A stretch of DNA of 64,000 nucleotides from a virus (lineage: Duplodnaviria; Caudoviricetes), in the IMG/VR virus record IMGVR_UViG_3300028797_000100, positions 32,001-96,000 of that record, one strand, 5' to 3'. Positions 1 to 64,000 of the stretch are shown one piece after another. The translations under genes and the position numbers were made by a program. How positions within the stretch are numbered: the stretch's first letter is position 1; each line of letters begins with the position of its first letter. The notes beneath the pieces are model-generated. The model ran no database searches, had not been told where the DNA came from, and saw only the letters and a list, made by a program, of their open reading frames with translations.

Positions 1-2
1 GT

Positions 3-3000
3 TCCAAAATTAATTGTACCAGTCATTGGGTAACTCGATCCACCAGACAATGGGAGATATCCTCCGGTAACAGCTGGGGCATATGCTGTTGAAGCTGTAT
101 AAGCAGCTGAACCTAAACCATATACACTGACAGCTTTTCCAGCTACATTGATAGTACCATTTCCAGTTGTACTTGTGCCATTGGAAATATCAGCTCTGTC
201 AATGAGCATTTTCCATGTTTGTGAATAAGATGATCCATTACATGTATATTCGGCAATATGAGCTGTTGGGAATTTAACATAACCCGATGTTGGCGTGAAT
301 CCTGACGTTGATGGTGCTGAATGAATTCGTAATCTAAATACTCCGGTTTGATAATCCGTTGCATAACCATCAAATTCAATTATAACACCAGCAAGTTGCA
401 TTTCATAATTTGTTCCGTCTATTGTTAACTGAAGAATGTCATTATCATCATATGCCCATGTTGTGAGTAATGTTAACGATCTGCGTGAATTAGATGTGAT
501 GTATTCTTTGGTAGTTATCAACCATGTCATCAACGTTTGTAATGAAATACGACTTTGTTTGGTCGAACCAGTTTGAACTGCAAAAGCAGCCGGAGGAACA
601 GTATAAGCATGATTATGTGATGGAAGTGAAGTAAGGAATGTGGATCCTTTAGTGAAAGTAATCTTTCTGTTATCTCCATCATTCGCTATAGATGCAGATG
701 TAATAGCATTACCGGAACCAGTTGTCGCAATAGTTATCAAAGCTTTAAATGTGTTCCATAATGCAGATATCGGCCTTCTGTGGTATGACGTAGTAGTTGT
801 GCCACCACCAGCATATTGTGCAATATAATAATCCGCAAGTTGAGGATTTGACGTTCCTTCACTAAGAAGATTTATTGCAGCATTAACTCCAGCATTCGTA
901 TTTGGTACATAGTCAGTTGTAGACTTCGTAACGATAGATCCGAATGCACCTTTATTGCAATATGCAAGATTAGATGATGTTCCAGAATAAGCACCGTTCC
1001 AATATGCTATTGAATTTACGGTTACTAATGCAGCATTTGCGGCAGCTCCACTAGACCATCCTATTGTACCAACAGATGTATTGTTTTTAACTGTAACATC
1101 AGCAGGAACACCGTTGCTGAAATAAACCGGTAAGTATGTTCCACCAGCATTCGTATTGAGTTTATTAGCGGAAGTTGCGGCTCCACCAGCTGACGAAGAT
1201 CCCGCATAACTATGTGTGTGACCTTCAAGAGATACTTTTGTCGAATTAGAATAAATATCTGATGGGAAGTAAGCTTTTTGATCTCTATCCCAATTGTACA
1301 AATGATCATAGTTGGCAAATGAACTTTTGCAATCATTACCCCAGAAGCTTCCAGAGAATCCAAGAATTCCAAAAATACCTGTGTAATTGTGATCACTTAC
1401 AGACGCTTGATCTGGATCAACATATGTATGTCTGAATACAAAAGCAAACTTCTTCATATTGGATGAACTAAATCTATATGTTGTTGATTCACTATGTGGG
1501 ATTGTAATCGTATATTCATACATCCAAGACGGTAATTCTTCACCTGTAAATATCTTAACGAAATCATTCGGTGCAGAAGCTGTTGCAACGTAGACATCGA
1601 CTGCTATTCGTTGATAACCCGCATCGAGATAGAAAACAAATCTATCAAGTACAACGTCACGTCCATCATTTTCTATGATGACACGTGTTTGCATATTGAC
1701 GGTTCTATTACCGGTAGTTGGTCCAATACTAATAGTACTTCCACGTTTACTAATAAACAGATCGCATTTAGCATTAGCAGATGTTCCCATATCTGTCCAT
1801 GAACTGCCACCATTAGTTGAGTATTGAATTGTGATTTTGTCTGCAGGCATGAAGGCCAGTTTATTAGCTTTATTGGCCGGAGTTAATGGCATCATGACAG
1901 GATTCATCGGTTTTGATGTAAGAACCCAATCGGAATAACCAGCAACATGTTCATCTGTTATGAAGTTGAACCATCTCTTATCTTCACCGTCATTTGTATG
2001 CTGGAACTGAGGAGGTCCCCAGAATGGTAATCTGAGAATATAACGATAAGAGGTACTGTGTGTAAATGTTAGATAATGGGCCCACCAAGTGTCACCACTA
2101 TTTCCCAATCTACCATCGGTTCCAGCGTAAGCACTCGATGTTTGATAATATGCCATGGTATATGCTTGATATGCATTTGCAGATGTTTCAGCAGAAGCTG
2201 GATTATATCTATATAAAGCACCATTGAAACTCTTGGCTGTTAACATACCAGCAGTGGTATCAAGATAAACACCAGTGTCAGCTATAGAAGTAACTGCCTG
2301 AGCCGTAGAAGTTGGTGTTGTGCTTGTACCAAGTAAGTATGCCTTTGTTGTAGTTCCAAGTGTAACATTAACTTTTGTATCAGTATTACCTGAACCTGGT
2401 AATGTATATGTTCTTGTATTTATTTTTGTAACATGTCCATTAGAATCGCGTGTAACTGATGTAACAGCAGAGAATGTTCCACCATGTGTTGTCGAACTTG
2501 AATCGGTTGAATCCGTTGACGTTGGTATTGATGGATGTGTTGTAAGGAATGTACTACCCTTAGTGAATGTAAGTTTCTGAGTAGATGAATCAAATGCAAC
2601 ACTTGTAACAGCATTACCAGAACCAGTGGTGGTGAAGTTTCCTGAATGTAAAGCGTAATATGCTGTATGATCCCATGATCCGGCAGTAGCACTTGATGCA
2701 GTGTATTTTGGCACTGATATCAATATGGATGAATTGCCTGTTAATGTACCACCAGAAGTTGTTGGTAATGTACCAGTCCAACCAGTTGAAATGTATGTAC
2801 CGCCTTTGTGATGGCGATTCGTACTCATCGTAGAACCGATCCACAGGTTTGAACCATTGTCATATACACCACCATATTCAGTACCACTTGAATCTTTCAG
2901 ATAGTAACCATGACTGGTTGCAGCTGTTTTATGATCTGTGGCTGTTAAAATACCATTAACAGTTGCATTGCCGTTAAGATATGTTGTACCATTCACATAT

Positions 3001-5339
3001 AGATTGTATGATGTGTTTGGAAGATCGGTACCTATACTGATACTAGTTTTTGCATGGAAACGTTTTGAAATAACATTCCAATCTGTTTGATTAGATACAA
3101 AGTGCCAGCTAACACCTGCAGCCGCAGAATCATGATCAGTAAATATGATCGCACCATCCTGACCACCTCCGATATTGAGTGAAGATGCTGTATTGAAATT
3201 AATCTGAGGACCTCCATCACCATATGAAATGATTCCTGTTGTTCCACTGATTAGAGATGCAGCATCATTACCAACACCAGCTCCGTATATATGAAGTATT
3301 CTACGAGAAACAGGAGTCGATGCAGTTGAATTGATTTCATCATATGCAACATATCCTGATGGTGAAAGCGTATTATTAGCGCTATAATATGCAACTTTCT
3401 TGGCTGTGCCGGCGCTAACAGTTGAACTCAAACTATATGTGCAGTTGGTAGCTGTACCGGATGAAATGTATATCGGCTGAGTTGCACTACCCTTTGAAAC
3501 GGCTGTCGCTGAATCAACATGTCCATCTGTATTTACTGTGATATTGTACAAACCAGCTGTTGAAGCTGCACTGTTAAGCACTTTCATATGTTTGATGTCA
3601 TATGTTGAAGATCCTGATGTTAATGTACCGAGTTTTGTACCAGCTGCTGAAGTTGAATATGATACCGTTGCAGATGAACCAGTGTCACCTTTTTCACCTT
3701 TAAGATTCTTAAATGCAAAAGCGAATGTTCTGGCTGATGCGGTACCTCCGGCTGTTACGGTAACAGAAGGAGTTCCTACATTCGCATCTACAGTTGCAGT
3801 GGCTCCAGTTATGGTTGCATTTGTACCAGCCGCACCTGTATCACCTTTAGCACCTTTCAGATTGGTGAAAGCAAATGCGAACGTACGAGCAGAAGCGGTT
3901 CCACCTGCAGTAACAGTAACCCCTGGTGTTCCAGTGTTGGCGTCAACAGTTGCGGTTGCACCGGTGATCGTAGCATTGGTACCTGCAGCACCAGTCTCAC
4001 CCTTGTCACCTTTATCTCCCTTATCACCCTTGGGGCCACGGACACCACAAAGGCTTGTACCATCATAATAGTACATTGGATGTTGAGCAAACAAAGCTAA
4101 CTGATAAACAGATGTACTATACATACATCCAAGGAGGATGTAATACTTACCAGATACAAATGTCTGTGTCAAACCATTTGTTGTAATAGAGAATGTATTA
4201 TCACTGTTAAGCACACACTCAAGATACACAGGTTTGTATTGAGCAAATCCAGATGATGATGTTTTGTTACAAGAATATCTCAAATCGATATTCGCAAACT
4301 GTTCATACAGATAATTGTTTCCAATAACACTTCCATTGGCATATGTAGCATTCTGACTCTGATACATAATTACCGGAGGATACATGAACTTTGCAGTTGT
4401 ATTGAACTGCTTGGTTGTTGTTGGAGAACCATTGGCATCACCAGTTGTAGTAAATGCTTCCATTCTCTGAGCATTATTCATTGCACATATCGAATATCTG
4501 AATACACCAACTCCTCCAGCATAGATTCTGGTTTGCATTGATGTACGATCATATGTGTTTCCTGAATCATAGTAATCGATACCTTGCCATACACCTCCAG
4601 AAACAGTAACACGATCGTTACCTCCATTAAGGGGAAACATACTAGCAGCACTACCGTCACTTTTGAAGATGAACACAGCGTAGTTTCCATTTGCATAATG
4701 TGTTGTCAATCTGCTTGTGCTTGTTACGACAGCAGGATGATATGATGCACCATTATTAATTGAAATATATACACCATAATCATGTCCAGCAACAGGTATT
4801 TTTACTGTAATGATATCACCATCTGAAGGTGTTTGTCCGGTATCATATGTCCATTTTGCCGGAAAATATCTAGGGCTAACACCACTACCTTTATCTTGTG
4901 CAGCAGTACCAGTACCTTTGACTATGTAATTGAGAGCTTTTGTGGTAGTAACTCTATCAGTCAAAGTTCCTCCTGATAATGGAAGATATGCCGTTGGATC
5001 GAATTCGCCGACAATCTGATAGTATGATCCATCATAGACGAACATCATATATCTATTGGCAGCTAACTGTCCAGCATTCTCGAGGTTTGCATTTTTATAT
5101 TTAATTGATTTAGCACCAGTACCATCAACGTTTAATGTTAATGATGAAACAGATGCGGTATTTGTGTTTGCAAATTTTACAACAACCCATGCACCAGTAT
5201 ACAGTTTGAAATTTCCGATTGTAACTGTTTTTGCAGCAGTAGCAGCGGCATCAGAACACGAACCAACATGGGGAAACAATTCTCGTACATCATAAGTTGT
5301 ACCATTTGTTCCAGTAATTTTTGAAACATAATTTGCCAT
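3..5339 (-). CDS. Long tail fibre protein (>=1779 aa, runs off the 5' edge of the window; absent from the ORF track)
   Basis: ATG at 5339 after RBS GGAAAGGAG. Manual translation stays open to the window edge: [20 protein letters not shown]...[15 protein letters not shown]...[19 protein letters not shown] (collagen-like)...YLPLSGG x2, HTH/HNH motifs. Thr/Ser/Gly-rich. Confidence 0.85.
3681..3992 (-). repeat. Tandem 156-nt (52-aa) duplication next to collagen-like repeats in the tail fibre
   Basis: Two copies of [52 protein letters not shown] (3837-3992 and 3681-3836), 48/52 aa identical. Confidence 0.9.
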
Positions 5340-5371
5340 TGTTGAAAACTCCTTTCCTTTATTAATGGAAA

Positions 5372-5386
5372 CTTACATGAACGTTT
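5372..5386 (-). promoter_or_regulatory. Putative late promoter AAAC-N7-TAAG
   Basis: AAACGTTCATGTAAG lies just upstream of the tail fibre RBS; the same spacing recurs at 11196, 23677 and 34809. Confidence 0.6.
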
Positions 5387-5409
5387 TATGCAATAAAATC
5401 ATATAAAAT

Positions 5410-5434
5410 ATATCGGGGCATAATGCCCCGATAT
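5410..5434. terminator. Intrinsic terminator hairpin
   Basis: ATATCGGGGCA-TAA-TGCCCCGATAT just after the stop of the 403-aa gene; core identical to the hairpin at 37462. Confidence 0.75.
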
Positions 5435-5447
5435 ATTCTTTTTATTG

Positions 5448-6659
5448 TCAAGGAGTTGTATCAGGTGTAACAGTAATTGTTGCAGCTGTACCAGAGAATG
5501 TAGGCTGTGATACAGAACCTGCAGCTGTAGTAGTACCAGAGAGCTGAGTTTTGGTACCTGTAAATGTTGGCTGAGATACTGTACCGGATGCAGTTGTTGT
5601 ACCAGCAAGTTGTGTCTTTGTACCAGTAAACGTAGGCTGTGACACCGTACCAGTAGCAGTACCAGATACTGAGATTGATGTAGCAGTTGTAGAGAGACTT
5701 GTGGATGCACTTGTAGGAAGATCAAATGATGACGCAACAAGTCTTGCACCTGTACCAGTAAAGGTTGGTTGTGTAACTGATTTAACAGTTGTGGCAACCG
5801 TTGTAGCAGATCCCTTTGTAGGAAGTGTTCCAGCACTCCATGCAAATGTAAGATTCTCGTTTGTGGAATCATATGTTGCAGACCAAGCCGGAAGAGTTCC
5901 AACTGCAGTTATACTATTAACTGATGTAGTATTCATTGTTACAGCTGTACCAGTGCATGTTCCTTCTGGAGTATATGTCGCAGTACCAGTTGAAGCTTTA
6001 CTAACCTCAAGAGCTGTTGCCGTTGTAGACAATGTCGTTGAAGCACTTGTTGGCATATTGACAGAACCGGTTGATGTAAACGATGTGCCGGTAAATGTTG
6101 GTTGAGATACTGTACCCTTTGGCTGATAATTACCGGAAGTATTATCAGTAGCAGTAATTGTTACAGTAGATGAAGAACCAGTAAACGATGGCTGAGAAAC
6201 AGTACCTTTTGGTTGATAGTTACCGCTAGCATTATCAGTTGCTGTAATAGTAACAGATGAAGATGAACCAGTAAATGTTGGTTTGGATACCGTACCAGCC
6301 GGTGTGTATGATGTTGATGCAGTATCAACGAAAGCCATGGTACCAAGTTCGGACAAATCACCGAACTCGTGCCATGCTGTTCCATCGAATATGAATTCGT
6401 CAGCATCCTGGGTGACGATGTCACCGGCTATTGCGGTAACAGACTTTGTTGTACTACCTGAACCTTTTATGGTAACAGGGTTCTTTGTTGAACCATCTTC
6501 GATCTGGTTGGCAGCACCATCGGCAATTGAACCGATGTAATGCATACCTGATTCAATGAGTTCTTCTATATGGGCAATCTCGGTTCTAGACCAAGCGTCC
6601 TTTAAATCATAGACGGTACCGTTAGGCAACGTGATTTGAGAAATTAAAGCATTCGGCAT
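5448..6659 (-). CDS. Thr-rich fibre-like virion protein with GTVSQPTFTG repeats
   Basis: 403-aa ORF with RBS GAAAGGTAGG; about 7 copies of GTVS[QK]P[TS]F[TS]G; N-terminus ISQITLPNGTVYDLKD resembles the N-terminus of the neighbouring fibre. Confidence 0.7.
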   Translation of the reverse strand: MPNALISQITLPNGTVYDLKDAWSRTEIAHIEELIESGMHYIGSIADGAANQIEDGSTKNPVTIKGSGSTTKSVTAIAGDIVTQDADEFIFDGTAWHEFGDLSELGTMAFVDTASTSYTPAGTVSKPTFTGSSSSVTITATDNASGNYQPKGTVSQPSFTGSSSTVTITATDNTSGNYQPKGTVSQPTFTGTSFTSTGSVNMPTSASTTLSTTATALEVSKASTGTATYTPEGTCTGTAVTMNTTSVNSITAVGTLPAWSATYDSTNENLTFAWSAGTLPTKGSATTVATTVKSVTQPTFTGTGARLVASSFDLPTSASTSLSTTATSISVSGTATGTVSQPTFTGTKTQLAGTTTASGTVSQPTFTGTKTQLSGTTTAAGSVSQPTFSGTAATITVTPDTTP

Positions 6660-6679
6660 ATTTATAACCTACCTTTCAT

Positions 6680-9600
6680 TTATGTATTATAGAACTCAAG
6701 ATTTTCAGATGATGGATTAGTTACACGAACACCAACTCTATCATCTTGTAAATATTGAACTTCTTGTTCCAAACGTTCTATATGTTCGATAGCTTCATTC
6801 ACTTTCTCAAATGCAGTGTCATATGTTTCACCGTCTTCAATGAGATGAAGCTCTCCTGTATAATATACGTCACTATCAAAGGTGACCGCTGTTGTTGGAT
6901 CTAGACCAACATAGTGTTTATCATACCATGTCGTACTTACAAATGTGTCACCAGCTGTACCGAGAACATAGTTGTCATTCTCATATTTGTAATGTTGTGT
7001 CGGATCCCAATCTGGAGGTGCTGTAGTTATTTCATCATATGTGAGTTCGAAATATTTGTCCCAGTGATCATCCCAGTCTGCAGGTTTAGTATGTAATAAC
7101 ACATATGAATCTGTCGTGTTTACTCGAACATACTGCGTACCACTACCAATCGCTTCGATCGCACCATTGGCATCAAACTGAAGGCCATCACCTAATTTCG
7201 CCGTGATGACGTTATTCAATGGAACTACTTTGTCGAATGTAATATTCGAGTATCTCTCGGAATTTCCAGTTGAAGCAACACCAAATCTGAGAGATAATTT
7301 AGTACATGTGCTCGATGTTGTGAATATGTTTACATTCGTATTGGCATTGTTTACAATGTACATTACACCGGTATATGTTGTACCACTAACTTCAAACACG
7401 AACATATTTCCAGACGTACCGTTTGTAGATTCCCAAGATACTCTGTACTTTGTGTTTGGTTCGGCAGTTATATAGTAACCACTCCATCCATCATAATGAT
7501 CTGTAAAACAATCGTTATTTGTTGCTGTTAATGTAAAGGCATCTAATGCCGGTGTTTTTGAAATGTTGCCGTTACTTGCACCGATTACATTTATGAATGC
7601 GCTCTGATTAAACTCTGTCGGTATTAATGTTTCACCACCGAACTCAATACCTTGACCTGGATAATACAGATTTGAATCAATTTCAATCGCATCATTGGAA
7701 TCAAAGTGTAATCCATCACCAAGTTTTACCTGAAGTTTATCTAATGAATCAAATTCAAGGCCCTTCGCTATGTCAGCATTGATTATAGTTGTATTTGGAT
7801 CAAAGTTATCTATTTCATAGAAATGAATGTTTGAATAACTGATAGTATCTCCAGAGTTTTGAACACCAAAACGGAAATTGATCGTTCCTGATGTAACTGC
7901 AGTGAATTCAAGATAATCTTGAACTGATTGGTCTACCCAATGCAAATTTGTTTCCGAAACATTTTCAAATGCAAAAATTCTGCCTGACACTGACGGATTA
8001 CTTGAATCCCATGTTAAACGATAAACATGACCGGCAACAATAGGAAACGTATATACATTTTGAGCACTCGTGTTTGAATAAGGTCCAGTATAACAATCAT
8101 TACCAGTAGCTGTTAAAGTAAGCACCTCATGTTCTGAATCAACTGTCTTGGTACCATTATGCATTGATGTGATTTTTGCCACAAATGCATCAAAATCAAA
8201 ACCCAAATCAGTCATTCCTGGATGTGTAAATGTGATACCGTCACCAGCCACATATTCGCCACCACTACTACCGGGTATTGCCCATGTACCATCTCCTCTA
8301 AGGAATTTGGTGTTGTCAGTAGCGCCTGGTGCTGGAACAATACCTGCGGTACCAGCATTAGTACCGTCAGCACCAGTCATCTCATCAACAGTTATAGCAT
8401 CATTAGAATCAAATGATAAACCATTACCCAATTTAGCATTTATTGATATTGGGAAATCTGATCTTACTGGACCAGCAATCAAATCGCTTCCTGATGGAGC
8501 ATAGAATAAGTCGTTGACCAAATCATATAGACCTACAACATGTTGTGGTGACTCACATGGAATGAGTCTTCGAATACGAGTATTGTTGTTATCATATATA
8601 TCAACACTGTATATCTTTACGCTTGAACCAAACCCGCTTGATGTAAACGGTGAGAATAATTTGAATGTATCATTACTGGCTCCGGTGCTACTACCATCCG
8701 TAACAGAAGAACCATCTACTTCAAGACGACATGGATTTATTTCGTCATGATGCCATATGGCTGTATTTCGCTGAGTTGTATCGGAATTCGCGATGACTCC
8801 ACTCATTTCGAATTGTTCAGAAACATTTGAACCAAAATACGTTCCCGAGTTCAAACCAATACCCATAAGCTGTCTGTGATTAGATGCATCATATTGGAGA
8901 TCCATATAAGCGGTAAAACCATGTGAAACTCCTGTGTCGATATATGATAAGGTGCCGTCACTTGCGACATACTCGAGCTGAATATATCCAGTAGGTAGGT
9001 CAGATGCTTGTGCAAATGAAATACCATCACCCGCAACATATTCATTACCACCAGTGGCATCGAGCACACCAGTTACTGGGTCAATCGTGAGATTGTTACC
9101 AACCTTAATACCACCGAGAGTTGTATCAGAAGCAATTGGTAAAGGTTCACTTGGGATAGTAAGTGTCTTATCAACGTTATCACGATAATGAAATGTCAAT
9201 TCATTTAAAGCGTTCGGATCCTCTTGTGTAACATCCAAGATACCATCATTGTATATGATACCTGTGTATTCTGACATTGGATCATCTGGATCCGGATCAG
9301 GTGGTACAACAGTCTCCATATAAACATCGAGTGGTTTAGTCGTTGTCAATACATCTATTGTATTGATAGTATTGGGTATCAATTGAATCTGCTGCAATGG
9401 AATTGGAACTGGATTGATTACTTCCTTCAATCTATACAGAACTGGGTCAATGAAGTAATCGGGATCACTAGCTACAACCGATGATGCAATACGTAAATAT
9501 TTCTCACCGAGTAATGGTGTAATTATTACCTTTGAATATTGTCCACGTAAAATCGTTCTCGTACGATTGTAATTCGCATCATACATATTAACATTGGCAT

Positions 9601-11167
9601 ATTGATAAAAATTGACATCGGTACCATAATTTGACATCGCTGGTAATTCATATTGAGCATCTGCTTCGATTTCATAGTAATCGGACAATGCAAATTGTGG
9701 CCAACGGCCTGGTGGGTTGTTGAAATCACCATTGGCATCAATACCTGATAACCTGCTGACCGCAATGAGATTTTGAAAAGTATTTGTGAGATTGGTTTTT
9801 GTTACACAATACTCTTGAGTCTCATAATTGATCCAATCGTTTTCATACAATGGATCATTTATTTGGACAACTGTTGTTATCGATGTATGACCTTCTGCCG
9901 ATACTTCTATCGGTATATGGTACCTACCCGTCGTTGAATTATAATCACCAACACCACCAGGTGCACCGTAAATGATATATTGTTTTACATATCCACCCTT
10001 GGCATATAACTTGAAGGGAAATGAATCTGCGGTTACTTCACCAGATAGAATGTAAATTCCTTCACCGGCTTTGTACTTGTCTCCGGTTGCTTTAATCAGA
10101 GCCCATGTACCATCACCACGTAGGAAGTAATTCTGACATCCCATCTCGGGTGCAGGTACATAACCCATGACACCATCCCATGTAGGACCAGCACCTATAA
10201 AGGTAGATATCTGAGACAAACGATACAATTCATTCTGCTGTTCAACAGTAAATGATGCAGTCGTTCCATCCAATAAATCTTTATTAGCGTGAGTATGCGA
10301 CTTTGTTTTCAAGTCCGAAATATCACGAGTAACGATTACATACGTCGCAGCAAGCTCATCTATTGCATCCAACTTCTCTTGAGTAATTCCATCAAGAACA
10401 GTTTTGTTTGCATGAGTATGGGCTTTTTCTTCAACTGCAACCAATCTTACTTTTACTTCAGTATCATCATAATTATGAAGATCATCGAACTTAGTTCTAT
10501 CAGCTGTAGTCCATAATGATGATGCAGTAATGGTATCAAGTAAAGCTTTATTTGGATGAACATGGGTTGCTCTGGCAATTAATTCACGAAGTTCAGTATC
10601 GTCATAATTATGAAGATCATCGAACTTATCACGATCTGCCTGAGTGATACCATCCAATATATCTTTATTGGCATGAGTATGTGCCTTAGGATATATCTCA
10701 TCCACTTTATCTTTTACTGCATTGAATTCCGGTTTTGTTACAAAGTCTGATGGATCTATATCAGATGAATTTACATCAATCCATCTATCACCAATCCACG
10801 CATACAAGTCTGGATCAGCAGTTGTTGATGATTTGACAAATCTAACATCACCAAGTTTATTATCGTTGGATGGTAAGTCATCTGCAGAGTCATAAACATC
10901 AGTGGACATAATTGCCATACGATTCAGATTGTCAAACAGATTGTCAACTTCTTCTTTCGTATAGTAATTCGTCAAATCACCATGATCACATATGTACGGA
11001 AGTTGTTTGAAGTATTTGTTTCCTTCACCAACTTTCAATTTGGTTTTACCTTCGGGAGTTAGTTCAACACATAAACATCCACGTGGTACAACCCAATATT
11101 CTACAGCACGTTCATCCCACTGGGCAGTGGTTTTTACAACATGCTGATGCGAATCATTATTAGGCAT
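6680..11167 (-). CDS. Modular tail fibre/receptor-binding protein (Mtd-N/hyaluronidase-N-like anchor, HxH repeats, CBM-like modules)
   Basis: Likely start ATG 11167 after RBS GAAAGGAG (track starts at 11218). N-terminal TTAQW...KLKVGEG...LPY motif, HTHANK-type repeats x4, FLRGDGTW x2, YxAGxGI and KLGxGLxFDxNxAI linkers. Confidence 0.8.
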   Translation of the reverse strand: MPNNDSHQHVVKTTAQWDERAVEYWVVPRGCLCVELTPEGKTKLKVGEGNKYFKQLPYICDHGDLTNYYTKEEVDNLFDNLNRMAIMSTDVYDSADDLPSNDNKLGDVRFVKSSTTADPDLYAWIGDRWIDVNSSDIDPSDFVTKPEFNAVKDKVDEIYPKAHTHANKDILDGITQADRDKFDDLHNYDDTELRELIARATHVHPNKALLDTITASSLWTTADRTKFDDLHNYDDTEVKVRLVAVEEKAHTHANKTVLDGITQEKLDAIDELAATYVIVTRDISDLKTKSHTHANKDLLDGTTASFTVEQQNELYRLSQISTFIGAGPTWDGVMGYVPAPEMGCQNYFLRGDGTWALIKATGDKYKAGEGIYILSGEVTADSFPFKLYAKGGYVKQYIIYGAPGGVGDYNSTTGRYHIPIEVSAEGHTSITTVVQINDPLYENDWINYETQEYCVTKTNLTNTFQNLIAVSRLSGIDANGDFNNPPGRWPQFALSDYYEIEADAQYELPAMSNYGTDVNFYQYANVNMYDANYNRTRTILRGQYSKVIITPLLGEKYLRIASSVVASDPDYFIDPVLYRLKEVINPVPIPLQQIQLIPNTINTIDVLTTTKPLDVYMETVVPPDPDPDDPMSEYTGIIYNDGILDVTQEDPNALNELTFHYRDNVDKTLTIPSEPLPIASDTTLGGIKVGNNLTIDPVTGVLDATGGNEYVAGDGISFAQASDLPTGYIQLEYVASDGTLSYIDTGVSHGFTAYMDLQYDASNHRQLMGIGLNSGTYFGSNVSEQFEMSGVIANSDTTQRNTAIWHHDEINPCRLEVDGSSVTDGSSTGASNDTFKLFSPFTSSGFGSSVKIYSVDIYDNNNTRIRRLIPCESPQHVVGLYDLVNDLFYAPSGSDLIAGPVRSDFPISINAKLGNGLSFDSNDAITVDEMTGADGTNAGTAGIVPAPGATDNTKFLRGDGTWAIPGSSGGEYVAGDGITFTHPGMTDLGFDFDAFVAKITSMHNGTKTVDSEHEVLTLTATGNDCYTGPYSNTSAQNVYTFPIVAGHVYRLTWDSSNPSVSGRIFAFENVSETNLHWVDQSVQDYLEFTAVTSGTINFRFGVQNSGDTISYSNIHFYEIDNFDPNTTIINADIAKGLEFDSLDKLQVKLGDGLHFDSNDAIEIDSNLYYPGQGIEFGGETLIPTEFNQSAFINVIGASNGNISKTPALDAFTLTATNNDCFTDHYDGWSGYYITAEPNTKYRVSWESTNGTSGNMFVFEVSGTTYTGVMYIVNNANTNVNIFTTSSTCTKLSLRFGVASTGNSERYSNITFDKVVPLNNVITAKLGDGLQFDANGAIEAIGSGTQYVRVNTTDSYVLLHTKPADWDDHWDKYFELTYDEITTAPPDWDPTQHYKYENDNYVLGTAGDTFVSTTWYDKHYVGLDPTTAVTFDSDVYYTGELHLIEDGETYDTAFEKVNEAIEHIERLEQEVQYLQDDRVGVRVTNPSSENLEFYNT

Positions 11168-11195
11168 ATAATGTAATCTCTCCTTTCTTACAAGA

Positions 11196-11210
11196 GTTAC
11201 AAGGTCGTTT
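11196..11210 (-). promoter_or_regulatory. Putative late promoter AAAC-N7-TAA
   Basis: AAACGACCTTGTAAC upstream of the RBS of the 11167 gene. Confidence 0.55.
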
Positions 11211-11237
11211 GTGATCATTTTTTATACAATATAAATA

Positions 11238-11247
11238 TATATTATTA
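11238..11247 (+). promoter_or_regulatory. Putative early promoter TATATTATTA
   Basis: Same motif precedes plus-strand gene islands at 27256, 42771 and 57000. Confidence 0.6.
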
Positions 11248-11299
11248 TTCGGAAGGCTATGGACCTATCATAAAGAAAGACGAAAGGAAGTGTTTATTC

Positions 11300-11707
11300 A
11301 TGAATGCTGTTAGAGCGATGAATAAATCCAAATGCCAAAGATGTATGGAGAAAATGAAAGAAGAAGCCGAAAGGCAGATTGTCGAAAACACTTTAGAGAA
11401 CGAGTATAAGTTCTTTGAAGAGTTTGAACAAACTGCAGGCGAATCCATACGGACGGCAGATTTTACCTTATTCTTTTCCGCACTCATAAGTGTTGGTATC
11501 GAAGATAAGGAATTGATCAAGGATATATTCGAAAAGGTTGTAATGTATTCTTCAGTCAGTGAGTTATTCGGAAAGAAACTTACTATGGAAGATGTACAGA
11601 AACAACTGACTGAGGAGTATGGTTTAGATTTCAGAAGAATCGAATACCATCACGAGAAGTTGGAAGACTTTAAAGCAAGATATTGGAAAGAAAATCCAGA
11701 TAAATAA
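11300..11707 (+). CDS. Hypothetical protein
   Basis: 135-aa ORF, RBS GAAAGGAAG. Confidence 0.7.
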   Translation: MNAVRAMNKSKCQRCMEKMKEEAERQIVENTLENEYKFFEEFEQTAGESIRTADFTLFFSALISVGIEDKELIKDIFEKVVMYSSVSELFGKKLTMEDVQKQLTEEYGLDFRRIEYHHEKLEDFKARYWKENPDK

Positions 11708-11720
11708 AAGGAGGAATTTT

Positions 11721-12074
11721 ATGAAAGAAACATTGACAATCTTATTCCCGAAGGAAATCTCACCCGAAGACATTAAGGCACAGATCCCCGAAGAAGGTTT
11801 CTTAAGAATGTATGGTGATGGTAATCCGACAACAGAACACATCAACAATCCTTTCAAGCCCCATGCTATTATTAAGAATTTCATGTATGACGAGGAAGAA
11901 GGTTGGATGGGATTCGTTGAGGTACCGGCACAGTACGTAAGAAAATTCAAGACATATAATAATCCAGTGATAAAAGCAACATTAGCAGGCACAAAAGGAA
12001 ATTATAAGATATGCTATTTTGAATTATTTGAACCAGAGTGCTTATTAATGGACAGATTATATACAGGAAAATGA
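11721..12074 (+). CDS. Hypothetical protein
   Basis: 117-aa ORF, RBS AAGGAGG. Confidence 0.75.
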   Translation: MKETLTILFPKEISPEDIKAQIPEEGFLRMYGDGNPTTEHINNPFKPHAIIKNFMYDEEEGWMGFVEVPAQYVRKFKTYNNPVIKATLAGTKGNYKICYFELFEPECLLMDRLYTGK

Positions 12075-12084
12075 GGGATTAACA

Positions 12085-12384
12085 ATGAAGAAGAAGGGTT
12101 TAACGGTCATCGAGATTATTGTAGCATCTGTCATAGTTATAGTACTGCTATTAATAATCGGCGGTGCTTTACTAAATGAGAAGAACAAGATATCTGAAGG
12201 AACAGTTGTTGAACGTACGTATGTATCAGGATATATGACAGACAATGGATATGTTCATTCAAAGTGTAAACTGACTATCGAAGGTGAAAAGAACGGTAAA
12301 ATAGTTCAGTACACATTTGAGGTTCCTGAGTCTGAGTATGCTCAGTACCAGGTTGGAGATCATTATCCAAAACCGAGGGGGTAA
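12085..12384 (+). CDS. Small membrane protein with a prepilin-type N-terminal motif
   Basis: MKKKG|LTVIEIIVASVIVIVLLLIIGG: basic leader, Gly at -1, Glu at +5, hydrophobic helix. Confidence 0.65.
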   Translation: MKKKGLTVIEIIVASVIVIVLLLIIGGALLNEKNKISEGTVVERTYVSGYMTDNGYVHSKCKLTIEGEKNGKIVQYTFEVPESEYAQYQVGDHYPKPRG

Positions 12385-12390
12385 CAGATT

Positions 12391-12585
12391 ATGACTCATG
12401 AACAAAAAGGGGAAGCAATCTTATTTGGAATATTCATGCTATTCGCATTGTTATTTCTGATATCGATATTCCTCTTTATATCAGATAAAAGGCATAAAGA
12501 AAATTCAGAAAAAAGCTTGGAGTTGATATTCCTTTCAGGAGTGGGACTCCTAGTTATTTTAATAGCCCATTGGTATTGGTCATAA
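12391..12585 (+). CDS. Small two-TM membrane protein
   Basis: 64 aa, two hydrophobic segments, RBS GAGGGGG. Confidence 0.6.
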   Translation: MTHEQKGEAILFGIFMLFALLFLISIFLFISDKRHKENSEKSLELIFLSGVGLLVILIAHWYWS

Positions 12586-12606
12586 TCATTTGCTATATAA
12601 ATAATA

Positions 12607-12647
12607 ATTGGGCCCCATTACGGGGCCCAATAATATTTTTTTTTTTT
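12607..12647. terminator. Terminator between convergent genes
   Basis: ATTGGGCCCC-ATTAC-GGGGCCCAAT followed by a long T run. Confidence 0.8.
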
Positions 12648-15582
12648 ATTCTGTTGCTGCAGTTGGTACATACATAAGTCTCGCGCCGAAGTATTGTGAA
12701 GATGTTGCTGAAGTATTGCCAGCGCCGATATCGAATATACCACAATAGTCACCATCGACCCAGCTACCGCCACTTGGATAAATACGCCATCCACCATCAG
12801 ATGTACCGTAATAGTCACCTATTACTTCTGTTGGATCTTGTGTTGATACTGTCTCGGATGGTAAGAACGTATAGTCATTGTTTGCATCATAACCGAATGC
12901 TGTGATGTAACCAATGACTGATGACATCGTGAAACCTATCTGTGAATATCCTGTAGCAGTATCATCTTCAAATGAGTACGAATCACATATGTATGGAACA
13001 TGTTCATTGATATTAATACCATCGATCCAGTTCCAGATGTTACCCCAGAGATTCTCAATACCTCTCCAGAATACTGGAATTGTCGAGTTTGATTTATTAC
13101 CAGCTGTCGATTTACCGTCGTTAGTAGTTGAATTGGTTGTTTTAATCGAACCAGATACAACACCCCTACCGATCGCAACTTGCGAGTTGAAACCATACTC
13201 AACAGCTATCAACATCTGAATTGCTGATAACTGCTTGAAACCAGCGTTATACCAACCAGTACCTCTGTTAGTTGCCATTATTCTAGCTGTAGCACGAGTG
13301 AGTGAAGATGTCGGTGTATAGCCACCAGCAGATGATAACTTGTAATCAGTCGTGTTGTATGACGTATTATAAGTACCAGAAGAATTCTGACCAACTGCTG
13401 CAAATGAACCATACAGGAAATAGTCTACTTCATTTCCATTTACGTCAATGAACGCGGGATGTACTTTGAAGGTATTATCTACCTTTGTAGCAGCAATTTC
13501 CCATTTAGCTTTGCGGATGTGAACACCATCAAGGGTTATAGGTGTCATCTTATAATAGAACTTAGGTATGTACGACATAACCTGTCCTTTTGTACCGTTG
13601 TTATTGTAACCGCTTTCATCAGCTCTCTTTGTTATTGTACCATCATCATTTACATTGCAACGAATGATGCTATTATAAACAGACAAAGCTTGAGGATTAC
13701 CAACTTGCTCCATGGTATTGTTTGAGAAGTCCATAACAATAGATACTATTATTTGAGTACCAACTGCATATACTTCGTTACCATTTCCAACAGTTATCGG
13801 GTTCTGTCCAGCAACTGCATCGTCGAGTGAAGCATACCATGTATATGTATAAGAACCATTATCGGATGAACTTGGAAGTGTTTCACCATTTACAAATGTT
13901 CCATAAGCATAATATGTATTTATTGTTGGATCTGGATAATAGGACTTAGGTTTCATATAAGCGTCATATGACGCAAATGGAACAAGTATCTGTGTCCATG
14001 ACTGTGTAAATATTGAATTATTATTTCCAAGAGTTGGTGGTATTAATGGTTTGAATCTTATGATGTCTATGAAACCGCAACTACCAGTGGCACCACCAGC
14101 AATTGATGTGACTGTGCTTGGTATAGTCATTACTGCCAATGAAGAACATGTATCACATATATTGGAAGGAATAGTAGTTATTCCTTCAGGCGGTTCGAAA
14201 GTTGCCAACGCTTTGCATCCACTATACATAGATGAACCAAGACTGACAACAGATTCCGGTAGACAAGTTTCAGCCAATGAAATACAGTTAGTGAACGCGT
14301 TGCTACCAAAACTAATATTAGATGGGAACTCTACAGACATCAATGACGAGCATCCATTAAATGCATTATTTCCTACCGATGTAACGGTATTAGGAACATC
14401 AACATCCATAAGATTTACACAATCACTGAACATGCTAGCCTGGATTGCAGTGAGACCTGTCGGTAGTTTAATGCTTCTCAGACTCTTGCATGCGTTGAAA
14501 AATGCTGTACCGCTGAGAGAAGTTATACCAACACCAAGGATGGCTTCTTTCAAACTATCGCAGCTATTGAAAATGCTATTTCCGGTTGTTGTTAATGATC
14601 CAGGAATAACAACAGTTTCCAAAGAATAACAGCTGTCAAATGCATAGCTTCCAAAAGTTGTAATTGAATTTGGAAGACTGACAACTTTGAGATTGTAGTT
14701 TTTACGTATAGAATATGTGCCACACGTCGTACATCCATTAGGTATAATTATTGATGACAAATCGGTTTCTGAAAATGCATAATCGGATATTCCTGTGATT
14801 GCATTATGAAGCGTTATAGTTTTTAATGAATGACACATCAAAAATGAATATGAACCGATCTCTGTGAAGTCGGTTCCAACTTCGACATGTGTAACAGCAT
14901 CACTGTAAACCACGTCAGGAGAACTTCCTGAAGCACTACCGTTTGAGATTATGTTGGATATATATGGCGTTGCACTTTGCAACTTCACAGTTCCAGATGT
15001 AACTTTAACTGAAATTACATATTTACCAGGTGCTGAAAAGAAATGTCTTTCACCAACATAAGCAGCTGCACTAGTGTTAGATAACTCCGAATGTGCGGAA
15101 CCATCACCCCAGTCAACATCAACTGTTGAGTTCTTATAAAGATACAACTTCAATGTTGGGTTGAGTCTACCTTCTTTGAGAGTAATGTAGAAACGGGTTC
15201 TTCCATCATCAGTAGCATACATCTGACCGATGTCAAGTCTACCATTGTTAGCAACGAATGTTTTGGCATCCGAAAGACTCCAGTTCCAACCCTGTGATGT
15301 TAAACCGGTATGAGTTGGATTAGCTGGTAATGATTCGAGAGCAGCAAACTCCTGTGTTGTGTATGATGTAATCAGAGTTCCATCATAATCATAGAATCTT
15401 ACAGGTTTTACATCTCCTGGATCTGGTATACTATTAATTCCACCAGGAAAATCCATCAAACCTGGATTGTTAGGGAGTGTGCCGCCTTTACCAGCTATAG
15501 CTGTAGCAATACTATCTACCGCGAGGGCAATATCTGCAGCATTGTCTTGTAATGTTTGTAAATTTGTAGGCAAATCAGCCAT
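12646..15582 (-). CDS. BspA-type LRR virion protein with a C-terminal C-type-lectin/Mtd-like domain
   Basis: 978 aa. VDWGDGS (PKD-like), many LRR_5 units (IPxxxTxIGxxAFxxCxSL), C-terminal WRGIENLWGNIWNWIDG...GGSW...FGARL. Confidence 0.8.
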   Translation of the reverse strand: MADLPTNLQTLQDNAADIALAVDSIATAIAGKGGTLPNNPGLMDFPGGINSIPDPGDVKPVRFYDYDGTLITSYTTQEFAALESLPANPTHTGLTSQGWNWSLSDAKTFVANNGRLDIGQMYATDDGRTRFYITLKEGRLNPTLKLYLYKNSTVDVDWGDGSAHSELSNTSAAAYVGERHFFSAPGKYVISVKVTSGTVKLQSATPYISNIISNGSASGSSPDVVYSDAVTHVEVGTDFTEIGSYSFLMCHSLKTITLHNAITGISDYAFSETDLSSIIIPNGCTTCGTYSIRKNYNLKVVSLPNSITTFGSYAFDSCYSLETVVIPGSLTTTGNSIFNSCDSLKEAILGVGITSLSGTAFFNACKSLRSIKLPTGLTAIQASMFSDCVNLMDVDVPNTVTSVGNNAFNGCSSLMSVEFPSNISFGSNAFTNCISLAETCLPESVVSLGSSMYSGCKALATFEPPEGITTIPSNICDTCSSLAVMTIPSTVTSIAGGATGSCGFIDIIRFKPLIPPTLGNNNSIFTQSWTQILVPFASYDAYMKPKSYYPDPTINTYYAYGTFVNGETLPSSSDNGSYTYTWYASLDDAVAGQNPITVGNGNEVYAVGTQIIVSIVMDFSNNTMEQVGNPQALSVYNSIIRCNVNDDGTITKRADESGYNNNGTKGQVMSYIPKFYYKMTPITLDGVHIRKAKWEIAATKVDNTFKVHPAFIDVNGNEVDYFLYGSFAAVGQNSSGTYNTSYNTTDYKLSSAGGYTPTSSLTRATARIMATNRGTGWYNAGFKQLSAIQMLIAVEYGFNSQVAIGRGVVSGSIKTTNSTTNDGKSTAGNKSNSTIPVFWRGIENLWGNIWNWIDGININEHVPYICDSYSFEDDTATGYSQIGFTMSSVIGYITAFGYDANNDYTFLPSETVSTQDPTEVIGDYYGTSDGGWRIYPSGGSWVDGDYCGIFDIGAGNTSATSSQYFGARLMYVPTAATE

Positions 15583-15597
15583 TTAAGTCACCTCCTA

Positions 15598-18576
15598 TTA
15601 CACACGTTCAACAACATGAGCATATACTTCTTTGCCGTTACCTTCCGTAATTGGGTTGGATTGTGCAATTAAATCATTTATAGAAGCATACCATGTAAGA
15701 TCGTAAGTCTTCTCTCCAGACACCACGTTTGGTAACTCTCTACCAGATGCATACGTATAAAACATATCATATTCGTATGTCGCCGGAGATGGGTAATTCG
15801 ATGCTGAAGTATATGTATCATAACAATCCTGTTGTACAAGTATCCTACAATCAGTTTCAAGAGAAGCAAATGTATTTGAATTTGACAACGTTGGGGGATT
15901 GTTTCTTTCAAACTTGATATATGATAATCCCGAACAACCTGAGAACGCTTCGGTTCCAATATCAGTTATGTCTCCGGGAATTACAATATATCCCAATGAT
16001 GCACATGACTTGAAAGCTTTCTGAGGAATAGATGTCATACTTGAAGGTATTGTGAATGTTTGTAATGCTGAACAGTTTTCAAATGTGGAAGCCCCCATAG
16101 TAGTAAATGTATTTGGGAATGAAATTGTATTAAGAGCTTGGCAATATGAGAAAGCGTTTGATCCGGTCGATGTTAATGTTGAAGGAACCGTTACATGCAT
16201 AATGCCATAACAATATGTGAATGCATCCTGACCGATAGAGGTTACTCCTTCCGGAATAACGAAGTCCATCATTGTACGGTTTCTTGCACAGAACTCCAAA
16301 GGAATTGAACCAGATATACCAGGAGCCTGGAGAACATCACACGAAGGACAATCAACAAAACACTTTTGATCAACTGAAGTCATTCGATCAGAGAATGTCA
16401 TCGCTATTATAGAAAAACATTGTGAGAAACATTTCTGACCAATAGATGTCAATGATTTAGGAGTTGAAACAAATCGCAAACCATAGCAACCTTCAAATGT
16501 GCTTGTACCAAGTGCTGTTACTCCTTCGGGAATAACGACGGCTTGTAATGACGAATTCCACTGGAATGTTGAATTACCAATTGACCGAACTGTTGATGGA
16601 ATGGATACATGAGTCATTGAATAACATCTGTAGAAAGCATATGTGCCAATGTCCATATTTGACCCAATATGAATATCCTGAATACAGTTTGTGTATTTCT
16701 TTGATTCATTACCAGGTGTCGTATTACCAAGACCACCCTTACAGAATAGCTTATTCGCACTGTTACCACCCTTAATAATTGCAGTACCAGATGTTACTGT
16801 TATGAGAATATAATAACGACCTGGTTCAGCATATGTGTGAGTAGTATACTTATAAGACGAATTTGTACCTGTTAACGTTTCATGTGCACTTTCGTCACCC
16901 CAATCAATGTCTACAGTACCACTGAGATACAGACCAAGCTGAGGATTTAGACAACCTTCTGGAAGTAAAACATGTATCGCAGTTTTACCATCGATTGTTA
17001 TATAATGCTGACCAATGTTAAGAGCACCATATGCGGTTACATAAGTCTTAGCATCAGCTAACGTCCAGTTCCAACCCTGAGCTGTCAACCAATCGTATGT
17101 ACGATCTGGATTGGGTGGCATTTCTGTAAGTGCAAGGAATTCTTCCGGAGTGTATGAATAAAGAATCGCACCATCAACATCAAAGAAGTTGACGCCACCA
17201 TGATTGTATCCGCGTGCCGGAACATTGACTGTGATACTGTTGTAATTGGTCGTATCATATGTGTCATTTTCTTTGAGCTCTGTTGGGTAAGCTGTCTGAG
17301 CTACAAGAGCTCCATTATATACCACCTTACCCTCATCGCCTGCAACGTATGTATTGGCCACATTTACATTGAGAGAATTGATAAGTGTCGTATCAACTGT
17401 TCCATTTGTTGTGGTAGAAGATGAACTTTGTGAAACAAGTGCTCCACTGGAAACAACTTTGCCTTCATCTTCTGCATCGTAAGAGTTCTCCACTTCAACG
17501 GTTACTGATGAATATCCTAAAGCATTATCATCCGTTGCAGTGTAGGTTCCATTGATAGTAATATTTTTAGTAGTAAACTTACTAACGGTTTCACTACCAT
17601 TCAATGAATCATCCAGCGATCCATTAACAGCTTCAACAATTGCATTGATAGGTGCTGGATCAACACCGGGTGTGATAGATGATATACCACCCTTGATCTT
17701 CATATCAAATCCACCAACGATTGGTGTTGATATAGTATTTACACCATTAACAGTTGATATACTAACACCAGTATCAGCCATGGTCAATGTATCATCAGGA
17801 CCGAGAGGTTCATCCAAAGGGAAGAATATGTTAGAACCATTAACATTGATAGTGATACCCGTTGTATTATATGCAACATATGTCGATGCAACAGATCCTT
17901 GTTCGAGTTGCCAACAAGTTACATAGATATTATTACCATCATCTTGTGTCTTCTGTATTCTTGGAGATACATATCCTGCGGTAGTAACATCAAATGTGAC
18001 GGTGTATCTTTGCCAACTTGTTGAAATTGTACATGAAGTAGATCCTACAGATACTACAGCTTTATTTGCATACTGAGGAAAAGATGAATCTTCTGCTATG
18101 AGAATCTCACAAGCGATTGAAGATACTTCACCTTTAACATATACAGAAAATGTATATGTTCCTACAGGAAGATTTATTTCATTACACAGACCTTTGCCAG
18201 AGTTCCAGTAATTGTAACCTGGCTCATCCGGTAAATAACGATCCCATGTTGCTATTTCACCCCAATTACCTCTATTAATAGAATCACTATTTATAGGAGG
18301 ATAGATGTTTGGGCAAACACCACTCAATCCACCCTGTTTACCGTAGATGATATAATCATCGAGATTGTTACCATCGCCATTAAATGTGATTGGTAATGTT
18401 TCCTTTATGAAATGACCACTGTCGTCACCACCGGCTGGAATCGTAGCTATTGCAGCAGCAAAGTCTTCAAGACCGTCTCCTACAGAAACGGTACCACCTT
18501 TAGCAGTAATAGCATTACCGATAGCAGTCTTAGCCGCTTTAACACGGTCGACATTTTGTTTTAATGTATTAGGCAT
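15598..18576 (-). CDS. BspA-type LRR virion protein with an N-terminal CBM-like domain
   Basis: 992 aa. YTFSVYVKG...WQRYTVTF...WQLEQGSVASTY (CBM-like), QGWNW module shared with the neighbour, LRR_5 repeats (VIPEGVTSIGQDAFTYC). Confidence 0.8.
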   Translation of the reverse strand: MPNTLKQNVDRVKAAKTAIGNAITAKGGTVSVGDGLEDFAAAIATIPAGGDDSGHFIKETLPITFNGDGNNLDDYIIYGKQGGLSGVCPNIYPPINSDSINRGNWGEIATWDRYLPDEPGYNYWNSGKGLCNEINLPVGTYTFSVYVKGEVSSIACEILIAEDSSFPQYANKAVVSVGSTSCTISTSWQRYTVTFDVTTAGYVSPRIQKTQDDGNNIYVTCWQLEQGSVASTYVAYNTTGITINVNGSNIFFPLDEPLGPDDTLTMADTGVSISTVNGVNTISTPIVGGFDMKIKGGISSITPGVDPAPINAIVEAVNGSLDDSLNGSETVSKFTTKNITINGTYTATDDNALGYSSVTVEVENSYDAEDEGKVVSSGALVSQSSSSTTTNGTVDTTLINSLNVNVANTYVAGDEGKVVYNGALVAQTAYPTELKENDTYDTTNYNSITVNVPARGYNHGGVNFFDVDGAILYSYTPEEFLALTEMPPNPDRTYDWLTAQGWNWTLADAKTYVTAYGALNIGQHYITIDGKTAIHVLLPEGCLNPQLGLYLSGTVDIDWGDESAHETLTGTNSSYKYTTHTYAEPGRYYILITVTSGTAIIKGGNSANKLFCKGGLGNTTPGNESKKYTNCIQDIHIGSNMDIGTYAFYRCYSMTHVSIPSTVRSIGNSTFQWNSSLQAVVIPEGVTALGTSTFEGCYGLRFVSTPKSLTSIGQKCFSQCFSIIAMTFSDRMTSVDQKCFVDCPSCDVLQAPGISGSIPLEFCARNRTMMDFVIPEGVTSIGQDAFTYCYGIMHVTVPSTLTSTGSNAFSYCQALNTISFPNTFTTMGASTFENCSALQTFTIPSSMTSIPQKAFKSCASLGYIVIPGDITDIGTEAFSGCSGLSYIKFERNNPPTLSNSNTFASLETDCRILVQQDCYDTYTSASNYPSPATYEYDMFYTYASGRELPNVVSGEKTYDLTWYASINDLIAQSNPITEGNGKEVYAHVVERV

Positions 18577-18577
18577 T

Positions 18578-19456
18578 TTACAATACCCCCTCTAACTCCG
18601 TATTAGCATATCCAAGAGTACTGAAGGATTCATCAAGTGCATCTTGTACATTTGTCGCAGTTGCTCCAGATGTAGAGTTATCATATACTATACCAACCGC
18701 ATCTTTGTTATACGTAGGAGTCCAATCCATCTTAACACCACTCCATGAACCACCACCAGCAATTGCATTCCATGAATATGGAGCAGTTGTCAATGATTTG
18801 CATGTCCACCAGAATGCGGGACCATTAACCATTACTTCTGCTTCAGCATTACCTGAGAATGGTAATGCTGGTGAATACAGTTGACCAGTAACGATTGTAT
18901 TCGTTGGAAGGTTCTTCGCATACAGTTCATCAGTAATCTGCTTCAGAGTCTTTCCCGAGGTTGTTATATTCAACTCAGTGAATGTAGTGAAGTTATACTG
19001 AGCATCTATCTTCTCTTTGATAGTAGCCATAGCGGTATCAAGAATAGTTAAACTGTTACCGTAGTTTACTAACATCTGTGAACCACGAATACCGATAATG
19101 TCACCAACCTTTGTTGCAGAACCACCATTGATAGACTGCATAAGTTTATATGTAACTTCACCGGTATTGTTATCAGTTACTTTGGTTACGGTGTAACGGC
19201 TTTTATCACCTTCACCACCGCCTCCTCCGCCACCGCCCTCATCAGGGAAGTAGTCATAGAAGTTTGTACCATCAATAACTTTTCTGGTACCAGCTTCAAA
19301 GATATAATAGTTTGACAGCTGTATCATGTGTTTAAGCTGTTCCGCATCTATGTCATATCCATAACATGGATTAGGTTGATTGATTATAGGAATATTCCTT
19401 GGGTTTTTTGTAGGAATAGTCATATCAATTATATCAACACTAACTGTATCAGCCAT
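18578..19456 (-). CDS. Putative virion/tail protein
   Basis: Likely start ATG 19456 (MADTVSVD) after RBS GAAAGGAA; poly-Gly linker; C-terminal YDNSTSGATATNVQDALDE motif typical of phage fibre proteins. Confidence 0.6.
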   Translation of the reverse strand: MADTVSVDIIDMTIPTKNPRNIPIINQPNPCYGYDIDAEQLKHMIQLSNYYIFEAGTRKVIDGTNFYDYFPDEGGGGGGGGEGDKSRYTVTKVTDNNTGEVTYKLMQSINGGSATKVGDIIGIRGSQMLVNYGNSLTILDTAMATIKEKIDAQYNFTTFTELNITTSGKTLKQITDELYAKNLPTNTIVTGQLYSPALPFSGNAEAEVMVNGPAFWWTCKSLTTAPYSWNAIAGGGSWSGVKMDWTPTYNKDAVGIVYDNSTSGATATNVQDALDESFSTLGYANTELEGVL

Positions 19457-19483
19457 ATTATCATTCCTTTCTAAAATAAAATA

Positions 19484-19510
19484 ATGAGGTGGGGGATTAC
19501 CCCACCTCAT
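19484..19510. terminator. Hairpin terminator
   Basis: ATGAGGTGGGG-GATTA-CCCCACCTCAT. Confidence 0.7.
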
Positions 19511-19519
19511 CTTGTAGGA

Positions 19520-19906
19520 TTATTCTTCTTCGTTATCGATCCATGAATCGAGAGCATCATAGACATCGTCAATGAAGTCGTTGATCTTTCTGCGAATTGT
19601 ACGAGGTATATTGTGTAATGATTCATCCATATCACCGTTGATGTTTATTGTAAGAACACCTACCTGAGGATTTTCCTGGCTAGCAGGGTTGTTGATATAC
19701 ACTGTAACCGTGTTGTACTGTGTATCATTACAAACAATGCTTATCACAAGATCTGTATCCTCTACGTTGTACTGGTTATCAGCGGGGTTAGTTGCTGTTA
19801 TACCGAAAGATGTTTCTGTTGTAGTTACGACAAGATCGAACAGCTGATTGTACTTTGTAGTCAATGCTATCTGCCTCTCCATTCTTTCCTGTATTGATTG
19901 TTTCAT
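19520..19906 (-). CDS. Hypothetical protein
   Basis: ATG 19906 after RBS AAGGAG; acidic, 128 aa. Confidence 0.7.
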   Translation of the reverse strand: MKQSIQERMERQIALTTKYNQLFDLVVTTTETSFGITATNPADNQYNVEDTDLVISIVCNDTQYNTVTVYINNPASQENPQVGVLTININGDMDESLHNIPRTIRRKINDFIDDVYDALDSWIDNEEE

Positions 19907-19929
19907 AATCAATTCTCCTTTTTATTAAA

Positions 19930-22323
19930 TTATTCAAATGAATGCCAATTAAGAGTTGCATTTGTACAACCCCAAGGTGAATTTGAAATACCACCCTCAT
20001 TTGCATGTATGTTAAATGTGATTCCGTCACATCCAGCAAATGCTGAACTATGCACTGTTGATACATGGTAATCCATGTTGACTGTTTGAACAGCAGAACC
20101 CTGGAATGCACCCTGTTGTACATCAGCACATCTGAGTGTAACTGTAGAAAGTGATGCTGTATTAGAGAATGCACCAGGACCAATGAGTTCACATGTAGAT
20201 GGAACTTCAACTTCTACAACACCGGCACGCATGAAGCATGCAGCCTTGATCTGCTTAACAGCAGTAAGAGCAGGATGTGTGAGTTTTGTACAACCACTGA
20301 ATGACTGTTCGCCGATTGGGAAGTTCGGTGCATCAATGTTAAGAGTTTCAAGATCTGCACAGTTCTCACATATCTGTGTACCACATGTTGTGAAATGATC
20401 AGATATAGTGAGAGTTGTAAGACCACTTCCACGGAGTGCATAGTTTCCGAATGTAGTCATTGTTGTCGGGAATTCGATTTCCTTAAGCGATGTTACATTT
20501 TCGAATGTATTTGCACTGAGAGTTACCTGTTCATATCCCTCACCAGGATATACCTTATAAGCTCCCTCGAGATCTTCCTTAAGAATTGTAGCTGCAGCAC
20601 CGTAAGAATTTACATACTGTTTAGCACCAGTTGCAAGATTCTTTATAACAACCTTATTCTTCTCAAGCTCTTTGTCCTTGAGTTCCTGAACATCATCTTG
20701 AAGTGTATCAACATCACTACTGAGTGATGTAACAGTTCCATCAAGAGTTGTTACTGTTTCACTGAGAGCACCAACTGTTTCGTTTATAGTACCAACATCA
20801 GTGCTAAGAGATCCAACAGTTTCACCCATTGTTGTTACTTCACTTGAAATGGTTTCTACGCTTGTAGAGAGACTTGATACAGTTGTAGCCATTGCATCAA
20901 CAGCTGTAGCAGCTGCAGTTGCAGTAGAATCTGCATCATTAGCTGTCTGTTCAACGTCGTCGATTCTAGCAACGATATCAGACAGATCAATCTCACCAGC
21001 CTGAACAGGTGTTAGATTTCCATTTGCAAGATCGGTATCGAATGAACCACATGCAATGAAGTCCTTGGTTGCCTGGAAGAGCTCGCCATGGCGTCTCCAT
21101 GTAAGCTGAGCCATGTAGAACTGCTTTCCGGATTCATAACGTACGAGAGCATGATGGATTGCTTCAAGAGCATCCAGACGAGCAAGAATACTATTGATGA
21201 TAGCATCCTTACTTGAAACAGCAGACTCAAGTGTGGTTACACGAGCTGTCAATGCAGAGATGTTATTCTTATTGAGTTCTACCTGACCCTCAAGAGCAGC
21301 TATACGAGCATCCTGTTCTTCATCCTTAAGATGCAACAGACGAATCTCTTCTTCCATAGCAGTAACTTCATTTCTGAGTTGAGTGATAACAGCATCTGTT
21401 GGCTCATTAAGAGCATTCCAAACACCCATTGTATCACCACAAGCTATAGGAAGTGAAGTAAATGCAGTGAATGTAAGTCTGAGTCTATTGGTTACATTTG
21501 CCTGGTAATCAAATGACTTGTTTACTTCACACTCAGCAACAACGATCTCGGAATCCTGAGGAGTGTTCTTAATAGTATCACTCTGGAGTCTTATGTGCTG
21601 ATTGTTATCGACGAACTGATAGAAAGGATTCATTGCATCTACAAGATGCTCCTTGGTATCGATAACACCAACCCTGAGTTCGATTCTATCGATTGTAATG
21701 TTATAGAGACCCTGGTATGTTATTGCGGGAATATTGTCTATAACAAGACCCTTAGCAGATTGAACATATCTGTCACGGATATCGGTGAAATGGAACTTAG
21801 AATCAGTTACGTTTGTATCGCAATGATTCTGCTGGATTGTACCACCATAGAGATCTCTGATGGTATAGTAAATACGGAACTTCAAAGTTGTCTTAACAAT
21901 AGGAAGTACTCCTGAGAGTTCCATATACTTTCTTGATATGTACTGCTTAAGGAAATCATTTCTAACAGTGTTAGTCAATGATGTATCAGTCATATCAAAT
22001 ACAGCAGAGAGATTTATACAAGACAAATCATCACGCTTTGAGATATGTGTATAAACACTTTCTGAATATGTAAGTACAGCACCATATGTCATCTGAGTAG
22101 AATCCATCAGATATGGATTACCATCATTCATCATGAATGCGGAACCAACAAATGGACCTGCAGATGGATACTGGTTTATCGGAGGTGCTGTTCCCCCACA
22201 ACAACAGAATGTGTATGAGTCACGTGCAGGTCTGTTGTATGGATACTCTGGTGGTATCACATTGCACTGACACGGATCAGTGTTGACAACAAATCCACAA
22301 CCATTACACTTAGTAGTGTTCAT
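19930..22323 (-). CDS. Virion protein with coiled-coil stalk and C-terminal BspA-type LRRs
   Basis: 797 aa. Cys-rich N-terminus, heptad repeats (ISALTARVTTLESAV; VSSLSTSVETISSEV), LRR units (EVPSTCELIGPGAFSN), ends PWGCTNATLNW. Confidence 0.75.
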   Translation of the reverse strand: MNTTKCNGCGFVVNTDPCQCNVIPPEYPYNRPARDSYTFCCCGGTAPPINQYPSAGPFVGSAFMMNDGNPYLMDSTQMTYGAVLTYSESVYTHISKRDDLSCINLSAVFDMTDTSLTNTVRNDFLKQYISRKYMELSGVLPIVKTTLKFRIYYTIRDLYGGTIQQNHCDTNVTDSKFHFTDIRDRYVQSAKGLVIDNIPAITYQGLYNITIDRIELRVGVIDTKEHLVDAMNPFYQFVDNNQHIRLQSDTIKNTPQDSEIVVAECEVNKSFDYQANVTNRLRLTFTAFTSLPIACGDTMGVWNALNEPTDAVITQLRNEVTAMEEEIRLLHLKDEEQDARIAALEGQVELNKNNISALTARVTTLESAVSSKDAIINSILARLDALEAIHHALVRYESGKQFYMAQLTWRRHGELFQATKDFIACGSFDTDLANGNLTPVQAGEIDLSDIVARIDDVEQTANDADSTATAAATAVDAMATTVSSLSTSVETISSEVTTMGETVGSLSTDVGTINETVGALSETVTTLDGTVTSLSSDVDTLQDDVQELKDKELEKNKVVIKNLATGAKQYVNSYGAAATILKEDLEGAYKVYPGEGYEQVTLSANTFENVTSLKEIEFPTTMTTFGNYALRGSGLTTLTISDHFTTCGTQICENCADLETLNIDAPNFPIGEQSFSGCTKLTHPALTAVKQIKAACFMRAGVVEVEVPSTCELIGPGAFSNTASLSTVTLRCADVQQGAFQGSAVQTVNMDYHVSTVHSSAFAGCDGITFNIHANEGGISNSPWGCTNATLNWHSFE

Positions 22324-22339
22324 TAATCAATCACTCCTT

Positions 22340-23620
22340 TTATTGTATTTTAAGCACTTGCTTAATTATGTATATTATGATTGGTGACCATAAGAATATT
22401 TCTTCTCTATTAGCGTTATCAAATAACTGGTCACCAATGTAGAGAGAAAGTTTATCGATACTTGTAAGATATCCATGAATGTAATCGTGTATAATGGAGA
22501 CATAATCATATCTTTGACATTTATAATGCCGAGGACATGTTGTCTTCTTATTACAACATTTACAATCAGCTACTTTACAAGCACGAGTGTCGACATCTTC
22601 ATCGAGTAACATCATGAGCTCATCGGGGAATAACTTCATACAGTAATCCGATTCACACCATGCATCAACAGGCAAGATGACATCTACGTCTGTACCATAC
22701 ATGGCAAATGAAGAATCAGGATAATCCCAGCCTTTCAATGATCTGAACTTAAATGTTTCTAAGTATCTTAGAGGAGCATCTCGTTCAATCCATTTATAGA
22801 CAGATTTCTGATAGAACATATCCAGACGAGGATCGTTGATCTTATTCTCATTAAGAACGACATTACCATTCTTGCGATCATTAATCATCAAACCATGTTT
22901 AGCCATGAACATGTTTCCACATGGATCGAATAATGATCTACCGTTAAGATGTAATATGAAACAATTGTGGGTATGGTCATAGAAACGAGCCACATAGTTC
23001 TCAACCATATCATCGACCATCTGTATCAGACGAGAACGATGTTCATATGATTCCTTACCTATGACTGGAGTTAAATCAGTACCACCAACTGTTCTGAAGT
23101 CTATTACATACTCCTCGACAGTCTGACGTTCCAATTGTTCTATGTCATTAGGATTGGTTGAGAATAATTCATAATTGATTCTATAAGATCCATCTGTGTT
23201 GAAGCTATCCTGAGTTACTTGAGTAATACGAAGTAAATGATTCATCTTTAAATGTGTGACAATAAAGAAGTCATTCTCTTTAGGCATCACTGTTCCAGGT
23301 ATAACAAATGCTTCACCAGAAGTAGACAAGTCTCTAGCATTGGATGTAGATGCCTGTTTCTCTTCTGTCTGTAATGGAGACATTCCTAACAGAGGAAACT
23401 TATTGATCTTATTATATCTCAAAGGAGAATCTGGACCAAGTATCTGATAATGTGTATTCAATCCTAATGAATCAGTAGTGTTCTGGTCATTGATATTGAA
23501 GTATGTTACCATGATTCTACCATCACCAGTATACTTGTTGATTCTAGAATGTAAGAATTCATCATACTTATAGACACTCTGATCTATTAAGGATTGTTCA
23601 TCATATACTAATCCTGCCAT
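22340..23620 (-). CDS. Putative conserved jumbo-phage virion structural protein
   Basis: Likely start ATG 23620 (MAGLVYDEQ), RBS GAGGTG. VTYFNIN...SPLRYNKINKFPLLG...GEAFVIPGTVMPKENDFF resembles phiKZ-group structural proteins (recognition only). Confidence 0.55.
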   Translation of the reverse strand: MAGLVYDEQSLIDQSVYKYDEFLHSRINKYTGDGRIMVTYFNINDQNTTDSLGLNTHYQILGPDSPLRYNKINKFPLLGMSPLQTEEKQASTSNARDLSTSGEAFVIPGTVMPKENDFFIVTHLKMNHLLRITQVTQDSFNTDGSYRINYELFSTNPNDIEQLERQTVEEYVIDFRTVGGTDLTPVIGKESYEHRSRLIQMVDDMVENYVARFYDHTHNCFILHLNGRSLFDPCGNMFMAKHGLMINDRKNGNVVLNENKINDPRLDMFYQKSVYKWIERDAPLRYLETFKFRSLKGWDYPDSSFAMYGTDVDVILPVDAWCESDYCMKLFPDELMMLLDEDVDTRACKVADCKCCNKKTTCPRHYKCQRYDYVSIIHDYIHGYLTSIDKLSLYIGDQLFDNANREEIFLWSPIIIYIIKQVLKIQ

Positions 23621-23676
23621 ATTTATATTCACCTCTACTTTCATATTATAAAATTAATGTATTATGCTTAAACACA

Positions 23677-23691
23677 CTTATGATTCGGTTT
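23677..23691 (-). promoter_or_regulatory. Putative late promoter AAAC-N7-TAAG
   Basis: AAACCGAATCATAAG heads the minus-strand structural operon. Confidence 0.6.
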
Positions 23692-23796
23692 CATATACTC
23701 ATTTCTATTTTTCTTATTTTTTGAAATATACATAATTAAAAAGATGGGGGAATATATAATATAGAATAAAAAGAAAAATAAAAGGAGTAAAAGGAA

Positions 23797-24099
23797 ATGG
23801 ATAAGGATATGAGATATGTAGTGTCAGTAGATCAGTTAGGAAAGAAACGTAAATATGTATATGCTTCTTCTTCACTGGACAAATGCAGAGACTACGTACA
23901 AAGAAAACACCGTGGTTGTAGACTTATGACCAGAAAGACAGATGCTGAGAATGATGTACATCTTGTGGAAAAGTATGTACAGATATTCAACAGGACATTG
24001 CATGAAAAGATAATAATCATCATAAGAATACGAATCTGTGTTCTTGATGAAGAAATTAAGGAGGTAAATGAAAATGACAGAGACAGAAGAGTTCCGTGA
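23797..24099 (+). CDS. Hypothetical protein
   Basis: 100-aa ORF with RBS. Confidence 0.65.
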   Translation: MDKDMRYVVSVDQLGKKRKYVYASSSLDKCRDYVQRKHRGCRLMTRKTDAENDVHLVEKYVQIFNRTLHEKIIIIIRIRICVLDEEIKEVNENDRDRRVP

Positions 24100-24775
24100 A
24101 CTATGGGAAAAGTATAGGAAGCTCGCTAGATTTGAACCAGCTAATATTCAGGCGGAGAAACGAATGAATATGTTCGTTAGATCATTAATGACTCCCAGAT
24201 GTGATAACAAATCATTGACGATGAGAGTCCTTCACAGTAGATTTATTAACACTGCTAGAAAGAAGTATGAAAATGATCGTAAGTCTAATCTGTGGACTGT
24301 GATACACTACCACACATTCAATCTGATAGACTTCATATTCAAGTATTACTACGTGTTCAGTTCATTACCAATACTCTGGGCCAACTCGATGTTTGGTGAT
24401 TCTACACCAGATACTATTATTAAACTGCATGAATATCTTAAAAGCAAGGGATATTACAAACCCAATTATCTTGAGGATTTATATCGTAAAGAATCAAGGG
24501 AAGAAAGTCTATTAAAGTATATCTTAAAGCTTGATAGAATGATTCTGGATTCAGGTAAGAGTGATATGGAATTAATGAAGCTCGGTAGTGTTACCAAAAA
24601 TAATATGATATATACATATGATCATTTCGGAAACTTAGATGAACCCAAATATGCTATATTGCCTACCAAGAAGATAACTCGAGAGAAAGATCTATCTGAA
24701 CTTGAGAAGTTCGCCGGTATGAGCTTTACAGGTATATATGGAGATCATAAGGGAGGTAATACAAATGAGATCTAA
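24068..24775 (+). CDS. Hypothetical protein
   Basis: 235-aa ORF, RBS AAGGAGGT. Confidence 0.75.
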   Translation: MKMTETEEFRELWEKYRKLARFEPANIQAEKRMNMFVRSLMTPRCDNKSLTMRVLHSRFINTARKKYENDRKSNLWTVIHYHTFNLIDFIFKYYYVFSSLPILWANSMFGDSTPDTIIKLHEYLKSKGYYKPNYLEDLYRKESREESLLKYILKLDRMILDSGKSDMELMKLGSVTKNNMIYTYDHFGNLDEPKYAILPTKKITREKDLSELEKFAGMSFTGIYGDHKGGNTNEI

Positions 24776-24971
24776 CAGAAAAGACACAGGTAAGTACACC
24801 ATAGGACCATGTGGGGAGATTTATAATAATCGACCTGCACTTTCAGAACGTTCTAAACAGCTGCTACAAATGCTGATGATTAAGGACGTTTTGGAAGAAG
24901 CATTCAAGGGGGACGATGAGGATGGTAATAAGGGAACTACCGACGACGGAGATCAAAGCGTTTGTGATTAA
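24765..24971 (+). CDS. Hypothetical protein
   Basis: Likely start ATG 24765 (MRSNRKD) after GGGAGGT; track ORF is 24738..24971. Confidence 0.55.
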   Translation: MRSNRKDTGKYTIGPCGEIYNNRPALSERSKQLLQMLMIKDVLEEAFKGDDEDGNKGTTDDGDQSVCD

Positions 24972-25269
24972 ATATGATTATGAAGATTGCACCGGTTTCG
25001 GTGCAATCATCGTATTCGCTACGTCACATGACGAAGCTGTCGTAGAATTTAAAAAGTATATGTTCGAAAAGAAAGACTCGGAATGGTATGATCGAACATA
25101 TCGAGACAACAAGTTTAGATGTGTATCCAAGAACATATTTGGGTGGCATCAGTATTTCAATGATCATGCGAATGTGTGTATTAAATGTAGAGAAATAAAT
25201 ATGCAATACGGCAATACTATTCCTATACAAGAATATTTTGAAGATGCTCGTATTGATAATCGTTTTTAA
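24916..25269 (+). CDS. Hypothetical protein
   Basis: 117-aa ORF in the same plus-strand operon. Confidence 0.65.
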   Translation: MRMVIRELPTTEIKAFVIKYDYEDCTGFGAIIVFATSHDEAVVEFKKYMFEKKDSEWYDRTYRDNKFRCVSKNIFGWHQYFNDHANVCIKCREINMQYGNTIPIQEYFEDARIDNRF

Positions 25270-25314
25270 GATACATATATGATTATTATGAAATAATACA
25301 AAGGAGGAGTTATC

Positions 25315-26574
25315 ATGCCAGATAACAACGAGAAGAAAAAGAAATATCAATATTCATTCCCAGTAGATGAACTTGATAGAATTCTTGAACAGATGCAGAA
25401 TGGTATTCAGGTAATGATATCTGATGAAATGCAGATAGAACTGGATATGAGATATCGTGAAAAGTTCGAGGAACTCACCGGTGAGGAACTAGCAGATGAC
25501 GAAGACGAAAACTCTAATATGAATAAGCTCAAGTATCAGAAGATGATGAAAGAGAAGATAGCAAAGGATCGTAAGAAAGCAAGTACGAACGATGTTATAT
25601 TCTTAAACATATCTGATGAACAGAAAGCAAAGATCAGAGAGCAAATGAGTGAATCTATCGTTAGACCTAATCCGAATGATCCATATAATACAACTGATGA
25701 AGCACTCTTCAGAGATTCTGCAAATAAAGAGATAATGGAGAAGCTGAAGGGTATCAAGAATTGTTATTATAACCAGAGGGATTATATAAATGCAATTAAG
25801 ATCATACATGAAGCCATAGAGTTCTCTTTAGGTAAGACTGGACATGGTGATTATCCATGGCTATCTTATGAAGAAGCAGTTAAGGAATATAACGCAGGTA
25901 AGATAAGATTTACATGGTGTGAGATTCCAAAGTTGATCGTTAATAGAGTATCTCCTATTACCGATCCTGAGATCCTCAAAGGTGTCCTGACAGGAGATGT
26001 TGTCATACTCAATAGATCCGAAGATGAAGATGCTGTTAAGAAGATGAATAAGAAGAAGATGAGTAATTATACACCGATCAATGTTGATTATGATATCACT
26101 GGATCTACTGAATATAGCCAGATGCAAGCAGCTCATAAAGCAGGTTATGATACACCATGGTCAACTGGTATCAGATATAGGAATACATCTTATGATCCAT
26201 CTGCATTACCATATTCATCTATATTCACTACAAACAAACTCAAGAAGAGCAATGTTCCTGATCTGTTTGATTGGGAGAAAGATGGTGCAGGTCTTGAATA
26301 TTATAATCTCTTATGTGGTAAGAAGCCTACTACTAATGATATTGCAGCTGTACTCAATTCGGACAATGGTGGTCAGATCAATCCTATCATAACTAAGAAT
26401 ATGAATGAATTCCTGTATTCAATGAAGCATGTAAATGATAACTCTGATGGTTATAATTATAACATACCAAACTTTGTTCAGCCAACAGATAATCCTAATA
26501 ACTTCAATGCTGACGCAGCAGCTATCGAGAGACAGTTATTAGATTCTATAACGCTGAATAATCCTTTGAGATGA
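25315..26574 (+). CDS. Hypothetical protein (419 aa)
   Basis: Long ORF, RBS AAGGAGGAG; early-like motif TATATGATTA at 25276. Confidence 0.8.
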   Translation: MPDNNEKKKKYQYSFPVDELDRILEQMQNGIQVMISDEMQIELDMRYREKFEELTGEELADDEDENSNMNKLKYQKMMKEKIAKDRKKASTNDVIFLNISDEQKAKIREQMSESIVRPNPNDPYNTTDEALFRDSANKEIMEKLKGIKNCYYNQRDYINAIKIIHEAIEFSLGKTGHGDYPWLSYEEAVKEYNAGKIRFTWCEIPKLIVNRVSPITDPEILKGVLTGDVVILNRSEDEDAVKKMNKKKMSNYTPINVDYDITGSTEYSQMQAAHKAGYDTPWSTGIRYRNTSYDPSALPYSSIFTTNKLKKSNVPDLFDWEKDGAGLEYYNLLCGKKPTTNDIAAVLNSDNGGQINPIITKNMNEFLYSMKHVNDNSDGYNYNIPNFVQPTDNPNNFNADAAAIERQLLDSITLNNPLR

Positions 26575-26770
26575 GGTCACAATTTATTAATATTCCTGGA
26601 AGAGTCAGTTCCAGCGAGATATTCTGTGTTGTAAATCTCAAACCCGATATGCAACACAGTAGGGTCACAAGAATATTGTGTCTCCGTCCTTTCTTTTGTT
26701 CGAGGAATATCTCCCGATATTCCGATCTAAATTTCCATACGGGTACACACCCTTTCCTTTCCATTAATTT

Positions 26771-26806
26771 AGTGCGGGAGAAATCCCGCACTACTCTTTT
26801 TTTTTA
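26771..26806 (+). terminator. Intrinsic terminator
   Basis: AGTGCGGGA-GAAA-TCCCGCACT followed by a T run. Confidence 0.8.
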
Positions 26807-26982
26807 TATTTTTCAATTTACATAAGGATAATCTGCTAATGGTGTAGGGAAATATCCTTTAGCAAATTAGGGGTACGCCACAGTATCCCGAATTCCAACC
26901 TTTTCTTTATTATATATTTCTAATGGGGGACACGAAGTCCCCCTATAGAAAATATTATTTGTTTCTTTTTAACAGTAGCTTA

Positions 26983-27200
26983 ATATTCGAACACCATCTT
27001 CTGCGCATTATCATGTCTGATGCGCTTCTTGCTCATTGCTGGAACCTCCTTTCGGTGAAATGCAAATGGATACAACAACTCCTTATGAAATAAACTGTGT
27101 TCGAATATCATAGAATCTTATTTCCTCCAAGGATTAGATTCTTACCTTTCCTTTACCAATGATTTGTGGGGCGGTCGGGCCCCACAAATCTACGGTATTT
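26983..27200 (+). ncRNA. Candidate structured small RNA
   Basis: 12-bp inverted repeat ATATTCGAACAC (26983)/GTGTTCGAATAT (27097) enclosing CCTCCTTTC; AAC-N7-TAA motif at 26971; terminator-like hairpin at 27161-27190. Confidence 0.4.
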
Positions 27201-27255
27201 TTCTATGCTGCCCTGTTTTATATGCTGCATTCCTATTATTTTGATTTTCTACATA

Positions 27256-27266
27256 TATATTATTAC
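27256..27266 (+). promoter_or_regulatory. Putative early promoter TATATTATTAC
   Basis: Recurrent motif. Confidence 0.6.
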
Positions 27267-27418
27267 TGTGAATAAAGAAGAAGAAGTATGTGGGTAACCG
27301 TGTCAATAGATGCGGCGAAGCCTTCGGATTCTATATTCAAATAATACATCTATAATTTTACACCCATATCATGGGACCGAGCTCAGCGGTAGACCTGAGC
27401 AGAATAAGGAGAATTATT

Positions 27419-27751
27419 ATGTTATTTAAGAAGAAGAGAACATTCTGCCAGAAGGTTGGCCACACAACACGCAAGATCAACAACTTTTTCTATGACATCC
27501 AGGAGGACAGAATCAAGAGAGCAAAGAAGTTCCAGAAGAAGCACGAAGGATTAGTCGGAGGATTCATGATAGCTTGCATCGCAACACCAATCGCAGCAGC
27601 AGTAGTGGGCGCCATCGGCGAGAAGGTAGAGGCTAAGAAGATCGAGAAGAGACAGCAGGACACAGCAGACATGACTGAGAGAGCTGAGGAAATGGCTGAA
27701 GCCACTAAGGCAAGAAGAACACAGGTCGGCGATATCGTTATCGAAAACTAA
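27419..27751 (+). CDS. Basic single-TM membrane protein
   Basis: Likely start ATG 27419 (MLFKKK) after AAGGAG; TM segment LVGGFMIACIATPIAAAVVGAIG. Confidence 0.7.
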   Translation: MLFKKKRTFCQKVGHTTRKINNFFYDIQEDRIKRAKKFQKKHEGLVGGFMIACIATPIAAAVVGAIGEKVEAKKIEKRQQDTADMTERAEEMAEATKARRTQVGDIVIEN

Positions 27752-27761
27752 ATAAAATTGA

Positions 27762-27794
27762 GGGGGTGCATTAGCACCCCCAATATATTTTTTT
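27762..27794. terminator. Terminator between convergent genes
   Basis: GGGGGTGC-ATTA-GCACCCCC plus T run. Confidence 0.75.
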
Positions 27795-30700
27795 TTAAAT
27801 TATATGAATTGGATCCGTATTCGGATATGTAGAATGTAACCACATTCCATGATACGATTGATCGAGTAAGATGTATACGCTGGTAGACATAAACGGAATT
27901 ATCTTTTTTGTATTTGAGATATCATCGATAGCACCGTCTTCAGCTCTACTTACATACAGCGAGAAATATCTCTTGGATGGACCCGTAACATGAATAGCAT
28001 ACATTCCAGTTGTATCTATATCGAGACCATGCCAATGTTCTTCATCGATCTGTTTAACATGTATAACAAGACCGGCAGCTTTATTGGTTACATCAGATTC
28101 CATTCTATGTGTATTGAAGAACAATGGATCTGTTGCTGCTTCACGACGCCATATCTTATCATAAAGCTTTATGATATCAATGTTATCTATTTCAGCAATA
28201 CCCAATCCAGCCAACTTTGGATGGAATAATGATATTCCATTTATAGTAGGGATGTTGGTGAGTTTATTGAAGTCTGTGTTAGAAGTATCAAATGTCACTG
28301 TAGACAGTATGTCTTCTTCAAGATCATAGTTATTAGGATCATCTGTGATGTTACGATAATAATCATTTATTTTTTCATGATTATTTGCGTTAAATATGTA
28401 TGCTACCTGCTGTTTGTTGATGTTGGTGTTACTTAATACAGCCAATTTGAAATTGGAGTAAGTATTACCATTGATATCAATATATACATTTCCCTTATGC
28501 ATCAGATCATTATCCGAATCTACATCATCTACAAGTTCGATACACTCAAAGTTTTTGAGTGATTTCATATTGCGTAATTGAATTGATGTAGGTGACAGTA
28601 TGAGAAGATCTTTAGGATCTGTTACATATCTACCATTTACCCAGAATTCATAACGATCTCTAGAAAGTGGAGTAGGAAGATATCCTGTCATATCAATTAC
28701 ACCGTTCTGAGGTATCTTAGCCAACGAGTAACGACAAATACTGATGTATGTTGATTTAACAACTTTGACATCTTCATTCTGAGTCTGATCTATTACCAGA
28801 CGTCTATCATGTGCATTACGTTTAACATCGGATATTGGTAAACGTGTCTGATTCCTCGAGTCATAATAATACTCAAATGGATTATGTACATCAGAATTAT
28901 CTTCCATGATTGTGTCAGGTACATCCTTGGCATATTTGATTTCCAATGTAACATTAACATCTGTATTCTGTGGGGCATCATTCATTATAAGCATGAACTC
29001 TTCTGGGATCTCACGATACAAAGCGTAATCAGCAGGTACTGTTACCCAGTCGTCATAAATATCTTCACTGTCAATTGTAACAGTTACTACTACGACACCG
29101 CCGCATGAATCATACATGTCATCCTTGAATACAGTACATACGAATTGTCCTTCTGTGTAGTTAGGTAATGTCGAATCTGTTATTGTGATAACTTGTGCAG
29201 AATCAGAGTATGATGTTACACCTTCAAACATTATTGATGATATATTACCATCATACATTGAGAGATCATTGTTTGATATACAGATGAGCTTTACATGTTC
29301 ATTCTCGGTAAATGAATCGATTGGAGCAGTAATTCTTGTTGAGTATTGATGCTGATGGAATTGACGTTGTGTTGTCAGTCCGGTAAATGGAGATTTAACT
29401 TTGAATTTATTGATATCATGATATGTATGTGTAATGCCACCATATTCCACAGTAACATCACACAGCCTGAATACTGGAGCATCAGTATATTTACCAGAAC
29501 GACGAATACGTTTAATGGTTATTTCACCCGCATCAGTTGATGTGGTAGAATACTTTTCATAACCATCAAATTGTTTACGTATTCTGATATCATAGTAAGG
29601 ATCTGTATGAGCGTCTTCTTTATCCAATACAAGTAATGGTTTAAACTTAACCTCGCATGTATTTGTATTCATGAGAACGTCATCGAATACATCGGATTTA
29701 TCATATGCAAAGTAAACGAGTATCTTATTTGAATATGAGAATCCATTAGATGGAGTTATTGTGATACTTGTCATAACACGATCAGTTGTATAGTCATCAC
29801 ATTCATCGATCTTAACACCGTTTTCAACGTTGTATGAAACTGAATATGTTGATGGATCTATCCACAGTTTGTGCTCCCAGTCATATAGATATACTTCTAG
29901 ATCATCTGTATACAATAGATCACCAATCTTTGGAATGAATGTTGGTGAGAACTTATCTGCAGATCCATTGTCAATGTAGATTAATGCTGCATCATTCGAT
30001 ATAACGTTGAACCAAGTTGTTTTACCTTCTAACTGGTAAATCATTTGATTCATACGTTCAACGAGTTTCTTGTTAACATTCTTTCTGTCACGTACTTCTG
30101 CCATACGGATTATGAAACGTGTGTATTCATAACGATGTGTATTTGGATCCAGAGTTGGATCATTCTTAAGTCTGAAATCCATCTTTGATAACTCAATATC
30201 ATCATCACGCACTGCAGCCAAAGCTTGATCTCTGATTGATGTAAATGTCTCAACTTCTTTACGCCAAATCAAATGTTCGTTTGGTTCGAACTTGAGAACG
30301 GGATACTGTTCAGGAAGTGATTTGACATTGAAATTATGATTGATCATGTTCATCTGCAAAGTGTCTTGATCATTTGCAACGAATCCTTCACCAACATAAA
30401 TGAATCTGCTAGTCTTGGATTCTTCGTCGATGAATCTATTATCAATGTCTTCATTAAACATCCACTTCAAACGTGAATAAACATATGGGGCATCGGATGT
30501 TACTGTTAATGGATCACCAGGAAGTGTATAACAGTTGATATGATCAACATCCATTACTGTTGTATCCCAGATTGGTTCGTAATATGAATTCAATGAGGTG
30601 TCAGAATACTCATCGATGAAGTTTCTGATACTATCATCAATTACTTCACATTCTATAGGACCACTCAAGAGTGTTGATACTGTCGTTGAGTTTGTCACAT

Positions 30701-33700
30701 TCAACCATGTAGCGTTCCACTGATCTACTTCAGCTTCCATGAAACCTTTGTTCATAGAATGATCCACAGAAGTTACTATTGCAGGGAATACATACGAACC
30801 ATTCAATGCTTTGATATAGATAGTTTCTCCTTCAAAGTATTTACCATTAACTGATTCGGATGGATGTAAGATCTGACATGGCTTGAAGTACATGTGTGAA
30901 CATTCTTTGTGTCCATGATCAGCTATACTCATTCTATTGATTGTCTGGTTTTCGATAAATACTCTATCTACAGAACCAGGATTCCATGTTACAGGATTAA
31001 GAATATATTCCGACTCATGATCAAGTTGTGTATAATGATTACCCAACAACATTTCATAGTTCATCGGTGCGGGTAATTCATTCAATACCTTACCATCATT
31101 ATTAACTTCAAATGATTCATGATGATCTTCGAAGTCAAGAACTGTTGTTTCTGTGTTGATTATCTGATTGACCTCACCACCCTTGTCGGCAGTACTGCCA
31201 GCACGAATGAATGACATTGAACAATCGGAAATGGTTCCAATTGATGTACCTGCATCAGATAATACATACGCAGTCAATCCGGTAAGATCAGTTCCTCTGA
31301 AGAAGATATATTCGCAGATACTGGATAAACCTGATATGGTGTAATTGGTTCCATCATATGAAGTGTTAAGCTTAAAGAACAGATGATGATCTCCAGCAAT
31401 ACTTGGACCATATGGGGCAAGTGTATGTGGTGTACCATCAGGAATCTTTATAGCAAGTAAGAATGGCTTTGTATTGTAAGTTGTGGATGTCAAATTAGGA
31501 ACGTCGATTGTGTTATAAGTAAAGATATCAAATATGATATCGTTGTAGATCTTATCACAGAATCTTGAATATGGATTGATGTAAGAATTATAGAACGCTG
31601 TCGACAGGTTCTTTATACGTGAATCAAGTAAATCAAGTACAGGATCGACTGCTGTGATATAGTCTACGAGCTTCAAATATAAATCATGGAATACTTGATC
31701 GGAATATGTATTGTTCGGATTATATGCAGTGTGTTCATCAAGTGTATCGAGTATATGAAGATCTATACCATGTAACCACTTCTTGTACTGATATGGATTC
31801 ATTGGTGTATTAATCTTCTTGAGATGAATGTATAATCTACGAACACGTTCCTTAACGTCATTATCGAAGCCGAAGTTGTAGTATACGTATTTCAGAATAC
31901 CAAGGAGACTATCATCTCTAGCTGTGACAAATGATATGAATGACTTTGTAACCGTTTCATTTGGAAGATATATGATAGAAGCACACAGTTCCTTCAATGA
32001 GTTAAGCTCATTAACGAAAGCATTCTGTCTGATCATATTAATGATGTCTTCTGTTGTTAAACCATCAACTGTGATGTTTGCGATATTACCATTGTAATCC
32101 AAATCAAGAATCTTTTCCTTGATAATATTGATTGCTTCCGTGGCTCTATCGGCTATAGAAGACATGTTGTATGTCGTCTTGTAGTTTGTCTGGAGTTCTG
32201 ATATATAGTCATATATAGCATCCAGATATGTTGTAAGTAATCTACAGAATTCAACTGTATCTTTGTATGAAACAACTGATCCAGAGTACACTGTGATGTC
32301 ACTATACTGAACATAGTATTCGTCATGAATACCGTCTGCATCAATAAGAGGGAACTTTATATCGGGATCATATACATTTAATACGAAACGATATGGATCG
32401 TATAAATGCTGGATACCAGAGCCATTCATCAGTAATGGTAATCCATAATATGCAAGTGCACTACGTCCTGCTGGTAATGATGCATCTGTTGGGAATCTAG
32501 CAGGTGAGATTGAATACTGAGAATACGAGATTGGATAACGCACGTTACTCAATGCAGATGAGATGTCAATGTCAGCATATCTATTCGAGAACTTTCTTTT
32601 TGTAAGATCTCTATAGAAGTATGCTTGAAGTTTGTCTACATTGTTATTCAGCAATGACAGAGTATAGAACAAGAAGTTTATAGAAAAAGGTCCACGATCT
32701 GAATCTTCAGTATACTCAATTACATTGTCTGAAGTTTTATTTGAATCTTCATAGTTTATGTCAGAAGGATATACGGATATGATTGATTCACCATCAATCT
32801 TTCGCTTTAATATCTTTGACAATACATGAATGATAGTCTCATCACTGTAGTTTCTATAAAGCATCTTACTAATCTTAGCAAGTCTACTTTCGGCATCCCA
32901 ATAACGAATACAACCATTATACTTGCACATCTCATCATAGAACAAATCAAAGTCTACAACAGTGTCAAGATCGAAATGTTCAATGAATGGATCCGCAGGA
33001 TCTTCTGTATCAGTATATAATACGAAGAACTTGAATATCTCATTACCGGTTAAACCTTCATTGATATAGAATGTGTTTCCTATACCATGGAAATGTCTGA
33101 TTTTCGGATAATCAAATATCCATGAATTATATTCCTGAGAATATTTCAATGTGATGAAAGACTGTTCTGCAATAGGACGATTGAATCTTGAAGCATCTTC
33201 CTTCTCATAGAAGTTTGTTTGGATGTTGATTGCTCTGGAGAATGGTAAAAGTTTATCATCCAAGAATGGTTCACATATTTCGGTCACAGTAATCTCGAAG
33301 TTGTTACCATACAATTCATCGAATGTATGTGTTTGTATATCTTCGGCATGTGTGACGTCATAATAGAATCTGGATATATTGTCAGCGAGCTTATTGAACT
33401 TATTGATCTTTGCGGTCGGTACAAGTGATGTTATTATAGCACCACGATAGTAGTCCTGAGTCATCTTTGACATATCAACAAACATCTCATACAACTTTGG
33501 TCTGATGTTATTTAAGTAATCAACCATATCTGGTGTAGAACCCATAGTGAATCTACCAATATTATTCATCAATGGCTTATACTTCATCAGATTCTTATAC
33601 AATGACAAGCAAGCTGTAATTGTATCGAATGTGTAAGATGTATCTCTATCGATGGTAATAGGAGGAGTACATATTTCAAGGTCATTCGTTGATGATGCGG

Positions 33701-34763
33701 TTGATTCTACTACTAATGACCCTTCAGGCGTTCTCAACTTCTCATACTTATCATCATATACCAACTTATTCTCCATGATGTCATAATAATTGACAGCTGG
33801 GAATATGTTAGGTACTTCATGGAAGTATTTGAGTAAGTAGATGTCAACATTGACAGTCTTCATGTTGCCATTCGTAATCATGTTCATTGTATGATCTTGA
33901 ACATCATTGATTACGAAACCTGATGCATTGAAATAACCGAAGTTTGGTACAGTGTTGATGCTCTTATCATATGAAGTGTTATGAATGTTCACGAGACACT
34001 TCATACCATTTACTTCTTCCTTCTTGATATCAATATCAGTATAAGGGATGAAGCCTTTGGTAATATAAGATGTATTAATGGAACGGGTATACATCTTACA
34101 TCTGTCAAGCTTATACACAATGAAGTCAACTTCGTAATTTGGTTTCCAACCTATCTTGAATTTGAAACCATGATCATCTATTGCAACATAAGCATCGTTA
34201 GAAATGAAACCATTTGCAGAGCATACGATACAGAAATCAAGCACATCAGCAATTCTTGAATTATTGAATTCACTAATGCTGAGATATTTGTCATTTTCTG
34301 TTATATGCATTTCATGAATTCTTTGACGAATGAATTCATCTCTATGACCGAAATGCAACTGATTGAACGGAGCATCGATAATCTTATAATGTGTAAAACT
34401 CTCAGTTGCAACGTTCTTTTTATCAGCTAATGTCGTATGGAATATAACAGCATGTGTGTTTACCAGGTTCCTCGACATTGTATTTCTTAAAGAAGTACGA
34501 TATGCTTCACTGAGTGATTTATCGAGATCTTCAAATGTATAATTAGATCTACCCATGAGATCCAATAACATATCAAAACCTTTATTGTTACCTTGAACAA
34601 TGTCTGGTTGTTCGGCAATCAATTCCGATTCCATATCAACGAGCTTCTTAAATCTTTCAGTGAGATTATAATTCTTCATATCAATGAAAGATTCTTCTCT
34701 TCCTCGTTTACCGGTACGATATTGGTGTTGCCTGAAGAACCAGTTATTGAAATTCATTTTCAA
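27795..34763 (-). CDS. Very large virion structural protein (2322 aa; tail/baseplate candidate)
   Basis: Uninterrupted ORF, RBS GAAAGGAA, late-type promoter upstream; C-terminal PLSRDRYEFWVNGRY...LSPTSIQL; exact function not recognised. Confidence 0.6.
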   Translation of the reverse strand: MKMNFNNWFFRQHQYRTGKRGREESFIDMKNYNLTERFKKLVDMESELIAEQPDIVQGNNKGFDMLLDLMGRSNYTFEDLDKSLSEAYRTSLRNTMSRNLVNTHAVIFHTTLADKKNVATESFTHYKIIDAPFNQLHFGHRDEFIRQRIHEMHITENDKYLSISEFNNSRIADVLDFCIVCSANGFISNDAYVAIDDHGFKFKIGWKPNYEVDFIVYKLDRCKMYTRSINTSYITKGFIPYTDIDIKKEEVNGMKCLVNIHNTSYDKSINTVPNFGYFNASGFVINDVQDHTMNMITNGNMKTVNVDIYLLKYFHEVPNIFPAVNYYDIMENKLVYDDKYEKLRTPEGSLVVESTASSTNDLEICTPPITIDRDTSYTFDTITACLSLYKNLMKYKPLMNNIGRFTMGSTPDMVDYLNNIRPKLYEMFVDMSKMTQDYYRGAIITSLVPTAKINKFNKLADNISRFYYDVTHAEDIQTHTFDELYGNNFEITVTEICEPFLDDKLLPFSRAINIQTNFYEKEDASRFNRPIAEQSFITLKYSQEYNSWIFDYPKIRHFHGIGNTFYINEGLTGNEIFKFFVLYTDTEDPADPFIEHFDLDTVVDFDLFYDEMCKYNGCIRYWDAESRLAKISKMLYRNYSDETIIHVLSKILKRKIDGESIISVYPSDINYEDSNKTSDNVIEYTEDSDRGPFSINFLFYTLSLLNNNVDKLQAYFYRDLTKRKFSNRYADIDISSALSNVRYPISYSQYSISPARFPTDASLPAGRSALAYYGLPLLMNGSGIQHLYDPYRFVLNVYDPDIKFPLIDADGIHDEYYVQYSDITVYSGSVVSYKDTVEFCRLLTTYLDAIYDYISELQTNYKTTYNMSSIADRATEAINIIKEKILDLDYNGNIANITVDGLTTEDIINMIRQNAFVNELNSLKELCASIIYLPNETVTKSFISFVTARDDSLLGILKYVYYNFGFDNDVKERVRRLYIHLKKINTPMNPYQYKKWLHGIDLHILDTLDEHTAYNPNNTYSDQVFHDLYLKLVDYITAVDPVLDLLDSRIKNLSTAFYNSYINPYSRFCDKIYNDIIFDIFTYNTIDVPNLTSTTYNTKPFLLAIKIPDGTPHTLAPYGPSIAGDHHLFFKLNTSYDGTNYTISGLSSICEYIFFRGTDLTGLTAYVLSDAGTSIGTISDCSMSFIRAGSTADKGGEVNQIINTETTVLDFEDHHESFEVNNDGKVLNELPAPMNYEMLLGNHYTQLDHESEYILNPVTWNPGSVDRVFIENQTINRMSIADHGHKECSHMYFKPCQILHPSESVNGKYFEGETIYIKALNGSYVFPAIVTSVDHSMNKGFMEAEVDQWNATWLNVTNSTTVSTLLSGPIECEVIDDSIRNFIDEYSDTSLNSYYEPIWDTTVMDVDHINCYTLPGDPLTVTSDAPYVYSRLKWMFNEDIDNRFIDEESKTSRFIYVGEGFVANDQDTLQMNMINHNFNVKSLPEQYPVLKFEPNEHLIWRKEVETFTSIRDQALAAVRDDDIELSKMDFRLKNDPTLDPNTHRYEYTRFIIRMAEVRDRKNVNKKLVERMNQMIYQLEGKTTWFNVISNDAALIYIDNGSADKFSPTFIPKIGDLLYTDDLEVYLYDWEHKLWIDPSTYSVSYNVENGVKIDECDDYTTDRVMTSITITPSNGFSYSNKILVYFAYDKSDVFDDVLMNTNTCEVKFKPLLVLDKEDAHTDPYYDIRIRKQFDGYEKYSTTSTDAGEITIKRIRRSGKYTDAPVFRLCDVTVEYGGITHTYHDINKFKVKSPFTGLTTQRQFHQHQYSTRITAPIDSFTENEHVKLICISNNDLSMYDGNISSIMFEGVTSYSDSAQVITITDSTLPNYTEGQFVCTVFKDDMYDSCGGVVVVTVTIDSEDIYDDWVTVPADYALYREIPEEFMLIMNDAPQNTDVNVTLEIKYAKDVPDTIMEDNSDVHNPFEYYYDSRNQTRLPISDVKRNAHDRRLVIDQTQNEDVKVVKSTYISICRYSLAKIPQNGVIDMTGYLPTPLSRDRYEFWVNGRYVTDPKDLLILSPTSIQLRNMKSLKNFECIELVDDVDSDNDLMHKGNVYIDINGNTYSNFKLAVLSNTNINKQQVAYIFNANNHEKINDYYRNITDDPNNYDLEEDILSTVTFDTSNTDFNKLTNIPTINGISLFHPKLAGLGIAEIDNIDIIKLYDKIWRREAATDPLFFNTHRMESDVTNKAAGLVIHVKQIDEEHWHGLDIDTTGMYAIHVTGPSKRYFSLYVSRAEDGAIDDISNTKKIIPFMSTSVYILLDQSYHGMWLHSTYPNTDPIHII

Positions 34764-34808
34764 AATTGATCATTCCTTTCTATAATATGATCATATTCAT
34801 CGTGAACA

Positions 34809-34823
34809 CTTACCTTGGCGTTT
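34809..34823 (-). promoter_or_regulatory. Putative late promoter AAAC-N7-TAAG
   Basis: AAACGCCAAGGTAAG. Confidence 0.6.
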
Positions 34824-34869
34824 TGTTTTTATACAAAAAACTATTTCTATTTTTCTTAATCCTGAGATA

Positions 34870-34879
34870 TATATTTTTA
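34870..34879 (+). promoter_or_regulatory. Putative early promoter of the RAMP gene
   Basis: TATATTTTTA, a 1-mismatch copy of the TATATTATTA motif. Confidence 0.45.
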
Positions 34880-34942
34880 TTATGTTAAAGAGAATTTAAA
34901 ATCATTCACTTTAACAAAATTTAATCAAAGGAGGCCATAATC

Positions 34943-35839
34943 ATGGCACGTATTAAGAAAACTGCTGAGACAGAGGCAGGTAAAACAACACTGTCAGCAA
35001 CCGGAAAGAAGAACTCTTATGATGTAACAATGTGGTTTATTCAGCCACTCTTGGGTTCAGCTCCTTCTGACCCTAACATCTATAAAACCTTTATTGCGTC
35101 AAAGGCTCCTGATGCTCCTACCAGGGAAGAGGAACTTATGACGACAACGGTTGAAAACGTTGCTTCAAGAGGTACAAACGTTTTCCTCAGAAGAAGCAAA
35201 ACCGGTAATCCCACAATCGCTCAGCACGCTCTCAAGGGCTTCTTAAAAGAAAGAGGTACTCAGGAGAACAGAGTTATTGATGGTATATCGATTACCAATC
35301 ATAAGACAAAGATTGTTGGTAACGTTGTTATCAAGCCGACATTCATCGATCTTAACATCCCAGAGGAATTAATCAGAGATACAACTGAAGAGACCTTCAA
35401 GAAAGAAGGATTTGGTTATAGCTCTGCTATTAGATTCCCTGCAGAGCCTGGCAGCAGATTCAGAAGAATCATGCTCCCAACATGTGATCGTCCCCTTCAG
35501 GCAGAAACTCCTCAGGGAAAGATAACATCAATTGCATCTAGTGAGATTGCACCTGCAGGCACATCTATCAATTTCCAGATGGAAGTAGATCAGCTGGCTC
35601 CAACTAAGAAGGATCCTGGTCAGATTGATGAGAGATTAATATCACTCTTTATGACAGGACACCGTCATGGCACAGGTCAGTGGAGAGGCTCTGGAGAATA
35701 TGGAGCTTTCGTTACTGAAGTACGTGATGAAGAAGGAAAGCTCATTTATGAGAACACCACTGAAGTTCTCGGTTGTAATTCCGATGACGCAGACTTCTAT
35801 CAGAAGCTCTGCGACTATATCGATGACAATTGCCTCTAA
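34943..35839 (+). CDS. Stand-alone Cas7/RAMP-fold protein (Vipr-like effector of a putative RNA-guided system)
   Basis: RBS AAGGAGG. RAMP hallmarks in order: YDVTMWFIQPLLGSAP (beta1), GNPTIAQHALKGFLKE (cf. GxPxIPGSSLKGxLR), SEIAPAGTSINFQMEV, and Gly-rich loop GHRHGTGQWRGSGEYGAF. Confidence 0.8.
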   Translation: MARIKKTAETEAGKTTLSATGKKNSYDVTMWFIQPLLGSAPSDPNIYKTFIASKAPDAPTREEELMTTTVENVASRGTNVFLRRSKTGNPTIAQHALKGFLKERGTQENRVIDGISITNHKTKIVGNVVIKPTFIDLNIPEELIRDTTEETFKKEGFGYSSAIRFPAEPGSRFRRIMLPTCDRPLQAETPQGKITSIASSEIAPAGTSINFQMEVDQLAPTKKDPGQIDERLISLFMTGHRHGTGQWRGSGEYGAFVTEVRDEEGKLIYENTTEVLGCNSDDADFYQKLCDYIDDNCL

Positions 35840-35845
35840 TAATAT

Positions 35846-35880
35846 GGGCGGCCCAGTGCCGCCCTTTACTTTAATTTTTT
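35846..35880 (+). terminator. Hairpin/terminator after the RAMP gene
   Basis: GGGCGGC-CCAGT-GCCGCCC followed by a T-rich tail. Confidence 0.6.
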
Positions 35881-35898
35881 GATAGGAGGTAATTGAAG

Positions 35899-36366
35899 AT
35901 GAAAGATGATAGTAAATTTGGTATAGAATTCACTACCAAGGCAAATGAGAGTTTAGAAACAGCTATAGATATACTCTCAAATTTATCACAGTCCGCTATA
36001 ATGGATTTAAGAGATGAGAACCCCAGGTTCAATAAGAACGTTGAGGAACTCACTCAATTAATTTCCGGCAGTCCGGACAAGTTATGGGCACAACATCCGG
36101 AGTATTCATTCATCACATGTTCGAAGAATGGTGACATCAAGTTATCACCTAATGCGAATTGTGAGATAAGATACAATGACAATGTACCATTCTTGCATTA
36201 TCTGAGATCCCGCAAACCTGATGTGTTAGGAGCAATCATAATACTTCAGTGTTTTGTTGAATGCCCCGGCTCTTTAAGTGAATATACTGTTCACTATAAA
36301 GATGGTAATCCAACAAATTTAAAGTTTGCCAATCTTGGATGGGCAAGAAAGTACGTCGGAAGATAA
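35899..36366 (+). CDS. Hypothetical protein between the RAMP gene and the array
   Basis: ATG 35899 lies 9 nt after GGAGG; 155 aa; no recognised family. Confidence 0.7.
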   Translation: MKDDSKFGIEFTTKANESLETAIDILSNLSQSAIMDLRDENPRFNKNVEELTQLISGSPDKLWAQHPEYSFITCSKNGDIKLSPNANCEIRYNDNVPFLHYLRSRKPDVLGAIIILQCFVECPGSLSEYTVHYKDGNPTNLKFANLGWARKYVGR

Positions 36367-36371
36367 GCTCT

Positions 36372-36424
36372 CGTGGAGCTCTAAACCACGCGTTGTCTCC
36401 AACTTATAAAGTTGATGTGAGACA
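36372..36424 (+). other. Structured leader of the array
   Basis: Hairpins CGTGG..CCACG (36372-36390) and TGTCTC/CAACTT-ATA-AAGTTG/GAGACA (36394-36424). Confidence 0.6.
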
Positions 36425-37450
36425 TAAAGTTTAGTTTTGGTTTTGTCTGGTGAAGTTCAGGTAAGGTGGAGTCGTGTAAGATGCCGATTCGTGGCGGTCT
36501 TGTTTGGTTCTATGTGATTTAGGCTAGTGAGGGTTTCGTGATCTGTTACTTTGGATATTCTGTGAGGGTGCGGTGCGGTTACGTCGTGTCCGGTAGGGTT
36601 TGTTCCTGTTTCGTTTTGTGCTGGTGACGCGGGGAGATGTTTGGAAGTGTGACGTAGCGGTTTTGCATTATACCGAAGACGCAGTTATGAATATTAATGT
36701 GTAGGCATAGTTCTAGTAGGTCATGTAATGTGTAATAACGCTGAGGCAGTGTCTTGCAGGGGCCGGTCAGGTAAGGTAGCGTATCACAGTGTACTGGTGT
36801 AGTTTTGTGTGCTGGGATCTGGAATTGTGCTGGTTATGTATCGTGAAATGGAGCTGGGTTCTTTTAGGTTGCGTCATGGTCCGGCATCGTGCGGTGCGGA
36901 AGAGTACTGCGCAGTTTTGTGTGGTTGCGGTGGTGTTATCTCCGGTATGACGATGTTTGGTCTGGCCGGGTGGCGGTACAGCATTGTATTGTACGGGTCA
37001 GTGGTGGGCTGTGCCGAGCTGTGTAGGTTTGGTAAGGCTCGGATCGGCATGATGTCGTCATGGTACTGTATGGTTAGGTTTCAGCATTGTTTTGGTGCAG
37101 CACAGTACGGTGAGATGTAGTTTCGTCTAGGTTGAGTGAGGGATGGATGTGTAATGGCTCGTTGAGTATCGGTGCAGCTAGGTAACGTGTTGAACTGATG
37201 CGTATTGTTTAGTACGGGTTGGGCTAGGTCAGGATCAGAGAGGTCAGGTTAGGTTCTGGTGATGTGTCGTTTGGTATGGCAATGTTTCGCATAGCAACGG
37301 TGTTGCTCGGTACAGTACCGTCACATAGTGCCTGGTTCAGGTAAGGCGAAGTTGGGCTTTGAAGTGCGAAGTGTTGGTGGAGCCTGGTAGGGTCTAATCA
37401 TGTCAAGTGATGGTAGGGGCCGGTCAGGTAACATAGCGATCGCAGTGTAC
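36421..37450 (+). ncRNA. Periodic non-coding array (NNNGY)n punctuated by NNNGGY; putative guide-RNA array
   Basis: About 200 five-nt units, e.g. from 37261: gatgt gtcgt ttggt atggc aatgt ttcgc atagc aacggt gttgc tcggt acagt accgt. G/T-rich against an AT-rich genome; no credible ORF; ends at a terminator. Confidence 0.8.
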
Positions 37451-37461
37451 CAAAAGAATAT

Positions 37462-37494
37462 TCCGGGGCATAATGCCCCGGATATTTTTTTTTT
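37462..37494. terminator. Terminator closing the array and the convergent RNAP gene
   Basis: TCCGGGGCA-TAA-TGCCCCGGA plus T run. Confidence 0.85.
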
Positions 37495-40400
37495 ATTTTC
37501 CTTCCCAAATTTGACGCATCTTACGTTTAAGATTTACTAAAACCTTATTACCAGATGCGGTAACTACAAGTGAAGGTATCATACGTTTGAGGATACCTGA
37601 GTTAGATACAAATAATGATATCTCTTCATTAGGATCTGATTCAGCATATGGTTCAAGTCCTTCTGGAATAACTTCCGAAAGAACCTGTTTTGATGCACCA
37701 TACATTGCAAGCTTATCACCAACTGATGCTTCGTCTTCATGTTCGATGTATATTTCTATGAGTACATCACATGTTCTACCCTTGATAGTTGTACCCTTCA
37801 AAGGAGCAGTTGGTAATGTATATAATGTATCCAGTTTGTATACTGAATCTGTTTTGTCATACTTATCAAGAATCTTCTTTCTCTGTATATTCTTCTTGAA
37901 GTAATCATCGAGAAGTTTATACAATGATGGAGAAAGTTTATCCATGCTCTTGGTAGTGTACATTCTTACATCAAATACTCTACCAGGATTCTTTGCACGT
38001 ACAACTCTCTTCGCATTATCCAAAACAGAATTACTTTCTTTATTCTGGAATGCCTTAAGGAAGTTATCAACAGATTTATCACCAGTATCACCAATACCGA
38101 ATACGATTAATGGATCACCGATTTCAACTTCATCTCCAACCTTAACAACTGACTCGATATCATCAAGTGCTTCGATTGGAACTGATTGCATCATTGAAAG
38201 TGATGTACCAAGTTTCTTGGACATCTTATGTGTTATCAATCCAGCGTCTTCATATGTTGAGTAGATGTTTGCGAATACACATTTAGCCAGAGGACCAACG
38301 TTCATTCTTACAACACCATCGATACCCTTAGTGAAGAACTTTTCATGATATGCGATAACATCACCCTTCTTGAATTTGTCATTTACTTCAAGATTAGTAA
38401 CGAGATGGTTATCAACATAGAAACCAGAACCGGAGTTGAATGATGGTTTATGTGCAAGGTTTACAGCCTTCTTCTTTCCTGACTTGAATTGAAGAATCAT
38501 GTAATCTTCATTCTTGTCTATAACAGAACCATCCTCGGGAGCAACATAAGAGAATTCTTCAGTAAGGTTTGAAGAAACAATCTCATCAACACCATTTGAA
38601 ATCAATACAGGCTCGGCTGCAATAGTAGGAACGATATGAGATGTCTGAGATGTTGCAATAGCAGTTCTGATGGCATCGTCACGTGTAACTGTACCAGGAG
38701 TAAGCAACTCGGAGAACGATGCTAACTGAAGATCATTGAAGTCTGTTTCAGGACCAGCTGTGGATGTATAACCACGAACTGATTCTATCTTAGGATCTGC
38801 AACCAACTGACGATTGATACCTACATTCGCATTGTTTGGAGATGACAGAGCCATCTTACCAATCATTGTGTTTTCATAGTTACGTTTGTCAACTGTATAT
38901 GCACGATCATCGTTAACTCCTTTGAATCCTTTCTTGGTGATGTTTTCACGCATATGAAGTTCTACCATAGGATTCAATGCAGACATAGGTTCAACATTAG
39001 GAACTGCCAAGAGTTCATTGATAACTTCATTTGGATTGAATGCTATTGCATTTCCTCTAGCCTTAGAACCAACGTTGTTGTTGTATTTCGATATAGCAAA
39101 TGCCAATCTATAATGTATGATAGCAGGAATGATCTCAGATGATCTGATACGATATAAAGAAGCATTATTCTCTGATGTATGGTTATTGTCTGCCAACAGA
39201 TTTGATGCATATATCAGCATACCAGCAATGTCGTTTGGTATATGATAATGGTCACATACATCCGCTGTTATAGGATCAACAAAGAACTTGTAATATGTGA
39301 TGAATGTCGTAAGCTGTGAATACTGTTTGAAGAATAGATTATTGTATATATCAACATAGATGGAGTTCGAATTCATTATAGGAGTTTCAAACTCTGCAAA
39401 GTTGTAGTTCTTTGTGTTGATACGATAGAAACCATTGAACAGTAATTGGTTTGGAACATTGTTCTCAATTGCGAGGATCTTGTCCTTGAAAGGTAATGTG
39501 AAGAAATGACTATCGTCGAAGTTTGATGCCACGAACTTATACTGAACACCACTCTTCTTGATGAGGGATGATATACCTTCCCATGCCGCAATAGTAACAC
39601 CAAGTGGTACAAGTACACCGATCTTGATTTGTGTATACATTGCAAGCTTACCAGGTTTCTGTTTCTTGTATTCCTGTTGGAGTTCAGGTGGTAAACTCTC
39701 AAGAATCAAATCAGTAATAGTATGACCATCACGTGTTAAACCTGTTTCAGTATTAACAACGATTGGTACTTGGTCATGCATACCACAACAGAACTCATTC
39801 TGTTGTACAGTAACAAAACCAAACTTTTTCTGACACTGAACTCTGTTGAAGTTTATCTCAAGAGCATTGGCTCTGTTGTTGAAATAAACCCACTTGCGAG
39901 CATACTCATCATACTCGATCGTAGATACAAAACGTGAGTTAGTATTAGATGAGTTACCAACACGGACAAACTTATTCTTACCAGTCTCAGCATCAGTCAA
40001 CTTATTGATTATCTTGATAACCATTGACAAGTCTACCAATGAACGAGTATCATATCTTTGACATGTAATCTTGTTATAGTTACTGGTAAGCATAACAGTT
40101 TTCTTGTTTATCTTTAATATCGGAATAGGGAAGTCTTGTTTACCGATATTATACCAGATACCGTTGTTGTAGAATCTACCATTGACGATCTTTGGTATAC
40201 GGATATTAATGATAGACTGACGGTCATTGCTCTTGTTCTTCAATGTAACCTTCCAGTTATTTACCAAACTCAATGGAGTTGACGCATCAGTTACATCTAC
40301 ATTTGTAACATAGAATCCGTCTGGTAATTTGGAGAAGTTCATGAATGTTGCAACGATATCTCTATCCAACAACTTATCTTCATATTCCTTAGCTATACGA

Positions 40401-41773
40401 GTAAATCCAGTACCCTTCATAGCAGCAGTGGATGTTGTTGTTATATGAAGAGGCTGAAGCGGTGCAGGCTTGGGTACATCGGAGATAGATGTGATTGTAT
40501 TGAATGTAACATTATGAAGTTTAACCTGACCAAGTTTCTCACGTATCTGACGTTCGCGTTCACTGGTAGTTGTATTCATTACAGATACTTCATCAGATGC
40601 TTCAACCTGTTTAGACATTGTCTTTACAGTTGATTTCAGGATATGATCTTCAACAGTATCAGAATCCTTTGTTGTAATCTGAGATGAGAGCTTACTATAG
40701 CTATTGACAGTCTGAGTATCAGGAGTGATTCTTTCAATCAATTTAGCATTGATATCCATTGTTTTTACATTATAAAGATTATCCTTTTCCTCAGGCTCAG
40801 GTTTCTTTTCTTCTTCCTCTTCTGCAGCAGTATTCTCTTGAGGTTTGAGAGTTGTAGCAAGCTGATTGAGAGTATTCTTGATAGACGCAGTAGAGTTATC
40901 ATTGATATCATTGATTCTACGTACATCATCATCTACAGGACCAACATCTTCCTTCTCATCAGGTATAGCGGCAGGAAGTTCCTTATCAATGAAATCATCG
41001 ATTGATTCACCAGCTTCTTCATTTGTAGTAGCTGTGAGTTCTCCCATCGAACCTATCTCCTGCAGCATAGATTTTATGCGGTCGATGTCACGCTCTTCGA
41101 ACAGTTTAAAGTCGAACTTATAATCAGCATTCTCAGCTCTAAAAACTAAGATGGTATTCTGTCTGCGAATCTTTGGTGATGGAGACAAAACACACTTTGT
41201 CAACAAAGCATTGATTATATCAGAATTATAAGAAGCCTTATTGACAACTTTGAATATCTTGAGTTTGGTTGTATCAATAACAACAACTTTCTCTTTGTAG
41301 TTTGCACTCTCAGATTCCAACAGAGTTTCAAACATACTCAGAATATTTTCTTCTATGAATTCAGGAGTCATATTTCTGAGAAGAGCAGTAGACTTCTTCA
41401 AGATATCAGTGAATGCAATATACACTGATTCATGACCACTCTTGATATATGTAGTCAATGGCTGTACCGATGGAATGATTTTCTTACCACGTACATATTC
41501 ACTACGCCTACGGCTTTCAGAATCATTTAATGTATATTTAAGAGGAGCAGAGCCAAACATAAATGATACTCTATTTGGAATAACGACGGCTTTATAATTT
41601 ATTGCAGTAGACGGAGACATGTGTTTAATTAACTCTATATCATACTCAAACGAATTTGAAAGTAAAAACACTGATATATCATTCTTTTTGTCGGGGAGAT
41701 TATAACGTGTTTTCTGAGCTATAAAGTTCAGTCCTCGAGATAGATCTACAGAGGGTTCTCTTATAGGAAGCAT
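37493..41773 (-). CDS. rpoB: Phage multisubunit RNA polymerase beta subunit (virion RNAP, phiKZ gp178-like)
   Basis: 1426 aa. SSPNNANVGINRQL, DDAIRTAIATSQTSH, TYEDAGLI, VGDKLAMYGASKQVLSEV, ILKRM. Ends just after the RM motif, so beta is split. On the late strand. Confidence 0.85.
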   Translation of the reverse strand: MLPIREPSVDLSRGLNFIAQKTRYNLPDKKNDISVFLLSNSFEYDIELIKHMSPSTAINYKAVVIPNRVSFMFGSAPLKYTLNDSESRRRSEYVRGKKIIPSVQPLTTYIKSGHESVYIAFTDILKKSTALLRNMTPEFIEENILSMFETLLESESANYKEKVVVIDTTKLKIFKVVNKASYNSDIINALLTKCVLSPSPKIRRQNTILVFRAENADYKFDFKLFEERDIDRIKSMLQEIGSMGELTATTNEEAGESIDDFIDKELPAAIPDEKEDVGPVDDDVRRINDINDNSTASIKNTLNQLATTLKPQENTAAEEEEEKKPEPEEKDNLYNVKTMDINAKLIERITPDTQTVNSYSKLSSQITTKDSDTVEDHILKSTVKTMSKQVEASDEVSVMNTTTSERERQIREKLGQVKLHNVTFNTITSISDVPKPAPLQPLHITTTSTAAMKGTGFTRIAKEYEDKLLDRDIVATFMNFSKLPDGFYVTNVDVTDASTPLSLVNNWKVTLKNKSNDRQSIINIRIPKIVNGRFYNNGIWYNIGKQDFPIPILKINKKTVMLTSNYNKITCQRYDTRSLVDLSMVIKIINKLTDAETGKNKFVRVGNSSNTNSRFVSTIEYDEYARKWVYFNNRANALEINFNRVQCQKKFGFVTVQQNEFCCGMHDQVPIVVNTETGLTRDGHTITDLILESLPPELQQEYKKQKPGKLAMYTQIKIGVLVPLGVTIAAWEGISSLIKKSGVQYKFVASNFDDSHFFTLPFKDKILAIENNVPNQLLFNGFYRINTKNYNFAEFETPIMNSNSIYVDIYNNLFFKQYSQLTTFITYYKFFVDPITADVCDHYHIPNDIAGMLIYASNLLADNNHTSENNASLYRIRSSEIIPAIIHYRLAFAISKYNNNVGSKARGNAIAFNPNEVINELLAVPNVEPMSALNPMVELHMRENITKKGFKGVNDDRAYTVDKRNYENTMIGKMALSSPNNANVGINRQLVADPKIESVRGYTSTAGPETDFNDLQLASFSELLTPGTVTRDDAIRTAIATSQTSHIVPTIAAEPVLISNGVDEIVSSNLTEEFSYVAPEDGSVIDKNEDYMILQFKSGKKKAVNLAHKPSFNSGSGFYVDNHLVTNLEVNDKFKKGDVIAYHEKFFTKGIDGVVRMNVGPLAKCVFANIYSTYEDAGLITHKMSKKLGTSLSMMQSVPIEALDDIESVVKVGDEVEIGDPLIVFGIGDTGDKSVDNFLKAFQNKESNSVLDNAKRVVRAKNPGRVFDVRMYTTKSMDKLSPSLYKLLDDYFKKNIQRKKILDKYDKTDSVYKLDTLYTLPTAPLKGTTIKGRTCDVLIEIYIEHEDEASVGDKLAMYGASKQVLSEVIPEGLEPYAESDPNEEISLFVSNSGILKRMIPSLVVTASGNKVLVNLKRKMRQIWEGK

Positions 41774-41838
41774 AGCTTAATTCTCCTTTACATAAATTTT
41801 TGTCATTATGACAATTACAAATCAGTCCGAGGGGAGGT

Positions 41839-42114
41839 GTGAATAAAGTGTTCTTTAGGGATATGAATGGAACGTCATTTGTTTGTTTAGATGATATTAC
41901 AGGAGTTCCGGTAGATTTGAATAAGGTTATCTATAATCCAAATATAGATGATCCTACAATTGTACCGGTTAGGTTGTTCAACTGTGTGCAGGAATATTTT
42001 GGGGTCAATCTGTCACCATCAGAAGTACAACATTTAATTTCATATGATTCTAATCATCTGGACGAATTTGCGAATGATTTGCGTCAAATAGTAAAAAATA
42101 AAAGAGGGGCTTAA
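41839..42114 (+). CDS. Hypothetical protein
   Basis: GTG start after GAGGGGAG; 91 aa. Confidence 0.55.
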   Translation: MNKVFFRDMNGTSFVCLDDITGVPVDLNKVIYNPNIDDPTIVPVRLFNCVQEYFGVNLSPSEVQHLISYDSNHLDEFANDLRQIVKNKRGA

Positions 42115-42127
42115 ATGCCCCTCTTTT
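42100..42127. terminator. Bidirectional terminator
   Basis: AAAAGAGGGGC-TTAAAT-GCCCCTCTTTT between convergent genes. Confidence 0.8.
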
Positions 42128-42723
42128 TAATCGTCTCTTTCAACGAATTCAGCGAATAGTAAATGATGTGACATATTCACCAATCTCGTTATAGTCGAGA
42201 TTGATATTGGTACAGCTTTACGTTCTTCTTCTGTTTTAAGAGTCTCATATTTACCCAATAACTGCGCGACGTTATTGACTATAGTCATCTTAAACATTTC
42301 CCCTAAACGTGAACGTATCAATGCCGGAGTAATTTCGAACTCACGTACGACGAATTCGAATATTCTATTGAAGTATACTTCCGGTCCAGTGAATACCCAT
42401 TCCTTCACATCCTCTTTGGCATCACTTGTCTTCAGCGTTATGACACATGTCATATTTGGCTGTGTCTGTCTGAGTATAGACAAGATCTTACCAACCTTAA
42501 CGGCTGAGAGTGTTGAAGTAGATGAATTCAGAAGTTTGATGATTGACTCGTTTAATGCTGCTTCCTTAATTTTACCATTAGTCACAGCCGTGCATAATGC
42601 GGCCATTATTATATCAGCATTGGCCTTATTGCTGATATTTACTTCTGGTCTAGGAGCTACAACGTTTTTCAATCTATCAATGTTCTCTTGTGATATCATT
42701 TTCTTAGCTTCTTCAACTGTCAT
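42127..42723 (-). CDS. Hypothetical protein
   Basis: ATG 42723 (MTVEEAKK) after GAAAGGAGG. Confidence 0.75.
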   Translation of the reverse strand: MTVEEAKKMISQENIDRLKNVVAPRPEVNISNKANADIIMAALCTAVTNGKIKEAALNESIIKLLNSSTSTLSAVKVGKILSILRQTQPNMTCVITLKTSDAKEDVKEWVFTGPEVYFNRIFEFVVREFEITPALIRSRLGEMFKMTIVNNVAQLLGKYETLKTEEERKAVPISISTITRLVNMSHHLLFAEFVERDD

Positions 42724-42743
42724 GATATCTCCTCCTTTCACCA

Positions 42744-42781
42744 TAATAATATATTTTTTATTTTCATAAATATATTATTAC
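42744..42781. promoter_or_regulatory. Back-to-back early promoter motifs
   Basis: TATATTATTA on the minus strand (42744-42753) and TATATTATTAC on the plus strand (42771-42781). Confidence 0.6.
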
Positions 42782-42831
42782 TATGGACAGGATAGACGTA
42801 TCCTGTACTTTATAAATCCTATAGGAGGTCC

Positions 42832-43143
42832 ATGAATATGGAATTATTTGACAACATCAAGAACTGCAACAAGAATGCAGCAGCACTCAAGAAGGCAAAG
42901 AAGCGTGAAAAGGTTGAAAGAAGCGTAATCGCTGTACTGGCAGGATCACTGGTTGGTCTCGGAATAAGACACTTCACAACCAAGAAAGAGGAAGCAAAAA
43001 TTATTGCTGAGAGACTTGGTAATGCTAAAGATGCTATCCTCGGTAAGGACAAGAAGACAATCGTTGATACAACTGCTACAGAGACATCAACAGACTTCAC
43101 AGAAGTTGAAGATGCATGTGAGGTAACTATTGATGGTGACTGA
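42832..43143 (+). CDS. Single-TM hypothetical protein
   Basis: 103 aa, RBS AGGAGG, hydrophobic segment VIAVLAGSLVGLGI. Confidence 0.7.
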   Translation: MNMELFDNIKNCNKNAAALKKAKKREKVERSVIAVLAGSLVGLGIRHFTTKKEEAKIIAERLGNAKDAILGKDKKTIVDTTATETSTDFTEVEDACEVTIDGD

Positions 43144-43519
43144 AAGCATAGTAGGAGCTGTAGTGCTCGCAGCTTCTGCCTTAAGTTCTGGAATTCATCT
43201 TGTTAATCACAAGAGACTTACTAAACTTGAGAAGAAAGAAAAGATCAGAAATATCGAAGTTTCCGTATTAGAGTATACTGTATTGACCGGCATTGGTGTA
43301 GGTATCATTAATAAGTATGCTGTAAAGAAGGAAGAGGAGATATTCAAACAGCAGATCGAAGCAAAGATTGCTGGCATGGAAGGTACCGTAGCTCGCATCG
43401 AAACTCGGGTTGCTGGAACCCAGATTGATACTGTTAAAGCACAGAACGATTTGCTCAATGAAAAGATTGATCATATCGTCAATGCGGTTGACATATCACT
43501 CGAAGATCAGACGAAATAA
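43130..43519 (+). CDS. Membrane-anchored coiled-coil hypothetical protein
   Basis: About 128 aa, two hydrophobic segments, heptad-rich tail. Confidence 0.65.
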   Translation: MMVTESIVGAVVLAASALSSGIHLVNHKRLTKLEKKEKIRNIEVSVLEYTVLTGIGVGIINKYAVKKEEEIFKQQIEAKIAGMEGTVARIETRVAGTQIDTVKAQNDLLNEKIDHIVNAVDISLEDQTK

Positions 43520-43527
43520 ATAATGAT

Positions 43528-43566
43528 GGTGGGGCTTCACGCCCCACCCTCTCATTATTTTTTTTG
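43528..43566. terminator. Terminator between convergent genes
   Basis: GGTGGGGC-TTCAC-GCCCCACC with a downstream T run. Confidence 0.7.
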
Positions 43567-43567
43567 A

Positions 43568-44395
43568 TTAGAATTTATGACTCTGCCAGAAGGATGTCTT
43601 TGGCTTAGCTTTGAAGCACATGTCAAGCTCGTGGAGACAGTACTCAACTATTGCCTGATCCATACCTTCATCTGTTGATATAGGATCCTTTGCAATCGCA
43701 TGCTCTGTAACAATTGCACCAGTGAGACGCATGATAACTGATTCTTCTGTGATGTCTTCCTCAGCACCAGCTTCAGCCTTCTCCTGAACTTCACCCTTGT
43801 CTTTCTTCTCAAGTTCTTCATCAAGATCGTCGAATACAGGAGCATCGTTTCTCTTAGTAACAACGCCGTATACATCATCAACAACCTTCTTAGATACAGC
43901 ATTCTTGAGCTTATCACGGAATGTATCATAGTCTGTTACATCCTTAAGAAGAACCTGGATATTGATGTTACCAGCAAGAGTATCATCATCCTTATTCTCT
44001 TCAAGCTCTTCAGAAGTCTCTTCAGTTATGTCATCAACTTCCTGAACTACTCCAGCAAGTATTGGTGACTTAAGACGATCACGTGCAGCACAGAGGTAAC
44101 CATAGCAAGAACCATCGTAATTGTTATTGATATGATTCATGATTGACTTATCTACCATTTCATCCAGACCCTCAGTATCATCAGCCATCATTGCATCTAC
44201 GAGATCGTGAAGTACATAAAGACTTAACTTCTCCTTGAACTTTCCAGAATCGAAAGTCTGAGGATGGAAGTTGTTGCTTGTAACTGTAGCACCTACAGTA
44301 TTAGCTTTAAATGCAGGACCCTTAGCATCTTTCTGATATGAATTATCAGTATTATTGATAATAGAATCCAGCATGTCCTTTACATTGTTAGGCAT
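43568..44395 (-). CDS. Acidic putative head/virion protein
   Basis: 275 aa, translationally coupled to the upstream gene; ITEES/IVTEH/VVQEV motifs. Confidence 0.55.
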   Translation of the reverse strand: MPNNVKDMLDSIINNTDNSYQKDAKGPAFKANTVGATVTSNNFHPQTFDSGKFKEKLSLYVLHDLVDAMMADDTEGLDEMVDKSIMNHINNNYDGSCYGYLCAARDRLKSPILAGVVQEVDDITEETSEELEENKDDDTLAGNINIQVLLKDVTDYDTFRDKLKNAVSKKVVDDVYGVVTKRNDAPVFDDLDEELEKKDKGEVQEKAEAGAEEDITEESVIMRLTGAIVTEHAIAKDPISTDEGMDQAIVEYCLHELDMCFKAKPKTSFWQSHKF

Positions 44396-47136
44396 TATTC
44401 ATCTTCTCCTTCCTCATCTTTATCGTCATCATTGTCATCATCTTTGTCGTCGTCATCGTTGTCAGACTTTTCAGGTTCCTCAGCCTCAGGTTCTACTTCA
44501 ACCTCAGCCTCAGCCTCGTCATCTTCTATAGCGTCACCAGTCTCAGGATCTTCAGGAATATTTACATCTTCATCAAGACCCTCATCAGGAGTAGCATTCA
44601 TGAGATCTCCATCAGGCTCAGCATAACGACGTCTCTGGATAACCATTTCCGAACAGATGTTATTCAGCTGCTGGAGCATGTTACCTATCTTACCAGCAAG
44701 CTCACCGATCTTGTCAACAAGAACCTTGTTGTCTGATGCGCTTGTGTCATATATAAGTGACTCAACCATATCAACGAAATCATCCAGTGCATCCATGAGA
44801 TCAGAAATCAGATTCATGTCCTCATCAGTGAAAGCAGTCTGAATCTTAGGCTTTCTGATTATCTTGGAGATAGTTCTCTGAAGATCATTGATGTTCTCAC
44901 TCTGAGGAGTATTTACATCATACTCATAGTTCTGGCTTGTTGAATAACCTGTCTGACGACCATAGTCATTAGTGCCACCAGAATAGTATGTGTTTGTACC
45001 AGTCTTCTTGGTAGGCTTGTACATCTTAGCAAGCTTACCCTTTGTGAGAGCACCCATGTCAGCAAGCTTCTTGATTGTCATCATGTCAGAGTATACAGGA
45101 GGAAGCTTTCTGCCGAGACGCTTCTTAGCATTACCAGATGAGAGGAACAGACCTTCCTGTACAAAGCCTTCCTGCATAACTTCGCCTGTGTCACCAGTGC
45201 CCTTGTTGAGCTTATCGTCGATTATAGAACCAACTTTCTTAGCAGCCTTTGTGAAGTCGGCTATTTTGCCCTTAACCATAGAACCGTAGTTCTCAGTCTT
45301 CTTTCTCAGAACAAGAAGAAGCTGTGCAAGTGCTTCGTTGAGATCCTTGATAGCCTTGATCTCATCGGAAGAGTAAATCTTCTTCATACCAGCAGCCTTG
45401 GACAGAGCTCTGTTGAGGCTGTGACCTTCACTCTTGAACTTCTTCAGAATAGCATCTGCATTGTCCTTGTTATCATTGAGAATGCCAAGGCACTTTCTCA
45501 GCTTGATGTTGAGTTCCTTATTGATGTTCTTAGAAGTGTATATGAAAGCTTCCTGGATTTCCTCATCAGACTTATTAGCTATAAGATTCTTGAGGTCTCC
45601 AACTTTCATATCCTTGAGGGATTCTTTACCGAGTTCGAGAAGCTGATTAACTGACATGTCGTCTACATTATCAACATCAAGAGCTCCTTCTTCCTCTTCA
45701 CTGCCGTCGAGATCTTCACCAACAGCGTCTTCTGTATCTGATACAGTATCATCGAGTTCACTCAATGCAGCATCAGCATCATCAACAGCAGCGTCATCTC
45801 CCTCGATTCCAGCATCCTCACCTTCAACTGATGTTTCATCAACATCACCAGCGTCAGCAACACCAACGTTGTCTGTAGGATTAGTTTCATCGGAGAATGT
45901 GATTGTCTCATCTTCAGCCATTGCATCGCCCTGTGTGTCAGCAGCAACCTTGTCAGCTATTTCAGAAGAAACGTCATTAACTGCAGCTGTTTCCTTATCA
46001 CCACCAGAGGTTTCAACACTTGTTTCGTCTCCTTCAGCTGGTGCATCAGTAGCTGCTGGTTCCTCAGCAGGTGCATCTGCAGCAGGCTCTTCAGCGGGAG
46101 CATCGCTAACACCTTCGATAGCTTCCTGATAGAAACGTGAAGGACGAACTCTACGAGCTCTCATTGCTTCTTTAGTTGCTTCGAGTTCAGCCATTTCCTG
46201 AACAACGACGTCCTTGTTCTCATAGTGTGTTTCATTAACAAAAGACTCCATATTGAACTTTTCACAGGATTCCATTGTGATATTTTCGTCCTTGTCTGTA
46301 ACTGGTGCTGTCCATCCATAGTATTCATCCTTACCTGTGATTTCGTTTGTATACTCAACTACAACACAGAATGAATCACCATTACCCTTAGGAACGATTA
46401 TTGTCTTAGGTGTACATACATCCCAAACAGATGTTTCGGGATCCACATTGTATGTGCTTTCCATGTAAGCCTTAAGAGGTTCACCGATCTTCTTGAGAGC
46501 ACCCATCTTAACAAGAGAAACAGAATCAAGTTGCTTCTTTGTGATGTTGTGCTGATCGTCTGTAGCGAAGAATGTATTTACCTTAGTAACAAAGTTATCT
46601 GTAGAACCAGCGGACATAGGACCGAAGTTTACATTTATCTTGGAAGGAACACTTGCATCTGTGATATTGATCTTGTCAAAACCATACAAGCCACATTCCT
46701 TAGCTTCTTCACAGTATTCATTATATAATTTATCAGCGTATTCTGTAACACGTCTCTCATGAGAAGATTCTGACTCACGAGGAAGTTTCACAACGTGATC
46801 TACAGCCTCCTGATAGAATTCTTCATATGATTTTATGCCTGTATATGACTCTGTAACTGAAGCAACTGTAGCATCCTTATTGACATCTACATTGCCAGTG
46901 CCAAGATCAAACTCGATCTTCTCAATCTCAGCATCTTCATCATCTTTCAACAGAGGAATATCTGTACTGAGTTTTCTTGTCGCACCAGCTTCTGTGCCTT
47001 CAGCAGAAAGATCGCCGAGTTCCGGGATCTCTGAGGCATACTCAAGTATGGCTTCGGTCGAAACTGATTCAGGTGCATTATTTTTTGCAGTCTCATTCAT
47101 TCTTGACTGAATTTCCTGCTTAATAAAGTTTCGCAT
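44395..47136 (-). CDS. Large acidic putative internal head/scaffold-like protein with repeated xx[QTM]E-[ASG] motifs
   Basis: Likely start ATG 47136 after AAAGGAG. FYQEA x2, EIQEA, VMQEG, FVQEG, SVTES, ITMES, FNMES; D/E-rich linkers. Confidence 0.6.
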   Translation of the reverse strand: MRNFIKQEIQSRMNETAKNNAPESVSTEAILEYASEIPELGDLSAEGTEAGATRKLSTDIPLLKDDEDAEIEKIEFDLGTGNVDVNKDATVASVTESYTGIKSYEEFYQEAVDHVVKLPRESESSHERRVTEYADKLYNEYCEEAKECGLYGFDKINITDASVPSKINVNFGPMSAGSTDNFVTKVNTFFATDDQHNITKKQLDSVSLVKMGALKKIGEPLKAYMESTYNVDPETSVWDVCTPKTIIVPKGNGDSFCVVVEYTNEITGKDEYYGWTAPVTDKDENITMESCEKFNMESFVNETHYENKDVVVQEMAELEATKEAMRARRVRPSRFYQEAIEGVSDAPAEEPAADAPAEEPAATDAPAEGDETSVETSGGDKETAAVNDVSSEIADKVAADTQGDAMAEDETITFSDETNPTDNVGVADAGDVDETSVEGEDAGIEGDDAAVDDADAALSELDDTVSDTEDAVGEDLDGSEEEEGALDVDNVDDMSVNQLLELGKESLKDMKVGDLKNLIANKSDEEIQEAFIYTSKNINKELNIKLRKCLGILNDNKDNADAILKKFKSEGHSLNRALSKAAGMKKIYSSDEIKAIKDLNEALAQLLLVLRKKTENYGSMVKGKIADFTKAAKKVGSIIDDKLNKGTGDTGEVMQEGFVQEGLFLSSGNAKKRLGRKLPPVYSDMMTIKKLADMGALTKGKLAKMYKPTKKTGTNTYYSGGTNDYGRQTGYSTSQNYEYDVNTPQSENINDLQRTISKIIRKPKIQTAFTDEDMNLISDLMDALDDFVDMVESLIYDTSASDNKVLVDKIGELAGKIGNMLQQLNNICSEMVIQRRRYAEPDGDLMNATPDEGLDEDVNIPEDPETGDAIEDDEAEAEVEVEPEAEEPEKSDNDDDDKDDDNDDDKDEEGEDE

Positions 47137-47239
47137 AACGTCATAACTCCTTTTCAAAAAATTTTTTCGATATAGAAATATATCGTTATTTTGATATGGG
47201 ACTTGTCAGTCCCATTCATCAATTTAAACAACAGAATAC

Positions 47240-47392
47240 TTATGATAACATATATCCAAATGTCTCCAACACGATTTCATTAACTTCTGCAGGAGTCATT
47301 TCAAGTATTCCAATATCGTTCAAGGTCAAGTTACCCTTAACCTCGACACCATTTATGGTTGGTAAATTTTCCAACTGATTATAATCATTCAT
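47240..47392 (-). CDS. Small putative virion protein (50 aa)
   Basis: ATG 47392 after GAGGGGAG; DYNQLENLPTINGVEVKGNLTLNDIGI motif. Confidence 0.55.
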   Translation of the reverse strand: MNDYNQLENLPTINGVEVKGNLTLNDIGILEMTPAEVNEIVLETFGYMLS

Positions 47393-47428
47393 AAAAACAC
47401 TCCCCTCAATTTTAAATAAGGAAAGGAA

Positions 47429-49417
47429 TTGATCAAATTGAGTAATACCGTACTGGAGAGATATCAAGATAGAATCATTGATATGTACTGTAAAGCACAC
47501 CCAAATTTTGATCGGAGTATGGTTGCGTCTAAAGTTATAGAATTCACGAATGGACGAATGAAGAACATTCCATGTGAGTTACATAATAACATCACGCACG
47601 ACAGAGTACAGACAACCATGCTTGATACATTCGTTTGGATTGAGAATCGTCAGCCAATTATAACAGGAAATGGCACGTTCTTCAAACAACATGAAGAATA
47701 TCTTGCTCCTACTGTTAAAATGCTTGAAAAGTTACAAGCAAACAGAAAGAAGAAAAAGAAAGAAATGTATCAATTCCCAAAAGGTACTGTCGAATATAAC
47801 AATGCAAACGTAGGTCAGTTGTCTATCAAAGTCATCATGAATGCTGACTACGGTGGGTCTGGAACAACGTTGTCACCATTCTATTCATGCTACATTCCAC
47901 CTGCCACAACCGGCAGTGCGAAGAACATAACCACGAGCTTAATCTGCTGTTTGGAGTTCATTTCTGGTAATAATGATAACTGGGCAAGGCTCATGAATAT
48001 CAATGAATTATTCGACATGATATTCGCTGTATTAGGTGATGATAGAGTCGATAGAGACCTCATTAAAGATTCATATCCCATTGAAGAAGTATTGGCTTGG
48101 TTGTTGTCCAGAGTATCAAATATTCAGGGTAAAGATCGCAGATGTCTCAAGACATTCTTAATGACATTGACGAATGATGAATTGACCAAGCTCATGTTAG
48201 CATTCAATCCACGTCTTGTATTGAATAAGTATGTACGTGATAAGGTTATGGTCATCAGTGATTATCTTTGTAAGCATCATATTGATATTGATACATTCTC
48301 AACGGTTGACTTCCATAATGATGAACAGGTATCTCAGTTGAAGGATACAATTCATGTTTGTGGTTATGGCGTAAAAGCACCAGAAGAAATATCTGGATTG
48401 ATTGAAGAAGTATCCAAGGTTATTGTGGACAACTGTGTGTATCCGTTCGTACCAAATGACGCTGAATTAAGAGCGGCTAATATGGATAGAGAAATAGTAT
48501 GTGTAACTGATACTGATTCACTCATGGTTCAGTTTGCACATTATATTGATGACTTCCAGATTATGGATCAAACATTATCATTCAGAGATAAATGCCTTGT
48601 TGCATCTGCATTTGGAATGAGACTGTTCATTGAACATATCATACCAAGAATGGTTGAAGACATAGCAAACTTCTGTAACATCAAGGATGAATATTATCGT
48701 AGGAAGTTTGTATTCAAGAATGAGTTTGCATTCCTTGCAATGGCACTCATAGCAAAGAAGATGTATGCTTCAGCTATGTTTGTTCAAGAAGGTTCACCTC
48801 GTAACATTCATGAGATAGCTGTATCAGGTTTGTCATTTAAGAAGAGAGATGCTGCAGAGTTCTTGGAACCAATCATGGTAGACATATATGACAAATGTGT
48901 ATTGACTTGTGACAAGGTTTCATTGAGTGGTATACTTGATGCATATACCGAATTACGTCAGAAGCTTGTTAATGAGTTAGCAACGGACCCATCTTACTTT
49001 AAGACTCTATCTATTAAGAGTCCTGATGCATATGATCCAACCAAGGTACTTCCAGCTCAAATGCGTGGTGCTATCGTATGGAATAACATCATGTCTGATG
49101 AAGAGATGTTACCAATGGATCGAGTTAAGGTTATTCCATTATCATTCAAATTGCTTAGAGAACATGCAAATGAAGATCCAAGAACAAGTGAGATACTTCG
49201 CTTGTGCCTAATAGATAATGAGAAAGAGAAGGATGATCCTTATATATGTATCCCTGAACATTATCACGACATCCCACTCTGGATCAGTAAGGTAATAGAC
49301 ACTGACTATGCAGCGGATAAACTGTTAATGCCATTCCGGCAGTTACTTGATGCATTCAATGTCTATGTGGCTGATGTTCCTGGTGGATTCCGTCCGTCAA
49401 GGATGGCATATATTTAA
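47429..49417 (+). CDS. Divergent family-B DNA polymerase, catalytic part (phiKZ-type split PolB)
   Basis: Motif B KVIMNADYGGSG, motif C VTDTDS, KKMYA, GLSFKK. No recognisable exonuclease or motif A. TTG start at 47429 or 47438. Confidence 0.85.
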   Translation: MIKLSNTVLERYQDRIIDMYCKAHPNFDRSMVASKVIEFTNGRMKNIPCELHNNITHDRVQTTMLDTFVWIENRQPIITGNGTFFKQHEEYLAPTVKMLEKLQANRKKKKKEMYQFPKGTVEYNNANVGQLSIKVIMNADYGGSGTTLSPFYSCYIPPATTGSAKNITTSLICCLEFISGNNDNWARLMNINELFDMIFAVLGDDRVDRDLIKDSYPIEEVLAWLLSRVSNIQGKDRRCLKTFLMTLTNDELTKLMLAFNPRLVLNKYVRDKVMVISDYLCKHHIDIDTFSTVDFHNDEQVSQLKDTIHVCGYGVKAPEEISGLIEEVSKVIVDNCVYPFVPNDAELRAANMDREIVCVTDTDSLMVQFAHYIDDFQIMDQTLSFRDKCLVASAFGMRLFIEHIIPRMVEDIANFCNIKDEYYRRKFVFKNEFAFLAMALIAKKMYASAMFVQEGSPRNIHEIAVSGLSFKKRDAAEFLEPIMVDIYDKCVLTCDKVSLSGILDAYTELRQKLVNELATDPSYFKTLSIKSPDAYDPTKVLPAQMRGAIVWNNIMSDEEMLPMDRVKVIPLSFKLLREHANEDPRTSEILRLCLIDNEKEKDDPYICIPEHYHDIPLWISKVIDTDYAADKLLMPFRQLLDAFNVYVADVPGGFRPSRMAYI

Positions 49418-49451
49418 TCCATTAGGACATATATAATTCCAACGAAAGGAG

Positions 49452-50021
49452 GTGGATTATATCATGTGGGAACAGATATACGATTTCTTCACAAGATACA
49501 CTGGTGTGTCATATGACTTTTATTCAGACATTCAGTCAATAAAAGACCATGTACCATATGTATCACCACGTATCTGGAAGATGCGCATTGAACTCATACT
49601 GAAGAATCTTAATGATGCTTTGGACTGTATTGAGGAATATGGAGATAATCTTACCGATGATATGCCATCAAAATCAGATCTGAAAAAGATCGTAGCGCAA
49701 TATGTGTTGGGGTCGCTTGTTAAGAATCTCAATGAGATTAAGGAAGCACTCCATATCGACAATACCGATTTGAGTAATCTTGAAGATTATGAAACTCAGG
49801 TAGAGTTGATGAGATCTCTGTTAGCTATGTTAGCAGAAAATTCTCTTGATGAAATCTTATCTCGTGACTTGTTCGAGTCTGAAGGTAGGGATGATGAAGA
49901 GGATGACAATCAGTTCATTGAAGTATTCGGTCTTCATAAAGACGATGTACCAAATCTCTCAATGACTGTACAGTCAATTCGTCAGGATTATTTTGAGTCG
50001 TTAGACGACGACAATGAATAA
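49452..50021 (+). CDS. Acidic hypothetical protein
   Basis: About 185 aa, RBS GAAAGGAGG (start may be ATG 49464). Confidence 0.7.
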   Translation: MDYIMWEQIYDFFTRYTGVSYDFYSDIQSIKDHVPYVSPRIWKMRIELILKNLNDALDCIEEYGDNLTDDMPSKSDLKKIVAQYVLGSLVKNLNEIKEALHIDNTDLSNLEDYETQVELMRSLLAMLAENSLDEILSRDLFESEGRDDEEDDNQFIEVFGLHKDDVPNLSMTVQSIRQDYFESLDDDNE

Positions 50022-50082
50022 TATAATGTTCTTATTTCGGAACTAAAATTTACCATTATTATCGAAAGGAGGAATTGTTGCT

Positions 50083-50673
50083 ATGGCTTTTAATAACAAC
50101 AACAATTTCAACAACTCCGTCAACAACCAGGGCGGAGACAAAAAGAAGACCAACTTCAAAATTGGTAAAATCTGGGGTGCAGATGGTGTACTTGAGGTAG
50201 CTGTATGGTGTGCTGACACTGGGGTACGCAGCATACTTTCAATCAAGGCTGCTGTTGGTAAAGATCCTTCAACAGGTAACAACGTTCTTGAGCAGAAGAT
50301 GCCTAATGAGCTTCCACGTTTCTTCATGGATGCTGCTCTGATGAATGCTTTCATCACTGGTGTAGCTCAGGTGTCAGATCTTGGTACTATGAACCTTGTT
50401 ATTGACAAGGGTAACAACAATAAGCTCACTGTCATGGGTCAGGGAAATCAGATTAAGATTACTATTGATCATCCTAAGTGTGGTTCAAGAACCATTACTC
50501 TTGATTCAGTATCAATCAATGGTAAGGCAATTCATGCAAACTTCAACATACTCATTGAGTATCTTAAGCTTGCATACAAGAAGGCTCTCGTAAACAAACT
50601 CGATCCGGAGGAGTTTGGTATGGTTACTGGTGGAGACAACAACGGGGAAGACGACGGCAACGTACCGTTCTAA
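50083..50673 (+). CDS. Putative single-stranded DNA-binding protein
   Basis: Located in the replication block; beta-rich core; acidic tail ending GEDDGNVPF like an SSB C-terminus. Confidence 0.5.
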   Translation: MAFNNNNNFNNSVNNQGGDKKKTNFKIGKIWGADGVLEVAVWCADTGVRSILSIKAAVGKDPSTGNNVLEQKMPNELPRFFMDAALMNAFITGVAQVSDLGTMNLVIDKGNNNKLTVMGQGNQIKITIDHPKCGSRTITLDSVSINGKAIHANFNILIEYLKLAYKKALVNKLDPEEFGMVTGGDNNGEDDGNVPF

Positions 50674-51305
50674 TGGTTGACTTTAATGACATCGGTAAAG
50701 CTGGATTAATGATACAATATGAGGATACAATCTCAATGGTTGGATTTAACATTGCAAAACAATTTAAGTCCAACCATCTATCTGAGAAGCTTGACAGTAT
50801 GACCGTTCCGGAAGTACTGTCGAGTTATCTCAATAGAGAAGATGAAGATTATTCTGTTTGGTTGAAGAAAGAGTTTAATATAGACATTGATCCGAAAGCA
50901 ATGTTTTCAAGCTTTTTATCTATGCAACCGAATATGATGTATCCTTATAGAGTATTTCCGGCTTCTCATAATGAGCATCAAGATAATCTGTACATATATT
51001 CGGATATATATTCCCCTATAGCCGAACAGTCACTGCGGACATATGGCTGTGGTGGTGCTGTGCAATACATACATTCGGATTTGGAGAAGTTCCTTAAAGA
51101 ACATCCAAACATGACTTTCATTACATCATCTATCAAGAGCATTGATATGGTGAGAAACATGAATGTTCCAATATGTCTGGTTGTATGTGATGATTATCGT
51201 TACACGATTGACCACTTTGTGAAAAACAAAATAGAGAAAGAGATAACAAAGAAACACAACATAATCCTTCGGTATACAAGTATAATATCAGGAGGTATTA
51301 TTTAA
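50673..51305 (+). CDS. Hypothetical protein
   Basis: 210 aa, coupled to the upstream stop. Confidence 0.7.
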   Translation: MVDFNDIGKAGLMIQYEDTISMVGFNIAKQFKSNHLSEKLDSMTVPEVLSSYLNREDEDYSVWLKKEFNIDIDPKAMFSSFLSMQPNMMYPYRVFPASHNEHQDNLYIYSDIYSPIAEQSLRTYGCGGAVQYIHSDLEKFLKEHPNMTFITSSIKSIDMVRNMNVPICLVVCDDYRYTIDHFVKNKIEKEITKKHNIILRYTSIISGGII

Positions 51306-51327
51306 AAGGAAAAGGGAGGTATATGGA

Positions 51328-52956
51328 ATGGCAAAGAAAGAACCGTCTTCCAAGACACTTCTTTATCTGTATGACCCAGATGAGACATACGAGTACAATG
51401 CTAAGCATGGTACGCAGTATCCTTACAATGGCTTTCCAACGGGTTTGAAGGGTAAGAAGTATAAGAAGACTAGATTCATTAACTGGGAACCTATACCTGA
51501 GGATATTATTATCCGTCACAACGGTTCTCAAATATTCGTCAACTTCAGTGCATTATTTCCCGATCTGATTGATCCTGCATTTGAAGTATTCCAGTTGCGT
51601 GCTAAGAGAAATGATTTGCAGAATTACATCTGTGAACAAATCAATTTCTTCACCGCATTGTATGACGATGATAATGATCTCATAACATCAATGATGATCG
51701 CCAAGTATATGACTGACTCGGAAACATATACTATCGACACATTTGATGAATATTACAAGCAGCTTTATGATACTCTATTTCCACCAAGGACGATGGAGAA
51801 AATCAAGAAGATGGTTGATGAGAATGATGTTGGAGATGATACGGTGGGATTATTCCCGTTAGATTTTCTCCGTGATATGTACATTGTCTCATTCATGATA
51901 AAGGTAATGCACATATTCATTGAACATTTCATCATAGCAACTGGTAACTCCCCAAAAGATTTATATGAACTCTTTGCACGTGCTTTCTCGCATGCAATGA
52001 ATCAGATAAATCCTCATATGTACATTCTGTTGTACAACTACGTCAACAAGAATGTCCTTCAGTCAATTTCATCCAATGCTAATATATACGACATGCAGGC
52101 AGTTGAGGGTGTTACAGCACCTACAACTACGCAGTTCGTTATGAGAAAGATATTACTCTGTGATGGATTGATTAAACTCACATTCGCATCTGCATGGGAT
52201 AAGATTAATAAGCGTCCAACATATTCTTGTGTAGGTCTTATTAAAGCCATCATCATGCAAGCTTCCTTCCTGACAAGAAAGAAACAGTTGAGGTATTCAC
52301 TGGTAAATGTCGATGATGTTTCTCAGTTGATGCCTGACAATGTTAACCAGAATTCACCAATATCAATGATACGTTCATTCAATCCTGGAGAGTATAGTTG
52401 TATGCTCAAGGATCTGAATATCATCATTGCGAACATTGCACTTGAGATAGATGTATCTCCTGTAGATTACTACATGGAGCATATGCCTCAGATGAATGAA
52501 TTGTCAAAGATATTGATAGATACAGTACTCTATAACAAATTCCATTCGTCTATTTCTACTAATACACTGAGTATGCGTCAGAAAGTTCTGCTACTGTTAT
52601 ATGTTCGCCATATGGTTATGGAGATATACGGAATCCAAGAAGAGGATACTAAAGACAATGCTCTCATAAATATCCTCATGGGTAAAACCGTTACAACAGC
52701 AACAAAGTCACTGACACAGAAAGATGTAAATAACATCAAGAAGTTTGTTAAGTTGAATCATCTGAAGGAATATCTTCTTTCGGAGAATAACGTAAACATC
52801 TTCGTTGAAAGTATCATGCATTGTGTACTGTCATCATATACGATCGTAAATCATAATGATCCTTCATTACTTGATACACCATTGATATATGAAACGGGAA
52901 ACATGACTATGGCTATATTGGATATGGTCGTTGAGATATTTGAGATGTTAAAGTAA
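51328..52956 (+). CDS. Sigma-like promoter-specificity subunit of the non-virion RNAP (AR9 gp226/phiKZ gp68-like)
   Basis: 542 aa, largely helical-looking, directly upstream of beta'-N. Segments DLITSMMIAKYMTDSETYT, MNELSKILIDTVLYNKF and AILDMVVEI resemble AR9 gp226 as I recall it; needs HMM confirmation. Confidence 0.6.
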   Translation: MAKKEPSSKTLLYLYDPDETYEYNAKHGTQYPYNGFPTGLKGKKYKKTRFINWEPIPEDIIIRHNGSQIFVNFSALFPDLIDPAFEVFQLRAKRNDLQNYICEQINFFTALYDDDNDLITSMMIAKYMTDSETYTIDTFDEYYKQLYDTLFPPRTMEKIKKMVDENDVGDDTVGLFPLDFLRDMYIVSFMIKVMHIFIEHFIIATGNSPKDLYELFARAFSHAMNQINPHMYILLYNYVNKNVLQSISSNANIYDMQAVEGVTAPTTTQFVMRKILLCDGLIKLTFASAWDKINKRPTYSCVGLIKAIIMQASFLTRKKQLRYSLVNVDDVSQLMPDNVNQNSPISMIRSFNPGEYSCMLKDLNIIIANIALEIDVSPVDYYMEHMPQMNELSKILIDTVLYNKFHSSISTNTLSMRQKVLLLLYVRHMVMEIYGIQEEDTKDNALINILMGKTVTTATKSLTQKDVNNIKKFVKLNHLKEYLLSENNVNIFVESIMHCVLSSYTIVNHNDPSLLDTPLIYETGNMTMAILDMVVEIFEMLK

Positions 52957-52969
52957 AGGGGGTATACGA

Positions 52970-54373
52970 ATGTCATCAGTCAGACTTGAGAGGATGAATC
53001 TCGAAAATGAGTACATCCTCGACATGATAACAAACAATGGATTTGTTATAAAGAATGAAGACCAATACGCACCAACAAATGTTGATCAGCTGGTAAACTC
53101 TCCAAAGTTCATGGATGTAGAATACCGTTGTGATTGTGGTGCTTTCACAGGACAAGACATCATAGGCCGTGTCTGCCCTCGTTGTAACACAGAGATTACT
53201 TTGAGATCTCTTAACTTTGGATATACTGGTTGGATTGATATTGCTCCTCATAAGGTAATAACACCAATCTACTATTCAATGTTGAAAAGAGTATTGACTC
53301 CTAATATGCTGAAATACATCTTAGGAGATTATAAGTCTGACTTATCTGTCCCTTACAATGAAAACGACACAAACTTCTTTGAGAATAAGAAGAATCGTAA
53401 AAAGGGTAGAGTTGCTCAGAATGATATCGAAGCTATCAAGAAGAAAGTTCCTAAGTCCAAGCATATCTATGAGGGACTTGGTCATGATGAATTCTATGAA
53501 AGATTCGAAGAAGTTCTGACAGCTTGTGCAAAGAACGGTGCTGAAGAATTACAAACACTCCTTGATGAAAAACACTCGGTATTCACATCAAAGATTCCTG
53601 TGTACTCAACAGCATTCCGTCCTGTATTGAAAACATCTGAAACAATGTTCTATGATAAGACCAACAAATGGTTCTCACAGATCGTTGCAATTCAGTGTAA
53701 ATTGAAGGATATGACTCTTCCATGTGAAACCATTCAAGCATTAAACTTCATTCAGAATTATTGGATAGACATGACTGAATATCTGATAACTGATGAGGTT
53801 TCAAAGAAAGATGGTTTCGTTCGTTCAGAGATTGTTGGAGGTACTTTCTCATTCTCTGCACGTGCTGTTATCACACTCGATATTTCTCTCAATATCGATG
53901 AAGTGGATCTTCCGCTTCCAATGTGTATAACCGCATTCCATTACAAGATTACACATATACTTGCGGTGAGATATAATCTTACATTGGAGCAAGCATACTT
54001 AACCGTCAGAGATTACAAGATACATCCTGAAGTTGTTGATATCCTCCAGGAGATAATCGATGAGGGTCAATGGATAATGATACTTCGTGAGCCGACAAAC
54101 AATATCGGTTCAATCGAGGTTGCTAGAATTCGTCGCTTCAAGAAGAATGATGATACTATATCACTTCCTCCAGAAGTTCTCTCCGGATTCAATGCAGACT
54201 TTGATGGAGATCAGTTGAATGTTTTGTTCCTTGGTTCATACAAGGATGGAATCGTTCAGCACTTCGAAGCATTCCATTATTCATGCATGACCAACTATAT
54301 CAATGAGAGAGTTAATATCGATCTCATGGATTGGTCAAACTACTGCTTAGGCATTATGTCTGAAGCAGAATAA
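52970..54373 (+). CDS. rpoC: Non-virion RNA polymerase beta' subunit, N-terminal half
   Basis: Zn ribbon CDCG...CPRC, GWIDI, FSARAVI, LREP, catalytic FNADFDGDQLN. Confidence 0.92.
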   Translation: MSSVRLERMNLENEYILDMITNNGFVIKNEDQYAPTNVDQLVNSPKFMDVEYRCDCGAFTGQDIIGRVCPRCNTEITLRSLNFGYTGWIDIAPHKVITPIYYSMLKRVLTPNMLKYILGDYKSDLSVPYNENDTNFFENKKNRKKGRVAQNDIEAIKKKVPKSKHIYEGLGHDEFYERFEEVLTACAKNGAEELQTLLDEKHSVFTSKIPVYSTAFRPVLKTSETMFYDKTNKWFSQIVAIQCKLKDMTLPCETIQALNFIQNYWIDMTEYLITDEVSKKDGFVRSEIVGGTFSFSARAVITLDISLNIDEVDLPLPMCITAFHYKITHILAVRYNLTLEQAYLTVRDYKIHPEVVDILQEIIDEGQWIMILREPTNNIGSIEVARIRRFKKNDDTISLPPEVLSGFNADFDGDQLNVLFLGSYKDGIVQHFEAFHYSCMTNYINERVNIDLMDWSNYCLGIMSEAE

Positions 54374-54419
54374 GAATGTTACAACGGCGGGGTTTATCCC
54401 CCGCCAACTAACATTTTAT

Positions 54420-55004
54420 TTGAAAGGAATTTTGTTTATGTATACATTAAGTAGACACAATGTTATTTGTAAAAATGATGTTAACGAGACTGAATATGAA
54501 TTTGAATTCGTTGAAATAGTGGGTGATCGTTTTAGATATAAATTTAAAGTATTCAATAGATATAAAGATACATTAGGTGGTGATCTTCGGTCACCATCTG
54601 CAGAATACGACATAATTGTCCGTAGCACTTCCGAGCTCAATAATTTGTACAATAATCCAGAATATGCACATGAGTTCATTAGCAAAGAAGCATACGGATG
54701 TACGTTCATATATTTTGAATTTCAGTTACCTGATGAGAAGCATAGCAAGCCAGGCATAGGCACACTGTATTCTTCCTTTGAAACATATGCTGATATCAGA
54801 AAGAGCTTTCCTACATTAGCTCGAAATGGAATTGTTATAACATCTATGGAGGAAGACTCCAATAAGTTTGACTTTGATAATAACAGACCTGTGTATATCG
54901 GATATTGTTTTATCAATGATGATGAAGACATATGGTGGAAATATGAAGAAACAATACTCAAACTAGCTAAAGATTTTTCAATAAATGATAAGGATGATGA
55001 ATAA
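54420..55004 (+). CDS. Hypothetical protein
   Basis: About 188-194 aa; likely start ATG 54438 after GAAAGGAA. Confidence 0.7.
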   Translation: MKGILFMYTLSRHNVICKNDVNETEYEFEFVEIVGDRFRYKFKVFNRYKDTLGGDLRSPSAEYDIIVRSTSELNNLYNNPEYAHEFISKEAYGCTFIYFEFQLPDEKHSKPGIGTLYSSFETYADIRKSFPTLARNGIVITSMEEDSNKFDFDNNRPVYIGYCFINDDEDIWWKYEETILKLAKDFSINDKDDE

Positions 55005-55306
55005 TGTTCACTAAAACCTATATAGTACGCTGTAATGTCAATCTAATAACAGAAGTCAAAAGTACATACGCATTAGTCAATGCTGGTAATCGTAGAGGAG
55101 CTTTGACGAAGTTCCTCTTTCATGTAGATGAGATTAAAGGATTTCCTCACATAGATCCGCATGAATCTTTCTTAGCACATAAGTCAGACAATGATAAAAT
55201 TAAGGTGTATTATAATAATGCACATGATATTCGTATTACTGTCGAACAGATTAATCCCCACGGGGATGTTATAATTATAGGAGGATCAGATGATTTACAA
55301 GAATGA
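55004..55306 (+). CDS. Hypothetical protein
   Basis: 100 aa, coupled start. Confidence 0.65.
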   Translation: MFTKTYIVRCNVNLITEVKSTYALVNAGNRRGALTKFLFHVDEIKGFPHIDPHESFLAHKSDNDKIKVYYNNAHDIRITVEQINPHGDVIIIGGSDDLQE

Positions 55307-55937
55307 TGATCTATTAATAAAGGAAGAACCGAGAGTTGTTATTAAGCATACAGGTCTTCTTCATATGATTGACGGCAGACGTTTCTATGTATACGTAAAT
55401 AACAAACCATGGGGCGGTTTTGATTCATTGAGTATATGGAATGATTCACTTAACTTCTATAGAGAAGACACATTGAAAGATCCAATGATTGATTGTGAAA
55501 TTAAAGAGCAGAGATCGGTACAGGTACCATTTGATCGGTGTATGGACATGGTTTTGGCTTGTGGTGATGATAATATTAAATTATCAGACTTCAGAGGTAT
55601 TGAAGAACAATGTAAGATCAATCAGGATATAATCCATGCTGGAGACTTTGTACGTTTAACTTACAGAAATAATGCCGCTGATATTGAATACAAGAGTACT
55701 GCAATAGTGTTTGAAGTGGATTCACGACGCATTATATTGTCGATTCCATGTGGTGATCATCTTAGACATGTTCACCTCACTACATATGACCTGTCGAATA
55801 AAGGTATTTCTGTTGAGATTGAGATACTTTTTAAAGCCGAGCGACCCAGACCAGAGCCACCCAGACCGTGGGAGGAAACCCCATCAAACGATGACGATGA
55901 TTCACCCAAGTATGATGTAATAGATGAGGAGAAATAA
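55290..55937 (+). CDS. Hypothetical protein
   Basis: 215 aa, RBS AGGAGG. Confidence 0.7.
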   Translation: MIYKNDDLLIKEEPRVVIKHTGLLHMIDGRRFYVYVNNKPWGGFDSLSIWNDSLNFYREDTLKDPMIDCEIKEQRSVQVPFDRCMDMVLACGDDNIKLSDFRGIEEQCKINQDIIHAGDFVRLTYRNNAADIEYKSTAIVFEVDSRRIILSIPCGDHLRHVHLTTYDLSNKGISVEIEILFKAERPRPEPPRPWEETPSNDDDDSPKYDVIDEEK

Positions 55938-55941
55938 TAAT

Positions 55942-56385
55942 ATGGACGAAGATAAGATCACATCATTTAGAGGAGACTACTTCTTTCTATCAAACTTTTA
56001 TCCATGCGCTATATTGTTTAATGGATACTTATTTGGATCTGCAGAAGCAGCTTTCCAAGCACAAAAAGTAATCAATAGTAGAGACCAGGTAGCTTTCACA
56101 CAAATGTCACCTGGCCAAGCAAAGAAGTATGGTAAAACGGTTAAGCTTCGTAAAGATTGGGAGGATGTTAAACTTGGTATCATGGAGGCAATAATCCGTG
56201 AGAAGTTTATATATGATCCCGAGTTGATTAAAATGTTACTCGATACAGGAGACAAAGAACTGATTGAAGGTAACAATTGGAATGATACATTCTGGGGAAT
56301 GTGTCGTGGTAAAGGCGAAAACCATCTTGGAAAGATTCTTATGAAGCTCCGTGCAGAGCTTCGTATGAAGGAGGTAACCAAATGA
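55942..56385 (+). CDS. NADAR family protein (YbiA-like)
   Basis: FLSNFYP, SAEAAFQAQK, AKKYGK...LRKDWE, LLDTGDKELIEGNNWNDTFWG, GENHLGKILMKLR. Confidence 0.92.
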   Translation: MDEDKITSFRGDYFFLSNFYPCAILFNGYLFGSAEAAFQAQKVINSRDQVAFTQMSPGQAKKYGKTVKLRKDWEDVKLGIMEAIIREKFIYDPELIKMLLDTGDKELIEGNNWNDTFWGMCRGKGENHLGKILMKLRAELRMKEVTK

Positions 56386-56744
56386 GAAAGTTCTTTAGTA
56401 CAGTTGCAATGACCGTATGCGCTTTACTTGGAATATTCATGATGTTCGCCATAGGTGTATTGGCATTCAGAAATATCAAATTGCTTGTTGAAGGATTAAT
56501 AAACATATCATTGATACTTGAGATGGTTGGTGCTATTGTCATATTTGGATTTCTCATTGCAGTATTCAAGATTGTTGATGATAACAACTATGACCACCGA
56601 CCCACACCCTCCATTGAAGAATTGGAGAAGATGGAGTGTATTAAACCTAAACAACCACCAAATCCTTTCAGTACTAGTAAATTTGATGATGATACATATG
56701 ATACCGTATTAGAAAAACTCCGAAAAGGTGAAGACCTCCAATGA
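56382..56744 (+). CDS. Two-TM membrane protein
   Basis: 120 aa, two hydrophobic helices, RBS AAGGAGGT. Confidence 0.7.
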   Translation: MRKFFSTVAMTVCALLGIFMMFAIGVLAFRNIKLLVEGLINISLILEMVGAIVIFGFLIAVFKIVDDNNYDHRPTPSIEELEKMECIKPKQPPNPFSTSKFDDDTYDTVLEKLRKGEDLQ

Positions 56745-56952
56745 CCATGATGTAAATAATCTTCGGGGAGATTATATAAAGATTTATGGAAAGGAGGTAC
56801 GCATGTGAGAGACTTTATTAATTTCATGAAATCATTCGTTTATGGAACCTTTGTTGTATTGGGTGTATTATTAACTATTGGAACATTCGTCATGGGGATA
56901 TTGATAAAGTCGGTTTGTGAAGATGAAAGTAAACGAAGAGACAAAGAAGAAT

Positions 56953-56981
56953 AATATAGGGGGCATATAGCCCCCTATATT
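56953..56981 (+). terminator. Intrinsic terminator
   Basis: AATATAGGGGGC-ATATA-GCCCCCTATATT plus T-rich tail. Confidence 0.8.
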
Positions 56982-56999
56982 ATTTTTTGTTTTCACATG

Positions 57000-57009
57000 T
57001 ATATTATTA
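57000..57009 (+). promoter_or_regulatory. Putative early promoter TATATTATTA
   Basis: Recurrent motif directly after a terminator. Confidence 0.6.
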
Positions 57010-57057
57010 TTACGATAATCTGAAAAGATTATTAATAAAACTTCGGAGGTTAAAATT

Positions 57058-58104
57058 ATGAGAAATGCAAACAAACTCGAGCAAATGCTCGACCCCAGGC
57101 ACGGAACGAGAATGATCACTCTGAGACCGGGAACATCCATCGGCAATTATGAACCAACACGTTTTCTGTTAATTGTTGATGATGACTTCAAGAAAATGTT
57201 TCCATCACAGGTAACTGAATTCACAATGATCAGCTCACTTGAGTACGACGTATTCAAAGATTATTTTCCTACAGTAACAGAGGATTCTGCAGGTGTAAAA
57301 TGTATAATGCCTGTTGAAGAGCAGCTCGCTAAAGGGGAGAAACTTCCACCTCGTGCATACGTTAATATGGTTTTCAACCATGATCCCGAACTTTTCAAGA
57401 AATATACTGAAGATACTGGTATAAGTATACTTGGTGCACAGTTCTGCCCTATCGATAAATCATATCGTGAGGAATTCGAAATGGGTAACATTGAGTTTAT
57501 TCCATTGGGTATGATGGATATAACATGTTCGTGGAAATATAATAAGAGACCATTCACAGTGTCTCAGTTTATATGCATGAGAAAGGATACTTGCTCATAT
57601 GAGTTCCGTTTAGTGTATAAAGTTGATATGATTTATCAAATCATGCTTGTACATCACGACCCTTTCTTTAATTCAAACAGCTCAGAATTCAATGATGATA
57701 TTTATCGATTATTTAAAAATATCATTCCATGCATTTCACGTGAATCGATGAGATTATGGGATGCTATCCAGTATATGTCATTACATCCTAAGCTCAAAGA
57801 GGTGTTCTTCTCAGAAGAAGCTCTGGCACCATCATATGCGAGAAAACCGCTCCGTTCAGGAATGGATCTCAGAAAGCAGACAGCTCGTAACAATGTGAAG
57901 TATGTTCATTTGGATGTATCCAAACATAATAGAACTATTGACGAGCAGGAAAAGAGAAAGTACACCAAACCATCAGAGCAAGTTCCTTACAAAGGACATT
58001 TCAGGAGAAAACCAGGTAGTGACGAAGAGATTTATATACAACCCGGAATAAGATATAAGAATAATCCCCCGATCAAGGAACCAAAAGAAGTAAAAATGGT
58101 ATAA
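57058..58104 (+). CDS. Hypothetical protein with a basic C-terminal KGHFRR motif
   Basis: 348 aa, RBS GGAGGT. Confidence 0.75.
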   Translation: MRNANKLEQMLDPRHGTRMITLRPGTSIGNYEPTRFLLIVDDDFKKMFPSQVTEFTMISSLEYDVFKDYFPTVTEDSAGVKCIMPVEEQLAKGEKLPPRAYVNMVFNHDPELFKKYTEDTGISILGAQFCPIDKSYREEFEMGNIEFIPLGMMDITCSWKYNKRPFTVSQFICMRKDTCSYEFRLVYKVDMIYQIMLVHHDPFFNSNSSEFNDDIYRLFKNIIPCISRESMRLWDAIQYMSLHPKLKEVFFSEEALAPSYARKPLRSGMDLRKQTARNNVKYVHLDVSKHNRTIDEQEKRKYTKPSEQVPYKGHFRRKPGSDEEIYIQPGIRYKNNPPIKEPKEVKMV

Positions 58105-58106
58105 AT

Positions 58107-58131
58107 TAATGGGGAGAATATCTCCCCATTA
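58107..58131 (+). terminator. Hairpin (possible terminator)
   Basis: TAATGGGGAGA-ATA-TCTCCCCATTA. Confidence 0.6.
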
Positions 58132-58164
58132 TAATATATAAAACAAGACGGAGGTAAAAAGAAA

Positions 58165-59610
58165 ATGATTGACAACTTATCAGGATTCTTAAACGAGTTA
58201 AAGATATATGTCGTTTGTGAATCAGGATACCTGACCATTGAAGAAATAATAGAGACGATGGTCAAAAAGAAAATGATATCGTTAGCAAGATATGATATCA
58301 GTCAAGTGAACTGTACGCTTATTCTGAATGATATCCAGGAACACATGCAGCGTTATACTGATGCGGAAGTAATGGCCTATTTCTTGAAATACATGTTTGA
58401 TTTCAAGAATGATAATATCTATAAACAGAAACTGTACAGCGTAGGCATAATCAATTGCGCAGATGTAAATATCAGACGTGTTGAGAGAATACATTTAAAT
58501 CTCAGACGTAGAATATTTGCACAACCAAAGTACACTAAAGAAACATTTGTTTTCATCAGTGATATCATTGGTAATGACAAATTCCGCGAAGCTGTCAAAG
58601 AATCTCAAACAGCACCAATGACAGTAAAAGAATTCATACATTATCATTTCAAGTGTTCATTATTAAATCATGATGGTACACTCGAAAAGATAAATAAGAT
58701 TAAAGATGTCATAACTGAAATCAAACCATTTGTGAAGTTCGTCAATACAGATGAATTCCCTTGGAATCTGTTGGTGGCTCTGAATAGAGATTATCACATC
58801 AATGTTTATCAGAAACTGTTGGATTTCTTGAGTGCAAATGGATTGACATTGAATGACATTATCGAAAAGCAAGATATAGCCACGGATGTATTCAAGTACA
58901 ATCTGTGTGCGTTTGTTCATATAAAGTCCAGAGTAGATGTTATCTCAGCAAAGTTCATTCACAATCTTCCTTTATCGGATATCAAAGTATCAAAGCTTAG
59001 TGATTCATCTATAAATGTATCCATCACAAGAATTAAACAGATATATGATGCAGCCATGAGATCAATGGTTGATGCTATAACTGACAACAGCAGATTCTTC
59101 TTTGATGGATTTGAGTTATTTGCAAAGAAACTCAAACCAGATGAGGTTGCAAATAGAATTATGCATGATACACTTCCTCCAAATATAATGGATATGTTGA
59201 TTGCTGTAATTCCTACAGCACCATATATGACATTGGAAGAATTGACATCCATAATTTACAATAACCCTCTCATACATCATGTTATTGTGTATGGATTTCT
59301 CAAGGGTGTTGTTGTTGCCAACCAGGAGCTTCGTGTCTCTCAGGGCATTAGTAGAACTCCTGTGATCCCTGAAGATGTGGCTGAACTGAACTTATCTCAG
59401 AGAGCAACAAATGCACTCATCAGAAGTGGTATACATAAAACTATAGATCTCATAACACTATCATACGATGACTTGCATAACGTAAGAAACATTGGTCAAA
59501 AGAGTTTCGATGAAATCATTGAGACATTAAAAATATATGGTGTTCACATCACCGACAAGGAGGATACTTCACATGAAAGTACGTTTAATTACACACACCC
59601 CAGATCCTGA
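58165..59610 (+). CDS. Protein with a C-terminal RNA polymerase alpha-CTD-like domain
   Basis: VAELNLSQRATNALIRSGIHKTIDLITLSYDDLHNVRNIGQKSFDEIIETLKIYG matches the alphaCTD pattern (LxLSxRxxNxL...RNxGxKSxxEI). Confidence 0.8.
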   Translation: MIDNLSGFLNELKIYVVCESGYLTIEEIIETMVKKKMISLARYDISQVNCTLILNDIQEHMQRYTDAEVMAYFLKYMFDFKNDNIYKQKLYSVGIINCADVNIRRVERIHLNLRRRIFAQPKYTKETFVFISDIIGNDKFREAVKESQTAPMTVKEFIHYHFKCSLLNHDGTLEKINKIKDVITEIKPFVKFVNTDEFPWNLLVALNRDYHINVYQKLLDFLSANGLTLNDIIEKQDIATDVFKYNLCAFVHIKSRVDVISAKFIHNLPLSDIKVSKLSDSSINVSITRIKQIYDAAMRSMVDAITDNSRFFFDGFELFAKKLKPDEVANRIMHDTLPPNIMDMLIAVIPTAPYMTLEELTSIIYNNPLIHHVIVYGFLKGVVVANQELRVSQGISRTPVIPEDVAELNLSQRATNALIRSGIHKTIDLITLSYDDLHNVRNIGQKSFDEIIETLKIYGVHITDKEDTSHESTFNYTHPRS

Positions 59611-60346
59611 GCGAGTAATCGCAACAGCTGCAAAGCTGTGTTATTCTTCTTCGGATATCGAGTCTCTCCAAGAGGGACTCGATCCAGATAAGATTTACAA
59701 CTTTCTTTCAATGTTGACTGAGCTGGGACATGAAAGTCCGATGGAGCATGTTACATTCACCTTTGGAATCGAAGGTATCAGTAGAGCATGTAGTCATCAG
59801 TTAGTTCGTCATCGTATCGCTTCATACTCTCAGAAATCCCAGAGATATGTTAGCGAGAACCAGTTTGATTATGTCACACCACCAGACATCAAATTGGATG
59901 AAATGACAAAAGCTATATATGATGATACAATGGAACTTCTTCAGAGTCGTTATGAAATAATTCGTGATGCTCTCATCAAGAAACATGTTGAAGAAGGTAT
60001 GGAAAAGAAAGCTGCAGAAAAGAAAGCAAATGAAGATGCCAGAATGGTTCTTCCAAATGCTTGCGAGACTTCTATAATTGTGACAATGAACATTCGTTCA
60101 CTGTTCAATTTCTTTAAGCATCGTTGCTGCAATAGAGCTCAGTGGGAAATCCAGCAGCTTGCATTAGAGATGTATAAACTCTGTTTAGGTGTAGCTCCAA
60201 CTATCTTCCGCAATGCAGGTCCATCATGTGTTTCCAAGGGACAGTGTGGTGAAGGCCGCATGACTTGTGGTAAGGCAATGTTCATGAGAGGTATGTTTGC
60301 AGAAATGCATAAAGACGAATTATCGTTAAGAAGTGAAGAAGGGTGA
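59573..60346 (+). CDS. thyX: Flavin-dependent thymidylate synthase ThyX
   Basis: ATG 59573 after AAGGAGG; GHESPMEH, HQLVRHRIASYSQKSQRYV, EDARMVLPN, RAQWEI. Confidence 0.95.
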   Translation: MKVRLITHTPDPERVIATAAKLCYSSSDIESLQEGLDPDKIYNFLSMLTELGHESPMEHVTFTFGIEGISRACSHQLVRHRIASYSQKSQRYVSENQFDYVTPPDIKLDEMTKAIYDDTMELLQSRYEIIRDALIKKHVEEGMEKKAAEKKANEDARMVLPNACETSIIVTMNIRSLFNFFKHRCCNRAQWEIQQLALEMYKLCLGVAPTIFRNAGPSCVSKGQCGEGRMTCGKAMFMRGMFAEMHKDELSLRSEEG

Positions 60347-60352
60347 TAAGTC

Positions 60353-61075
60353 ATGATACTTGGTAAAAGAGAATATCGTTCCTCAGAAGGAATCGTACAT
60401 GGTTCTTATAACATCACTGACATTTATAAGAAACCTGATGGTACTATAGAATCATATCAGGTTGAAGTAAGTATGACACCGGGAACGACATACCCGGTCA
60501 TTCTTACTGAAGATGAACTTATAGCTGTTGCAAATAACATACCTGCGGCATATCAGTATATAGATAATGAGACACGCGGAAGAAGATTGTTCTCATTTCT
60601 GATAGGTGGTGCTAATGAAAGATACCTCAATGAATATTGCCAACTTCGTGGAATAACATTAGCAACCGATTGCGGTAAATTCCATTTCAGAAATTTCAGA
60701 TACATTGACATTATCGAGTACTGTAACTGCATGTATCAGTATCCAGGTGGCTTTAACATTGGTCCAAGATTTGTTCAGTATGATCAATACTTTGATAAAT
60801 GGAGAGATGAGGTCTGGGGTGGTAAAATGGAACCAATTGAAGTATGTTCTCACGAACAGTACTTCATGGCTGTCAACGGGTTATTGTGGTTGGACGACAA
60901 TATGGCTGAGAAAAGAAATAGAATGAATGAAGATGACTTTGCACGTTTTCTCTTCAGAACATTTGAAGAAAGTTATATCAAAGCATATGAGGAAGCCCGT
61001 CCTAAATTTGAAGAAAGATTTGGAGCTTTCTTGGAAAGTTTAAACAAAGAGGATGATAAAGATGGAAAGAAATAA
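60353..61075 (+). CDS. Hypothetical protein
   Basis: 240-aa ORF in the operon. Confidence 0.7.
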   Translation: MILGKREYRSSEGIVHGSYNITDIYKKPDGTIESYQVEVSMTPGTTYPVILTEDELIAVANNIPAAYQYIDNETRGRRLFSFLIGGANERYLNEYCQLRGITLATDCGKFHFRNFRYIDIIEYCNCMYQYPGGFNIGPRFVQYDQYFDKWRDEVWGGKMEPIEVCSHEQYFMAVNGLLWLDDNMAEKRNRMNEDDFARFLFRTFEESYIKAYEEARPKFEERFGAFLESLNKEDDKDGKK

Positions 61076-62141
61076 CTACACAAAAGTGCCTTGGAACAAA
61101 TGTACACTATTCAGCAGACAGGTACTTTATACAGAACATCGTATCGACAGACGAGACATTCCTGAATTTCCTTATGTGTATGAGGTAAGGATGGAAGAGG
61201 ACGAGGAAGAATCATGTACATATATCTCCGAAATAGATATCTCTGTACCGGATGACAATGAGTTTGGTGGAACAATTCTGTCCACCATCCCATTTCCGGT
61301 TAATATGAAATATCATTCGGTATATGTCAATAAGGATAACTGTTATATCGAATTCCTTCCATATAGCGATTTTAATACATTGGCTAGATGGGTAAAGGAA
61401 GACGATTCAGCATTCATTGTTCCAGCAAATCAAATCATACACAAGGTCACAAAACTGTTCATCTCACAACCATTCACTGGTTATGATGAAAAACAGATAA
61501 AGAAACAGCGTAAGCTCCTCAGAGAGTTATATGCTATATACACTGAGAGACCAGTTGACTGTATAGAACTCATAAATCAACTGGATCCAGTTGATTACAA
61601 AGAGGAAGGATATAAGGCCATATCTGAAGATAGATGGGCTCAGTATACATTCTGCCGTTCAATTGGTCTTCTTGGTTCTGCTGATGTTGTGTTATTCTAT
61701 GAAGACTGGACTAAGTCTAGAGGTTGTAAGATTGAGCATAAGATATGTAAGGAATATCATATCCCAAGTATCGGTCAAAACGATCTCATCCAGTTCTGTA
61801 TGGATAACCCTAAATATGATGATGACTATTTCATGCCATTATGGAAGAAGCAGTTCTTTGATATGCATGACATAGCTGATGTCAATATCTTCAGGAACAA
61901 CAAAGACGGTGGCTTTAATGCTACTGCTGAGATTAATTGCAACAGATACTGTGGTTCAGGCGTCACACCTAATGATGCCTACATAGATTTGTATGTAAAG
62001 CTCGATGAAGCAATACATGAAATTGCGACCAAGCAGATTGATGAACTCGATAAGGTCGATGTTAAAGTTCTGCTCTGTGATGATGCTGAAAATATCACTG
62101 ATGAAGATATTGAAAATGCTTTAAACAATTTAGAGATATAA
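61062..62141 (+). CDS. LPD28-like plus DUF4406/NDT-like fusion protein
   Basis: N-terminal LYTEHRIDRRDIPEFPYVYEVR...FGGTILS (LPD28-like); middle KLFISQPFTG...ADVVLFYEDWTKSRGCKIEHKIC (DUF4406-like). Confidence 0.6.
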   Translation: MERNNYTKVPWNKCTLFSRQVLYTEHRIDRRDIPEFPYVYEVRMEEDEEESCTYISEIDISVPDDNEFGGTILSTIPFPVNMKYHSVYVNKDNCYIEFLPYSDFNTLARWVKEDDSAFIVPANQIIHKVTKLFISQPFTGYDEKQIKKQRKLLRELYAIYTERPVDCIELINQLDPVDYKEEGYKAISEDRWAQYTFCRSIGLLGSADVVLFYEDWTKSRGCKIEHKICKEYHIPSIGQNDLIQFCMDNPKYDDDYFMPLWKKQFFDMHDIADVNIFRNNKDGGFNATAEINCNRYCGSGVTPNDAYIDLYVKLDEAIHEIATKQIDELDKVDVKVLLCDDAENITDEDIENALNNLEI

Positions 62142-62160
62142 TAATTAGGAGGAAAAGTAT

Positions 62161-62862
62161 ATGTTTTTCGCAAAAGAAATGAATTATCTTTCGACTAGAA
62201 TGATGGTACTGTCAAAGGCATCTGCATTGGTTGATGCTATTTATGTTCTGCTCCCCAGAGTTTTTAACAACATTGGAGATTTAGATACGAAGCCAAATCA
62301 TGCTAAAGATTTCGATGATATGGAATTTAATTGGCATGTGCCAGATATTGAGGAGTTACTCGAATATTGTCGTAAGAAAATGGCAGCCGGAGAAAGCTTC
62401 TACGAGACAACGATAAGACTTGCTGTATCTCAAGAAACAGCTCGTTCTGAAGAAGTTGAGAATAGTCTCAATACAGCCGTTAGAGTGTTCGTCAGTCTTT
62501 CAACAATTGCGTTTGATTCTAATGAGGAACCTATTGAGATCGATGGTTCGCATCATGGACATGATATTGATATAGTAATAGAGGTTGATAAGAATGGTGC
62601 ACATATTAATGACCATCTCTCAAGTGTAGATATTGCATTAGATAAGTATAAGGATCTGATAAAAGATGAGCCTGCTGTTAGTAGAGAACAACTGGCAAAA
62701 TTCTTCGATGGTGTTCTGAAGGCTATTGACGATGTAAATGGTAACGATGGCGATGGATATATGCTTCGTCGTTATGACAAATACTATAATAAATATGGCG
62801 TTTCATTTGACGAAGATGATTACTATTATTTCGAAAGAATAATAGAAGAAGTTGAGGAATAA
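62161..62862 (+). CDS. Acidic hypothetical protein
   Basis: 233 aa, RBS AGGAGG. Confidence 0.75.
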   Translation: MFFAKEMNYLSTRMMVLSKASALVDAIYVLLPRVFNNIGDLDTKPNHAKDFDDMEFNWHVPDIEELLEYCRKKMAAGESFYETTIRLAVSQETARSEEVENSLNTAVRVFVSLSTIAFDSNEEPIEIDGSHHGHDIDIVIEVDKNGAHINDHLSSVDIALDKYKDLIKDEPAVSREQLAKFFDGVLKAIDDVNGNDGDGYMLRRYDKYYNKYGVSFDEDDYYYFERIIEEVEE

Positions 62863-63252
62863 TAATTAATCAAAATCTGCTACTATAATTTACATCGATA
62901 ATGAGAGGATGAATAATTCTCTCTTTATCATAGATTCTGGAAACGGAGAAATGGATGTGTATGAGTTCGGGAGATTCTCTACATAGACCACCGGAGTACA
63001 GAGCGTTCGGAAATGGCACCTTATACGAAATGGTGATTTTCGGTCAACTTCGCCAAAATAGTTAGCCACAGTCCGGACGTCTACAAAAGCCCGCCCTTCC
63101 TTATCTTGGGCGGGATTGCTTTCAATTCGTTTTATGAACGTATCCTCCGATATATGATACTTGAGTGAAGGTTTCGGTCATTAGTCCTTCACATCATAAA
63201 ACGATTGAAATATAATTATCCCATATCAAGCGCACATAGATATGGGATATAT

Positions 63253-63338
63253 GCCGAAGTGATGGAATGGTAGACTTGGCAGACTCAAAATCTGCTGTGA
63301 GCAATCACGTGTGGGTTCGAGTCCCACCTTCGGCACCA
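63253..63338 (+). tRNA. trnL: tRNA-Leu(CAA)
   Basis: Acceptor GCCGAAG/CTTCGGC plus ACCA; D-loop with GGTA; anticodon arm GCAGA-CTCAAAA-TCTGC; long variable arm; T-arm GTGGG-TTCGAGT-CCCAC. Confidence 0.95.
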
Positions 63339-63339
63339 A

Positions 63340-63458
63340 TGATATTCGATGGGTGGTCCAAGAGAACGGTCGGAATGATTGATTTCGTTTCGTGGCAACA
63401 ATGAATATTGGATTATTCATTGGACGGGTTCAAGTCCCGTACGATCCTTCGAATATCA
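63340..63458 (+). ncRNA. tRNA-like structured RNA (non-canonical)
   Basis: Canonical T-arm ACGGG-TTCAAGT-CCCGT (63424-63440) and hairpin CAATGAATA..TATTCATTG, enclosed by TGATATTCGA/TCGAATATCA; no standard D arm, anticodon arm or CCA. Confidence 0.45.
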
Positions 63459-63848
63459 CACCAATGATATAGTGTACCTGTACATATCGGTCATGTTTCT
63501 TTGCCTGGGCATGACAGCACTTGCTTTCTCGGCTTATACTGCACCCATCTCTTCAGCGTCTAGGGTGTTATTCATGTGAATTCATAACAGTACACTATAT
63601 CATACCACCGGAGTTCTGGTATATCATAAATACAAACTAGAGGTACCCTAGTCATTCGTATTAGTTAATCCCCTAATCGACTTAGTATTTGTGATGAAGA
63701 AGTGCTTTACGTATGACCCAGATAAGGCGCTCCGGACCAGATGCTACTTTCGTTCCCACTTTAGTAGCATTTACTCATATGCGTGGCAGGAGCTTCCTCA
63801 ATTACTCCTGCCACACCCCCTAAAATAAATGAAAAGGAGTATTTAAAA

Positions 63849-63998
63849 ATGGAAAATGAGACTAAAAAGAATGATGACGGAATGGTTGAAATTGAGCTTG
63901 AACTTACACCAGAAGAACTTGAAGATCTGGAGAAGCGTGCTAAAGAACATAATATGACATTGGATGAATATTGTGTAGCATGTTGTAAAGTACCAGCG
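63849..63998 (+). CDS. Small protein, possibly ribbon-helix-helix-like (truncated by window end)
   Basis: ATG after AAAGGAG; MENETKKNDDGMVEIELELTPEELEDLEKRAKEHNMTLDEYCVACC. Confidence 0.55.
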   Translation, partial: MENETKKNDDGMVEIELELTPEELEDLEKRAKEHNMTLDEYCVACCKVPA

Positions 63999-64000
63999 CA

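Follow-up and report, generated by a model that had tools for sequence, protein, structure and literature searches.

Hexamer junctions in a pentamer array beside a vipr-like gene: a probable guide RNA locus of a VIPR system in a gut jumbo phage

VIPR systems and related RAMP assemblies

The Viral Interference Programmable Repeat (VIPR) system is a CRISPR-related DNA silencer reported in 2026 preprints (bioRxiv 10.64898/2026.04.26.720920; structures in bioRxiv 10.64898/2026.04.26.720927). In SUSP1, one Vipr protomer is found per pentamer of the guide RNA, with GGY sequestered and the two variable N bases exposed (bioRxiv 10.64898/2026.04.26.720920; 10.64898/2026.04.26.720927). The NN bases read double-stranded DNA, and one base is skipped per unit (bioRxiv 10.64898/2026.04.26.720920). 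Residues D177, W178 and R179 of the SUSP1 Vipr G-loop contact G1, G2 and Y3 of the repeat, and the Vipr filament has its own periodicity of 5–6 subunits (bioRxiv 10.64898/2026.04.26.720927). Seven types of VIPR have been distinguished, along with the alternative repeats NNNGG, YNNNG and NNNNG (bioRxiv 10.64898/2026.04.26.720920). Array architectures include, according to the legend of fig. S18, ‘staggered arrays with overlapping vrRNAs’; in the preprint’s passages on this architecture, staggered vrRNAs are tail-less and follow one another directly, each beginning where its predecessor ends, with an offset of 1 nt (bioRxiv 10.64898/2026.04.26.720920). Small-RNA sequencing confirmed the two other architectures and not the staggered one (bioRxiv 10.64898/2026.04.26.720920).

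The characterised example is the type II system of Escherichia phage SUSP1 (Vipr YP_009199429.1, vap1 and four vrRNAs), in which the vrRNAs are separate units of ~100 nt, each with 9–16 strict GGY-NN repeats and an invariant pseudoknot tail of ~40 nt. The locus described here shares with it the G-loop GxG-D/Q-W-R, the vipr–vap operon, the GGY/NN grammar and guides made of pentamer runs. It differs from SUSP1 in that there is no tail for each guide and the first G is strict at junctions only. The class 1 CRISPR-Cas backbone (Cas7/Csm3 on crRNA) has the same RAMP fold, fixed nucleotides per protomer and periodic base flipping by the thumb. However, its period is 6 nt and it has a repeat handle, whereas the present locus has a 5-nt period, lacks direct repeats and cas genes, and would use a one-base register shift as the guide boundary.

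The vipr–vap operon and its relatives

The window analysed here is a stretch of 64,000 nucleotides from a 163.7-kb IMG/VR contig, estimated to be 61% complete, of a phage distantly related to jumbo phages with a multisubunit RNA polymerase (RNAP). The cassette of interest is flanked by two large minus-strand genes, one of which encodes a 1426-aa RNA polymerase beta-like protein. Its features are the following.

34757–34786 (+): promoter-like site upstream of the operon, sigma-70-like by a 10/12 match to the consensus only
34943–35839 (+): vipr, encoding a 298-aa Cas7-like RAMP protein as judged by AF2, Foldseek and hhalign
35846–35864 (+): GC-rich terminator-like hairpin between vipr and vap, with 7 GC pairs
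35899–36366 (+): vap, encoding an accessory protein of 155 aa whose C-terminal domain is HNH_3-like as judged by PHROG, Pfam and AF2/Foldseek
36386–36432 (+): structured 5' leader hairpin of the array, with a GTCTC...GAGAC outer stem and a variable inner stem
36436–37460 (+): putative vrRNA array, ~200 NNxGT units in ~24–25 segments by HMM parse
36436–37414 (+): 25 hexamer junctions NNN-GGY, 24 of them with an HMM insertion
37409–37460 (+): terminal segment, with counterparts at the 3' ends of related arrays and an internal duplicate at 36758–36794
37462–37492 (+): intrinsic terminator, a bidirectional hairpin with a 9-bp stem (7 GC pairs) and a T-run

The 298-aa protein matches neither Pfam nor PHROG. 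Its homologues number 26, several of them on contigs of 200–290 kb, and an AF2 model that draws on the alignment of these proteins (pLDDT 81) has as top Foldseek PDB matches Cas7-11 and the Csm3/Cas7 subunits of type III and type VII complexes (probability 1.0, E about 1e-6). Five residues are invariant in the family (G239, G245, Q246, R248 and G254) and W247 is near-invariant. The family has an invariant glycine-rich loop (GTGQWRGSGEYG) whose GTGQWR aligns with the C-terminal GVGDWR of SUSP1 Vipr (hhalign of the family profile, E=1.7e-4, probability 49%). By its modelled structure and this alignment, the protein is a Vipr homologue with a Cas7-like RAMP fold. The change from D to Q in the G-loop may accompany the relaxed first G of this clade’s pentamers.

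The product of vap matches the phrog_959 HNH endonuclease (1e-6), and Pfam HNH_3 is found weakly in three of seven orthologues. Its AF2 model (pLDDT 84) is closest to I-HmuI in Foldseek (probability 1.0, E 0.02). Residues 128–148 keep an HNH_3-like motif, ...D-x-(D/N)-x-x-N-(L/I)-...-N-L-x-W, and a Tyr conserved within the HNH_3-matching stretch appears to stand where the first His of an HNH motif is usual. With Tyr in place of this His, Vap may bind DNA without cutting it. The vap of SUSP1 has a DNA-binding fold, in contrast to the HNH-like protein encoded here.

The leader hairpin at 36386–36432 has a minimum free energy of -18.8 kcal/mol (z=-2.55), and an alignment of six leaders contains compensatory changes in 6 of its 12 pairs. 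The arrangement AAACCACGCGTTGTCTCC-[variable hairpin]-GACGTGAGACGTAAAGT stands ahead of all arrays in the subclade (e.g. L003:6452-6506, L008:6524-6576 and L009:6454-6500). The GTCTC/GAGAC stem also resembles a hairpin in the 3' tail of the SUSP1 vrRNA (L042:27860-27900, minus strand), a likeness that could be a coincidence. At the other end of the array, the terminal segment at 37409–37460 has 96% identity with the last part of the L003 array. In L006, L008 and L010, matches of 84–94% to it lie where the array meets the terminator. The segment may be a guide common to these phages or a handle at the 3' terminus.

Six relatives with Vipr proteins 51–76% identical to the one in the window all carry vipr and vap followed by an array of 0.9–2.3 kb with the same grammar. 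Synteny of vipr, vap and array holds in every relative whose DNA or gene list was examined, and vap follows vipr in all relatives with listed gene calls. More distantly, three GenBank gut-phage contigs encode Vipr homologues of ~220 aa that are 29–35% identical, and their arrays consist of NNxG(C/A) pentamers with NNNGG(C/A/T) hexamers every 26–46 nt. A peptide-pattern search for Vipr in IMG/VR gave no match. Two more arrays with the NNxGT/hexamer grammar are found in the same genome, at G000:C1:17160-18010 and G000:C1:155300-156500 (L038 and L039). Both open with the leader hairpin seen in the window, and a terminator closes the first. By tblastn, vipr and vap each have one copy in the 164-kb record; thus, these two extra arrays are solo.

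A query with the RNAP beta protein identified two related jumbo phages, G003 (IMGVR_UViG_3300028886_000060) and G004, with RNAP beta 68% identical. Neither has vipr, and the array is also absent at the G003 locus, where a different 310-aa ORF and no pentamer array lie between the RNAP beta gene and a giant gene (G003 12640-14700). The VIPR cassette thus has the character of an accessory island.

The features of VIPR that are found at the locus are a minimal RAMP protein (RRM core, glycine-rich loop and thumb), vipr and vap without CRISPR repeats or cas genes, and tandem pentamers. The feature of type II VIPR that is absent is a recurrent tail between segments, there being one leader hairpin and one conserved terminal segment per array. 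CRISPR-Cas features are likewise absent, with no direct repeats and no cas1/cas2 among the neighbours; ORF maps and family scans found no other cas genes nearby and neither an integrase-like nor a Cas1-like gene in the operon. With staggered VIPR arrays, as far as the preprint’s figure legend describes them, the locus shares a lone RAMP protein, vap, a long intergenic pentamer tract in which fixed G/Y letters alternate with variable ones, and residence in a phage. It also has +1 slips at ~25 junctions and module edges at these junctions, which are equated with the preprint’s figure by way of its legend. The identity of the junction motif itself (GY/NNN/GGT, with a doubled G) is likewise matched to staggered arrays through the legend. 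The present clade differs from the described VIPR in the size of Vipr (298–334 aa compared with ~195 aa), in arrays of 0.8–2.3 kb with one genome that has three, two of them solo, and in its origin from metagenomes without NCBI protein records.

Pentamer units and hexamer junctions

On the plus strand, positions 36428–37460 are rich in G (0.35) and T (0.32) and poor in C (0.14), compared with 0.20, 0.31 and 0.19 in the window. There is no convincing ORF at these positions, which are non-coding. The autocorrelation of G is +0.32 at lag 5, with side peaks at lags 11, 16, 21 and 26 that grow, indicating that the 5-nt phase drifts by +1. An Rfam scan of 34500–38000 returned only noise: the array belongs to no Rfam family and CRISPR-DR families did not rise above noise. 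The predicted RNA fold of the array is unexceptional (z=-1.5), blastn of the array against GenBank phages found no match, and the region has no direct-repeat array.

The unit was derived with a cyclic five-state HMM with free insertions and deletions and ten random starts. In the window array it is N-N-x-G-T, with G at 84–86% and T at 69–72%. The two N positions have an entropy of ~1.95 bits, compared with 0.83 bits at the G. The first G of the pentamers is degenerate, which corresponds to the related consensus ‘YNNNG’ of the preprint (bioRxiv 10.64898/2026.04.26.720920). The same parse contains 24–25 one-base insertions and 2–3 deletions. When insertions and deletions are penalised equally and the third position is flattened, there remain 24 insertions and 2 deletions. 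Simulated arrays without indels gave 0 and 0 in this model, and those with equal indel rates gave ~10 insertions and ~9 deletions, so that the method itself does not favour insertions.

An original prediction, made from the letters of the sequence, held that the +1 slips occur almost only at six-base units ending in GGT or GGC, and named an HMM fit as its check. The fit places insertions inside 24 of the 25 hexamers that had been listed, whose starts are as follows.

36436, 36457, 36493, 36529, 36564, 36620, 36656, 36701, 36742, 36793, 36829, 36875, 36926 (first 13, +)
36972, 37023, 37059, 37091, 37127, 37168, 37214, 37255, 37296, 37337, 37373, 37409 (last 12, +)

The exception is the hexamer at 36564, which fits GT-NNN-GGT and needs a compensating 4-mer before it. 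The fit has one extra slip, at 37079. Two slips fall in 37075–37091, and the placement is ambiguous there and at 36737/36742. As had been claimed, segment lengths are mostly of the form 5n+1 (21 of 24 spacings) and each hexamer in the window is mostly followed by 6–9 pentamers. Over nine arrays (the window array, the two other arrays of the genome and those of the six relatives), the number of pentamers between hexamers has a median of 6 and an interquartile range of 5–7, so that the guides would be shorter than those of SUSP1. The characteristic spacing of hexamers is ~31 nt in L005 and 36–41 nt in the window and in L006. Some intervals are long, 17 to 30 units, and guide boundaries therefore need not all be hexamers.

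The slips are not random with respect to GGY. In the window, 88% of hexamers and 25% of pentamers end in GGY, and the figures over the nine arrays are 78% and 24%. A model-free test on four arrays gave the same contrast: the base just before the second GT is G in 119 of 126 occurrences of GT-N4-GT, compared with 106 of 295 occurrences of GT-N3-GT (Fisher p=2.7e-32). The six-base unit is a distinct motif, GY-NNN-GGT, and no trivial echo of the pentamer consensus. A logo of 296 hexamers reads G 94%, T 85% / NNN / G 96%, G 82%, T 91% / NNx / G 92%, T 76%. The scaffold units that flank the junction are, on either side, better conserved than the average unit of the array; for instance, 80% of the pentamers that precede a hexamer end in GT, compared with 52% of other pentamers. 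Composition and block edges are ambiguous as to which of the three N bases of the hexamer is the extra one.

Ordinary satellite decay had been considered a poor explanation for indels placed at a conserved GGY, and the nine arrays bear this out: with symmetric penalties they contain 306 insertions and 16 deletions, that is, insertions are 19 times as frequent. The punctuation is selected and is not a product of decay, because of this indel bias, the GT-N4-GT test, the conservation of the junction scaffold and the persistence of the motif in Vipr clades that are only 29–35% identical.

Shared cassettes, guide boundaries and competing readings

Blocks of 78–96% identity are common to arrays of different phages, and some of them are reordered. 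One of them spans four segments and 158 nt (37020–37177) and is 81% identical to L006:7120-7286, whereas in that search the vipr genes of the two phages match at only ~66% of nucleotides; identity between their Vipr proteins is ~51–53%. Such a match suggests that guide cassettes have been exchanged horizontally or that strong selection on particular guides is shared. Block boundaries fall within 5 nt of a hexamer centre in 47 of 117 cases, compared with 28.5 +/- 5.5 when positions are shifted circularly at random (p about 0.001); the BLAST endpoints on which this test is based are not fully independent, and a conserved GGT may shift them by a few bases. When shared blocks are aligned without gaps and with their flanks, sequence agreement sets in at a hexamer and breaks off just past the GGT of a later one, most clearly at 36875–36931, 37296–37378 and 37255–37301. 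The original prediction had pointed to gain or loss of whole segments among related phages as informative, and the comparison indeed returned shared blocks that start and end at hexamers in shuffled order. These edges support the reading that one segment corresponds to one guide.

Inside the shared blocks, the two NN positions are conserved at 0.89 and 0.86 and position x at 0.79, which is consistent with a gapped code. The NN usage of the array fits codon positions 1–2 of the phage’s genes (log-likelihood -5516) much better than the other frames (-5648 and -5676), an indirect agreement with the published wobble-skipping rule. Searches for individual targets stayed at chance level. Exact NNx searches with four guides found chance-level matches only and no natural target, and in mismatch-tolerant NNx scans of the phage’s own genome, the relatives’ loci, G001, G003 and G004, skipping one base did no better than skipping 0, 2 or 3. 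A self-match of 14/14 at G000:14955-14974 was discarded, as it has no extension and is at chance level. The guide at 36875 has 7 exact matches of mixed GC in the collection, a number at chance level. The guides at 36972 and G000:155587 match GC-rich contigs only, and the 10-unit guide at 36737 has 0 viral matches and 2 in Cohaesibacter. A shared sense or antisense orientation within segments was not significant (p=0.13). One of the 7 matches of the 9-unit guide at 36875, with agreement at 18/18 NN positions, lies in a tape-measure gene (L019:7117-7142 in G001, IMGVR_UViG_3300021254_000033, an AT-rich phage with GC 0.34). The skipped bases of this match are at wobble positions, it has no extension past either hexamer, and no other guide matches that contig.

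The pentamer tract is probably the vrRNA array of a VIPR system in a human-gut jumbo phage, with the hexamers parsing it into ~24 abutting guides. The assignment to VIPR rests on the RAMP fold, the G-loop homology to SUSP1 Vipr, the synteny of vipr, vap and array, and the published YNNNG repeats and staggered arrays. In the proposed operon, vipr and vap would be followed by the structured leader, ~1 kb of NNxGY pentamers and the terminator. As the clade has no tail for each guide, consecutive guides would abut. The junction hexamer GY/NNN/GGT would shift the pentamer register by +1; since strict 5-nt phasing is required within a Vipr filament, one filament would end at the extra base, and the full GGT, the only site with a near-invariant first G, would anchor the next. 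The predicted transcript would thus be read, and probably cut or trimmed, into ~24 guides. The junction may also be viewed as the overlap of two registers, each with its own invariant G, which would explain why the G is doubled and why the preprint’s legend speaks of ‘overlapping’ vrRNAs.

The original prediction is supported in part: its core, ~24 hexamer-delimited, protein-bound guides without direct repeats, fits the Cas7-like RAMP neighbour, the vrRNA grammar and the block edges. Its presentation of the system as new and non-CRISPR does not hold, the class having been published in 2026. To read the hexamer as a guide boundary is essentially the published VIPR logic, in particular that of the ‘staggered’ architecture as the legend describes it. 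A stronger version is put forward tentatively, as a possibility that we rate below even chances: the doubled-G junction would be a self-sufficient mark, in which one extra base stops and restarts Vipr filaments without a handle, a tail, a ribozyme or a dedicated nuclease, host RNases would do the trimming, and cassettes bounded by junctions would be exchanged between competing jumbo phages.

An unlikely, though not negligible, reading keeps the VIPR guide RNA and takes the hexamers as register corrections or kinks in long continuous filaments (set by helical geometry or by a different skip), so that guides would span several segments. The spacing of hexamers is indeed variable (26–56 nt) and not fixed, shared blocks often hold 2–5 segments, and the published filament has a periodicity of 5–6 subunits. 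However, blocks of a single segment are exchanged and reordered between phages with their edges at hexamers, segments are similar in size to the published guides of 9–16 units or a little below them, and the spacing ignores a helical repeat of 5 or 6 subunits. Exchange of this kind, together with reordering and internal duplication (the 36758/37415 duplicate), would also be expected if the hexamers were scars of array growth, in which the joining of cassettes by recombination or copying leaves an extra G that has no role in RNA processing or filament assembly. This is improbable: conservation at the junction and in the scaffold units on either side exceeds that elsewhere in the array, and clades whose scaffold letters differ still keep the motif, which argues for selection on the RNA and not for a neutral scar; nor does the operon contain an integrase-like or Cas1-like gene.

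The TRAP-binding trp leader has triplet repeats at a spacing of 5–6 nt, and a mean period of 5.10–5.13 nt in the arrays puts two units at ~10.2 nt, with about half a helical turn for each. A DNA-level or RNA-sponge element (e.g. protein-binding DNA or a decoy for TRAP or another G/U-binding protein) is nevertheless very improbable, given the strand-asymmetric composition of an array that is co-directional with vipr–vap and ends in a terminator, its constant linkage to a RAMP protein with the Vipr G-loop, and the published biochemistry of the VIPR grammar. The DNA half-helical-turn periodicity and the TRAP-like decoy were dropped for the stronger RAMP and VIPR evidence, as were G-quadruplex runs and a resemblance to immunoglobulin switch regions.

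The vrRNA reading of the array bears on how VIPR loci can be interpreted. VIPR is very recent, and the guides characterised so far are of the tailed SUSP1 type only. In tail-less arrays, a rule for the start and stop of guides is needed before any target can be predicted. The GY/NNN/GGT junction, which is kept from the jumbo-phage clade to relatives that are ~30% identical and is respected by cassette exchange, provides a practical parsing rule. What the locus adds to the described systems is a junction motif that has been quantified and is conserved in distant Vipr clades, the exchange of cassettes at these junctions and a jumbo phage with three arrays. Three arrays with at least about 70 predicted guides in one gut jumbo phage point to heavy conflict between phages in the gut.

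Follow-up and report, generated by a model that had tools for sequence, protein, structure and literature searches.

The two look-alike segments of the analysed DNA are probably old paralogous copies of one block (seven units, ~37 nt) in the guide-RNA array of a Viral Interference Programmable Repeat (VIPR) system, and the differences between them probably reflect constraints acting at the 3' end of that array; we hold this reading with moderate confidence. It is built on direct observations of the repeat, of the orthologues of its copies, of the substitution rates per unit position, of the protein fold and of the linkage between gene and array. The analysed stretch of 64,000 nt (referred to as the window) is a part of an IMG/VR virus record of 163.7 kb that is estimated to be 61% complete, and the genome is jumbo-phage-like. 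Fold, array, gene-array linkage, stagger and viral context, i.e., those defining features of VIPR that can be tested, are all found here, and thus we assign the locus, as known from its sequence and the predicted fold of its protein, as a VIPR system with a staggered NNN-G-Y array.

VIPR systems are the subject of two 2026 bioRxiv preprints (10.64898/2026.04.26.720920 and 10.64898/2026.04.26.720927). Their Vipr protein is a lone, ancestral RAMP, mostly phage-encoded, which binds vrRNAs built from pentamers of the form GGY/NN; the double-stranded DNA target is set by the NN bases, with one base skipped per unit, and perturbation of GGY abolishes silencing (10.64898/2026.04.26.720920). The same study reports conserved GGY and hypervariable N bases, seven VIPR types, the alternative repeats NNNGG, YNNNG and NNNNG, 'staggered' arrays in which vrRNAs overlap by 1 nt, and accessory vap genes that can carry HNH domains (10.64898/2026.04.26.720920). 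In the complex, one protomer is bound per repeat, G1 is read by H17 and D177, G2 by R138 and W178, and Y3 is held in a pocket that includes R179 (10.64898/2026.04.26.720927).

The 298-aa protein encoded upstream of the array has no match in Pfam, PHROG or PADLOC. Two independent fold searches with its AlphaFold2 model (pLDDT 80) returned at their top ranks Cas7-family RAMPs and essentially nothing else, the best matches being Csm3 (9g9a_D, Z 11.3; 6o7h_C, Z 10.6; 6ae2_B, Z 10.3), followed by Cmr4, type IV Csf2, type VII Cas7 and gRAMP. The sole PDB sequence match of the family profile, 36pp_D ('SUSP1 Vipr protein'), has an E value of 0.16, which is weak when taken alone, and extends over the G-loop, where GTGQWR of the window protein aligns with GVGDWR of SUSP1, with W247 corresponding to W178, R248 to R179 and Q246 to D177. 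The model, the fold searches and the weak G-loop match together point to a minimal single-RRM RAMP with a G-loop and a thumb, as defines Vipr; the window protein differs from the ~200-aa forms by an insertion of ~70 aa. The Q246 column is invariant among the aligned homologues (Q in 27/27, where SUSP1 Vipr has D177), and in the arrays of the homologues that bear this residue the first-G position is occupied by G in 17-46% of units only. The presence of Q in place of D177 fits the relaxed G at position 3 and may be the structural basis of the difference between NNN-G-Y and NN-GGY units.

Downstream of vipr lies a 157-aa gene, the product of which matches phrog_959 (HNH endonuclease, E 1e-6), with a Pfam HNH_3 match below threshold. 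A gene of 142-164 aa occupies its place in every jumbo-clade relative fetched, while many loci of 40-kb phages lack this gene and their array directly abuts vipr. On the grounds of the sequence match and synteny, it is a candidate vap gene. The features of the locus are collected in Table 1.

Table 1. Features of the VIPR locus, in window coordinates.
Feature	Coordinates	Strand	Basis and remarks
Sigma-70-like promoter match (weak evidence)	34757..34786	+	Upstream of the Cas7-fold gene; 10/12 consensus
vipr gene, lone Cas7-fold RAMP protein, 298 aa (P0001)	34943..35839	+	AF2 model, fold searches, G-loop alignment
GC-rich hairpin between vipr and the next gene	35846..35864	+	7 G-C pairs, then TTTACTTTAA
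HNH-like gene, 157 aa, candidate vipr-accessory (vap) gene	35893..36366	+	phrog_959 match and synteny
Conserved leader with CGTGG/CCACG hairpin, 5' of the array	36370..36424	+	Aligns with L138 and L005
vrRNA array, ~200 NNN-G-Y units (often NN-GGT)	36430..37450	+	G periodicity, parse; NNNGGT hexamers delimit 5n+1-nt blocks
Internal copy of the duplicated guide block	36758..36794	+	Keeps the 5-nt register; orthologue within L138:2663-2722
Terminal copy of the block, last block of the array	37415..37450	+	35/36 identical to L004:8295-8330
Small predicted hairpin around the GCGATCGC palindrome, within the terminal copy	37427..37451	+	Predicted in the window and L004
Intrinsic terminator, bidirectional, common to the array and the convergent RNAP beta gene	37462..37492	+	9-bp stem, 7 G-C pairs, then T run

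The array is on the vipr strand, with a promoter-like site upstream and a terminator at its end, a context consistent with vrRNA expression, although sigma-70-like sites across the region are no more numerous than expected from shuffled sequence. The terminator is conserved in the related loci L004, L005 and L009, the 96-nt 3' region folds with a z of -4.6, and the convergent neighbour encodes the phage RNAP beta subunit (phrog_3148, 1.5e-134). The first 31 nt of the leader (36370-36400, with its hairpin) recur with 90% identity elsewhere in the same phage genome (G000:C1:17147-17177, L002), are kept in the L138 and L005 leaders as well, and could be a phage promoter or regulatory motif. Directly upstream of the locus, on the minus strand, there is a 2322-aa ORF (27795-34763) of unknown function with a faint PHROG match; relatives have equally large ORFs upstream of their loci, and that of L009 carries collagen and phage-fibre domains. 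A search of Rfam at the gathering threshold yielded a tRNA gene at 63253-63335 (RF00005, 52 bits) and no match in the array; a blastn comparison of the array to GenBank phages yielded no match either.

Homologues of the 298-aa protein were found in uncultured phages. A search for related loci with this single protein gave none; an alignment was required as the query. All jumbo-clade relatives for which DNA was fetched share the order of RAMP gene, 142-164-aa gene and a gene-free gap of 0.9-2.3 kb, and a same-strand period-5 G signal is present in these gaps at 6/6 loci with DNA (L004-L010). A profile search of IMG/VR revealed 498 more distant relatives (~200 aa, 30-35% identity), most of which lie on contigs of ~40 kb; of 80 loci taken from them, 78 have a period-5 array that directly abuts the gene, upstream or downstream of it and on the same strand. 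The linkage of vipr and array is thus conserved. The assemblies of the closest relatives (L007, L008, L010, L139) are labelled STEW19, XIEF21 and TONG22, resembling ruminant gut metagenomes, and judging by these record names the phage is probably from the rumen or ruminant gut.

Both copies of the block lie in a gene-free stretch (36367-37492) that is rich in G and T (G 377, T 351, A 206, C 157), and in which the autocorrelation of G reaches 0.32 (lag 5) and 0.21 (lag 10), with a period of 5.1 nt. Dynamic-programming parsing resolved the array into 188 pentamers, for the most part of the forms nnnGT or nnGGT, with 26 NNNGGT hexamers between them. Among the window units, 85% have G at position 4, 70% have T and 85% a pyrimidine at position 5, and 37% have G at position 3; when all arrays are pooled, G occupies position 4 in 86% and position 3 in 34% of pentamers, position 5 is rarely G, and the hexamers read AANGGH, with GG in 92% of them. 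Hence, the gene has beside it non-coding tandem pentamers in which G(G)Y is constant and the N bases vary. Because position 3 is G in so few window units and evolves like positions 1-2 (see below), it is not a part of the scaffold here; as judged from the sequence, the unit is NNN-G-Y and position 3 acts as a variable base. The spacing from hexamer to hexamer peaks at 26, 31, 36 and 41 nt, i.e., at 5n+1 (n = 1357 hexamers), which in sequence terms fits the 'staggered' vrRNA arrays with their offset of 1 nt (10.64898/2026.04.26.720920).

The similarity of arrays across phages is patchy. A 167-nt stretch (window 37020-37177 vs. L010:8120-8286) is 81% identical in phages whose Vipr proteins are only 53% identical, and the similarity between the arrays of the window and L004 is partly re-ordered. 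This patchiness gives the arrays the look of mosaics of kept and replaced blocks, and points to exchange of array pieces between phages or to some guides being strongly selected. Blocks are repeated in other arrays as well. Three tandem, nearly identical 36-nt copies of the block CATGGA atagc atggt tcaga actga gtaga tacga are present in a 40-kb-class phage (L034:4533-4640), a clear case of recent block duplication, and the array of L009 contains a 59-nt repeat. Among the NNN triplets of the pooled L011-L090 arrays, TAG and its complement CTA occur at ~0.4 of the expected frequency; no comparable deficit is seen for the other stop triplets, and there is no sign of the stop-codon depletion in NNN triplets that codon-phased guides would entail.

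The letters of the two segments had been reported exactly (37 nt for the internal and 36 nt for the terminal copy). The copies match at 33/37 positions and are separated by three substitutions and one 1-nt gap. From the internal to the terminal copy, unit 4 differs by G>C at position 3 and G>A at position 4, unit 5 has lost T at position 5, and unit 6 differs by A>G at position 4. Within the array, the copies recognise each other in blastn with E ~1e-7; in 2000 shuffles of the dinucleotides of the 202 parsed units, at least eight identical ones in succession never occurred (0/2000), and an ungapped run of five occurred in 50/2000. That arrays evolve by segment duplication, as the earlier note proposed, is borne out by this pair, which ends exactly at the end of a 5n+1 block, and by the block repeats of L034 and L009. 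The identity of all eight leading dinucleotides also holds, under the most parsimonious placement of the gap, and the differences do fall in positions 3-5 only; since 21 of the 37 columns lie in these positions and there are but four differences, such a pattern has a chance probability of ~0.09-0.13 and is weak as evidence.

The earlier note took this pattern to mean that positions 1-2 carry the selected information and are kept on a scaffold that drifts. The first part of this view, in which the variable bases serve as guides, agrees with the published VIPR code; the second, conserved dinucleotides on a drifting scaffold, is not supported: the substitution rates per pentamer position in orthologous arrays show the reverse, with N bases changing fastest and the position-4 G conserved. 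Among orthologous arrays, 21 non-overlapping pairs with an identity of 78-97% across 300 nt or more have mismatch rates of 0.109, 0.105, 0.106, 0.017 and 0.079 at positions 1-5 (chi-square p ~1e-27), and of 0.005-0.014 at the hexamer GG. A control that avoids circularity by taking the phase from the two neighbouring units only gave 0.123, 0.135, 0.139, 0.029 and 0.101, and the same trend is seen in two alignments of the window clade, where numbers are small (0.05, 0.21, 0.25, 0.03 and 0.14). The position-4 G is ~6 times more conserved than N positions 1-3. Fourfold-degenerate sites of the adjacent vipr gene differ in the same pairs by ~0.16 on average, so that, in blocks that can be aligned, the N positions evolve about two thirds as fast as synonymous sites. 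In other intra-array repeats, positions 1-2 differ at least as often (7/79) as positions 3-5 (5/126). In the block itself, compared across its four homologous copies (window internal, L138 internal, window terminal and L004 terminal), variable sites number 1, 2, 4, 2 and 2 at positions 1-5, the even spread that the earlier note had regarded as incompatible with its claim. The pair does not show that positions 1-2 are selectively kept on a drifting scaffold of positions 3-5, and the conserved G with variable N bases, including position 3, is in agreement with the conserved GGY and hypervariable N bases of the preprint (10.64898/2026.04.26.720920).

Each copy has an orthologue of its own. The internal copy corresponds to a block of L138 (aligned 2663-2722) with homologous flanks and the same downstream order, which reads agtgt cccgt gaggt aacgt aacgt atcac agggt and differs from the window internal copy at 9/37 positions, three dinucleotide positions among them. 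The counterpart of the terminal copy is found in L004, at the orthologous end of the array, where the units that break the pentamer grammar in its 3' half (aacat, agcga, tcgc) are all preserved. The Vipr proteins of the window, L004 and L138 are 71-78% identical to one another; that of L139, which is on a contig of only 1.2 kb, has 93% identity. Since the internal copy has its orthologue in L138 and the terminal copy in L004, both copies are probably older than the divergence of these three phages. Polarisation by the single outgroup copy of L138, whose contig ends before the terminal region, L004 being devoid of the internal copy, assigns three of the four differences to the terminal copy (G>A at position 4 of unit 4, the loss of T, and the A>G change that created GCGATCGC) and one to the window internal copy (C>G at position 3 of unit 4). 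Under family-wide rates, the probability that two of three substitutions hit position 4 is ~0.005, which argues that the terminal copy is under a constraint unlike that of ordinary units. Its non-canonical form is almost unchanged in L004, and the four differences would therefore reflect different constraints at the 3' end of the array. The possibility that the internal copy is a former array end was rejected, as no remnant of a terminator or tail follows it and the orthologous array continues in L138.

The similarity of the copies could also be due to concerted evolution, in which they were homogenised by gene conversion, recombination or exchange with co-infecting relatives. The paralogues differ at 4/37 positions, fewer than separate the two internal orthologues (9/37), the window internal copy is identical to the terminal lineage over its first 18 nt, where L138 differs at 4 positions, and the mosaic nature of arrays, as in the stretch shared with L010, is in line with such exchange. 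The 3' half of the internal copy, however, retains L138-like states (T, atcac), which means that any conversion was partial, and, there being a single outgroup, the data are explained just as well by changes confined to the L138 lineage. The identical first 18 nt could be due to partial gene conversion, to selection that keeps a common guide or to such L138-lineage changes, and we consider concerted evolution as the source of the overall similarity unlikely.

The terminal block and the terminator are at least 97% identical in the window and L004, whereas the ~80 nt just upstream are about half identical, and the block may be so well conserved in L004 simply because, the array being a mosaic, it was inherited together with the conserved terminator. 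The four differences between the copies all fall within a hairpin that the terminal form is predicted to adopt, both in the window and in L004; no hairpin is predicted for the internal copy, which cannot form it. This hairpin alone has -6.3 kcal/mol and a z of ~0, i.e., it is not more stable than shuffled sequences, and it exhibits no covariation, L004 being identical there, and for these reasons a role of cap or tail can only be hypothesised. It seems to us rather improbable that the terminal block with its hairpin is a dedicated 3' cap made from a re-purposed guide duplicate, or else that the copies are deliberately redundant guides that hit one site of a competitor twice. In function, such a cap may correspond to the pseudoknot tail of type II vrRNA.

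Redundancy of guides in its simpler form would mean that selection keeps the dinucleotide string for the same target and lets the constant bases drift freely. The target of type II VIPR is indeed set by the NN bases alone (10.64898/2026.04.26.720920), and the paralogues differ at 0/16 NN bases, while the internal orthologues of the window and L138 differ at 3/16. Nevertheless, the pattern of the pair has a chance probability of ~0.1, and the constant G is ~6 times more conserved than N family-wide. One of the differences between the copies is at position 3, which behaves here as a variable base and probably as a guide base. Since GGY perturbation abolishes silencing (10.64898/2026.04.26.720920), the terminal copy, devoid of a position-4 G and of one register base, is unlikely to present units 5-8 in the same way as the internal one. 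A search for targets with the shared dinucleotide string, proposed in the earlier note, revealed none above chance. The remote scans, which require exact matches and are therefore of low sensitivity, gave for the 8-unit NNx pattern (16 specified bases) 20 matches in IMG/VR (~11 unrelated sites) vs. 27 for the reversed-order control, and in 596 Gb of prokaryote genomes >120 matches scattered across phyla, with ~280 expected by chance; the 11-unit NNx pattern (internal block) and the 7-unit NNNx pattern had 0 matches. In the local search, which covered ~1 Mb of related phage DNA (2.06 Mb on both strands) and the phage's own genome, the 959 unique blocks of all arrays showed no excess over reversed-order controls under the rules NN, NNx, NNxx, NNN and NNNx. 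An exact scan of metagenome_contigs and viral_contigs for either copy, with one degenerate pattern, produced 0 matches as well. Taking both sides into account, we find selection for a common target a doubtful explanation of the pair.

That the similarity is a mere by-product of low-complexity periodic composition, in which units that are in phase have G at position 4 and T at position 5 in common by default and the array contains short motifs such as GGTCAGGTAAGGT six times, is refuted by the shuffles, by the blastn score and by the separate orthologue of each copy, and we regard it as next to impossible.

According to the preferred reading, i.e., old paralogous blocks of which the last one is constrained by its place at the 3' end, the system would consist of Vipr, the HNH-like accessory protein and the 1-kb staggered NNN-G-Y array that ends in a terminator. 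By analogy to the published systems, the array would be transcribed and processed to vrRNAs that form a filament with the protein, the N bases acting as guides. Each pentamer would be bound by one Vipr protomer, as in the published mechanism, and Vipr would sequester the constant G(G)Y and expose the variable bases, which would undergo gapped pairing with the DNA of competing elements. Duplication, loss and exchange of blocks would let the array grow and reshuffle. The internal copy would represent an ordinary guide, which has kept the 5-nt register and drifted from its L138 counterpart, while the terminal copy, which abuts the terminator, would have lost a position-4 G and one register base and gained the GCGATCGC palindrome.

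With this locus, the recently described VIPR systems gain a jumbo-phage example. The comparative data put numbers on the evolution of these arrays: the position-4 G and the GG of block-starting hexamers are strongly conserved, and whole blocks are duplicated, lost and exchanged. They are useful for the annotation of NNN-G-Y arrays, in which position 3 should not be treated as scaffold. What goes beyond the two VIPR preprints is the quantified per-position evolution of NNN-G-Y units and the conserved non-canonical terminal block.

Among known systems, the Cas7 backbone of class 1 CRISPR (Csm3, Cmr4, Csf2) provides the best structural matches (Z 8-11) and shares with Vipr the principle of a thumb that periodically interrupts guide pairing. 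The period is, however, 6 nt in class 1 Cas7 and 5 nt here, and the present array is not built from acquired spacers. A class 1 CRISPR-Cas array was considered and rejected, as tandem-repeat and repeat finders revealed no CRISPR-like repeat-spacer array in the window and the period is 5.1 nt; none of the four neighbouring proteins scanned matched CRISPR-associated families. TRAP-like rings, G-quadruplex strings, pac sites and Chi decoys were also among the candidates and were dropped once the fold and the literature had identified the system.

The type II VIPR of Escherichia phage SUSP1 (PDB 36PP; 10.64898/2026.04.26.720927) has in common with the window system the RAMP fold and the W and R of the G-loop, and, if binding is SUSP1-like, one 5-nt unit per protomer would apply here as well. 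In the case of SUSP1, discrete vrRNAs of ~100 nt contain 9-16 strict GGY/NN repeats and a pseudoknot tail, whereas the array described here is a continuous one of 1 kb. Moreover, G1 is strict in SUSP1 and read by D177, while here its counterpart at position 3 is relaxed to 37% G and the corresponding residue is Q.

The staggered VIPR arrays of the preprint (10.64898/2026.04.26.720920, fig. S17-S18) share with the window locus a phage lone RAMP gene beside a same-strand non-coding pentamer array. Further common features are a small accessory gene (a candidate one here), which may carry an HNH domain, blocks offset by 1 nt (5n+1), and variable N with constant G and Y (10.64898/2026.04.26.720920). 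Those arrays were presented without RNA-sequencing verification and without a targeting rule for NNN-type units, and their description includes neither a duplicated block nor a non-canonical terminal form (10.64898/2026.04.26.720920). Unlike them, the array described here belongs to a jumbo-phage-like genome and is accompanied by a Vipr protein with a ~70-aa insertion.
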